Positions 1 through 46,003 are shown, counted from the first letter of the stretch. The stretch is 46,003 nucleotides of DNA from Pseudomonadota bacterium (GCA_043820105.1 JBDREC010000024.1:1-46003), one strand, 5' to 3'. The notes: generated by a model from the letters alone, not told the origin. Translations and numbers: made by a program.

Positions 1-1
1 T

Positions 2-145
2 AAGAAACTTCATTCTGGGTTAAATTATTTTTCTAATAAATATGATTTTAAAGCGATTCAATTAATAAAGAATTTGAGTATTGATAAGTTTATTGGAAGA
101 ATTGAGATTAGAAATAGTTTTGAGTTTTTAAAAGGTTTTCAATAA
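2..145 (+). CDS. 3' end of a CDS entering from the left edge, possibly an AAA+/DUF4143-type ATP-binding protein C-terminus
   Basis: Open frame 2..145 reads KKLHSGLNYFSNKYDFKAIQLIKNLSIDKFIGRIEIRNSFEFLKGFQ*. The LxYF...AIQL..NL...IEI pattern resembles DUF4143 C-termini (by eye). Confidence 0.45.
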   Translation, partial: KKLHSGLNYFSNKYDFKAIQLIKNLSIDKFIGRIEIRNSFEFLKGFQ

Positions 146-191
146 AAAAGAGGGAGGTGTAGTTGCTGGTTGCTTGTTGCTAGTGTTACTT

Positions 192-215
192 GTAGTGGAG
201 GGGCTTGTCCCCTTC
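192..215 (+). repeat. REP-like hairpin (GTAG plus GC-rich stem) between convergent genes; may act as a terminator
   Basis: GTAG-T-GGAGGGG-CTTGT-CCCCTTC, immediately after a heptamer run (tagttgc/tggttgc/ttgttgc, 160-184). Confidence 0.4.
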
Positions 216-227
216 TGAAAGATTTTT

Positions 228-1469
228 TTAATCAATAATTGGATTAAATTCTTTGTAGATAACATTTGTTCCATTTGTATCATACATATAACTGCCAACT
301 AGCCTTCCTTTTGAATCAATATAGAATCCACCATCCTTTTGTCCATCTCCGTCTTCATCAAATCCAATTGATTCATAAGTTTTTCCATATCTTTCAAAAG
401 GAGTACTATTTGTTCTTGAATGTTTATCTAGGAAAGACTGGATAAGACTACTGCATCCTTTATGTGGATATTTATTTCCTTTACAGTCAGTCCACATTCC
501 AGCGCAATCCCAACCCGTACTAGTTGGATTTGAGGAACAATCATCAATAACTTGACCACAAGAGCTACTATCAGGATCTCTCATGCATTCACCATAATAA
601 AACCCACTGCTTTCTTCTACTGTTGATGTTGGTTCTTCCACCACTGCTGGCTCTTCTACTGGAGGAGCTTCAACCGCTGGAGGTTCAACCGCGGGAACTA
701 ATGCGGCTGGAGGTTCTTCATCTGGTGCTTCTTCTGCCGGCGGTTCTTCTGCAACTGCGCCACCTCTTGATGTATCGTCAGTAACAGCTGGAGTTTCTGC
801 TTCATCACTTCTTGCATCACAATAAGTATCAGCAAAATTTCCGATTGTTCCACCAACATTTGATATATCAAACTGTCCTATGAAACTTGCGCAAGTACAT
901 GAAATTCTATTTCCTGCATTTTTGCACAGTTCGCATGCTCTATCAAAATTATCTCCGCATAATCCTGGTTTTTTTGCTGGAGCCCGAGGACTTAATAATC
1001 CTGCTTCTATCATTGCTATCTGAATTTCTTTGTTTGCTTCTAGTTGAGCCAGTGCCATTTTTTGGTCGGTCTGAGTCTGGGCTGCCATTGCTGCTGCCAG
1101 GGCGGCCTTTTTATTGCCAACTCCAAGAGCAATGGCTCCGACAATTCCTGCTGTAGCGGTAGCTGCTGCTCCGCCTATGGCCACACCAGTTATTATTTTT
1201 TGTTCTTGTTTTGCTGCAGCCAATTTTTGTGCCATTATATCCTTTAACATTTTTTCCTGAGCTTTCATTTGCTTTTTTGCAAACTCTCTTGTTTCTTTTC
1301 TATGTCTATTAAGAGAGCTGAACTTTCTAAAATCTGCGTATCTGGGTTGATTATTTCCCATTTGTGCGCCTTGTGCAAATCTTCTTTGTTTTTCATTACA
1401 AGACGCGAATATAAATGAAAGCATGAGGATATATAAGAGAAAAGATTTTTGACTTGTAAGTAGTTTCAT
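228..1469 (-). CDS. Hypothetical Cys-rich lipoprotein (paralog A)
   Basis: ORF 228..1592, but the ATG at 1469 has an AAGGAG RBS and gives a lipoprotein signal MKLLTSQKSFLLYILMLSFIFAS-C. Then coiled coil, G/A-rich hydrophobic helix, Cys cluster, P/E/A linker and a Cys-rich C-terminal domain. Paralogous to 2365..3573. Confidence 0.8.
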   Translation of the reverse strand: MKLLTSQKSFLLYILMLSFIFASCNEKQRRFAQGAQMGNNQPRYADFRKFSSLNRHRKETREFAKKQMKAQEKMLKDIMAQKLAAAKQEQKIITGVAIGGAAATATAGIVGAIALGVGNKKAALAAAMAAQTQTDQKMALAQLEANKEIQIAMIEAGLLSPRAPAKKPGLCGDNFDRACELCKNAGNRISCTCASFIGQFDISNVGGTIGNFADTYCDARSDEAETPAVTDDTSRGGAVAEEPPAEEAPDEEPPAALVPAVEPPAVEAPPVEEPAVVEEPTSTVEESSGFYYGECMRDPDSSSCGQVIDDCSSNPTSTGWDCAGMWTDCKGNKYPHKGCSSLIQSFLDKHSRTNSTPFERYGKTYESIGFDEDGDGQKDGGFYIDSKGRLVGSYMYDTNGTNVIYKEFNPIID

Positions 1470-1485
1470 TTTTTCTGCTCCTTTT

Positions 1486-1516
1486 AGCGTACAGCGTACA
1501 GCGTACGGCGTACAGC
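1486..1516. repeat. Heptamer tandem repeat (AGCGTAC)n in the leader of paralog A
   Basis: agcgtac agcgtac agcgtac ggcgtac agc. 1486..1512 is the exact reverse complement of 12075..12101. Confidence 0.9.
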
Positions 1517-1575
1517 ATTTTTTAGTATCTTGATCCTGGACTTGGTTCAGGATTCTTTTTGTTAAAAATATTATA

Positions 1576-1620
1576 TGCAAATAAAGTGCCAAGAATGAGG
1601 CTAATGATATCAGCCGGTTA
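1576..1620 (-). promoter_or_regulatory. Sigma54 -24/-12 promoter with adjacent IHF site
   Basis: Minus strand TTGGCAC-TTTAT-TTGCA (1576..1592), GG-N10-GC spacing. TATCAG-CCGG-TTA at 1608..1620 fits WATCARNNNNTTR. Confidence 0.75.
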
Positions 1621-1730
1621 CCTGATCTCAGCCTTCGTTAGTTGCCCTTGGATTGTTATTGTTGGCGAAATTTAAGCAGGGGAATAAGGGAACAAGTGTG
1701 AAGCAAAATTAAGCAAAGAAATTTCATTGA

Positions 1731-1766
1731 GAATTGAAAATTGATTTTTGATTATTGATTATTTTA
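1731..1766. repeat. Heptamer-period dispersed repeat, copy 1
   Basis: gaattgaaaattgatttttgattattgattatttta; 34/36 identical to 4617..4652. Confidence 0.8.
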
Positions 1767-1927
1767 TAAGACGGTTAATTTGGATTGCTTATAATAAGTT
1801 TGGATCATCTCCAATCTGAGTACCCACAAAGAATAATTTTTTTAAAAAAATATAAAACATTGTTCCAACTATTCTATGATATTCAAATTGAAATAAACGG
1901 TTCTATCTATCTAAAACCCAAAGGATG

Positions 1928-2046
1928 AAGATTAGGAATTAAGATTAAGAATTAAGAATCAAGAGTTTAGAGGCAAGTTTGCAAGATCAGAAGAGTCAAG
2001 AATCAAGAAGGATTCATGCTCATAATCCTAGTCTTAATCCTAATCC
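1928..2046. repeat. Inverted hexamer-like arrays upstream of a four-helix-bundle remnant
   Basis: gattaggaattaagattaagaattaagaatcaag, then a purine-rich spacer, then cataatcctagtcttaatcctaatcc (imperfect complement). Confidence 0.65.
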
Positions 2047-2050
2047 CGTA

Positions 2051-2215
2051 GACCGAATGTGCTTTTTCGATATCTCACTTGGGTCTATAGCCGAAATCTG
2101 CGCCTGTCTTGACCTTCTTAACTCTTTAGATCTTGACTCTTTTTCTTCCTCTTCTATCTTACCTCTAAAAAAACAATACCAAACCATTTATTCCATGATC
2201 TTCAAATTGAAATAA
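2051..2215 (+). pseudogene. C-terminal remnant of a four-helix-bundle (23S rRNA IVS-like) gene
   Basis: DRMCFFDISLGSIAEICACLDLL...YQTIYSMIFKLK* aligns by eye with EKKNFYSYARGSVYECVTVLDLI...CETLSKMFFRL in 37690..38037. The N-terminal half is absent. Confidence 0.65.
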
Positions 2216-2364
2216 ATATTTCTATATATGAAACCATTGGATTAATCTTAGAATTATGATTAAGATGAGGCTTATGATTTTTACGCTTTTGTTCTCTGAT
2301 TTGACCGGAAACTGGTGCTCTATTGTTTGGGTATTCAAATTGGAGATGAACCATAAGTTTATTA

Positions 2365-3573
2365 TTATGGTGCACTATCTGTTTCCTGTGTATTTTTTTC
2401 TATAAAGGCATCAAAAGCCTCTTGCATTAATGTATTGCAACCATCAAAATGGCTAGATTCAGAACCATCTGCCTGGTATTTTATGCATCTACGTCCAGAT
2501 ATATTGTCTCTATAGTCACTAATTAGTTCATTAATATATTCAGTGTCGGGATTTTCGATAAGAGCAGTATCTAATAAAGATTGAAATTCTCTTCCTGTCT
2601 GAGTTTCAAAACATGTTTTGTCGTTTGGTAAGCAACATCCTAAAATAGCTTTGTTCTCTTTATCATCGTTATATGTTGGTGACCAAGAGCATGCTACATC
2701 TTTATCTGGGCTATCAAGGCTTATTGGGTTGTAAACTCTTGGGGTTGCTCCAGAAGCACCTTTTATGTACGTTGGTTTCCTGGTGATGGTTGAGCCACCG
2801 CCACTTCTTCCACTACCACTTTTTTTGCTTCCAGCTCCACTACGACCTGAGCTCGCTCCATCTCCTGCTTCGTCCTCTTCTTCTTCCACTGCCAAAATCG
2901 CCTCTTCATCAGATAAAACTGTATCACACATCGCTGCAATTCCTGCGGCTCCACCAACATACGAAATATCATATTTGCTGAGCTTTGCTGCACAGGCACA
3001 ACTTACTCTCACGTCGGCGTTTTCACAGACTCCGCATACATCTTCTAAATATTTATTGCAAAATGGGATTTTTTCTTTTGGGGCGGCTGCTCCCTGTCCA
3101 TAAAGTCCTTTTTTAATCAGGGCTAATTTTATTTCTGTACTTGCTTTTAACTGAGCAGTGGCGTACTCATTGGCTCTATCCTGAGCGTCTGCTGCAGCCT
3201 GAGCCATGGCATCTCTTCTATTTTTGCCTGCTTCAATCATTGCCAGTGTAATATCAGTTGCTGCCTTAATTCCGGTTCCTGTGATGGCTACAATTGCTTC
3301 TGTTTTTGCTTGCTGTTTTTGCACTTCTAGCTGCGCCTTAAACATATCCATCTGCATTTTTCGTTGTTGTTTTGCAAAGTTAAGATTAGGCATGGTTTGT
3401 CTATGTCTGTTTAGTGATCTGAATTGTCTGAATTTCTCAAGTGCTGGATTCATTCCACCGTTAATTTGAGGATTAATGATTCGTCTTTGTTTTTCATTAC
3501 ATGATGATATAGCAATAGCAATAATAGTAATTATTAGTAAGGTAATTGTTCTGTTAATTATTACTTTCTTCAA
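2365..3573 (-). CDS. Hypothetical Cys-rich lipoprotein (paralog B)
   Basis: TTG start with AAGGTG upstream; signal ...IIAIAISS-C. Shares SCNEKQRR, FRxFxSLNRHR and C-x7-CxxC-x8-CxC...DISxVGG with 228..1469; the C-terminal domains differ. Confidence 0.85.
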   Translation of the reverse strand: MKKVIINRTITLLIITIIAIAISSCNEKQRRIINPQINGGMNPALEKFRQFRSLNRHRQTMPNLNFAKQQRKMQMDMFKAQLEVQKQQAKTEAIVAITGTGIKAATDITLAMIEAGKNRRDAMAQAAADAQDRANEYATAQLKASTEIKLALIKKGLYGQGAAAPKEKIPFCNKYLEDVCGVCENADVRVSCACAAKLSKYDISYVGGAAGIAAMCDTVLSDEEAILAVEEEEDEAGDGASSGRSGAGSKKSGSGRSGGGSTITRKPTYIKGASGATPRVYNPISLDSPDKDVACSWSPTYNDDKENKAILGCCLPNDKTCFETQTGREFQSLLDTALIENPDTEYINELISDYRDNISGRRCIKYQADGSESSHFDGCNTLMQEAFDAFIEKNTQETDSAP

Positions 3574-3612
3574 AGCTAAGTCACCTTAATAAATGATATA
3601 TACTAACACTTG

Positions 3613-3659
3613 TGCAAGTATAATGCCAAAAAATGTTGTGCAATAAAATCAATATGTTA
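3613..3659 (-). promoter_or_regulatory. Sigma54 -24/-12 promoter with adjacent IHF site
   Basis: Minus strand TTGGCAT-TATAC-TTGCA (3613..3629). AATCAA-TATG-TTA at 3647..3659 is a perfect IHF consensus. Confidence 0.75.
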
Positions 3660-3734
3660 CTCACTCTTTGACTGAAGCTATACCTTAATATATGTGTTTG
3701 TTTAAAGCTTCTTTGGTGAAAATTCGGCAGTAGT

Positions 3735-4544
3735 TTAGCTTGTAGCTGGTAGCTGGTAGCTTGTAGGCTTATTAAACGGTCTAATTACTGTAATGCCTAG
3801 GAATTTATCCGTTTTTTCTTTTTCGAATAGCCATTCATGAAGTTTTGTATCAAGGGTTGTTTTTTGACTTAGGGCGGACTCTCTAATATATTTTTCACCA
3901 TCTTTTTCAATTAATAGCATTAAATGGCTAACAAAAAGGTCGGGTTTGTTTTTAATTATAAGAGAAAGTATGTCTCCGGGCCTTAATTGATTTCGAATTT
4001 CTTTTATTAAGGTAAAGGGGATGTAATTTATTGTGATAGTTTTATCTTTTTCAAGGTCTTTTAAATTATCAAAACCTTTGTTTTTAAAAAAGCTTAGGTG
4101 TGAAATTGTTCTTTTTAAGGTGTATTGATTGGCCTTATCTTTAAGTAGATCTTTGGTAATATCAGCTAAGAGCCAGGTATTATTCAAAAGCCAATCAGCA
4201 TAAACATAATGGTTTCTTTTTCTAATATCAATTTCGCCATTTTTATATCTGATTTTGATTAGATTTTCATAAAATTTTTCAAAGCTATTTGAAAGTGCAA
4301 TAGCAAGCACATGTTCAATCATAGCCATGCAATTAGTTTCCTGAAAATTATAAAGAGGATAATTTTCATATTGTGATTCGGGGCCTTCGCCGACGGCGTT
4401 TAAAGAGTAAGGCATTCCTAGAAAACCTTCAGAGTCAAAACTAATTCTTTCATGAAAAGACAAAGAATTTCTAACTTCAGTTTTTAAGTAAGCATCAATC
4501 TTTTCTTTAGCTAGATTTTTAAATCTAATTGTATTAATTTCCAT
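3735..4544 (-). CDS. DUF1460 family N-acetylmuramoyl-L-alanine amidase-like protein (NlpC/P60-related)
   Basis: Motifs FLGMPY, GEG, NCMAMIEHVLA, IRYxxG, RNHYxxxDWLxNN, LRPGDI and VSH. The 3' end overlaps a heptamer run (agcttgt/agctggt, 3737..3766). Confidence 0.85.
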   Translation of the reverse strand: MEINTIRFKNLAKEKIDAYLKTEVRNSLSFHERISFDSEGFLGMPYSLNAVGEGPESQYENYPLYNFQETNCMAMIEHVLAIALSNSFEKFYENLIKIRYKNGEIDIRKRNHYVYADWLLNNTWLLADITKDLLKDKANQYTLKRTISHLSFFKNKGFDNLKDLEKDKTITINYIPFTLIKEIRNQLRPGDILSLIIKNKPDLFVSHLMLLIEKDGEKYIRESALSQKTTLDTKLHEWLFEKEKTDKFLGITVIRPFNKPTSYQLPATS

Positions 4545-4616
4545 TTTATAATTATATTTATTTAGGAATAGATATACAAGATTTAATTAAACTTTCATGT
4601 TCATAATTCCCATCAA

Positions 4617-4652
4617 GAATTGAAAATTGCTTGTTGATTATTGATTATTTTA
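4617..4652. repeat. Heptamer-period dispersed repeat, copy 2
   Basis: gaattgaaaattgcttgttgattattgattatttta; matches 1731..1766 with 2 mismatches. Confidence 0.8.
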
Positions 4653-5570
4653 AAACAGACTCACACACAATTTATTGTACTGCCCCCACGCTGCCTCTTT
4701 TTGCTCGCGAAGCTCAGTATTGCTTTCTTGATTTAAACTAGTTTTAAAAGCATTTAGAATTGCAATTTTTCTTGTATTTGTAACATTTCCAGATTCAATA
4801 AGCTTATCAAGTTCAGCTGCCAGGGTTTCATGGTTTTGCTTATTATTTAATAAAATTCTGCTTGAAATATTGGAGATTTCATTTGAATAATTTGTAAGGC
4901 CTTTTTCTAAAATAAAATCTAGTATTGGTTTTTCGATACTTGCCTGATTTTCCAAAATATCCAAAACCTTTACTGCAATTCTTAAACATCTTGCATCCCT
5001 GATATTTCCAATGGTGTTTTTTAACAAAGGAAAGAGAGTTTTTGCTATTACTTCGCCTTTTAGACTTCCTAATCCATTTTTATACAGGTTGTTAGTTCCC
5101 AGAACATCAATAATTAAGTTGAGAAATTTAAGCTCATTAGCTGACTTTTCATCAAGCTCAGAAATAACTAGCTCATCAAGCAGGATTTGGTTTAAGTATT
5201 TTATTAGTTCACTTCTGTATTGTTTGGGCAATAAATTAAGAACTGCTTTATTGTTCAAAATATCATAAAGAGCATCAATATTATCATTTGGGTTTCTGGA
5301 ATTTAGTTTTTCTGTAATCTTTGTAAAATTTTCTTCTATTAAATTTTCAAGATTTGAACCTTCAGTTTCAATTGCCTGAAGCTCTGCAATAGAAGCCGAA
5401 ATAGCATCTTTAACTATTTGCGAACTCTCTTTTTTTGAATTTAGTCTTTCAAAAAGAGCCATGAGGTTTTTTCGTGTGTAGTTTTCTTTTTTCCTAAGAC
5501 CAATTGCTGACCAAATACGAATGTCTTCACTTGGATCATCCAGGCATTTAATGAAGGCTTCAGCGCTCAA
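4650..5570 (-). CDS. HEAT-repeat-like helical protein; probable C-terminal part of a frameshifted gene, ending in CxxLF
   Basis: Begins with HEAT-like FIKCLDDPSEDIRIWSAIGL and ends LCVSLF*. One extra A at 5622..5626 would fuse it with 5594..7591. Confidence 0.7.
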   Translation of the reverse strand: MSAEAFIKCLDDPSEDIRIWSAIGLRKKENYTRKNLMALFERLNSKKESSQIVKDAISASIAELQAIETEGSNLENLIEENFTKITEKLNSRNPNDNIDALYDILNNKAVLNLLPKQYRSELIKYLNQILLDELVISELDEKSANELKFLNLIIDVLGTNNLYKNGLGSLKGEVIAKTLFPLLKNTIGNIRDARCLRIAVKVLDILENQASIEKPILDFILEKGLTNYSNEISNISSRILLNNKQNHETLAAELDKLIESGNVTNTRKIAILNAFKTSLNQESNTELREQKEAAWGQYNKLCVSLF

Positions 5571-5593
5571 AGCAGATCTGTTTTCTGGCGAGT

Positions 5594-7591
5594 TTAATGC
5601 AATGATTGCATGCTTTCTGAGTTTTTATCTTCTTCAAATCTGGTGCCTTCTTCAATGATGAAAGCAGCTTCTTCAGCCCGATCTTCTGATCTTTCTTTAT
5701 CTTCAAAAGAATCATTAGGAGCCCACCTATCAAGATATTTCCCTAAAAATTCATTAAACTCCTCAATACTTGATTCAAGCTTTATCTTTTCTTTTTCTTC
5801 CAGTTCAGTTTCCATTGGAACCAGACTAGCATCAAATACACCACGTTCTTCCATTTGCGAACCCATTGCCCCTTCTCCCCTTGTTCTCTCAAACGCTAAA
5901 GCCCTCAACTCATCTTGATCTAATTTTTCATGAACTTTATAAAGAAAATGTTCATAAGCTCTTATTGTCAAAAGATATCTAAAGAGCGCTATCTTATCCT
6001 GCTTGCTTTCTATGTTTAATATCATTAGTTGTTTTACAATTGCTGGATTGTTTTCTATTTCATAAAGTATAAAATACACTGTTTCATTTATTGCTTTTTC
6101 AGACAAATCTATCAAATCAGCATTCTTTTCCACATTATTAAATTCAGCGATATTTGCAGACTCAAGAATTTGTTCTGCAAAACCAGAAGCTAGTTGAGCT
6201 CTTATATTTCTGATATTCATGTTATTTAACAAGGCATTTTCATAAATCCTGCTGGCTACATCTATCGCCTTTTTTACTGCCTTGTCTCTTTGATCAAGTA
6301 GTTTTGCTGCTTCTTCTGTTACATTTATTACCTCTCTTGCATTTGCTTTATCAATTGGAGCCAGTTTCTCTTTGTTAATATTTTTAAGTTCATTTCTGCT
6401 AATTGCTTCTTCTGCAAATTCATAGAGATCAATAAGTGTTTCGCCGGCGAGCTTATTAATTATATTACCAAGGGTCCTTTTTGCCTGGTCGCTAGTTTCA
6501 GCTTCAAACATCTTGTTTAATTCTTCCAGATTTTTTTTCTTTGTTTCATCTCCGTAGTTGTTCACTTCTTCTGCTAGAGAATATGCAGCCATTAAGCGAA
6601 CTGAGATATCTTGTGTGCTATTTAAAAGTGATCTTAAATATTCTATTATAGGTTCTCCACCTAAGGCATTTGTTCCCAGAAGCTCAACTGCCATAACCTT
6701 TGAAGTTTGTGCTCTTTTTATAGTTGCTAATCCCCAGCCTTTGCTTTCTTTATGTTCAATTAGATATCTTAAAAGGCTTCGAATTTCAGACTTAAACATG
6801 GGGTCTAATAATCTTATGTGTTCCTTTTTTTGATCTAATTCTTTTAAGACATCTTTTGTGTTTTGAGGGGCTTTTTTTAATTCTTTAATTATTCGTTTAA
6901 AATCTTTTTCAAAAATTATTTGAAGTTTTAATGAAATATAAGAACGATATAAACCCGCGCTTGAAAGTTCTGCCTGAAGAGCAGTTCTTATTTTAGCAAT
7001 TAAAATATTTGCTTCATAGCTTGTACGCTCTGACCAATGATCTGGTCCAATATTGCCTGAAGATCGATTTGGTTTAACATTATTGATTACTCTACTGGCA
7101 AGATTTTCATATCCTGGGAGGATTTCTTCATTTGTAAGTTTTATTCCATGCTCTAAAAGTAATAATCGAATCTGTTTTACTGAATGTTTTATTTCTTGAT
7201 TAAGGCTTTGCATATTTTCTCTTGAAAAATAATCATCATTGATTCTATTATCATCTGCAGATACCTTGCCTTGCTCCCTTATTATGCCAGTAATAGTTTC
7301 AATTGTCTCTTTTGATATTTGGCTTATGTCGCTTGAGAGCTCTAAAATATCTTTTGGAGCTTGTGGGGTTTCAATATCAGTATAGATTCTTGCAAAGGAG
7401 GCAATTGTTCTATCAATTTTTTCTTCTGCCGATTCAAAATTCTGATAAATCTCATCATTGACTTCGGTTTTGCCTTGCTCACAATCCGCGAAATAAAATT
7501 CAATTATTGCCCTGGTTTCAATAAGATTTTTCGCATTTTCAGGAATAAACTTTGTGGTTTTGGCAGATATTGAACTCACAATCTCAATCAT
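5594..7591 (-). CDS. Large helical/HEAT-like hypothetical protein; N-terminal part of a frameshifted, 5'-truncated gene
   Basis: 665-aa ORF with HEAT-like LLNSTQDISVRLMAAYSL. The frame stays open, without a start codon or signal peptide, up to 7747. Confidence 0.75.
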   Translation of the reverse strand: MIEIVSSISAKTTKFIPENAKNLIETRAIIEFYFADCEQGKTEVNDEIYQNFESAEEKIDRTIASFARIYTDIETPQAPKDILELSSDISQISKETIETITGIIREQGKVSADDNRINDDYFSRENMQSLNQEIKHSVKQIRLLLLEHGIKLTNEEILPGYENLASRVINNVKPNRSSGNIGPDHWSERTSYEANILIAKIRTALQAELSSAGLYRSYISLKLQIIFEKDFKRIIKELKKAPQNTKDVLKELDQKKEHIRLLDPMFKSEIRSLLRYLIEHKESKGWGLATIKRAQTSKVMAVELLGTNALGGEPIIEYLRSLLNSTQDISVRLMAAYSLAEEVNNYGDETKKKNLEELNKMFEAETSDQAKRTLGNIINKLAGETLIDLYEFAEEAISRNELKNINKEKLAPIDKANAREVINVTEEAAKLLDQRDKAVKKAIDVASRIYENALLNNMNIRNIRAQLASGFAEQILESANIAEFNNVEKNADLIDLSEKAINETVYFILYEIENNPAIVKQLMILNIESKQDKIALFRYLLTIRAYEHFLYKVHEKLDQDELRALAFERTRGEGAMGSQMEERGVFDASLVPMETELEEKEKIKLESSIEEFNEFLGKYLDRWAPNDSFEDKERSEDRAEEAAFIIEEGTRFEEDKNSESMQSLH

Positions 7592-7746
7592 AGTTAATAA
7601 GGTTATTAATCTTTTGTCAGTTTGAAAAGATGGATTTGAAAATGCATAATCTTTTAGCTGTTCATTTATTGTTTCTTCAAGGATGTAGTTTAAATTAAAT
7701 GCAATTGAAAAGGCAATGTTTCTATGTTCTTCATTGTTTTCTATAA

Positions 7747-8040
7747 ATTATAAAAGAAATTAGGCAAGATCCAGAGCTTATTAAAGAAATTGTTAATTTC
7801 TATAAGGCCTATAAGGAAGGAAGAAAAGGGTCTAATTATAATTTTAAGAAATTTACCAATGAACATGAATTTCTTCTTGGGATTACTTTAGATGCTGCCA
7901 GGCATCTAGAACAAGAAGGTAAGAGTTTTAATAAAGAAATTGAATTTATTGAAGAGGAGTTAGGGATTAGGAATAAAGGTGAACGATTAGGAGAACATAG
8001 GAATAATGGAAACTCCAGTATATGTATGAAGCTTTTTTAA
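7747..8040 (+). pseudogene. 5'-truncated CDS fragment (97 aa) ending in CxxLF; not in the ORF track
   Basis: Open frame after TAA at 7744 reads IIKEIRQDPELIKEIVNFYKAY...EHRNNGNSSICMKLF*. Protein-like composition, no usable start codon. Confidence 0.6.
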
Positions 8041-8180
8041 TTTAAAATCAGAGTTGACTGAGACACAAATTTCGTATGATTTAAATATTTGTATGCAATT
8101 GAGACTCAAAATCATCATCTTGAGCTTTTGTAAAAAGCAATAACTTGTTGTTATTAAACAGTATAAAAAAACCATGGATT

Positions 8181-8196
8181 TGGCACACCTTATGCA
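8181..8196 (+). promoter_or_regulatory. Sigma54 -24/-12 promoter
   Basis: TGGCAC-ACCTT-ATGCA with GG-N10-GC spacing; near-consensus IHF site on the opposite strand at 8141..8153. Confidence 0.65.
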
Positions 8197-8206
8197 ATAG
8201 CATATT

Positions 8207-8276
8207 AATAGCTTTTTCATATTCCTCCTCCTTGAAAAAGAAAATTCAGCCAACATGGGACATGTTGGCTATTTTT
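8207..8276 (+). ncRNA. Candidate two-hairpin small RNA or leader with an anti-SD loop
   Basis: Starts at the predicted sigma54 +1. Stem CTTTTTCA/TGAAAAAG (8212..8240) encloses loop TATTCCTCCTCCT, followed by a terminator-like hairpin and T tract. Confidence 0.45.
8248..8276 (+). terminator. Intrinsic terminator-like hairpin
   Basis: AGCCAACATG-GGA-CATGTTGGCT followed by ATTTTTGTTT. Confidence 0.65.
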
Positions 8277-8312
8277 GTTTGGGGGATATTAAATTTATTT
8301 TGGGGTGTTATT

Positions 8313-9824
8313 ATGAATCAGATAAATTCTAAAAGATGTTTTCTTCTTCTCTTTATTTTTACTTTATCTCTTCAATTTTCCGGACTCTTAATAGCCCAGG
8401 AAAGTTCACCCCAAGAATTGCGCGAAATCTTTGAAGCTATTGATGATGAAAATTATACTGAAAGAAAAAAAGTATCTCGGCAAATAGTCGAAAGGGCGGG
8501 TTATCATCTTAGGAATGACACTCCAACATTAGGAGCTATTATAAATCCTGATGCAGAGTTTAAGGATTTTAGATTAGGCAATCAGTTTTTAAAGATTCTT
8601 TTAGATAATCCCTATAAGGCTACAGCGTCTACTTATTTAGCAGCTTTCCAGCTATCAGGACATAGAATGACAGAGCTAACATATTCAGATAAAGCTCAGC
8701 AAAGACTTATTGATCTTTTCTCAAATGAATATGAACAGGGTGCTATTGGTAACATTCATCGCGTATATGCTGGATCTTTGATTTTGCAGCTACAAAGGAA
8801 TTCTAATAATACGCTTTTAATGAATACTAGTGATTTATTAATAAAAAACTTTGCAGAAGATATCAATTTTATTGATGCCTTTGTTGCAATTATAGGACTT
8901 TCGAATCATAAAGCTTCCCATACATTTCCTTATACTTTTGGAACCTGTTATGCAGGTCATACAAGATTAGTTTCTATTGCTTATCAGGTTACCAAGGCAT
9001 TGGCTGAGTTTGATGAAAGATACCAAAAATATGTTGAAGATTTTGATAAAGAGGTGGCATTATTTGAATCAGACCTGGGCTTTAATAATGATGCAATGGC
9101 TAGGTTTAAGTTTGATGTGAAATTAAAGAACCAAGATATAAATAATAATACTGCTTGGGATATTATGGATGTTGCTGAAACAAAGGAAAAAGATGAAGCT
9201 CTGAAATATCTAAAACTCATTATTGATAATGCAGAAAGAATTAATGATGGAATTGTAATGGATGCACTTTTAAAAATTCATAGTTTTGGTGAAGCCAGTA
9301 TAATTCCCGAAAATGTACAACTTATGTTAGTTTCTTCTTTTTTAGATGGAATAGATAGCAGTCAAAGAAAAATAAAACTTGGTGCTAGGTTATTTGCTGG
9401 AGTTTTAATTTTTCAATTTGCTGAAAACAAACAAAATAAAAAATTAAGACAATCTATTGATGGTATTGTTGAAAAAATGGCTGCTCAAGATGATCTCTTA
9501 AAAGAAATAGGCATATCATGGCAAGGAAAGAGGCTTTATGATGTTGCTTTACATTTTAGTGATAATCCAGAACTTGTTCCGTATTTTGAGCTTTTGGTAA
9601 GAATTGCTCAAGATATTGCATCTACACATCAAATGCTTCAGGATAGTGAGCGAAGAGAGCTTTGGACAAAGCTTTTTGAACAAATGCCAAGTTGGCCAAA
9701 CAGAGAATTTCCAGAATATTTGCTTTTAGAATTGAAAAGTTATCGTTCTGAAAAATTGAAATCTTTAAAAAACACTTCGATATCTTCTGCTGGTTCTTTA
9801 GGTTTTTGTATAAATTTATTTTAA
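8313..9824 (+). CDS. Secreted helical hypothetical protein with an internal duplication and CxxLF C-terminus
   Basis: ATG at 8313 after GGGGTG gives signal peptide MNQINSKRCFLLLFIFTLSLQFSGLLIA-QE; ends GFCINLF*. Confidence 0.8.
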   Translation: MNQINSKRCFLLLFIFTLSLQFSGLLIAQESSPQELREIFEAIDDENYTERKKVSRQIVERAGYHLRNDTPTLGAIINPDAEFKDFRLGNQFLKILLDNPYKATASTYLAAFQLSGHRMTELTYSDKAQQRLIDLFSNEYEQGAIGNIHRVYAGSLILQLQRNSNNTLLMNTSDLLIKNFAEDINFIDAFVAIIGLSNHKASHTFPYTFGTCYAGHTRLVSIAYQVTKALAEFDERYQKYVEDFDKEVALFESDLGFNNDAMARFKFDVKLKNQDINNNTAWDIMDVAETKEKDEALKYLKLIIDNAERINDGIVMDALLKIHSFGEASIIPENVQLMLVSSFLDGIDSSQRKIKLGARLFAGVLIFQFAENKQNKKLRQSIDGIVEKMAAQDDLLKEIGISWQGKRLYDVALHFSDNPELVPYFELLVRIAQDIASTHQMLQDSERRELWTKLFEQMPSWPNREFPEYLLLELKSYRSEKLKSLKNTSISSAGSLGFCINLF

Positions 9825-11206
9825 AAGCCAATCATAACAGCGATTGCTAAAAAGATAAAGGCTAGCAGGGATAGCAATAATTGAAGAGGCAAAATCCATT
9901 TTGCCCATGTTATCCAAGGAATTTTAGCTATTAGCAAGCATCCAAGCAAAACTCCATGAGTAGGATTAATCATATTTGTAAAGCCATCACCAAATTGAAA
10001 AGCAAGGACTGTGACTTGTCTTGAAACTCCAATTAAATCTCCAAGTGGCGCCATGATCGGAATAGTTAGGGCTGCTTGACCTGATCCAGATGGAACAAAG
10101 AAATTAATAAAAGTTTGAACAATAAACATAATCCAAGATGAAACTATTGCAGGCAAGCCTGAAGCTAGGTTTGATAGGTAATATAAGATAGTATCAATAA
10201 TATGGCCATCTGATGCTACAACTAAAATCGCGCGAGCAAATCCAATGATGATAGCAGCTGCTACCATGTCTTTAGCGCCTTCTGCAAAAGTCTCAGCCAT
10301 TTTATTTATTCCCATTCTACTGACAATTCCACAGACAAGTCCAATTGCAACAAACAAGGCAGCAATTTCTTCAATATACCAACCCCATTTCATAACGCCC
10401 ACAACAAGCATGATCATTCCAAGAGTAAATGAAATCAAAACAAGATAATGAGATGTTGTCATTTTTGTCTCTTCTTGATCAAATTCAGGATGCTCTTTTT
10501 TAAGTTTTAAGTCTGACTCATAGACAGGGCTAGCTTTAGGATTTTTCTTTATTTTTCGAGCATAAAGCATTGTGAAAATAATTCCAGTTGTTGTTATGAC
10601 AAACCAGCAAATTGTTCTATACCACCATCCAGATACAGGTGGAAGCTCTGCTATTCCTTGAGCCACTTGCACGGTAAAAGGATTTATCATTGCAGCTGAA
10701 AAGCCAAGCCCTGAGCCAACCCAAGCTATTGTTACAGCTACAATCGAGTCATAGCCAAGGGCAAAACAAAAAGGGATTAGTAGAATTATAAAAGGCAGAG
10801 TCTCTTCACACATCCCAAATACAGCTCCACCCATAGAAAAAAGAAGCATTAAAATTGGAATAATTAATATTTCATTTTTACCAAGTTTTTTAGTAATTCT
10901 TGTAATAAAGGTTGTTACAGCACCTGTTTTGTAAATAATAGCAAAAACACCACCCACTAAAAATACAAAGGCTATAATTTCAGCTACAGCTACCATTCCT
11001 TTTATTGGAGCTAATAAAAAAGCAAATATGCCTTGAGGATTTGATTCAATTCTGTGGTAAGAATCAGCAACAACAATGGTTCTGCCTGCTTCATTTTTCA
11101 TGGTATCAAACTGACCTGCAGGAATTATCCAGGTTAATGCAGCTACTATTGCTATAAACATGAAGATTAGGGCAATGGTATGAGGGATTTTGATTTTTTC
11201 TAGCAT
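9821..11206 (-). CDS. yfcC: YfcC family (DcuC-like) putative basic amino acid antiporter
   Basis: Multi-pass membrane protein with IPHT, TWIIPAGQF, GMCEET, NPFTVxVAQxIAELP, PSGSGQA, PIMAPL and AFQFGDG motifs; AAGGAG RBS. Confidence 0.9.
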   Translation of the reverse strand: MLEKIKIPHTIALIFMFIAIVAALTWIIPAGQFDTMKNEAGRTIVVADSYHRIESNPQGIFAFLLAPIKGMVAVAEIIAFVFLVGGVFAIIYKTGAVTTFITRITKKLGKNEILIIPILMLLFSMGGAVFGMCEETLPFIILLIPFCFALGYDSIVAVTIAWVGSGLGFSAAMINPFTVQVAQGIAELPPVSGWWYRTICWFVITTTGIIFTMLYARKIKKNPKASPVYESDLKLKKEHPEFDQEETKMTTSHYLVLISFTLGMIMLVVGVMKWGWYIEEIAALFVAIGLVCGIVSRMGINKMAETFAEGAKDMVAAAIIIGFARAILVVASDGHIIDTILYYLSNLASGLPAIVSSWIMFIVQTFINFFVPSGSGQAALTIPIMAPLGDLIGVSRQVTVLAFQFGDGFTNMINPTHGVLLGCLLIAKIPWITWAKWILPLQLLLSLLAFIFLAIAVMIGF

Positions 11207-11265
11207 TACTTGCTCCTTTGGGATATGAAAGAAACGGTAGTAAAATGGAAAAAATAATAGAAATC

Positions 11266-11480
11266 AAGGGAAAATAAGGGAACAAGAGCGCAAGGGAACA
11301 AGGGAACAAGGGAACAAGGGAACAAGGGAACAAGGATTAGTATTTGGTAATCAGGATTCGGTCATCAGTATTCGCGATCATACTGGTGACAGGTGCCACA
11401 TTGATTATTGATTGTTTTTTATAAACCCCTGGTAACGTGGCTCATGTTTCCTTGCGCTCCTGCGCTCTTGTTCTTTTTCC
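11266..11480. repeat. Composite repeat element: octamer (AAGGGAAC)n, internal heptamers and an inverted octamer end
   Basis: About 8 octamer units at 11266..11335, gtattca-like heptamers at 11338..11375, ttgatta units at ~11401, and cttgcgctcctgcgctcttgttc at 11451..11473 complementary to gaacaagagcgcaagg. Confidence 0.85.
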
Positions 11481-11493
11481 TCATTATATTTCT

Positions 11494-11522
11494 TTGACAA
11501 AAATATGCTCATTAATTAACTT
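11494..11522 (+). promoter_or_regulatory. Sigma70-type promoter
   Basis: TTGACA-17 nt-TAACTT upstream of 11536. Confidence 0.5.
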
Positions 11523-11535
11523 ATAAAAAAATAAA

Positions 11536-12006
11536 ATGGATATAATAATGGTTCAAAAAAAAGTTAAAATGATGAAAGTGAAAAAGAAAGCTACTAAAAA
11601 AGCTATTTCAAAGAAAAGTGAAAAAAAGAAAAGAACTCCTAGAAGCAAGCGGATTGCAAGGCTTTTATTAAATGAAATTGAAAGAGTTGTGGATAATGTT
11701 GAATTTAGAAGGGATCTTTTATTTAAAATTTGGTCAGGGTATAGAACTAGAAAACCATTTATAAGTACCTTAAAGTCTGGTTATTTTGATCTGCCTTTAA
11801 CTGAATTGGCTGACTTTCAAGTGGAGACTCTTATTTCCTTAGAAGCTTTTTATAGAAACCTTGATCAGCTTACTTTTTATATTGAATATACAGAAGATAT
11901 GCCAACGACTATGAAAAAAAGCTTTGATATCCAATTTGAAAAATTAAAAAACCTATCCTTAGAAACGATTCAAAAGATTAATGAAAACGAATTGCAAATC
12001 TTTTGA
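11536..12006 (+). CDS. Hypothetical protein with a Lys-rich N-terminus
   Basis: 156-aa ORF with a helical body and a YxEYTEDMP motif; exact start uncertain. Confidence 0.75.
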   Translation: MDIIMVQKKVKMMKVKKKATKKAISKKSEKKKRTPRSKRIARLLLNEIERVVDNVEFRRDLLFKIWSGYRTRKPFISTLKSGYFDLPLTELADFQVETLISLEAFYRNLDQLTFYIEYTEDMPTTMKKSFDIQFEKLKNLSLETIQKINENELQIF

Positions 12007-12062
12007 AATTTTTTTCTTGAATAACCTGTTTCTATATGTAACAAGGCTTCAATATGAATATT

Positions 12063-12108
12063 CGCTGTACTCCTTACGCCGTACGCTGTACGCTGTACGC
12101 TGTGCTAG
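12063..12108. repeat. Heptamer tandem repeat (GTACGCT)n in the NifU leader
   Basis: 12075..12101 is identical to the reverse complement of 1486..1512. Confidence 0.9.
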
Positions 12109-12141
12109 CTTTTACACTTAAATTAAAAAATGGAGACAATA

Positions 12142-12360
12142 ATGGAAGAACAAGTAAAAAAAGTATTAGAAGAAATCAGACCAATGCTTCAAGCAGATGG
12201 TGGAGATATTGAATTTATCGCACTAGAAGGAGATGTTGTTAAGGTTAGGCTTCAAGGAGCATGTGCTCATTGTCCTGGCGCACAAATGACTCTTAAAAAT
12301 GGGGTTGAAAGAATTTTAAAAGAAAAAGTTGAAGGCGTAGGAAGTGTTGAGGCTGTTTAG
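12142..12360 (+). CDS. NifU C-terminal (Nfu-type) Fe-S cluster carrier
   Basis: IRPMLQADGGDIE...VRLQGACAHCP...TLKNGVE. GGAG precedes the ATG at 12142 (the ORF track starts at 12130). Confidence 0.93.
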   Translation: MEEQVKKVLEEIRPMLQADGGDIEFIALEGDVVKVRLQGACAHCPGAQMTLKNGVERILKEKVEGVGSVEAV

Positions 12361-12756
12361 TTAATCAGTTGCACACATATTTTTTATATCATTCAATTCT
12401 CTTTTTATCTTGGTAAGAGCCTCTGTTGGAAAAGAGCCTTTACTTACTTCAATTACTTTTTCAACAATACTTTTTTCTTCAAGAATTGGATTGTTTTCTA
12501 GTAAAACCTTTTTTGCACCCTCAATTGTATATTTATCAGTATAAAGCAATTTATGTAATTTAAAAAAGAAAATTATATCATCTTTTCTATATACTCTCTG
12601 ATTTGCAGTGTTCTTAAGGGTTTTAACGTTGAACTCTGATTCCCAAAAACGAATAACTGATGTTTTAACATCTAAAAGCTTTGAAAGCTCTCCTATTTTA
12701 TAATAGTTCTTATTTGGGTTTAAGCCAGAGTTTACCAGTATGTCTGTTAATTCCAT
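12361..12756 (-). CDS. MerR family HTH transcriptional regulator
   Basis: YYKIGELSKLLDVKTSVIRFWESEF...QRVY...LLYTDKYTIEGAK. Confidence 0.92.
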   Translation of the reverse strand: MELTDILVNSGLNPNKNYYKIGELSKLLDVKTSVIRFWESEFNVKTLKNTANQRVYRKDDIIFFFKLHKLLYTDKYTIEGAKKVLLENNPILEEKSIVEKVIEVSKGSFPTEALTKIKRELNDIKNMCATD

Positions 12757-13928
12757 TTTAAAGACCTCAATAATTTTAATAAAAAACCTTTTTTCATGTC
12801 AATTGCCTCTTCAGGACATGTTTCCTGACAGCAATAACATCTTATACAATTTTTATAGTCAATAAAAACTTTTTTATGCACTACTGACATAACCTTAGCA
12901 GGACAAATATTAACACATGTATTGCATAATGTGCAATCTTTATGTGAAATGTTTGGTCTATCTGTTATGAAGTTTTGAAGTAAGGGTAATAAGAATTTTG
13001 GAATACGTTCTGTTTGTATTGGAACAAGTGTTGGGATATCAAGATTTTTAAGATATGAATTTTCAGTACTATCTCCCAGGCATTGAATATCTTCAGTGCC
13101 ATATCCACTAATATTAAGAGATGCTAATATATCCAAATAAGGTACACGCTTTGGTGATATGTCAAGCATTTGACAAATTACATGGTCAATTGCAATGCAA
13201 TCTTGTCCAGTAATAATATAGCCCCAATCCCTTGGTGTGCCAGCAGCTGGTCCATTTCCTTCCATTATTGTTATCCCATCAACAATTGACAAGGAAGGTT
13301 TAACCTTTTTATAAATTGCAATTAAAAGTTCAGCAAAAACATTTTTTGAATCAGCAAGCTTTAGATGCCACTGTGGTTTTTCAAGACCCACAACAAGACC
13401 AAATAGGTTTTTAACAGACAGGGTCATTGTCATTTGGGCATGAGTTTTTACCTTAGCAAGGTTAATAATTTTATCAAATTCCATGGCTTCCTGTGAAAGT
13501 TCGATTTTTTTATACTTTGTATAAGCTATGTCATAAGCCTTTGGTGTCTGTAGTGGAGTAATTTTCACATCAAGTTTTTCAAGATCTTCAATGATATTTA
13601 ATTTTTTCAAAACACCCTTAAGTGTTCCAAATGCGGGAGAATCGCCAATTGATAAGTTGTGATATCCATGGTCCTTTAGAAGTTCAATTGTAGCTAGAAT
13701 TATTGATGGATGTGTAAGTATATGTTTTTCAGGAAGTGCAGGCCTTAAAAAGTTGGGTTTAATTAGAATTTTATCTTTTGCTTTTACAAAATTATCTATG
13801 CCTCCAATCAGTTTTATGGATTCTATAATTTTTTCTTTAATTATTGTTTTGTCATAAGTTGTACATTTTTTAATCACAATATTTTTTGAGGGCACGGGAA
13901 TTCTCAAGATAAATAAAATTGAAAGCAT
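12747..13928 (-). CDS. DUF362 domain protein with a C-terminal 2x[4Fe-4S] ferredoxin
   Basis: ILIKPNF, THP, IGDSP, KVKTH, KNLFG, DGITIMEGNGP; CTLCNTCVNICP and CIRCYCCQETCP. Start may be a few codons downstream. Confidence 0.92.
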   Translation of the reverse strand: MLSILFILRIPVPSKNIVIKKCTTYDKTIIKEKIIESIKLIGGIDNFVKAKDKILIKPNFLRPALPEKHILTHPSIILATIELLKDHGYHNLSIGDSPAFGTLKGVLKKLNIIEDLEKLDVKITPLQTPKAYDIAYTKYKKIELSQEAMEFDKIINLAKVKTHAQMTMTLSVKNLFGLVVGLEKPQWHLKLADSKNVFAELLIAIYKKVKPSLSIVDGITIMEGNGPAAGTPRDWGYIITGQDCIAIDHVICQMLDISPKRVPYLDILASLNISGYGTEDIQCLGDSTENSYLKNLDIPTLVPIQTERIPKFLLPLLQNFITDRPNISHKDCTLCNTCVNICPAKVMSVVHKKVFIDYKNCIRCYCCQETCPEEAIDMKKGFLLKLLRSLKWN

Positions 13929-14034
13929 TTTATCTAGAATAAAAAAAAATTCAATATAAATACGAATCTTGATATTTTTTGTAAAAGTTTATATTTTTTC
14001 ACTACTTTATGAATTTCTTGTTTTAAGGTAAATT

Positions 14035-15192
14035 ATGCCAAAAATTGATGCTTTCTTTAAGTTTATGGTTGAAAATGGATCAAGTGATCTTCACATGGCT
14101 GTTGGCGCACCGCCTATGATTAGGCAAAGTGGTGAAATGCGACCAATAAAGTTTAAAGAACTTACAAGTGAAGGCAATAAAATAATGTTCTATGAAATCC
14201 TCAATGATGTACAAAGAGAAACCTTTGAAAAAAGAGGAGACCTCGATTTTGCATACGAGATTGAGGGACTGGCTAGATTTCGTGGAAATCTTTTTATGCA
14301 AAGAAAAGGACCAAGCGCTGTTTTTAGGATTATTCCTTCAACAGTATTAAGTGCTCAACAATTAAACTTGCCTGAATCTGTGCTGCGATTCGCGAAACTT
14401 CACAAGGGAATGGTTTTAGTTACTGGCCCTACAGGGTCTGGTAAATCTACAACCCTTGCTGCTATTATAGATCATATTAATGAAACAAGAAGAGATCACA
14501 TTCTAACAGTAGAAGATCCAATTGAATTTGTGCATAAGAATAAAAGGTGCCTTGTAAACCAAAGAGAAGTTAAGGTTCACACCGAATCGTTTGCATCTGC
14601 GTTAAAGGGTGCACTTAGGCAGGATCCTGATATTATTCTTGTTGGTGAAATGAGAGATCTTGAAACAATAGAACTTGCTTGTACTGCAGCTGAAACAGGG
14701 CACTTGGTTTTTGGAACTCTTCACACTATCAGTGCACCGAAGACAGTTGACAGGCTTATTAATGTTTTCCCAATGGGACAACAAGACCAAATTAGAATGA
14801 TGCTTTCAGAATCAGTTAAAGGTGTTGTTTCTCAGACTCTTTGCAAGAAAAAAGGTGGAGGCCGAGTTGCTGCTTTAGAGATTATGTATGTTACCTCTGC
14901 TATTGCAAACCTAATTCGAGAAGGAAAGACCTTTCAATTAAAGTCATCAATTCAAACTGGTCGATCTCAAGGTATGCAAACAATTGATCAAGCCTTGATG
15001 GACTTATTGCAGAGTGAGCAAATAGAAATAGAAGAAGCTATGAACCACGCCCAGGAGAAAAAGCTCTTTGAAGGCTATCTTGCACAAAAGCCAAAAGAAA
15101 GACCCACGCTAAGAACAATGCCAGGCTCACAGGATGCAGGTACTATAAAAAAACCAGAAGTTGAGCAGGTTACAAAAAGACCTGGTACCTAA
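14035..15192 (+). CDS. pilT: Type IV pilus retraction ATPase PilT
   Basis: SSDLH, RFRGN, Walker A GPTGSGKSTT, TVEDPIEF, LRQDPDIILVGEMRD, GHLVFGTLHT, AIANLIRE and GMQT. Confidence 0.96.
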   Translation: MPKIDAFFKFMVENGSSDLHMAVGAPPMIRQSGEMRPIKFKELTSEGNKIMFYEILNDVQRETFEKRGDLDFAYEIEGLARFRGNLFMQRKGPSAVFRIIPSTVLSAQQLNLPESVLRFAKLHKGMVLVTGPTGSGKSTTLAAIIDHINETRRDHILTVEDPIEFVHKNKRCLVNQREVKVHTESFASALKGALRQDPDIILVGEMRDLETIELACTAAETGHLVFGTLHTISAPKTVDRLINVFPMGQQDQIRMMLSESVKGVVSQTLCKKKGGGRVAALEIMYVTSAIANLIREGKTFQLKSSIQTGRSQGMQTIDQALMDLLQSEQIEIEEAMNHAQEKKLFEGYLAQKPKERPTLRTMPGSQDAGTIKKPEVEQVTKRPGT

Positions 15193-15208
15193 GCTATAGG
15201 GGTTGCAA

Positions 15209-15238
15209 AAAAAACCAAGCCAATAGGTTTTGGTTTTG
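15209..15238 (+). terminator. Probable intrinsic terminator after pilT
   Basis: AAAACCAAGCC-AATA-GGTTTTGGTTTT imperfect inverted repeat with A and T tails. Confidence 0.5.
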
Positions 15239-15278
15239 TTTATATAAAAAATATTTTAATTTTATATAGGTAAATTAA

Positions 15279-16999
15279 ATGTCAGATCAAAGAGAAAAAA
15301 TAAATGCCTTAATTGCTAATTTAAAAAAAGCAATTGCAGATCAAGTTGCACTAGGTAATACAGCTATGATTTTTCCTTCTGGTGGAGCAATGCAGGTCAA
15401 GACCCAGGGTAAATTTGTTCCATCAAAAAATGTTTTGATAAATCCAAATGTTTGGACCTTTTTTGCAAAGCATATTATTGGTGAAAGTGCTGGCAAGGAT
15501 CTTTTGGCTGTTACAAATGATGAGCTTAATTCTTATGTTGGATCAAATATTCAATATATCTTGCTCGTTAATATCAGTGGAAAAGAAGAAGCAAAAACCT
15601 TTAATGTTTTTTTTGAAGAAGATACTATTCAAAGAATAAATAGAATTAGAATGGAAATAGAAGAAGAGGTTAAATTTGGGGACCTTGGAATTGAAAAGGA
15701 TCCTGCTTCTCTAGCTTCTGATGAAGAGCTTATGTCTTGGTTTGATTCTTTTTGTACTAAAGTTTTAAATAATGGTACTTTTAAGGTTAAGGATATTGTC
15801 TTATCTCCTTCTAAGGCTAATCCATTTGTTTCAACAACAAGTGGAATATTTGCCCCAATTGAATGTGTAACTTTTAATCATCAAACAAAAATAATTGATA
15901 AAATTGGTGCTATGATGATTAAAATGTCTCAAAATGCTGATCTTATTGAAATTTTTAATAATAATAAGGGACGTTTTGATACGCTTGATGTAGATACTTC
16001 ATATAAAACAAAAACAGGAGCTAGGTTCAGAGTTAATATTGCAGATGCAATTGGAGATGGTATTGAGCACGGTACTTTAATTGTTATGAAAGCTCTGCCT
16101 GAAAGACCCTGGGCCTTTGAAGATTTAGTACTGCCTGCTTTAGTCCAAAATGTAATATCAAATTTAAAATCAGGGCTTATATTAATTTGCGGTCCTTCAG
16201 GATGTGGAAAATCAACAACACTATGTTCAATTCTTGACTACTTGCTAAGAAAAAAGTCAGTTAATCTGATGACAATTGAAAGTCCAATTGAAACTATATT
16301 TCCTGCAAATGAATATAAAAAATCAGTTGTATCTCAAAGAGAAATTGGCAAACATTCTCTTACAAAAAGAAATGCACTTGATAGTTTATCAAGACAATCT
16401 CTTAATGTTACAATGCTTGGCGATATTAGAAGCCTTGATGACGCTAAAGCAGCTCTTGATTTAGCTCAAAGCGGGTCTTTAGTTTTGGCCAATGTTCAAT
16501 GTAGTAGTTTATCAGAATCCATTGATAAGATTTTAGACCTTTTTCCAGCTGATCAAGAAAAGAAAATTCGTGAGACTTTATCAGTTCAATATAAGCTGGG
16601 GGTTTGCCAAAACCTAATAAAGGAACAGATGGAGAATCAAAGCTTGCAGTTGAAGTGATGAAGATGTGTGCTGATGTTAAGGCTTATATTACGGGCACTC
16701 AAGATGATGACAGGAAATTTAGCATTCGGGAGATTCTGGAAATGTTCAGAGAAACTATGCACACACAATCTCTTGACCAGTCAATGTCTGATTATTTGAG
16801 GAAAGGAGAAATAACAGAAGATGATCTTATGTTTAATTCTCCTGATGCTGAAGCTGTTATTCATAGACAGACAAAACTTGATATTAAACTTGGTACAAAA
16901 TGGGATCCAACGGGCGCTTTAATTCAAAAAGCACTGGATCAACAATTAGTTATGCAACAAACTAAAGAAGACTCAGAGGAGGAAGCAAATGCCTCTTAA
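15279..16999 (+). pseudogene. Divergent PilT/PilU-like ATPase split by a 1-nt frameshift near 16620 (ORFs 15279..16658 and 16604..16999); may be intact in vivo
   Basis: RFRVN, GPSGCGKSTT, TIESPIE, QREIG, MLGDIR. Adding one A gives CQNLIKGTDGESKLAVEVM, matching PilT SQTLCKKKGGGRVAALEIM. Confidence 0.8.
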
Positions 17000-18650
17000 T
17001 AAATTTGAAGAAAAATTAGTAAATGATGTAGTTTTACTTGAAAAAATATCAAAAGATGAAGTCGAAAAAACAATTGATTTAAAGGATGATGAAGCTACAT
17101 TTATTGGGCAGTTATTTATTGAGCGTGGATTGATATCAGAAGATGATCTGGTTTGGGTAATGGGGCAATCTTGTGATTTGCCTGTTGTTCCTATTCAAAT
17201 GGAGGATTTTGATGAGGATGTTGTAAACACAATACCAGCTCATGTGTGTAGAAAGCTATTGGTTGTTCCGTATTTAAAAATAGCTAGCGATTTGTCTGTT
17301 ATTGCCGCAAGACCTTTATTGGATGAAGAAATTAAAGAGCTTAAGCAAATTTCAGGATGTAATGTTTCTCTTTCCCTGGGAGTCAAATCTCAAATTATTA
17401 ATGTGTTAAATAGTTTCTTTGGCACTTCATTTGCAGTTATTGAAGATGAACAGGAAAAAGAACCCATATCATCAGAATTTTATGATACAGAGCACTTGCA
17501 ATATTTGGCTTCTGATTATAGTGGTGAGCAAATTTGGCAATTTATTTTAGATAAGCTAGATTTTTATAAACCTATTTCAATTCAATTTGTTGTTTTAAAT
17601 TCAAGTGCTGACCTTAGATTTAAATTCGACTATGGCTCTAAGACATTACTTAGACTAAATAGAGAGTGGTCCAGAATCTTTCAGAAAAAACTTGATGCCA
17701 TTATTAGCACAGAAAGCTCACAGATTTCAGAAAAGCTTTTTATAAAAAGAATTTCATATCAAAAAGATGAAAAAACTCACTATCATACTTTGAAAATTCA
17801 TATTCATTATTCTTTCTATGGAAAATCTTATAATTTTTATCCATTTTATTCATCAAATGAAATTAATGAGTTTGATTCACATCAAGACGGTATAGATGAA
17901 ATAGCTAATGAGTTATCAAATGCTTCAAGAGGACTTATCTTAACCTTTGGAAACCTGCATTCAAAGAATAAAAGGCCAATATTGTCTCTTTTGGATAAGC
18001 TTGCTTCTAAGAATAAATATGCTTCTTCTATTGTACCTTTTTCAATTTCTAATTATGAGTCAGTTGAGCAAGTAGATTATGTTGAGGAAGAAAACTCAAT
18101 GAAAGCTTTAGATGAAGTAATGGCTGGTGGTTCTGATGTTGTTTATTTTGATGGATGTATTGAATCTTTAAGCCAATCAAAATTAAACGCCATCTTTAAC
18201 GACGGGCTTATCTTTTTAGATGCAAATCTCACATCACCTCAAGATATGATTATGTTTCTTTTTAAAAATTATCTTTCTAATAATTTTGCTGTATTAAATA
18301 ATTTACATTCAATTTTATTTCTAAATTCTATACCGGTTCTTTGTAAATGGTGTAGGCAAGAAAAGAAAACTAAGCTAGCTCAAGATATGACCCTTTTTGA
18401 AAAGGTTGGTTGTGAAAGATGTATGGACCTTGGGTATTCTGGAACCAAAAGTTTTTATGAGCTTTTAAAAATACCAAATGATTTGTTTTATAATATGAAG
18501 AAAAAAGACTTATCAAAATTTGAGTTTTGTGAAAATTTAGAAAAGTTAATTGATCCAATTGTTCAAAATCTTAGAAAAGCTGTTTTTAAAGATGTTATAA
18601 TAGGAAATATTAACCAAGAATCTATAATTAATTTTTCTTTGGAGGCCTAA
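16989..18650 (+). CDS. PilB/GspE-like protein with T2SSE_N/MshEN-like N-terminus and a degenerate ATPase domain
   Basis: FIGQLFIERGLISEDDL and IPAHVCRKLLVVP. The Walker A position reads GLILTFGNLHSKNKR; the Zn tetracysteine LCKWC...GCERCMDLGYSG is retained. GAGGAGG RBS. Confidence 0.8.
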   Translation: MPLNKFEEKLVNDVVLLEKISKDEVEKTIDLKDDEATFIGQLFIERGLISEDDLVWVMGQSCDLPVVPIQMEDFDEDVVNTIPAHVCRKLLVVPYLKIASDLSVIAARPLLDEEIKELKQISGCNVSLSLGVKSQIINVLNSFFGTSFAVIEDEQEKEPISSEFYDTEHLQYLASDYSGEQIWQFILDKLDFYKPISIQFVVLNSSADLRFKFDYGSKTLLRLNREWSRIFQKKLDAIISTESSQISEKLFIKRISYQKDEKTHYHTLKIHIHYSFYGKSYNFYPFYSSNEINEFDSHQDGIDEIANELSNASRGLILTFGNLHSKNKRPILSLLDKLASKNKYASSIVPFSISNYESVEQVDYVEEENSMKALDEVMAGGSDVVYFDGCIESLSQSKLNAIFNDGLIFLDANLTSPQDMIMFLFKNYLSNNFAVLNNLHSILFLNSIPVLCKWCRQEKKTKLAQDMTLFEKVGCERCMDLGYSGTKSFYELLKIPNDLFYNMKKKDLSKFEFCENLEKLIDPIVQNLRKAVFKDVIIGNINQESIINFSLEA

Positions 18651-18651
18651 A

Positions 18652-19095
18652 ATGACGGTGCTTGATTTGATTAAGAAAGTTGATGTTTTTAAAAATCTTT
18701 CTGTTAGAGATATTAATTTACTAGGTACAATTTGTAGGCAGGTTGAAGTGCCTTCAAGAAGCATGATTATGCAGGAAGGTAAGCCTGGGGCAGGACTTTT
18801 TATAATTGAAAAGGGTTCTGTGAAGGTTTGCAAAAATATTGAAGGTAAGCTTCATTCAATAGCAAATATTGATATTGGAGGGCACTTTGGTGAAATTTCC
18901 TTAATTGATGATGGACCTGCGTCAGCATCAATTGTTACAGACTTAGAAACCTCCTTGCTTTTTATTTCACGAGAAACGTTTAGTCAACTTTCCAGTTCCA
19001 ATGTATCTTTAGCATTAAAAATATATAAGAATTTAGCAAGGACATTGGCTCAACGTCTAAGAAAGACAAGCACTGCGGTTGTTTTTAAAAAATAA
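18652..19095 (+). CDS. Stand-alone cyclic nucleotide-binding domain protein
   Basis: VFKNLS, IMQEGKPGAGLFIIEKGSVKV, GGHFGEISLIDDGPASAS, LAQRLR; GGAGG RBS. Confidence 0.92.
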   Translation: MTVLDLIKKVDVFKNLSVRDINLLGTICRQVEVPSRSMIMQEGKPGAGLFIIEKGSVKVCKNIEGKLHSIANIDIGGHFGEISLIDDGPASASIVTDLETSLLFISRETFSQLSSSNVSLALKIYKNLARTLAQRLRKTSTAVVFKK

Positions 19096-19099
19096 CTTA

Positions 19100-20038
19100 T
19101 TATAAATAACTCGCACCTATAATTCCACCATTTTCTGAAAGTTTTCTTTTTAAAATTTTAACATGATTTGCAGGAGTAGCAAAAGCTCTTTTTTTCATTT
19201 CATCCTTTGCAAAGGTATGAAAAAATTTCCATGAATTTGATATGCCACCTGCGATTATTATTTTATCTGGATTTAATGCATCTACAATATCTGCTAAACC
19301 TATTCCAAGATAAGTGCCAAATAGTTTAAATATTTCAATAGCATCTTTATTGTTTTGATTAGCTAGGGCATATAAAATTTTACTATCAGCATAACCGTCT
19401 TTACAGACCACCTTTTTAATAAGTGCCTTGTTTACTTCTTTTATTATATTTATTAAGCCAAAACTAGAGCAATAACTTTCTAAACAACCATTGTTTCCGC
19501 AATTACAGCTTGGCCCTTTGGGATTAATTGTTATGTGACCAAGTTCTCCTGCTGTGCCACAACTGCCTCTGTAAAGCTTCCCATTTATTATTATCCCACC
19601 ACCAACGCCAGTTCCAAGTGTTAGGCAGCAAAGGTTTTTGCTTTGAGAATTTCTGCTGTGTTTGAATTCACCAAGTGTTATGCAATTTGCATCATTGTCT
19701 ATTTTAACCTTTATATTAGTCCTTTTTTCCAGGATTTTTTTGAAGGGGTAATTTTTCCATGAGGGTACATGTGGAGATTCTACAACTACACCTGATTCAA
19801 ACAATATACTTCCAGGAATTCCAAGATTTAAGCTTAGTAAGTCTTTATCATAAAGGTTGACCTTTTTTAATAAAGCATTTTTAAGTCCGATGATGTTTTC
19901 CATTATCTTTTCATTGCCAAGTCGAGCTTCAGAGGGAACACTTGCTTTTGCTAAAAAAATTTTTTTGTTGTTTAATATCGCAGCTCGAATATTTGTGCCA
20001 CCCATGTCCATGGCAATAATATAGTTTGGTTTTGGCAT
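19100..20038 (-). CDS. ROK family sugar kinase (glucokinase-like)
   Basis: DMGGTN, GIPG, DNDAN, LTLGTGVGGG, GELGH, CNCGNNGCLE, IAGGI and GIIGA. Confidence 0.95.
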   Translation of the reverse strand: MPKPNYIIAMDMGGTNIRAAILNNKKIFLAKASVPSEARLGNEKIMENIIGLKNALLKKVNLYDKDLLSLNLGIPGSILFESGVVVESPHVPSWKNYPFKKILEKRTNIKVKIDNDANCITLGEFKHSRNSQSKNLCCLTLGTGVGGGIIINGKLYRGSCGTAGELGHITINPKGPSCNCGNNGCLESYCSSFGLINIIKEVNKALIKKVVCKDGYADSKILYALANQNNKDAIEIFKLFGTYLGIGLADIVDALNPDKIIIAGGISNSWKFFHTFAKDEMKKRAFATPANHVKILKRKLSENGGIIGASYL

Positions 20039-20057
20039 AAGTTAATCCTTTTTAAAT

Positions 20058-20155
20058 CGGTATTCAGTCTTTGGTATTCAGTATTCAGTATTCAGTAAAG
20101 AAGAGGAGATTTCAAATAAAAAATGATTATAGATTAAGATTATAATTAAGATTTG
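20058..20155. repeat. Heptamer (GTATTCA)n followed by a GATTAW-like hexamer array
   Basis: ggtattcagtctttggtattcagtattcagtattcagta, then gattatagattaagattataattaagatt. Confidence 0.8.
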
Positions 20156-20169
20156 AGAACTGATGAGGA

Positions 20170-20198
20170 TTGACAATTTGAGGCTTAATAAATAGGAT
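20170..20198 (+). promoter_or_regulatory. Sigma70-type promoter
   Basis: TTGACA-17 nt-TAGGAT upstream of 20234. Confidence 0.55.
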
Positions 20199-20233
20199 TA
20201 TCTCCTGTTTTAATTTTCAAGGAGTGACCAAAA

Positions 20234-21448
20234 ATGAAAAAAATAATTTTATTCATTTCTCTATTCTTTATCATTTCATCATTGAGTTTACTTGCAAACA
20301 CTGTTGATACAGCTACTAAATATGGTGCTAAAGCCTCTGGTATGGCATCAGGTGGAGCTGTTGCAATGTCTGGAAATTCTGGCCTGGTTTATTTTAACCC
20401 AGCTACAATTGCTGGAGTTAGAAACTCAGATTTTACTGTAAACTTTACCTCTGGAATTCCAGTCATGTCAGGACCTGCAAATGGAGCCGGGACAAGTGTT
20501 GATTCTGCCTTTCTATATTTTCCACTTTTTAATATTGGTGGTGCTTTAAGGTTACATGATTATGTTGTTTTAGGATTTAATGCTTATAACTCTGGCGGAC
20601 TTGGGGCTAAGTATGATGATATTAATTTTGGCAACAGTGCTTTAACAGCCCGAGAAATGTCGGCTCAAACCTCAGTTATGGAGCTTGGACCAACTCTTGC
20701 CCTTGACCTTCCATATGGTCTTTCCTTGGGTGTTGCTTATAAAGTTTCTTATGTTGCAGAAGACATTAAATCTTATGATGCTACTGGTGCTTATTCAGAC
20801 ATGTCTTTGACTGGCTTAAATTATATGGGGTTTAAATTTGGTCTCCAATATGAACCCATTGAAGACTTATCCTTTGGTGCTTCTTATAGGCTAGCAACAA
20901 CTACGACCTTATCAGGATCATCAACTGTTTCAGCCACAGCTGGTACTGCTATTTATGACGCTGCAACAGATTTTGAATATGTTGATCAGGTAAGGGCAGG
21001 GGTTGAATATAAAATGCTTGATAAAAAACTATCCATTGGAACAGACTTTGAATATACCTTTTATTCAAAAGTAGATTCAGCTGATTTTGATTTAAGCTTA
21101 TCTGGAACAACTGTTACATCTTCAAACACATTGAATTGGAATGACCAGTGGGGAGCTTATCTTGGATCTGAATACTATGTTATAGAAAAACTACCAGTTC
21201 GAATCGGTGGTGGTGTTTATTCAGACATAGTTCCGGCAGGATATGCATCATCTTTATATCCTGCTCCAGGTCTTGGCTGGTTGGTTTCAGCTGGCGCCAG
21301 CTATGAATTTACAAGTTTTGAAGCTGGATTTTGGTATAACTATTATTCAGCTCAAGGAAGAGTCGCTTCAACTGTAAGCACGACTTTTCCAGGAGATTAT
21401 AGCACCTCTATTCATCTTGTAGGCCTGGAATTTAGGTTTGCTGACTAG
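20234..21448 (+). CDS. OmpP1/FadL/TodX family outer membrane transporter
   Basis: Signal peptide; GAKASGMASGGAVA...VYFNPA plug motif; alternating beta-strand pattern; aromatic-rich C-terminal strand; AAGGAG RBS. Confidence 0.85.
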   Translation: MKKIILFISLFFIISSLSLLANTVDTATKYGAKASGMASGGAVAMSGNSGLVYFNPATIAGVRNSDFTVNFTSGIPVMSGPANGAGTSVDSAFLYFPLFNIGGALRLHDYVVLGFNAYNSGGLGAKYDDINFGNSALTAREMSAQTSVMELGPTLALDLPYGLSLGVAYKVSYVAEDIKSYDATGAYSDMSLTGLNYMGFKFGLQYEPIEDLSFGASYRLATTTTLSGSSTVSATAGTAIYDAATDFEYVDQVRAGVEYKMLDKKLSIGTDFEYTFYSKVDSADFDLSLSGTTVTSSNTLNWNDQWGAYLGSEYYVIEKLPVRIGGGVYSDIVPAGYASSLYPAPGLGWLVSAGASYEFTSFEAGFWYNYYSAQGRVASTVSTTFPGDYSTSIHLVGLEFRFAD

Positions 21449-21715
21449 CTTATAAGAAAAACTTATAAAGATTATAATCTTGACTTTGGATATTTCGATC
21501 TGTAAGCTATCTTTTCCTATTGGAATATAAATGGAGGGGGAAGACGTTTGGCTAAGAAATTTATTCCCGGTCAAGCTTCCATTAATTATGTATTGAAATC
21601 CACTATACATCTCTATCTTCATCAAAAAGAAAAGCACTTTGTCCTTTATGACACTACCTGATAAACCAATTTATAAATAAAATTGAATAATTAAGTTAAA
21701 TTTAGGAGGGGGAAA

Positions 21716-23098
21716 ATGAAAAAGCTTACATGTGTAATTTTTATAATGTGTTTATCTTGGGCAAGTGCAAATTCAAAAATTGATTCCTATCTGGCAGATC
21801 ATTTTAGTGAACCTGAAAATGAAATAGCTAAAGTTTTAATTATGATAGATGATAGTGAAGTTCTTGATTATTATACCAATGAAATAAATGAATATTATTT
21901 TGATTATAAAACTATGGTTAGCATGTTGAAATATATTGAAGAAGAAACACAAAAGGATATTAGGAATGATCTTAATACAAAACATTATAACGGCGATACT
22001 TTAGTTGCTCCTGTTAAAACTCTCTGGAATTGTAATAGTATTGTGGCCTATGTAAATAAAAAGGGTTTGGCCTGGTTGACATCAAGGTCGGATGTGCAAA
22101 AAATATTATTGGATAGAGATATGCAAATAGAGCCAGGTTTTCCATCATTGTCACCATTTGAGGAGGACGATAAACCACCTGTTGGCTATACATATGGTTT
22201 GAAGAAAATTGGAATCGATAAACTTAATGAGGAAATGCCTTGGTTAACGGGAGAAGGAGTGCTTGTTGGAGTGATTGATTCTGGTGTTGATGGAACTCAC
22301 CCTGAGCTTGAAGGCAAAATTTATAAATTTAAAAACATGAATAGCAGTGATCCAAACGCATCTGATGATAATCCTGTAGATTACCATGGTCATGGAACTC
22401 ATGTGTCTGGAACGATTCTGGGGGGAAATCTAAGTGGCGCTCAAATTGGCGTGGCTCCAGGTGCTATGCTTGTTGCTTCGGCTGCTCTAAGTGGTTGGTC
22501 GCCATATTCAAATATTTTAGAAGCTATGCAATGGATCATGGATCCAGATGGAGATCCTGAAACAGCTGATTTTCCAAGAGTAGTTAATTGTTCCTGGCAT
22601 TCTGGCAATGCCCCATCTCAAGAACCTTTTTATAAAGCAATTGCAGCGTGGGAAGCAGCCAACATAGTGCCTAATTTTTCTGCTGGAAATGCTGGCGAAA
22701 ATGGCTTAACAAATCCAAAAGAATTTCCATCAACCTTTACAGTAGCAGCTACAGATATGAATGATCTTATTGCACCTTTTTCAAGTCATGGGCCCGCTAT
22801 TTACCTGGGAGATGAATTTATGAAACCTGAAGTTTCAGCTCCAGGCGTTGATATTTTTTCTTCATTACCTGAAGGAAAATATGAAAAGTGGTCAGGAACG
22901 TCTATGGCTGCTCCTCATGTTGCTGGAACTATGGCCCTCTTATTTCAAATTGACCCAGAATTAACAGTAGATGGAGTGAAAGAACTTTTAATTTCAACTT
23001 CAGTTGATCTTGGCGATGAGGGCTGGGATTATCGATATGGCTTTGGAAGGATTGATGCCTTTGCAGCAGCTGCGGAATTAATTAGTCGACTTTATTAA
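21716..23098 (+). CDS. Secreted S8 subtilisin-like serine peptidase (bacillopeptidase F-like)
   Basis: Signal peptide and prodomain; catalytic triad GVIDSG, HGHGTHVSG, SGTSMAAPHVAG; oxyanion SAGN; YGFGRID. Confidence 0.96.
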   Translation: MKKLTCVIFIMCLSWASANSKIDSYLADHFSEPENEIAKVLIMIDDSEVLDYYTNEINEYYFDYKTMVSMLKYIEEETQKDIRNDLNTKHYNGDTLVAPVKTLWNCNSIVAYVNKKGLAWLTSRSDVQKILLDRDMQIEPGFPSLSPFEEDDKPPVGYTYGLKKIGIDKLNEEMPWLTGEGVLVGVIDSGVDGTHPELEGKIYKFKNMNSSDPNASDDNPVDYHGHGTHVSGTILGGNLSGAQIGVAPGAMLVASAALSGWSPYSNILEAMQWIMDPDGDPETADFPRVVNCSWHSGNAPSQEPFYKAIAAWEAANIVPNFSAGNAGENGLTNPKEFPSTFTVAATDMNDLIAPFSSHGPAIYLGDEFMKPEVSAPGVDIFSSLPEGKYEKWSGTSMAAPHVAGTMALLFQIDPELTVDGVKELLISTSVDLGDEGWDYRYGFGRIDAFAAAAELISRLY

Positions 23099-23125
23099 AA
23101 GGGAACAAGAGCGTAAGGGAACAAG
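23099..23125. repeat. Short copy of the AAGGGAAC/AAGAGCG octamer family
   Basis: aagggaacaagagcgtaagggaacaag matches 11276..11302 with one mismatch. Confidence 0.75.
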
Positions 23126-23165
23126 TTAAATGTCGCGGACGATAGGCTCTTGACTTGTTGATTTA

Positions 23166-26100
23166 TTACTGCTGTTTTGATGCATTTATAAAAAACATGT
23201 TATTATAATATTTATTTGTATAATCACTGAAATCAATTCTTTTCGATTTTACACCCTCAATCTCATGATATACAGGGACTTCAAGATCATATATTTCCCA
23301 AAGGTTTTCTGCTCCATTTATGAATATTTCTTCCCGCCAACCCAGAACATTGAGATCTCCTAAAAACATTTCTACATAATTATATTTATCCTGTTCATCA
23401 TCTGTATAGTAATTGCCATCCTGCAAAACAGCCTGTGTATAAAGTATCTTCATTACATCTTGCCTTTTTTCTATTGAAAGATCTAAATACTTTTTCCAAT
23501 CATTGTTATGCCAAATGAAATTATCTATATTGTCACCAATTTCATCATCTCTTTGGACTCTTTTAAAATCCTCTTCAAAGAATAATCTGCTGTATTTTCT
23601 TATATCATGGAGCTTTAAAATTTCATCTTCCATTCTGTTTCGAAAATTATCATCATCATCGTTTGCAATAAATTTTATGAACCAATCCTTAAAAGGTATA
23701 TCTATATATCCTTTTTCGATGAATGGGATCACTTTTTCTTGTGCCTCTTTTAGAATATTTGCATGGTACAATGATTCCTGGGCCCATTCAAAATTATAAA
23801 GCAGTTGCTGTGATGATATGAGTTTACCTGAAAGAAGTTTATCCTTTAAATCATGCATACAGTTGTTGCTTCCGTTATAATAAATAAGTTCTTTGAGCCA
23901 TGTGCTTGATGATAGACTTGTTACAAATTCTTTATATCCGACAAAATCAAAGATATCGTTAAGATATTTATTGCTGGAGCCTTGTACTATTTTTTCGCTT
24001 ATCCATTCCACTAAATCAATGTTGCCAAAGGTTTCACCAAGGACTCCCGGCCACAAGGTGTTTCCACTTTTTAATAATAGATCACTGTTTTCATTTCGAT
24101 CTAAAAGCTCCCTGATTTCTTGTGAAGCTATACAGGAAATTGCATCTAAGCCGGAATACATTATATGTGTGGAATTATATACCGAATGCGAACATATCGC
24201 TTGATCCGCACTAATTACAAAAGCTTGCTTCATATAGTCACTTCTGCTTTTTAAAAAAGCATCAACCATGGTAGCATAATATGAACACTCAAAAGATTGC
24301 CGTGTTAGATGATTACGGTTTATTTCAAAAATTGGCAATAAGGGTGCCGGATTATTTTCATATTTTTCAACTACTTCTCTTATTCGTTTATTCTCTAAAT
24401 TTGGATCATATGGATTTTCACTTATTTGGAAACGATCATTTCTAAACCCGATCATTTCACTTAAAGTGATTTCTTCTTCGAAGTATAAATTTCTCATCGC
24501 CTGGACGATCCTTGTCTTTTTATCTGATCTTTCCTTAAGATCCTGTAAAAGATTGTACTGCTCACCAAGAAGATCGCCAATTTTCCTGTATTTTTGAACC
24601 GGTTTCATTTCGGGTTTTAATTCCCTGACTTTTTCAACAATAATATTTTTGGGTATATACCCAAAAACTGTTTCGGGATTCTTCTCAATTCCCATTGCAG
24701 GAACCAAAGCAGCCAGCCCCAGGAGATTGGCATATAAAACATCTTCTGGCCATTCGGGGATATCCTTGATTAAATCAAACATAATATCATCTGTGGGATT
24801 GTTTGGAGTGAGTGGTTCTACAATGTCCTCAAGCCAATCTATAGTTTGTATCTCATACATGTAGCTTTGTGCAATAGGATTCATATATTCTGTAATTTTC
24901 CTTAGCTGGCCTCTCATTTTAATATCATGTTTAAGAATTTTTATTTCAATATTAAGCATTTCATAAAATTCTACAAATGGACTGAGTGCCTCTTCTCTGT
25001 CTATCTTTCTTTCTTTAAGATACTCATTTAAATAATGATCCCTATGATCGAAATAATAACCAGGTGGAGCATAAGCGCTCTTGGCAGCCAGGAGATTTTC
25101 AAGAGGTTTTTCATCAAAATATAAGGTCCCTGTATTTAAAAGGTGCCTTCCACCTTTGATGGTCGTGTCAATTGTGTGTTCAATTTCTCTTGGAAGATTT
25201 TCGTGTAATAAAAGGCCCAAAAGACCGAAAAGGCCGCCTTTTACCATTCCATGTCTTGCTAAAAAACCTCCGGCCAGAGGCATTTCAGCTAAAACCGGAG
25301 ATAATATATAACCTACTGTAATGAAACTTCCGATCAATGTAAGCAATCTTCCGGATGTCATATGCTTTCTGAAAGTATTATAAATAAGGAGCCTTCTGTA
25401 GCTGTCCTCTGAAATGATTTTTATCATATGTTTAATAAATATATTTGTTACGGTATCTCTTCTCTGTTCATATGGAAGGTCATGATCTTGCCGATCAAAA
25501 AAGAGTTTATTTATAAAACCTTTAAGTTCATTTGCAGTGTCAGAAGCTGCATGCGGGACATTCATTAATTCAAGCTTATCTTCTCTTGTGAAATTTAAAT
25601 CCCCTGCAGCTATTCGTTCATCAATTTCAGCAATAGTTTTTATATGAGCCAGAAACATCCATTCACGTATAACTTCCCAAAAAGAGAAGGCGTATGCTGT
25701 GGCGATAAATTCATTTGTTATTATACTTAAAAGGGTTCTTCCTTCACCCGTTCTTGTAAAAAGGTAGATTAAGCTTTGTTCAATATGGAAGGCTCTTAGA
25801 CCACCCCTTGCCATAATTGATCCATTAAACATTGAAAAGAAGGTAAGATCCATAAAACTATGCTCGATTGCTTCCTGAATTCTTTCAATTCTGACTTTGT
25901 AAGTCGGCTCCTGAAAAGCGTAAAGGATATAATTATCTTCTGCTTCATTAAACTGACTTGAGATTATTGATCCAAGAACCATAATAAAAATCGAGGTGAA
26001 ATGGCCCATATAGCTTTCACCGCCTCGGGCTTGATTGTAGTTTGCCTTTTCTATTCTTTCAATCATTTTTGGTTTGCTTGCCCAAAGGTCACGAAATGAA

Positions 26101-26195
26101 TAGGCTTTATCTTCCCAAAGGTCTCCTGCAAATAATACATTAGGCAATAGTATGATTAGTAATAGATAAATTTTTATTGGTTTTTTTAGCAACAC
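23166..26195 (-). CDS. Large secreted or membrane-associated hypothetical protein (1009 aa)
   Basis: Signal-like N-terminus (IYLLLIILLPNVLFA-GD) and several hydrophobic helices in the first third. No family recognised. Confidence 0.8.
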   Translation of the reverse strand: MLLKKPIKIYLLLIILLPNVLFAGDLWEDKAYSFRDLWASKPKMIERIEKANYNQARGGESYMGHFTSIFIMVLGSIISSQFNEAEDNYILYAFQEPTYKVRIERIQEAIEHSFMDLTFFSMFNGSIMARGGLRAFHIEQSLIYLFTRTGEGRTLLSIITNEFIATAYAFSFWEVIREWMFLAHIKTIAEIDERIAAGDLNFTREDKLELMNVPHAASDTANELKGFINKLFFDRQDHDLPYEQRRDTVTNIFIKHMIKIISEDSYRRLLIYNTFRKHMTSGRLLTLIGSFITVGYILSPVLAEMPLAGGFLARHGMVKGGLFGLLGLLLHENLPREIEHTIDTTIKGGRHLLNTGTLYFDEKPLENLLAAKSAYAPPGYYFDHRDHYLNEYLKERKIDREEALSPFVEFYEMLNIEIKILKHDIKMRGQLRKITEYMNPIAQSYMYEIQTIDWLEDIVEPLTPNNPTDDIMFDLIKDIPEWPEDVLYANLLGLAALVPAMGIEKNPETVFGYIPKNIIVEKVRELKPEMKPVQKYRKIGDLLGEQYNLLQDLKERSDKKTRIVQAMRNLYFEEEITLSEMIGFRNDRFQISENPYDPNLENKRIREVVEKYENNPAPLLPIFEINRNHLTRQSFECSYYATMVDAFLKSRSDYMKQAFVISADQAICSHSVYNSTHIMYSGLDAISCIASQEIRELLDRNENSDLLLKSGNTLWPGVLGETFGNIDLVEWISEKIVQGSSNKYLNDIFDFVGYKEFVTSLSSSTWLKELIYYNGSNNCMHDLKDKLLSGKLISSQQLLYNFEWAQESLYHANILKEAQEKVIPFIEKGYIDIPFKDWFIKFIANDDDDNFRNRMEDEILKLHDIRKYSRLFFEEDFKRVQRDDEIGDNIDNFIWHNNDWKKYLDLSIEKRQDVMKILYTQAVLQDGNYYTDDEQDKYNYVEMFLGDLNVLGWREEIFINGAENLWEIYDLEVPVYHEIEGVKSKRIDFSDYTNKYYNNMFFINASKQQ

Positions 26196-26287
26196 TAACC
26201 CTTTTTGTTACAATAAGAAAAAATAACTTTTTAGCTTCTTAGTTTCTAATAAACGTAAACTTTATGACATATATAACCGTATTAAAA

Positions 26288-29200
26288 TTATGGTGTTTTT
26301 ATATCCTTAGCTTCACCTCTTTTTCCAGGTGTTCTAACATCTTTAGGATCTCTGACTCTTCTTGTTTCAGCATCTAGTTCAGAAATAATACCATCTTCAA
26401 CATCTGGATTTACAATTTCTCCTCTTTCATCAACTCGATCCAGATTTTCTCTAGAGCTAGCTCCAAGTGCCACGTGATCTGCTGCTTGTGGAGTTCTTCC
26501 CTGAGTGGCGATATCTCTAAGTGACCCTGAGGCTTCCTCCAGACTTACTGTTTCTCCCTTTCTCATTCTTTCTCTGACTGCATCCGCTTGATCTTGCACA
26601 TTTTTACCAGATCTTGAAGCGGGTCTGACTGAGGATAATTCAAGACTGGCTTCTCTGAATGAATCGTACTCCGGCCAATTTGGAAGATTTTGGACGGCTA
26701 TTTCAGCTCCGACCCTTACCTCGGGATTTTCGATTTGTAATTCTAAATAATTTGTACTTATCTCAGTTCTGAATCTTTGTACTGAGGTGCTTGAAGCTTC
26801 CCATAAGGTTCCTATTGTTCCTGAAAGTGACTTCAGTTCAGAACTTGTAGATTCTCTGGCTACTGTCAAAGCTTCTTCAACTTCAATTATGGTTTCAGTT
26901 TGCCAAGGCATATCCATTGATCCTTCAACTATAATTACTCCAAAAACTCTCATTGCCTCAGCCTGCAGCTGCCCTCTATAATTTTTTATAATAAAACTAA
27001 GATCCTTAGCTGCGCTTTCTAATTGCTCTGGACTAGTCCCGTTGAACCTGCTGGCTTCCATTTCTTCAAGTGCTAGTTCTATCATTTGTTTGTATTCTGT
27101 TTCATTAGAAGGATCAAAAGTTCCAGCTTTAAGCTCCTCTCTTGCTTCTTCTACTTCAATATTCAGTAATTCAATATTGGAACTCATTGCTTGTCCAAGT
27201 TCCCTTAGGCTGGTATCAATTGATAATTCTATTCCATCCATTACCTGTTCTAAAGGTCTTGTTACATTATGACCCGCTCTTCGCAAAGCAATGACGTGTT
27301 TTAAACGGTATAATACCCTGGGATCTTTTTCTAATGATATGCTTTTTGCAGAGGCATCCCACAATCTATGGGTATATTTTGGATCGAAGTTCTCCACTGC
27401 AATTATAGCTTTCAGTGTTTCAACTTTTACGTCAACGTTTGTACTTCTTCCAAATGCTCTTTCAAGTAATATTTCAAAAGATTTGTTCCTGATACCCGGA
27501 AGGCTGCATTTTAGAGCGCTTCTATCAAGTGTTCTTACTGCTGCAAGTTCATTTTGTGGTGTTATATTGCCGCTTCGTCCTATTGCTTCAATTGTTGATT
27601 GAGCGATTTCATGAAGTCTTCCTATATTAGATCTGGCTTCATGACTTAGGGTATTTGGATCTAAATTAAGTGCTGGTACTATTCTTGTTTCAAAAGCTTT
27701 CAATAAATAGCTGCCTGCTTTTGTGCAGGTAAGGGCCGGATCTCCTAATAGATCAACAGCCATAGAAATGTTTCTTAGTTGTACTTTACTCCCAAGATCA
27801 ATTGGCAATTGGAGTGACTTTCCGATAGCTTTTGCTAGTTCTGCTTTTTGGTCTTGGGGCCATCCGTCTAGATCTTCTCTATTCTCAATAACTCTGTTTA
27901 ATGCACCATTGTGAACTTGAGTTCTAAAAGTTAAATTTGTATCTCTGGAGTTTAGCCTGCTTATTGTACTTGAATAATTAAATACATTTGGATCACCCTT
28001 GGGTGGAGCTGGAGTTGGGTCCGTTGTTGTAGGAAATGGTGTGGTTGATGCAGAAGGTGCAGGTGCTCTAAAATCTGAGGGTGCTGTTGGTCTTGTTGCT
28101 GTGGGTTCTGGTGGGGTGGGGTTCACAGGAGCTGGTGGGCTTTGTGGTTCAGGAATACTCGCTCTAGGTGCTGTGCTGCTTGGAGCAGGTGATTCTACAG
28201 CACCGCTGCCAGAAGGTCCTCCTGGTCCTGATGTTAGACCAGATCCTCCACCTGTCGGCCCAGAGGTTGGTCCTGGATCCGTGGGTGGTACGCCGCCTGT
28301 TGATCCATCGACAGGATCTGTTCCGGTTGATGGTTCTTGGGTCGGTGGCTTCAACCATTCAGGCAATTGGGTGTGTCTATTTAATTCTTCTCCCGCTCTG
28401 ATTGCGTTTTCTGCTTCTTCATCCCAGAATTGCATTCCCGGCCTTCTGTCGACACCATTTCTGTCTAGGCCAACTCGCCTTTGCTCTTTTTCTGCATCTT
28501 CAATTGTTTCTCTGGAATGGATTGCATCTTCATTTACCCAGTCAGCTTCTCTGAAGCTTTCTAATCTACTACGTAACCATCTCAATTCTTCCCTTGCATG
28601 GTAACACCTTGTTCGTCTTACGGTATCTTCCAACTCGATTAATAAATCTAGGTTTTCCTTTAAAAGATTCATTATGTCTGGTTCTTTTTCAAATAGATGT
28701 CTTAGTAAAACAATTGCATGCTGACGCTTATAGGTGGAATTATCATGCATATTTACTATAATCGCTTTTATCAGATGATGTAATATTTCAGATTCAATTG
28801 GTTCAGAGCTTGATACACTTTCCAGGCTAATAGTCATAATCATTCTTGATACAACTACAATGAGAGTTGTTCCCTGGTTGGAAATGAAACTTTCGTATAT
28901 TTCTTCAATTGTCATATCATCAAAATTGCCATTTTGGGGATCATGAAAGCCATGTCTCATGTTTCTTCTATCTATGAGGCCCTCATTATCAAGATTGATC
29001 AATTGGCTGATTATCCATTCAAGTCTTTCGTTAGCTGTAGCTGATTCGGGAAGTGGGAAGGTCTCTGCGTATCTTGCTTCGGCTCTTGCTTCTCTTGCTT
29101 GTTTTGCTTCTTCATCTTCTATAATTTCGTCTTCCAAATAATCTTTTTCAAGTTCTTCTTCTTCGTGATCTAATTCATCGTGTTCATCCTCTGAAAGTTC

Positions 29201-32200
29201 ATCAATCATATCTTCCAGTTCCTGATCATTTAGTCTTGTTATAGGTAGCGGATCTTCAGGTACTTCAAAATTGCTTGTATCCATTTCCAATAATTTATTA
29301 ACGGTATCTTCAAGTGCCATTAAATCTGGATTTACAGGATTTCTTTCAAGTGCTCTTTTAATGTTGCTTTTTAATGCAAGACTTAACCATTCAACGGCGT
29401 CATCTCCAGCAAGGCCAAGGGTTCCTAGAAGTTCGGCTGCCTTTCTTTGATTACTAAGCCCAGTTTGATTTGATGGATCAATTGGCATGGTTAATATTTT
29501 GCCAAGTTCTTTTACTATTTTTCTTTTATCCAGATCATCCATTCCTGGAATTCTGGGTTTATTATTTAAAAGTTTTCCTAGTGCATCCCTATGGTTTTCA
29601 TATTGTCCGTGTCCTCTGTATCTTAAATTGTAAAGAATATCTTTTACTTCACTCAAGAGGAAGGGGACTTGTGAATCTGGGTCTTCACTCCAAAGAAATT
29701 CATCGCCAGGGTAATCACCGGCGTTGGGTGGTGGTCCGTTACTGCCACCGAAACCACCTCCGGATCCACTGGAGCCTTCAGAAACTCTTGGTGGTAGTTT
29801 TGGCAAGCCGTCTATTAATCTTGGCAATTGACCAGAAGGTGAACTGGGAGCACCGAAAGTCGGACTCGCTGGTCTTGGTCTTCGGCGAATTATTGTGGAA
29901 CTTGATCTTGTTTCATCGCTTTCAGGAGGATCTAATCTATTGCTTTCTTCATCTCTATCTCTATCATCGATCATTCTATCTTCAGCATCTCTGTCTGCTT
30001 GCTCTTGAACCTGAATTATCTGACCTTCTGGAAGTTTCTCTCTGAAAAAAGATCTTGCCTCAAACTCCTGCATAAGTAAAATTTGAGCTCTATATATTAT
30101 TGTAAATCTTCCTTGCAATCCTTCAGATTGTATTAATAGGTCTAATTCACCCAGGACATTATCTACGATTGATATCGCGATTTGAGCATAATCACATCTT
30201 GTTGTTTCAAAGCCAGCTCTATTGAAGATTTGGTCAGAGCGTTCTAAAGAATCTTCTAAAAGTTCGGTCATTCTTTCTCTAAATGTTCTCACATAGCTTC
30301 CATCTCCACGATCTTCCATTAAGCCAAAATGAACAAATCTTCCAAATTCTCTTATAGCTGCTCTTATGAACATATCTCTGTGCCTGTAAGCCTGATCAAG
30401 AGTTAAATTTTCAGGTAAAGTAGATTCAAAATTTTCCAGAGCCTCTAAACCTATCTTTCCAGAACTATTTGGAAAAGCAAGAGTCTCGCTGGTAATTGCT
30501 TGCAAAGCCTCCAGATCAACATCTTTATATTTAGACTTGTTTTTTCTTGCAAAATTTTCAATTCTTTCAAGAAGATAATGGGCTTTGGATCCGTCGCTAG
30601 CTCTAACAGCACCTAATGCATTTACAGCCTGCCATAATATAGAGTGAAGATTTGTTCTTTGGACAGGATTCATTGCAGCTAATCCTTTGGCAGGATCTTC
30701 TACAAATCTTAGTATTGTTTCCGTTCTTTGAACAATAGCTTCAGTGATTTCTCCTGTATATACGGAGCCTGGATTATCTTTTAAAATTGTGTAAAATGCG
30801 ATAAATCCACCTAGAATTTCTTGTGAATTTCTGCTGGCCAGGTGGGCTTTAAGTTTTTCAATATGTTGGGGTGTTAAATCAGCTTTGCCAAGGATATCTG
30901 CAGCTTTCCATCTTAAATCGTGGTCATTCTTTACTACATCCTCTAAAGCTTTATCAATATCTGCTGGTTCTGCTTCATCAGTTATTGGGGCAGGATTTCT
31001 CGTACTTGCACCTGGTGTTCCCAATTTTTTAGCTAGCAATTTTTTCAGCAGCTTGGCACCACGAGCTTCGATGAAAGGTATGCTTTCAAGATCTCCCATT
31101 TGCTCAATAGCTGCTTCGACTTGTTCAAAAACTTGAGGATTTTCTTCGGCCATGAAAAGTTGACTTACTTCTTCCTGATTATATTTTGCATTATTATGCT
31201 TCATCCATGATATAAATGATGCGGCTCTAATGTCTGAATCATTGTGCTTCATGCCAGCTATAACTAAAAGTCTCGATCCGTGTTTACTAGTATTGACTTT
31301 TGTTCCCAGTGATTCAATTATTGCAAGGGAGACTTCTTTAAATTCAAGTTCTAGATATTTTTTTAATGCATGCCTTAAATATAAACCTGTATAATTAGCA
31401 CCTACAGCAGAGGTTGCCTCCAGTGGTCTATCGCCGTAATTAGCTATTTCATCAAAGCCAAGGACCAAGCTTGCATTTTTTAGGTTAAGTATAAATCTTC
31501 TGTTAGCAGTACCAGAGGGATTCGATCTTAAGGAAGCTAATCTTTCAGGCTTTATTTCTCTAAGCAAGAATTCACCAAGAGCCTTACTGATTCTTGCTTT
31601 TGTTTGAGCATCCAAATTTCTTAATCGATTCGGATTATTTTTTAATTTATTAATTGCCGTACGATTTCTATTAACATTTTCATATGATAAATCTTTTAAA
31701 ATCTCTTTTAGTTCATCTTCTGAAAAAGCTTGCGCTTCTGTGTTTGAAGCATCTTCTTCAATTGTATCTGTTAGAATCTCAACTGAAGTAGTCAAGCCAG
31801 GGGGTCTACTTTGTGCATCGAAAAACTCAAGAGATTCCGCTAGTGCTGAGAGTAATTTGGCAGTATTTCCAGAGTCCAATGAATCCAGATTGGTTCTGGC
31901 CAGCTTCTCTGATATTCTAGCAATATCTTCAAGAATTTTCCCTTGTTCTCTTGCTACTTTTTTTTTAAGTACTTTTGGCAAAATGGAGTGAGTTTTTTTT
32001 ATCCTGTATCTGAGTACTTGGATCCTGAATTTTGCTGCAAGATAATCAGCTCTGGTATTTAGGTTTCCCTCGAAATGAGTTGATATTCTTTCAAGAGCAT
32101 CAGCAAAAATAATTTCACCCAGCTCACTTAATCCCGATATTCCGTCTTCATAGATTGCTCTGGCAAATTCTTCATGTTGCCCACCATAATTCTCTCCAGG

Positions 32201-32527
32201 TTCAAGTTCCTGGAGTTCTGCACTCAATTTTCTAGTCAAGCTTAAAAGAAGTGATATATCAGTGCCTTCTTCTTGTGACAGTGTAATGATTTCTTGTTCT
32301 AAAGTATAGATATATGCTTCAAGCGAATGACGTGTGCCGGATGTTTCATAAGAGTACAATAATAAGCTTTTTATATATTCAGAATAATCGAGGGCTGCTT
32401 CAGATATTATATCCTCAAATTCTGAGGCGTAGGATTCTCCTTGATCTGTTTGCCCTATTAGATTTGATAATAATATAATGTTAAAGAAAATTAATAGTAA
32501 TAACGTCTTAGATGCAGTTAATCCCAT
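26288..32527 (-). CDS. Giant secreted helical/HEAT-like protein with low-complexity linkers (~2079 aa)
   Basis: ATG at 32527 after GGAAGG gives signal MGLTASKTLLLLIFFNIILLSNLIG-Q. HEAT-like motifs (DSDIRAASF, HDLRWKAADILG), P/G/S/T-rich and acidic linkers, three copies of a ~100-aa module. Confidence 0.85.
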   Translation of the reverse strand: MGLTASKTLLLLIFFNIILLSNLIGQTDQGESYASEFEDIISEAALDYSEYIKSLLLYSYETSGTRHSLEAYIYTLEQEIITLSQEEGTDISLLLSLTRKLSAELQELEPGENYGGQHEEFARAIYEDGISGLSELGEIIFADALERISTHFEGNLNTRADYLAAKFRIQVLRYRIKKTHSILPKVLKKKVAREQGKILEDIARISEKLARTNLDSLDSGNTAKLLSALAESLEFFDAQSRPPGLTTSVEILTDTIEEDASNTEAQAFSEDELKEILKDLSYENVNRNRTAINKLKNNPNRLRNLDAQTKARISKALGEFLLREIKPERLASLRSNPSGTANRRFILNLKNASLVLGFDEIANYGDRPLEATSAVGANYTGLYLRHALKKYLELEFKEVSLAIIESLGTKVNTSKHGSRLLVIAGMKHNDSDIRAASFISWMKHNNAKYNQEEVSQLFMAEENPQVFEQVEAAIEQMGDLESIPFIEARGAKLLKKLLAKKLGTPGASTRNPAPITDEAEPADIDKALEDVVKNDHDLRWKAADILGKADLTPQHIEKLKAHLASRNSQEILGGFIAFYTILKDNPGSVYTGEITEAIVQRTETILRFVEDPAKGLAAMNPVQRTNLHSILWQAVNALGAVRASDGSKAHYLLERIENFARKNKSKYKDVDLEALQAITSETLAFPNSSGKIGLEALENFESTLPENLTLDQAYRHRDMFIRAAIREFGRFVHFGLMEDRGDGSYVRTFRERMTELLEDSLERSDQIFNRAGFETTRCDYAQIAISIVDNVLGELDLLIQSEGLQGRFTIIYRAQILLMQEFEARSFFREKLPEGQIIQVQEQADRDAEDRMIDDRDRDEESNRLDPPESDETRSSSTIIRRRPRPASPTFGAPSSPSGQLPRLIDGLPKLPPRVSEGSSGSGGGFGGSNGPPPNAGDYPGDEFLWSEDPDSQVPFLLSEVKDILYNLRYRGHGQYENHRDALGKLLNNKPRIPGMDDLDKRKIVKELGKILTMPIDPSNQTGLSNQRKAAELLGTLGLAGDDAVEWLSLALKSNIKRALERNPVNPDLMALEDTVNKLLEMDTSNFEVPEDPLPITRLNDQELEDMIDELSEDEHDELDHEEEELEKDYLEDEIIEDEEAKQAREARAEARYAETFPLPESATANERLEWIISQLINLDNEGLIDRRNMRHGFHDPQNGNFDDMTIEEIYESFISNQGTTLIVVVSRMIMTISLESVSSSEPIESEILHHLIKAIIVNMHDNSTYKRQHAIVLLRHLFEKEPDIMNLLKENLDLLIELEDTVRRTRCYHAREELRWLRSRLESFREADWVNEDAIHSRETIEDAEKEQRRVGLDRNGVDRRPGMQFWDEEAENAIRAGEELNRHTQLPEWLKPPTQEPSTGTDPVDGSTGGVPPTDPGPTSGPTGGGSGLTSGPGGPSGSGAVESPAPSSTAPRASIPEPQSPPAPVNPTPPEPTATRPTAPSDFRAPAPSASTTPFPTTTDPTPAPPKGDPNVFNYSSTISRLNSRDTNLTFRTQVHNGALNRVIENREDLDGWPQDQKAELAKAIGKSLQLPIDLGSKVQLRNISMAVDLLGDPALTCTKAGSYLLKAFETRIVPALNLDPNTLSHEARSNIGRLHEIAQSTIEAIGRSGNITPQNELAAVRTLDRSALKCSLPGIRNKSFEILLERAFGRSTNVDVKVETLKAIIAVENFDPKYTHRLWDASAKSISLEKDPRVLYRLKHVIALRRAGHNVTRPLEQVMDGIELSIDTSLRELGQAMSSNIELLNIEVEEAREELKAGTFDPSNETEYKQMIELALEEMEASRFNGTSPEQLESAAKDLSFIIKNYRGQLQAEAMRVFGVIIVEGSMDMPWQTETIIEVEEALTVARESTSSELKSLSGTIGTLWEASSTSVQRFRTEISTNYLELQIENPEVRVGAEIAVQNLPNWPEYDSFREASLELSSVRPASRSGKNVQDQADAVRERMRKGETVSLEEASGSLRDIATQGRTPQAADHVALGASSRENLDRVDERGEIVNPDVEDGIISELDAETRRVRDPKDVRTPGKRGEAKDIKTP

Positions 32528-32615
32528 AACTAAAATTCCTTCCAATTGATAACTTTTGAAGTAAAATATATCCAAAAGATAAAATTAGTTCATTTGTTTT
32601 GCTAGAGCCATATAC

Positions 32616-32632
32616 AGCAAAATAAATACCAA
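32616..32632 (-). promoter_or_regulatory. Sigma54 -24/-12 promoter
   Basis: Minus strand TTGGTAT-TTATT-TTGCT with GG-N10-GC spacing, ~90 bp upstream of 32527. Confidence 0.6.
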
Positions 32633-32734
32633 TAATAATGCATGTATTATATGTAATAGAGTTAGAGGGTTAGACGCATTGATCGTTTTGTTTTTATGTT
32701 AAATAGCTAAAATTATCTTCTTTCAATATTTATT

Positions 32735-32754
32735 TTGCGACTTCCCTGTCGCAA
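32735..32754. promoter_or_regulatory. Palindromic candidate upstream activator site
   Basis: TTGCGAC-TTCCCT-GTCGCAA, ~105-120 bp upstream of the sigma54 site in otherwise very AT-rich DNA. Confidence 0.45.
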
Positions 32755-32863
32755 TATTTTGGTTTATTAATAATTTTTAATTGTGGTTTTGCCGGTCATG
32801 TTTGATAAATTAGAAAATTTTTTTTAAATGACTTGGTTTTACAGATTTATGTAAATATGGAAT

Positions 32864-33676
32864 TCATAAATTGCTAAGAAATTTTTTTAGTCCCTCAATA
32901 TATTGCTTTTTTGAATTCATGAAACCATAATTATGACAGCCTGTTATTTTTAAAAAGATTTTTGGATCTGGGGCTTTTTCGAAAAGCTTTTTTCCATGCT
33001 TAAAGGGAATGATTTCATCATCAGGACTATGGATTATTAATTTGGGACACTTTAGACTTTCTATATATTTCAATGTGTTATACTTGAATCGTGATAAAAG
33101 GCTTATTGGCAAGAAAAAGTAAATATCTTTTGCAATTTCATTAACAGATACAAAGCTTGATTCAATGATTATTGATGAGGCATTGTTTTTCACTGCAAGA
33201 TAAGAAGCGACAGCTCCGCCTAAGCTTCTTCCAAAAAGAATAATATCTTCTGATTTTAGCTTTTTATCATTTATTAGAAAATCCCAGGCTGCCTGAGCAT
33301 CTAGATATGTTCCTTTTTCACTTATTGAACCCTCACTTTTTCCATAGGCGCGATAGTCTATTATTAATACATTTAGATTTAAATTGTGGAAAATTTCTAT
33401 TGATTCAAGCCTGTGACTAATGTTGCCAGCATTTCCATGAAAGAACAATAATGTTTTCCTTGAGTTTGGAGATGGTATATACCACCCATGAATTTTTATA
33501 TTATCACTTGTTTCGATGAATACATCTTCAAAGTGCAAGCCTCTTACCTCAGGGCTTGCATGCAATTCATTGTCAGGATAAAAAATAAATCTGGATTGAA
33601 AAAATGTAATTAGAGCTGCAAAACCTATATAGCTTAATATTAAAATTAGAGAAACTGATTTGATAAGCGGCCACAT
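32864..33676 (-). CDS. Alpha/beta hydrolase (ABHD13/BEM46-like)
   Basis: FFHGNAGN, DYRAYGKSEG, GRSLGG, IIHSPDDEIIP, GCHN. Start taken at MWPLIK; the upstream SLNLNLNL is a hexamer repeat. Confidence 0.93.
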   Translation of the reverse strand: MWPLIKSVSLILILSYIGFAALITFFQSRFIFYPDNELHASPEVRGLHFEDVFIETSDNIKIHGWYIPSPNSRKTLLFFHGNAGNISHRLESIEIFHNLNLNVLIIDYRAYGKSEGSISEKGTYLDAQAAWDFLINDKKLKSEDIILFGRSLGGAVASYLAVKNNASSIIIESSFVSVNEIAKDIYFFLPISLLSRFKYNTLKYIESLKCPKLIIHSPDDEIIPFKHGKKLFEKAPDPKIFLKITGCHNYGFMNSKKQYIEGLKKFLSNL

Positions 33677-33714
33677 ATTGCAGAGGTTTAAGTTTAGGTT
33701 TAAACTCATATAAA

Positions 33715-34470
33715 CTACTTTAAAAATTTTAATAATGACATGATTACAATTGAGACGGTTTCTACTCTTAAAACGGTTTTGCCCAGGTTGACCATTTTAA
33801 AGCCGCTTTCAATAGCTATGTTAGCTTCCATTTCAGAAAAACCACCTTCGGGTCCAATTACAATTACTACTTTTTCATATTCTGGCAGCATTTGAATAGC
33901 ATGCTTTATGTTTGTATATGAAATATCCTTCTTTTCTTCCCAAAAAAAGAGTTTAAGTGTTTTTTTGCTTTTACGAAATTCCTTTAATAGTGGTTCGAAG
34001 CTGTTAATGTCATGGACAAGTGGGATGTGTTCAAGCTTAGATTGTCTAACGGCTTCAATTGCAATTTTTTGCCACCGTTGAGTTTTCTTTTTTTCTTTTG
34101 ATTCATCTAATTTTGGAACACTTCTTTCAGAGCTAAAAGGAATGATTTTATTAATTCCAAGCTCAGTTGTTTTCTGAATAATAAAATCAAGTTTTTTTGC
34201 CTTTGGAAGTGCTTGGCATAAGGTAATTTCTGGAGAGTCAATTTTATTTTGTTTTAGTTTTTTAATATTAGAAACGATTAGTTCATTTTTCTTTATTGCT
34301 TCAATTTGAGCGCAAGCTCTTTGATTTTTTTCATCAAAAAGTATAATATTTTCTCCATATTTTAATCTCAATGACTTAACTTGATTGATAATTTCTTTTG
34401 ATTTTAGAGAGGCTTTATTTGTTTGAAAATTATCAAGGTCAATATCTGAAAAAATCAAAGCTTCATTCAT
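33715..34470 (-). CDS. rsmE: 16S rRNA m3U1498 methyltransferase RsmE
   Basis: LRLKxGE, IIQKTTELGI, SERS, EAVRQS, IGPEGGFS and LGKTVLRVET. Confidence 0.93.
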   Translation of the reverse strand: MNEALIFSDIDLDNFQTNKASLKSKEIINQVKSLRLKYGENIILFDEKNQRACAQIEAIKKNELIVSNIKKLKQNKIDSPEITLCQALPKAKKLDFIIQKTTELGINKIIPFSSERSVPKLDESKEKKKTQRWQKIAIEAVRQSKLEHIPLVHDINSFEPLLKEFRKSKKTLKLFFWEEKKDISYTNIKHAIQMLPEYEKVVIVIGPEGGFSEMEANIAIESGFKMVNLGKTVLRVETVSIVIMSLLKFLK

Positions 34471-34472
34471 TT

Positions 34473-34928
34473 TTAATTACCACCAGTTGTTCTATTTGTA
34501 ATGGCTTTTTTAAGTTTCATGAAATTTAAAAGTCCAAATCTAGCAAGATACCTTAGCATTGATTTGCCTCCCAATTTTAAAACAGCAAGATAGCCTTTGG
34601 TAGTTAATTCTAAAAAGGAAATATTGAATTTAACATTCATTTTCTTTTTTCGAACATTTTCAAATACTTTTATGCCATAGTCAGCGATATCATTTGAATC
34701 CATTGAAGTAATTTCTTCAAGGCTTTCATTTGACAGATAAAAACACAGATCAAAATCACTTGTTTCTTTATTAAGACATATAAGTTTATTGGGACCTTTT
34801 TTAATAAAGCAGTTACTTTGATCGTCTGTGAAGATAACTTTGATTACAGCACCTTCTTTTAAGCAAGAAGCAAGCTCTAAAACGATATGGCTTTGGTTTA
34901 TAAAATCATTTAACAATTCATAACTCAT
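34473..34928 (-). CDS. Hypothetical protein (possibly SCP2-like fold)
   Basis: 151-aa ORF tightly packed in the nitroreductase-rsmE operon. The fold guess is by eye only. Confidence 0.7.
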   Translation of the reverse strand: MSYELLNDFINQSHIVLELASCLKEGAVIKVIFTDDQSNCFIKKGPNKLICLNKETSDFDLCFYLSNESLEEITSMDSNDIADYGIKVFENVRKKKMNVKFNISFLELTTKGYLAVLKLGGKSMLRYLARFGLLNFMKLKKAITNRTTGGN

Positions 34929-34937
34929 TTTAATTTC

Positions 34938-35459
34938 CTAATCTATCCACTCAAGGATTTCATTAATATTTTTTAATTTTCTTTGGCCAGGTTCTTGATC
35001 TGAATATCCAACTGGAATAACAGCTATTGGCCTTAAATTTGAAGATAAATCAAGGCAATTGGCAACTTTAATTTCATCAAATGCACCAACCCAACAAGTT
35101 GATAAACCAAGTGATTGGGCTGTTAATAGCATGTTTTGTATACTGGCAGCTGTATCCTGGATAGAATAAAGCCTTAAGCCACGTTTTCCATAACTTTGAA
35201 TAGCGGCTTCTTTATCAATGCAAACAACTATAGCGCAGCTTGCATCTTTAATAAAGTCTTGACGAAGTGCAGTTTCAACAAATTCTTTCTTTTTTTCTTC
35301 ATTAGATATCACAAGAAATTTGTAAGGTTGAACATTTCCGCCTGAGGGTGCATAAACGGCAGCTTCAATTAATTTTTCAATTGAAGCTGTATCAACTTTT
35401 TTAGAGCTGTCATAATTTCTAATGCTTCTTCTTTTTTTTATTATATCCATTAATTCCAT
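34938..35459 (-). CDS. Nitroreductase family protein
   Basis: RRSIRNY, APSGGNVQP, QNMLLTAQSLGLSTCWVGAF and IPVGY. Confidence 0.95.
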   Translation of the reverse strand: MELMDIIKKRRSIRNYDSSKKVDTASIEKLIEAAVYAPSGGNVQPYKFLVISNEEKKKEFVETALRQDFIKDASCAIVVCIDKEAAIQSYGKRGLRLYSIQDTAASIQNMLLTAQSLGLSTCWVGAFDEIKVANCLDLSSNLRPIAVIPVGYSDQEPGQRKLKNINEILEWID

Positions 35460-35590
35460 GTTTCATCCTTAGTTTAAAAAAGGTACTTTAATTGATCTCT
35501 AGACTAGTAAATATAAAATTCCAACATATTTTTTTAAAAATTTAAAAAGGTTCTTGTTTTTATATTTTTATTTAATAAACTTTCATTATT

Positions 35591-36106
35591 ATGAAAGAAA
35601 TAATTTTAGAACATTTATCAAGTCTTGATCCGTCTTTATATGTTTTGCTTTTAGCTATTTTACCAATATTTGAAGCAAGATATGCTATGATAGCAGCCTT
35701 TGCTCTGAATGCTTCTGTTGGAGGCATGCCATGGCAAGAAGCTTTTGTTATATCTGTCATTGGAAATATCTTAATCATTATTCCTGTTTTGCTGATGCTA
35801 CCTTGGATAAATAAGGTTATGCATAAATGGGAATTTACCAGTAAGATAATGGATTATTTTTTAAGACGAGCAAGAAAGCGAAAAGACCTAATAGATAAAT
35901 ATGGTTTTTGGGGCTTAACTGTTTTTGTAGCCATCCCTTTGCCTGTAACAGGTGCTTGGACAGGTTCTTTAATGGCATTTTTATTTGATATTAAGTTTAA
36001 AAAGGCGATTTTAGCAATTATTGTTGGTGTTTTGATTGCAACTTCAGTTATGACAATTGCTTCTTATGGGGGCTTCAGTTTTTTATCCTTCTTATTGAAG
36101 TTGTAA
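35591..36106 (+). CDS. Small multidrug export protein family (COG2426) membrane protein
   Basis: LPIFEARYA, IGN, KYGFWGLTVFVAIPLPVTGAWTG. Confidence 0.9.
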   Translation: MKEIILEHLSSLDPSLYVLLLAILPIFEARYAMIAAFALNASVGGMPWQEAFVISVIGNILIIIPVLLMLPWINKVMHKWEFTSKIMDYFLRRARKRKDLIDKYGFWGLTVFVAIPLPVTGAWTGSLMAFLFDIKFKKAILAIIVGVLIATSVMTIASYGGFSFLSFLLKL

Positions 36107-36498
36107 TGGCAATGTTTTAAGACGGATCTCGCTACTATTCTAAATTGAACCAACTAGTAATATTGTTTTCCAAAGATCTTTTAATTTTATATTTTCAAGG
36201 CACTTTGCGCAGCAAGCCTCACCTATCTTTCAATAGGAACCTTAGATACTGGAAGCTCAGTCGATGACTACCAAGTGTATGTCTGCAAACCAGATGGAAT
36301 TTGGCTAGTGACAACAACAGGTGTAACAGCTGCAGACCTGTCGTAGATTTATGGCGCAAGGTATATTCATTAAATTACGAAGTATTTGAAGGCGCCAATT
36401 CTGGAACCCAACCGTCTGTCAGTCAATGGATTCCTCCAACAACATAAACAGGATGAATTCTCTCTTAAAAAAAATATTCAATAAGCAACCTGCCTATA

Positions 36499-37596
36499 TT
36501 ATTCATTTGCTCTTTTCATTTTCCACCACTTTTCTGTTTTGATATGCCCAAAGACTGAAACTGCTTCACCCATTTTGGGAAATGTTGCATCTACATGCAT
36601 TCTGTTTGCAATCGAAAAAATAATACCAAATGGTTCATGCCAACTATGCATTGCCAAGTCAAAAGAGCTGTTATGAATGGGAAACATAATATTTCCTCTT
36701 AGATCAATATGTGATTGAACACTTTCCACAGGCATCATATGCATCTCTTTCCAATCTTCATGGTATGCTCCTGCTTCCAAAAACGTCATATCAAAGGGAC
36801 CATACTTTTGTCCAATTTCTTTAAAACCTTTAAAATAACCACTATCTCCACTGAAATATATTTTAGCTTTTGGTGAGTTTATTACCCAAGAGCACCATAG
36901 GGTTTTGCCACCATCAAAGAGGCCACGTCCAGAGAAGTGTTGTGCAGGAGTAGCAACCAACTCAATTGATTCATGACGCGCACTTTCCCACCAATCAAGT
37001 TCAACAATGTTTTCTTTGTTTATCCCAAATTGAATTAGTGTATCTGATAACCCCAATGGAACAAAAAACTTTTTAGTTTTATTCCGTAATGATTTAATAC
37101 TATCTTCATCTAAATGATCATAGTGATTATGTGAAATGACTACTCCTTCAACTTCAGGTAGGTTTTCAATGTTTATTGGTAAAACATGAAATCGTTTGCT
37201 ACTTAATATGTTTGTAGGAGAAATATTATCTGAAAACACAGGATCTGTGAGCCAAAACTTCCCTTCAATTTTAAAAAGAAGTGTTGAGTGAAGTAGACGG
37301 ATTACAGAGTAGTCCTCAAGTTCAAGTAAGGATTCTATGCTTTGTTTTATAACAGGAATGACATTTTTATCTTTTGGTTTTGAATCTTCGGACTTTTCAG
37401 TGATATACTTCCAAAGTCCTGAAAAGATATTTGAAATACCTATCTTGTACCTACTCTTAGGATCAGGATTTACAAATTTTCCGTTTAAGACATGATCTGA
37501 TGCCGTCTTAGTGGCTACATCAGTTGAAAGGACAGTACAATAAAACATAAATACTCCTGAGAATAGTATTAAAAAATACTTTTTATAATTCCACAC
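36499..37596 (-). CDS. MBL-fold metallo-hydrolase (NAPE-PLD/RomA-like)
   Basis: TDPVFS, ISHNHYDHLD, ELDWWE, PAQHFSGRG, YFSGDSGY, GAY, HMMP and PIH. Confidence 0.95.
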   Translation of the reverse strand: MWNYKKYFLILFSGVFMFYCTVLSTDVATKTASDHVLNGKFVNPDPKSRYKIGISNIFSGLWKYITEKSEDSKPKDKNVIPVIKQSIESLLELEDYSVIRLLHSTLLFKIEGKFWLTDPVFSDNISPTNILSSKRFHVLPINIENLPEVEGVVISHNHYDHLDEDSIKSLRNKTKKFFVPLGLSDTLIQFGINKENIVELDWWESARHESIELVATPAQHFSGRGLFDGGKTLWCSWVINSPKAKIYFSGDSGYFKGFKEIGQKYGPFDMTFLEAGAYHEDWKEMHMMPVESVQSHIDLRGNIMFPIHNSSFDLAMHSWHEPFGIIFSIANRMHVDATFPKMGEAVSVFGHIKTEKWWKMKRANE

Positions 37597-37689
37597 AGTT
37601 ACAACCTTAAAATTAATATAATTAGAAAAGACTTATTAAATATCAACAAACACTCTGAGAAATTCTAAAGTTTCTCTAAGTGATTTTTT

Positions 37690-38037
37690 TTAATTTTTAG
37701 TACTTTGAATTAATCTAAAAAACATTTTAGAAAGAGTTTCACATTGATTATAGAAATTATTATAAATCTCTTTGTCAAAATCACTATCTGTAAAAATAAG
37801 ATCTAAAACAGTAACACATTCATATACAGATCCTCTTGCATAAGAATAGAAGTTTTTTTTCTCTTTTTTTGAAAATCTTCCAGATCCTTCAGCAATATTA
37901 AGGATGATTGAAATTGATGCACGGTTGAGTTGGTCTTTAAGTTCTTTATCGATTTTATTAGTCTTTAGAAAGGATTTGATTTCTTTATAGAAGATTTTTG
38001 ATTTCTGGTAGACATCAAGCTTTTCAAAATCGAACAT
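37690..38037 (-). CDS. Four-helix-bundle protein (23S rRNA IVS-like, TIGR02436-type)
   Basis: MFDFEKLDVYQKS...DQLNRASISIILNIAEGSGR...FYSYARGSVYEC. True start is at 38037; the upstream extension is repeat-derived. Confidence 0.95.
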   Translation of the reverse strand: MFDFEKLDVYQKSKIFYKEIKSFLKTNKIDKELKDQLNRASISIILNIAEGSGRFSKKEKKNFYSYARGSVYECVTVLDLIFTDSDFDKEIYNNFYNQCETLSKMFFRLIQSTKN

Positions 38038-38051
38038 GGTGTATCCAATTA

Positions 38052-38150
38052 TTAGTACTGGGTTTGAGTTTGAGTAGTGGGGGGGTAAATTTTTCTTCTT
38101 TCTTCGGTTTTCTTCTTTTTCCTCAATACTCATTACCCTAACTCACTACT
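38052..38150. repeat. Inverted hexamer arrays in the four-helix-bundle leader
   Basis: tagtactgggtttgagtttgagtagtggg, a pyrimidine-rich spacer, then ctcaatactcattaccctaactcactactc. Confidence 0.7.
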
Positions 38151-38180
38151 CCCGTAAATTTTGAGGTTACGAAAAATTTA

Positions 38181-38270
38181 CGGAGAGCGCGGGATTCGAA
38201 CCCGCGAGGCAGTTTAACCCGCCCACACGATTAGCAATCGTGCGCCTTCAGCCGACTCGGCCAGCTCTCC
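38181..38270 (-). tRNA. tRNA-Ser(GCT)
   Basis: GGAGAGC acceptor, anticodon arm CACGA-TTGCTAA-TCGTG, long variable arm, GGTTCGAATCC T loop, G discriminator; CCA not encoded. Confidence 0.97.
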
Positions 38271-38348
38271 AAATTAGACTCTAAATCTAATTTCAAACAA
38301 GGATTTATAATAATGATATTTAATTGTAAAGATTTTTCTTTTTATATT

Positions 38349-39609
38349 TTAGCTTTGTTTTTTTATTATTCTATTTATTAAACTTGGAAATATTTGTTCT
38401 TTATTGACAGTGAGCTTATCGTAAGCAGATGCCTTTAATGAAAGAGAGGTCAGGTCAGCAAACTCTTCAACCAATAGGGGGAATTGGCTGAACTTACCGG
38501 CTAGAGCAAAAAATGTATTATCATTTAATTTCATTATAACATGGTCGTATTTTCTTTTTTTCATTTTAATATGTTCTGTTTTTATGCCCCAGTAGCATCC
38601 TGCAATTTCATTAATATCAATTCCCAGCTTTTTGCACATTATTTCTTGATAATCTTTCTGGTTTATTTCTTCATCAAGGTTTATTCTAGTATAAGAACCC
38701 AATGTAGAAATATAATTATTATTTACTCTGATCTTAATATGATTAAAAATATCTTCAGCATTTGGTGTGAAACGGACAAAATTTGGATAATTTAATGCTT
38801 TTTTTAAAACAAGTATTGGGCTTTTTGTTGATTTAATATTTCTAGACTCATCGTTAAAACCAAGCTCTTTTATGTGAAGTGGCAAGTTTTTTCCTGAAGC
38901 TATTATTAAAAGGTCAGGTTTTATTGTATGTTTATTCAGTTTAACATGGGTTTTATTGTGTTTTGAGATTAATTTATATTTTGCTTTTGTTATTATTTTT
39001 GTGTCAGAATTTAACCTAGAAAGTAAGGAACAATAAATACTTTCAATGTCCATAATAGAATCAGTGCTTTTTACTAATTTGTATTTACTAGGTCCATTTT
39101 CAGAATTTTCCCAGGTCTTTGCAAGTTCAATAAGATTTGTGTCTGATAAAGACTCTTCTTTAAAATTATATCCTAATTTTTTTAATCTAGCTAAGGCTAC
39201 AAAGTGCAAATAATACTTCCAGCCTAATTTTTGCCAGAGTTTTAAATCATTTGAGTTTATTGCATATATAAAATTAACTCTTTCATCCGTAAACCAGCCC
39301 TCGGGACTTGGAAAATACAGTATTCCATTTTTTGAACAATTTATGTTTAGTTTTTTTTTTTGGAAAAATATTTCCATATACTTTAGATAAAGATGAAATG
39401 GCCCTATGGCAGGAAAGTAAGGTGGATTTGTTTGGAAGGGGGGCATATAAAAATCCAGTATGATACCAATTTTGAGTTGCTAAAGAGGCTTCACCACCAA
39501 GCCTTTCTTCTTTTTCTAATAAAATAATCTTATAGTTATTTCTTGAAAGAATTTCAGCCAGGCAAATACCTGAAATTCCTGAACCTATTATTACAGCAGT
39601 TTTTTTCAT
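38349..39609 (-). pseudogene. FAD-dependent oxidoreductase split at an A11 tract (ORFs 39283..39609 and 38349..39446); may be intact in vivo
   Basis: N-terminal IIGSGISG...LLEKE...GGEAS..TQNWYHTG. Removing one A at 39351..39361 gives YGNIFPKKKLNINCSKNG and one continuous frame. Confidence 0.8.
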
Positions 39610-40796
39610 TTAATGAAACCATTTAATAATTTATATAAAAATCTAAATAATTTTATGTCAGCTGGTTTTTTTCTTTCACTTACAACATCACTAATATAAT
39701 TTGAAAGAAATTTACATGAACAGATTAAATAGAAATTAAGTTTGCCAAACCGTTTGTGATATAGAAGTTTTTCAGCAAAACTATAGGCTTTATAGATAGG
39801 AGCAATATTTTTTCTTAGTTCTTTTGGATATGAGTTAATAATTGTATTGTCGTTTTTTATCAAAGCCATATGCACTGTTTGAGCTGCAATTAAGGCAGAT
39901 TCCATTGCTTTTCCAACGCCTTCGCCATTTAAAGGATATGTGGTTCCTAAAAGCTCGCCTACAAGTAAAACTTTACCTTTTGCTGCATGCTTTAGATTGG
40001 ACAAGTTCGTGTTAATAAAAGCACCTTTTGGTTTTTCTAGCCAAGTAAAGTTTTTACCTTTTAAGCTTTTAGTAGTTTTTAAAAAATGATCTAGTTTGTT
40101 TTTTAAAAAAAGACCATTTTTGATACCACCACATCCAATATTATAAATATTGTTACCCATCGGAAAAATCCAAAAATAGCCAATTTCAAATTTGTTTTCA
40201 AAATAAATCTGAGGGTTTTGAATATTCCACTCTGCCTTACAATAAGCTCTAAGCGCAAAAATCTTTCTTTCAAATGCTAGCTTTTTATTCAATTGTTCGG
40301 AAATAGATTCCATATTTTGGCATCCACTTGCTAAAATAAGAAACCTTGCTTTTATTCTCTCTTTTTTGCCATTTTCTCCATTAGCTACTGTAATTTCAAT
40401 ATTATCATCTTTTTCTAATATTTCACCTAAGTACTTGCCTTGTCTAGACAGAGCACCTTTATTTTCGGCCCACTTTTTCAAAATTTCATCTAATCTTTTC
40501 CTTTTTAAGGAATAAAATAGTGTTTTGATTTTGAATGATTTGTTTTTAAAAGGAAAAACTAAAACTTCTTCAGCTTTAAAGGCCTCTTTTGAAATTTGCT
40601 CAAAAAGCTCTAATTTTTTCAATATTTTTATGCTGCTTTCTAATAAGCCATCACCGCAAATTTTATCTCTTGGAAAGGTGGCCTTATCTAAAAGTAGAAC
40701 TGAATGTCCTTTTTCTGCTAATTTGCCGGCAGCAACTGCACCTGAAGGTCCAGATCCAACAATAATAACGTCATAAAAATTAAGAGCCTTATTCAT
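39606..40796 (-). CDS. Geranylgeranyl reductase-family FAD-dependent oxidoreductase
   Basis: DVIIVGSGPSG, FPRDKICGDG, GYFWIFP, NIGCG and LLVGE...PLNGEGVGKAMES. Confidence 0.92.
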   Translation of the reverse strand: MNKALNFYDVIIVGSGPSGAVAAGKLAEKGHSVLLLDKATFPRDKICGDGLLESSIKILKKLELFEQISKEAFKAEEVLVFPFKNKSFKIKTLFYSLKRKRLDEILKKWAENKGALSRQGKYLGEILEKDDNIEITVANGENGKKERIKARFLILASGCQNMESISEQLNKKLAFERKIFALRAYCKAEWNIQNPQIYFENKFEIGYFWIFPMGNNIYNIGCGGIKNGLFLKNKLDHFLKTTKSLKGKNFTWLEKPKGAFINTNLSNLKHAAKGKVLLVGELLGTTYPLNGEGVGKAMESALIAAQTVHMALIKNDNTIINSYPKELRKNIAPIYKAYSFAEKLLYHKRFGKLNFYLICSCKFLSNYISDVVSERKKPADIKLFRFLYKLLNGFIK

Positions 40797-40900
40797 ATCT
40801 ATCGCATAATGGTGAAAAATATTATTCTAAGTTAATTAATAATAATTAATCTGACAATAAAATAAGCAACAGGAATATAAAATATAGAAATTTCTCTTTA

Positions 40901-40929
40901 TTGACAGCGAATAGTAAAAAAGTTATTAT
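40901..40929 (+). promoter_or_regulatory. Sigma70-type promoter
   Basis: TTGACA-17 nt-TATTAT upstream of the surface protein gene. Confidence 0.55.
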
Positions 40930-40964
40930 TTTTCATCAAAAAAAATAGTATCATGAGGAGAGGT

Positions 40965-43900
40965 ATGAAAAGCACAATAAATATTTTACAAAAAAAATAT
41001 TATTTCATTTTCCTTTTATTAATATCTTCATTATTTTTGTCTTGTGGTTCGTTTTCTTCGATTTTTGGAGGTGGAGACTCTGATTTAGACGATGCTATTG
41101 CTCAGGTGGATGAAGCTTTAGCAAAAGGCAGATACAACGAAGCACTTAATATTCTCTTTGATCTTGAAGTTGAAAATCCAGATGATCCTGCTTATAAAAG
41201 GGCTAAAGCGAAAGTTTATGCAGCAAGAGGTGGCCTTAGTGAAGAGGCATATGAAAAAAAATTAAAAATTAAAAGCAATGGAAATGTTGATATAAGTAAT
41301 ACGGCAAAAAGCTTTTATACTCCCTTTCAAGGTAGAAGTGACGAAGAAAGTAGCATGAGTCTTGCTGATACAAAAAAAGCCTTGAATCTAGCAATTCCAG
41401 AAAATAATGATTTTTCAGGGCTAACAGAAGAAGAAAAAATTGAAACAGGTGTTGTTGCAACTTCATCTATTCTATCTGCTACTTCTTATTTAACTGGAGG
41501 CGAAGATGTTGCTGGAATGTCAGATGATGAAATTGATAACTCCTTTGATGAAAGGTATGATGATGTTGAAGGGGTCATTGGTATTGCCAAAGATACCATA
41601 AAAGAAACAAGTGATGAAATTGCAAATGGGGTTATGGATGTTGGGGTCTTTAAAGCTAGCCTTAAAAAATCTTCTAACATAAAAAAGAGAATTAAAAGGA
41701 CAGAAAAAATCAGTAGTGGTTTGTCAACCTTATCTAACTGGACTAATGAAACCACCCTAAAAGGCTTATTTAAAACCATAAATAATTCAGATTATGGTGC
41801 TTATGGAAATGACGCTGCACCTGAAAATAAAATAGAGTTAAAAACACTAACAAACTTTACTCATAAGGCGGTTCAATTAGAGGTCTATCATTCCTTTAAT
41901 GCTTCGGGTCTTTCGCACTCAATCAAATGTAGTCCTATTGAAGATGCTGACAGTCAGGGATCTGAAAGTCCTTGTACAAAAAATGAAAGCATTTCTTTAA
42001 CTGGGATTAGTTTTGAATATACAAGCGGAAGTCCTGCAACTGTTACATTTAAGCCTCAAAAAACAGGTATTTATGTCTATAAAATTGAAGGAAATGGAAG
42101 TGATGTCTCAAATTTGGAATCTGATGAGATCTTTATTAATAATCCACAGATACTTGTCAATGCAGGTGACACTGAAAAGGTCAGATTTAAGGGTTCTCCT
42201 TTTTGGAATCTCTATAATAAGGCAATTGTATTTGACCAATATAGTGATACAGATCAAACGGTTCCTAGTCTGACATATTTATGGGAAGAAGGATATTCTC
42301 CTGATGCAGCTAAATGCTCTTTGACAATAAATAATTCAACTTCCCTAGCACCAGAATTTCAAATTACCTTTTTGCAGGATGTGGACAGTTGTTATGTTAG
42401 AGCTGATTTAAGTGCTACAGATGGAACCAGGACTGGAAAAGACCATATTTACTTATGGGCAAACAATGTTTCTTCAGATTTGATACAACTTGATTTTGAT
42501 AGCGAAGAGCCCATTGATCCAATTATGGCAGGTCTAAATGTTTTTGTTGATATTCTGCCCTATGAGTTTTCCTATTTATCAAGTGATGATTTGACTTGTG
42601 TAGATTCATATCTTTTTGGTTTTACCTATAAAATTATTTTAACAAATCCTGCTGGCGAAACAGAATATTTAGCTGGTTCTGCTAGCTCAAGTGAACTATA
42701 TCTTAATAATGCAGGGTCTGTGTCAAGTGTCTCAAGTCCTGATCCAGAAGGGCTTTCTGAAGACTTTGATTTGAATTTTGATGAAGACGGTTATTATAAA
42801 ATAAAGGTTTTAGTTGAAAACCAACATGAAATTTCCGGGTTAGATGATCCAATTCGTGATTGTGCTATTTTTACAGGAGTTTCTGAGGAAATACTAGACA
42901 CCTATGGAGAAACAAAGGAAACTAAATTTTATTATGAGCAAACCTTTCAAGTTGGTGAGGTTAGTGCTGCAGCAATTACTGTGAGTGATGTGACAGGTAG
43001 TGCAAGTGAAGCAGGAGGCAGTGCCAGTTTTACCGTGGTTTTAAACAGACAGCCAAATGGCACTGTTATAATAAACCTTTCTTTGTCTGACTCAGGAGAA
43101 GGAAGCCTTTCTTCTGATACCTTGACTTTTACAACCAGCAACTGGAGCACAGCCCAAACCGTTACAATTACAGGAATAAATGATGATATAGTTGACGGAA
43201 GCCAATCTTTTAATATTCTGTTTGATGTTGATAGTGAAAGCACAGATACCTCTGGTTTTACAGGTGTAAGCATTGATAATGTTGCTGTAACAAATGTGGA
43301 TAATGATACTGCGGCCTTTGATATTGACGAAGTTGATATGTTAACTGGAGAAGATGGAGCTCAGGCTACATTAAAGCTAAGGCTAGCGAGTAAGCCTTCA
43401 AACACAGTGGTTGTGGATATTGAAAGTGACGATGAAGATCTAGGAACTGTTTCAACAGATGCAATGACCTTTACAACTACAAACTGGAATGCTTATCAAA
43501 CTATTACCATTACAGGACAAGACAATGATTATGCTCTTGGCTCTGAAGATTATTCAATTGTTATTTCAATAAACAGCGAGTCTACATCTGCAAGCGAATA
43601 TTTGAGTGTTGATGATGAAGCTGTAACAATTACAAATGTTGATGATGATACCGCAGGTTTTACAGTTGGAGCAATTTCAGGCAATACAAGTGAAGCTGGA
43701 GCACAAGCCACCTTTACAGTGAAACTAAATAGTCAGCCTGATGCTGATGTTGAAATCAGTGTTACAAGTAGTAATGAAGATGAAGGTACAGTTTCACATG
43801 AAACCCTTACATTTACAGTTGATGGTGAAACTGCCTGGAATATTTTTCAAACAGTTACTGTAACAGGTGTTGATGATGACATCGCTGATGGTAGGGCAGA

Positions 43901-45611
43901 TTATGCGATAGAACTTGCTGTTGAATCAACAGACGATACAACTGGTTACGCAGACCTTGTAATTGATGATGTAAGTGTTAGTAATATAGACAATGATACA
44001 GCGGGTATTACCCTTGAAGACACGGCTAACAAAGTTACAAATGAAGCAGGAGGAACAGACACTTTTACTGTTGAATTAAACAGTGAACCAGATGATGTGG
44101 TGGTAATTAATGTCGAAAGTTCTGATACAGGAGAGGGAACAGTTTCACCTTCTTCTTTAACTTTTACGGTTGCAGGAGGAGATGATCCATGGAACATAGC
44201 TCAAACGGTTACTGTAACAGGGGCTGATGACTATCTTGCAGATGGGAATCAATCTTACACAATAAATGTAAGTATTGATGAGTCAGAAACTTTTGATACT
44301 ACAGGTTATCTTGACCTTGATCCAGAAACTGTAGATTTTACTAATAATGATAATGAAACAGCGGGTTTTACTATTAGTGCAATTTCAGGAGATACAACAG
44401 AAGCAGGAGGAGAAGCTACCTTTACTGTTCAACTGACCAGTGAGCCTATCGGTGATGTGGTAATTGATGTGGCAAGTTCTGAGCCCACAGAAGGAACAGC
44501 ATCACCTTCTTCATTAACATTTACAGTTGAAGGTGAAACTGCTTGGAATATTCCTCAAACAGTAACTGTAACAGGTGTGGATGATGAAGATAATGATGAT
44601 GATATTATTTACAGTGTTGTACTGACAATGAGTGTTCTCACAGAAGATTTAGACTATGCAGAACTTGATCCAGCTGATGTGGATGTAACAAATGTTGATG
44701 ATGAAGAATATGGGACTATTATTGGAACAGTTATAGATTCAGCAACAAGTGACCCTCTTCCTGGAGTCACTGTTACAGATCAGGATTCTTTGATAACTGA
44801 CACTACTGATGAATACGGCGAGTTTACATTAAGTGCTGTTCCACTAGGAAGTCGTACTATTGACTTTGAATTAGATGGGTATTTAGATACTTCAGAAGGT
44901 GCGACAGTTACAGATGGAGGCACTTCAGATTTGGGTGATGTTTCAATGGATGTTGAAGGTGGTACAGTTACCGGAACAGTGGTAGATGCCGTAACAGGAG
45001 ATCCATTGGTTGGAGTTTCAGTTACTGACGAAGATTCCTTAATAACAGATACAACAGATGCCTCTGGTGAATTTATTTTAAGTGATGTTCCAGCTGGCAG
45101 CCGAACAATTGAATTTTTGCTTGCTGGTTATTCAGATTATTCAACAGGTGCAACTGTTACTGATGGCGAGACAACAGATCTTGGAGGTATCACTATGAGT
45201 GAATCTCTGGATCCAGGTGAATATAGGATAGTATTAACCTGGACCTTGTCTAGAGATTTGGATTTTTATTCTTATACTCCTTTAGTAGAAACTATTTATT
45301 ATGGTAATTTATCAGGAACAGGAATTTCCCTTGATAATGATGACACAACAGATGGGCCTGAGACAATTACTATTTCATCTCAACAGGAAGGTGTTTATGG
45401 TTTCAAGGTTAATAATTGGTCAGCAGATACTTCGATGTGCAATACTGGCGCTGAAATCAATATTTATGATGAGGCTGGTTTCTTGGAAAGCATTGATGTT
45501 CCAACCTCAGGATGCGTTTCTTCTGATTATGTTTGGTATGCTTTTGATTTTGATTGCGATTTATTTGAATGTACTATTGATCTTGTAAATACCTTTTCAG
45601 AATCACTTTAA
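40965..45611 (+). CDS. Large acidic surface lipoprotein: 5 Calx-beta-like repeats, 2 carboxypeptidase-regulatory-like domains, YfaP/DUF2135-like C-terminus
   Basis: GGAG RBS before ATG 40965; lipobox LFLS-C; TPR-like helices. Five ~115-aa repeats (TxEAG..A.FTV.L...P...LTFT...W...QTVTVTG.DD..D...V.N.DND), two GTV.D..T.DPL.GV.V repeats, then YRIVLTW..DLD..LDNDDT..GPETITI. Confidence 0.9.
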   Translation: MKSTINILQKKYYFIFLLLISSLFLSCGSFSSIFGGGDSDLDDAIAQVDEALAKGRYNEALNILFDLEVENPDDPAYKRAKAKVYAARGGLSEEAYEKKLKIKSNGNVDISNTAKSFYTPFQGRSDEESSMSLADTKKALNLAIPENNDFSGLTEEEKIETGVVATSSILSATSYLTGGEDVAGMSDDEIDNSFDERYDDVEGVIGIAKDTIKETSDEIANGVMDVGVFKASLKKSSNIKKRIKRTEKISSGLSTLSNWTNETTLKGLFKTINNSDYGAYGNDAAPENKIELKTLTNFTHKAVQLEVYHSFNASGLSHSIKCSPIEDADSQGSESPCTKNESISLTGISFEYTSGSPATVTFKPQKTGIYVYKIEGNGSDVSNLESDEIFINNPQILVNAGDTEKVRFKGSPFWNLYNKAIVFDQYSDTDQTVPSLTYLWEEGYSPDAAKCSLTINNSTSLAPEFQITFLQDVDSCYVRADLSATDGTRTGKDHIYLWANNVSSDLIQLDFDSEEPIDPIMAGLNVFVDILPYEFSYLSSDDLTCVDSYLFGFTYKIILTNPAGETEYLAGSASSSELYLNNAGSVSSVSSPDPEGLSEDFDLNFDEDGYYKIKVLVENQHEISGLDDPIRDCAIFTGVSEEILDTYGETKETKFYYEQTFQVGEVSAAAITVSDVTGSASEAGGSASFTVVLNRQPNGTVIINLSLSDSGEGSLSSDTLTFTTSNWSTAQTVTITGINDDIVDGSQSFNILFDVDSESTDTSGFTGVSIDNVAVTNVDNDTAAFDIDEVDMLTGEDGAQATLKLRLASKPSNTVVVDIESDDEDLGTVSTDAMTFTTTNWNAYQTITITGQDNDYALGSEDYSIVISINSESTSASEYLSVDDEAVTITNVDDDTAGFTVGAISGNTSEAGAQATFTVKLNSQPDADVEISVTSSNEDEGTVSHETLTFTVDGETAWNIFQTVTVTGVDDDIADGRADYAIELAVESTDDTTGYADLVIDDVSVSNIDNDTAGITLEDTANKVTNEAGGTDTFTVELNSEPDDVVVINVESSDTGEGTVSPSSLTFTVAGGDDPWNIAQTVTVTGADDYLADGNQSYTINVSIDESETFDTTGYLDLDPETVDFTNNDNETAGFTISAISGDTTEAGGEATFTVQLTSEPIGDVVIDVASSEPTEGTASPSSLTFTVEGETAWNIPQTVTVTGVDDEDNDDDIIYSVVLTMSVLTEDLDYAELDPADVDVTNVDDEEYGTIIGTVIDSATSDPLPGVTVTDQDSLITDTTDEYGEFTLSAVPLGSRTIDFELDGYLDTSEGATVTDGGTSDLGDVSMDVEGGTVTGTVVDAVTGDPLVGVSVTDEDSLITDTTDASGEFILSDVPAGSRTIEFLLAGYSDYSTGATVTDGETTDLGGITMSESLDPGEYRIVLTWTLSRDLDFYSYTPLVETIYYGNLSGTGISLDNDDTTDGPETITISSQQEGVYGFKVNNWSADTSMCNTGAEINIYDEAGFLESIDVPTSGCVSSDYVWYAFDFDCDLFECTIDLVNTFSESL

Positions 45612-45620
45612 AAAAAAATA

Positions 45621-46001
45621 TTAAAAAATCTTTTTATTAAATATAAATTTCACAATATTCTTTAAAGAAAACAATTCTGCTACTTTTAGTTTTTTACAGC
45701 TTAAATAAGCAATTAAATTTGGATTGTTTTTAAAAACCTTTTTATAGATGTATTTTTGTAAAAAAGTCTCTGTAAATAAATAATCAAAAAAATAAAAGAC
45801 TCTATGATAAGGTGGTTTTAATCTTTTATTTATTTTTTTAAAGTAAAGCTTTGATAACCAAATATCTTTTTTGTTTTTTTCAAATTCAACAATAGATTTT
45901 GCAGCGAGAATCCCAGAAATCATGGCTCTTCCTGTGCCATTTCCAGAAAAGGGATAACTTGAGCCCAAGGTTTCACCAGCAAGAATTAGGTTTGGAAAAT
46001 A
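45621..46001 (-). CDS. C-terminal part of a second geranylgeranyl reductase-like oxidoreductase (runs off the right edge)
   Basis: Frame is open to the edge: YFPNLILAGETLGSSYPFSGNGTGRAMISGILAA, matching VLLVGELLGTTYPLNGEGVGKAMESALIAA in 39606..40796. Confidence 0.85.
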   Translation of the reverse strand, partial: YFPNLILAGETLGSSYPFSGNGTGRAMISGILAAKSIVEFEKNKKDIWLSKLYFKKINKRLKPPYHRVFYFFDYLFTETFLQKYIYKKVFKNNPNLIAYLSCKKLKVAELFSLKNIVKFIFNKKIF

Positions 46002-46003
46002 TC

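Follow-up and report, generated by a model that had tools for sequence, protein, structure and literature searches.

The element at positions 8181 to 8280 of the window (the whole 46,003-nucleotide stretch of DNA that was analyzed) is probably one of five paralogous small RNA (sRNA) genes, each specifying an RNA of about 70 to 80 nucleotides (nt) that is predicted to block ribosome binding; the RNA of the window copy would be made from a sigma-54 promoter. An initial annotation of the window had proposed a sigma-54-driven, trans-acting sRNA with an exposed anti-Shine-Dalgarno (anti-SD) loop, and this proposal is supported by the existence of a multicopy family, by the conservation of promoter and core, and by terminators that differ from copy to copy. 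From these sequence features, we infer that the locus is transcribed, where its RNA begins and ends, that the RNA acts in trans, and that it represses translation. With a putative promoter and intrinsic terminator of its own, an intergenic position, and no conserved open reading frame (ORF), the locus has the features generally expected of a gene for a trans-acting sRNA.

Architecture of the predicted sRNA locus

The sigma-54 motif, of the −24/−12 type (TGGCACaccttaTGCA), lies on the plus strand at positions 8181 to 8196, with GG at 8182-8183 and GC at 8194-8195. Placing C8195 at −12 puts the predicted transcription start at about 8207, where the initial annotation had located it from this motif. 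The pattern TGGCAC-N6-TGCW is found three times in the window, against 0.12 matches expected, and none of 100 shuffled sequences reached three. The predicted transcript runs on the plus strand from 8207 to 8277 (about 71 nt), its 5′ end being taken from promoter geometry and its 3′ end from the T tract of the terminator.

Within this transcript, fold prediction places a first stem-loop (stem-loop 1) at 8212 to 8240, in which an 8-bp A/U-rich stem formed by CUUUUUCA (8212-8219) and UGAAAAAG (8233-8240) encloses the 13-nt loop UAUUCCUCCUCCU (8220-8232), and the anti-SD motif CCUCCUCC sits in that loop. The 5′ stem arm and the loop together make up what we call the anti-start-region segment (8210 to 8232, plus strand), which is antisense to AGGAGGAGGAAUAUGAAAAAGCU, that is, to an SD sequence, a spacer, and AUG AAA AAG CU. 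Stem-loop 1 is followed by a predicted intrinsic terminator at 8248 to 8280 (plus strand), comprising a perfect 10-bp hairpin (AGCCAACATG/CATGTTGGCT, 8248-8270) with a 3-nt loop and then ATTTTTGTTT. On the minus strand, a 77-codon ORF (7987 to 8220) starts opposite the sRNA core; we judged it not to be a gene, as set out below.

Folding of positions 8205 to 8277 returned stem-loop 1 and the hairpin at 8248-8270 as both the minimum-free-energy and the centroid structure, at −20.1 kcal/mol (z = −3.9), and only 1 of 200 shuffled sequences folded equally well. When the fold was extended past the terminator (8205-8285 or 8205-8330), the stem of stem-loop 1 was no longer part of the best structure, and CCUCCUCC paired instead with downstream G runs. 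The 8-bp stem with its exposed loop is thus the best fold of 8205-8277, though it is lost in longer folds. The covariance model R1 scores the window copy at 90.2 bits. Every detail described in the initial annotation was confirmed, including the promoter motif, the stem with its loop, and the perfect 10-bp hairpin with its U tract.

A 97-codon open frame (7747 to 8040, plus strand) occupies the interval between the sRNA promoter and the divergent gene ending at 7591. It has a plausible protein-like composition, no ATG, GTG, or TTG start, and no Pfam match, and could be either a decayed gene or one that uses a noncanonical start.

Five copies in the genome share an invariant core

Further copies of the element emerged when positions 8100 to 8400 were used as the query in a similarity search of 40 other genomes and the organism's own assembly (G000; 3.81 Mb, 32% GC, 113 contigs, 92.9% complete). 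Its 30-nt core (GCTTTTTCATATTCCTCCTCCTTGAAAAAG) occurs exactly five times in G000 according to a mismatch-tolerant scan; the copies on contigs C24 (the window), C80, C10, and C90 are identical, and that on C30 carries three substitutions. Each of the five consists of the core, a short A/T spacer, and a different GC-rich hairpin with a T run, all on the same strand. Homology between the copies extends from the −24 element to just past stem-loop 1, which is the pattern expected if the promoter and a functional segment of the RNA are under selection.

The annotation had called for a search for structural conservation and covariation in related genomes, and the outcome differed between the two hairpins. 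In an alignment of seven sequences, 7 of the 10 terminator pairs showed compensatory changes, and none of the 7 predicted pairs of stem-loop 1 did, so that the terminator gained covariation support and the first stem-loop, being invariant, gained none in this alignment. The core sequence, stem-loop 1 included, is kept in four of the five own copies and in the relatives, with the exception of the distal 3′ arm, which is altered without compensation in the C30 copy and in the related genomes G001 and G002. The 5′ arm together with its 5′ extension (AGCUUUUUCA) is unchanged in all seven aligned copies. An invariant 5′ arm opposite a variable distal 3′ arm suggests that the 5′ arm is constrained beyond its own stem. 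An examination of 268 CCUCC-type sites in the genome for further anti-SD hairpins with other stems revealed no apparent additional family members.

Three other repeated sequences were recorded in this genome. The C80 copy is flanked on both sides (locus L025) by a repeat of about 40 nt (GTGGGTGGCA[C/G]ATTTTTG...TTTCTTGGACGCCACATTT), which lies about 200 nt away on the upstream side and about 130 nt away on the downstream side. A sequence of about 44 nt with CCTCCTC in a hairpin recurs 48 nt from the ends of contigs C103, C109, C47, C62, C63, and C95 and probably marks the terminus of an insertion sequence at which the assembly breaks. Finally, TTAGGGAGGAAAAATCTTTCCTCCCT is present in two copies, on C49 (around 103934, minus strand) and C76 (around 19919, plus strand), each folding into a strong hairpin that pairs CCUCCC with an SD-like GGGAGG; these hairpins may represent an SD-sequestering leader.

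Distribution of the family in relatives and metagenomes

R1 matched three of the four genomes of the phylum, with five copies in G000 and one each in G001 and G002; G003 (86% complete) gave no match. Across 151 genomes, including those of other phyla, four were matched by the model. The weak match in the unrelated genome G092 was rejected as a false positive, as it corresponds to a genuine gene start on the opposite strand beside a terminator. A scan with an exact pattern, which members with an altered core escape, yielded four loci in genome contigs, two of them real (those of G001 and G002), and five loci in metagenome contigs, of which two, L020 and L021, were real and of the G002 type.

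G001 and G002 belong to one genus, in another family of the window organism's order, and L020 and L021 are nearly identical to G002. Despite divergence of the promoter and terminator, the core is 100% identical in the two families, a pattern that points to purifying selection and not to recent spread. The conservation evidence is real but thin, because it comes from effectively two independent lineages of a phylum represented by four genomes. In G001, the terminator hairpin is followed by CCCTTTAAT and not by a clear T run. A look-up of sequencing runs placed parts of the window in four groundwater-metagenome DNA runs and in no RNA run.

The relatives contain another conserved element about 100 to 190 nt upstream of the core, just upstream of the promoter (L002 and L030 for G002; L003 and L029 for G001). 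It comprises a TTGACA promoter-like box and a hairpin, GTGTCTCA...TGAGAC, is matched by no Rfam family, and could represent a further small RNA.

Evidence for sigma-54 control

We infer sigma-54 dependence of the sRNA from the motif and its genomic context. TGGCAC-N5-xTGCA stands at a fixed distance from the core in three of the five own copies (C24, C80, and C10), and no TGG(C/T)A(C/T) was found within 330 nt upstream of the core in C90 and C30. In G001, G002, and the metagenome contig L020, the core is preceded by TGGTAT-N5-TTGCA, shifted in position by one base; compared with the own copies, the relatives' promoter retains the GG and the GC and differs at neighboring bases. L021 is truncated 27 nt before the core, leaving only the −12 half visible. 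The window and C10 copies differ at four nucleotides upstream of the core, all of them at noncritical promoter positions.

The genome has one rpoN gene and 33 Sigma54_activat matches, 31 of these at an E value of ≤1e−27, and it contains 73 strict TGGCAC-N5-TTGC motifs, where about 2 would be expected by an estimate from base composition. An operon for a hybrid histidine kinase, an NtrC-type activator, and a protein of unknown function lies approximately 190 to 215 nt upstream of the C80 copy. Alignment of the 150 nt upstream of the five sigma-54-bearing copies brought out no convincing shared upstream activator site. A sigma-54 promoter requires an activated enhancer-binding protein, and the RNA would thus be made only in response to a signal.

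Two more exact sigma-54 motifs (TGGCAC-N5-TTTGCA) are present in the window, at 1576 to 1591 (minus strand) and 17420 to 17435 (plus strand). The former overlaps the annotated TTG start of the ORF at 228-1592, suggesting that the true start of this gene lies further downstream. Elsewhere in the genome, we noted eight open frames of about 1,950 to 1,990 amino acids with a sigma-54 activator domain (on C27, C54, C90 [two frames], C10, C88, C49, and C64), a paralogous set of unusually large enhancer-binding proteins, as well as a further activator-domain frame of 1,670 amino acids on C54.

The best predicted target is the start region of a secreted subtilase

The best predicted target comprises the SD sequence, start codon, and first codons (21704 to 21726, plus strand) of a gene at 21716-23098. 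Its product is a secreted Peptidase_S8 subtilase with a signal-peptide-like N terminus. Positions 8210 to 8232 depart from perfect antisense to this site at 2 of 23 positions, forming 21 Watson-Crick pairs, 1 G:U pair, and 1 A:A mismatch, in agreement with the count originally given. When antisense sites for the 23-mer were sought on both strands (7.6 Mb), those with zero or one mismatch were the five sRNA loci themselves and the one with two mismatches was the subtilase start region; three mismatches gave one site on C104, four gave none, and five gave 13. The subtilase start region was therefore the only nonself site with two or fewer mismatches.

The annotation had also proposed a genome-wide ranking of start regions. 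Ranked by duplex energy, the subtilase came first among 5,049 ORF start regions, at −34.2 kcal/mol versus −31.9 kcal/mol for the next, and it was still first (−26.0 versus −23.7 kcal/mol) after unfolding costs had been subtracted for the 250 best of 2,477. The net cofolding ΔΔG was −26 kcal/mol, compared with −4.3 ± 3.0 kcal/mol for shuffled mRNA. Under a position-weight null built from the genome's own start regions, 0.0003 to 0.0006 genes would be expected at two or fewer mismatches; judged by the counts observed at five to seven mismatches, this null underestimates the tail some 5- to 10-fold. The concern that an SD sequence plus ATGAAAAA is common in this genome and inflates the match is, given the uniqueness and rank of the subtilase site, weaker than had been feared. 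Regulation of the subtilase by the sRNA is a prediction only, drawn from these pairings.

In the other genomes of the phylum (G001, G002, and G003), no nonself site with three or fewer mismatches to the 23-mer was found. The nearest subtilase in G001 is only 39% identical, and the subtilase paralogue in the window organism's own genome begins with ATGAGAAAA. The genes of the relatives that carry an SD sequence followed by ATGAAAAAGCT encode an orthologous PrsA/SurA-like PPIase lipoprotein in both, a GspD secretin, and a GspG pseudopilin; the own-genome orthologue of this lipoprotein gene, which is the relatives' best candidate, is not a good match for the sRNA. Since a Met-Lys-Lys start favors exported proteins, the secretion theme is partly built into the target search.

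DUF5658 (PF18902) is encoded by only four genes in the genome, two of which directly adjoin two of the five sRNA copies. On C10, the gene (around 20896-21138, minus strand) shares the strand of the sRNA, follows it at a distance of about 150 nt, and carries a TGGCAC-N5-TTGT motif of its own; the one on C30 (53043-53279, plus strand) is divergent from the sRNA. A perfect TGGCAC-AGCTC-TTGCT motif accompanies the gene on C46 (13673-14035, plus strand), whose start region comes about 6th to 10th in the ranking of predicted sRNA targets. The fourth gene is on C61.

Proposed mechanism and alternative explanations

According to the explanation that we favor, transcription would start at about 8207 from the sigma-54 promoter and stop at the intrinsic terminator at 8248-8280. 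One weak A/U stem would then present the loop UAUUCCUCCUCCU as a mimic of the 3′ end of 16S rRNA, and the loop would pair with the SD sequences of mRNAs and so block ribosome binding. The 16S rRNA of this organism ends in CACCUCCUUUC; the loop shares CCUCCUU with that end and is antisense to GGAGGAGG, and predicted start regions have a G-rich, SD-like consensus upstream of the start codon. Taken together, these observations make occlusion of the ribosome-binding site (RBS) the natural reading. Where an mRNA goes on to AUGAAAAAGCU after the SD sequence, the invariant 5′ arm could give up its internal partner and pair with the mRNA instead, so that the duplex would reach across the start codon, and the best genomic site for such an extended duplex would be the start region of the subtilase gene at 21716. 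Pairing with AUGAAAAAGCU after the loop has docked on the SD sequence is suggested as the simplest candidate for the constraint on the 5′ arm. The only Hfq candidate in the genome was a single subthreshold match (25.6 bits versus a cutoff of 27).

A more specific version of this mechanism, which we put forward tentatively and consider possible but rather doubtful, is a natural "toehold" regulator of start regions, in which the loop would seed on the SD sequence and the 5′ arm would leave UGAAAAAG for the mRNA sequence AUGAAAAAG(CU) by strand displacement, creating two tiers of targets. If this were true, the first tier would be a weak global damping of mRNAs with strong SD sequences and the second a tight shutoff of a few Met-Lys-Lys signal-peptide mRNAs, namely, the subtilase here and the PrsA/SurA-like lipoprotein and type II secretion components in the relatives. 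The RNA would then act, on receipt of a signal, to curb the secreted proteome in this candidate phylum of four genomes, and the DUF5658 link may mark the same regulon.

Four other explanations were weighed against pairing of the sRNA with mRNAs. We consider unlikely a transcribed RNA that would not pair with mRNAs but would serve as a decoy, either for whichever protein or ribosome component recognizes the 16S rRNA 3′ end or for some other RNA-binding protein. A decoy would account for a 30-nt core that is invariant across two families, stem included, beyond what SD pairing alone demands, for the CCUCCUU shared with the 16S tail, and for the lack of conservation of the extended mRNA match in the relatives. 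However, no candidate binding protein was identified, an invariant 5′ arm facing a variable distal 3′ arm fits pairing with AUGAAAAAGCU better than it fits a shape-specific protein site, and RNAs known to have the same loop motif are described as acting by pairing at ribosome-binding sites (PMC10746234). We regard as very unlikely a role as a cis-acting leader or attenuator of the gene at 8313-9824, in which the terminator would abort transcription or, on read-through, the anti-SD loop would sequester the RBS of the gene. The initial annotation had offered such a leader as its alternative, and the sRNA is indeed on the strand of this gene, 36 nt upstream of its start; the predicted structure of 8205-8330 has CCUCCUCC bound to G runs adjoining the start codon, at 8278-8282 and 8303-8306; and the C10 and C30 copies likewise have a same-strand gene 150 to 200 nt downstream. 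Yet the C80, C90, and G001 copies face convergent genes, which argues for a stand-alone sRNA and leaves the leader unsupported, and the G002 copy is followed by a tRNA. The genes downstream of the copies are, moreover, mutually unrelated, homology stops before the terminator with nothing shared beyond it, and the gene downstream of the C10 copy has a sigma-54-like motif of its own past the sRNA terminator.

The multicopy nature of the element, the two copies (C90 and C30) that lack a sigma-54 motif, and the short repeat flanking the C80 copy would also be compatible with nonfunctional remnants of a duplicated promoter-terminator cassette or small mobile element. This seems highly improbable, as neither terminal inverted repeats nor target duplications are present, the flanks are unrelated, and the core has stayed identical across families while the sequences on either side of it diverged. 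Hardly credible, finally, is a minus-strand product, either a small protein translated from 8220 behind the perfect SD sequence AGGAGGAGG or a type I toxin-antitoxin system whose toxin start would be covered by the antisense plus-strand RNA. The minus strand does read AGGAGGAGGAAUAUGAAAAAG, an ideal start region that opens the 77-codon ORF, the terminator hairpin scores as a terminator on that strand too, and the weak G092 match proved to be just such a gene start. Against this, the ORFs of the five own copies measure 77, 32, 19, 21, and 34 codons, similarity between their peptides does not extend past the shared promoter and core DNA, and TTG replaces ATG as the start of one; on the minus strand, each of the four nucleotide changes that separate the window copy from the C10 copy upstream of the core would be nonsynonymous; and Pfam returned nothing meaningful for the ORF or for flanking proteins of unknown function. 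Nor do the copies share sequence in the place expected of a minus-strand promoter, all five own copies have their T run on the plus side of the hairpin, and no minus-strand gene in the window ends upstream of the locus. ORFs of 19 to 77 codons without conservation indicate that the locus is not coding, so that the minus-strand ORF at 8220, which the initial annotation had named as the finding that could explain away the SD-like sequence, does not do so. A type I toxin-antitoxin locus was rejected for want of a conserved small hydrophobic toxin ORF, the conservation of the ORFs being confined to the shared promoter DNA.

Comparison with known sRNA families

Searched with Rfam at gathering thresholds, the whole window gave only a tRNA (38181-38270), and relaxed scans produced subthreshold matches alone, with no family reaching threshold for the sRNA element. 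The Rfam check that the annotation had recommended thus assigned the element to no family. The best-ranking plus-strand near misses over the predicted RNA were the toxic small RNAs (RF02278; 18.7 bits versus a threshold of 50) and Neisseria NmsRb (RF02877; 18.6 versus 52).

The cuckoo, or alpha-r14, sRNAs (CcsR/RSs0680 and NfeR1; ar14, RF02344) resemble the window RNA in carrying the anti-SD motif CCUCCUCC(C) in a hairpin loop and in having several paralogous copies per genome. They are described as having two to four adjacent hairpins, each with CCUCCUCCC in its loop, and highly variable stems (PMC4615179), whereas the window RNA has a single motif hairpin plus a terminator, an invariant stem, and the loop CCUCCUCCU. 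For NfeR1, RBS occlusion by the anti-SD loops is reported to have been demonstrated experimentally and to be Hfq independent (PMC4615179, PMC10746234). The cuckoo promoters for which a description was read are not of the sigma-54 type: that of RSs0680 is given as RpoHI/HII dependent and that of NfeR1 as lacking a sigma-54 signature. The two groups also differ in origin, the cuckoo RNAs coming from Alphaproteobacteria and the window RNA from a different phylum. The Rfam ar14 model scored the C10 copy at 32.9 bits against a threshold of 58.8 and did not match the window copy at an E value of ≤10.

Qrr sRNAs depend on Hfq and occur as several paralogous copies with a common invariant pairing segment of about 30 nt. 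The window RNA has no sequence or Rfam similarity to them, and its pairing region is instead a generic segment, against the SD sequence and start codon, exposed in a loop; only a subthreshold Hfq match and no shared activator sites were found here. In the Vibrionaceae, Qrr genes are described as having sigma-54 promoters under a response-regulator-type enhancer-binding protein and as adjoining the regulator gene (PMC10162802). The likeness on our side consists of the sigma-54 motif, as a sequence motif only, in three of the five own copies and in G001, G002, and L020, and of the position of the C80 copy beside an NtrC-type regulator.

The toxic small RNAs of Betaproteobacteria are reported to be 57 to 92 nt long and multicopy, with four per Burkholderia cenocepacia genome, and to carry a pyrimidine-rich, anti-SD-like segment directly before the terminator hairpin (PMC4603805). 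They and the Neisseria NmsR RNAs thus share with the window RNA a short length, multiple copies, and an anti-SD-like segment followed by a terminator, but the part aligned by Rfam is mostly terminator, and the phylum, stem-loop, and promoter type differ. RsaE/RoxS of Firmicutes uses C-rich loops to pair with the G-rich SD regions of several mRNAs, independently of Hfq; it is a single-copy RNA that is not known to be sigma-54 dependent and differs from the window RNA in motif and structure, and it gave no Rfam match at an E value of ≤10. Other sRNAs reported to be sigma-54 dependent include GlmY/GlmZ (PMC3045617), NcS25 (PMC10117139), and a Campylobacter sRNA (PMC11187230). Judged by these comparisons, the predicted RNA is a new family of a known functional kind and belongs to none of the cuckoo, toxic sRNA, and Qrr types.

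The element would provide a well-defined and testable regulatory RNA family in a lineage that has no cultured members and is represented by four genome species only. Our literature search, which was aimed at the RNA type and not at the lineage, found no RNA regulator from this lineage. The family would also combine features that are usually found apart, namely, multicopy sigma-54-driven expression, as in Qrr, and an anti-SD loop, as in the cuckoo, toxic sRNA, and RsaE types; a nonexhaustive search found no such combination among the sRNAs compared. The invariant stem arm, by extending the antisense match over AUG AAA AAG, suggests selectivity for mRNAs of secreted proteins. For annotation, the locus illustrates that an SD-like sequence followed by ATG can arise simply as the complement of an sRNA encoded on the opposite strand.
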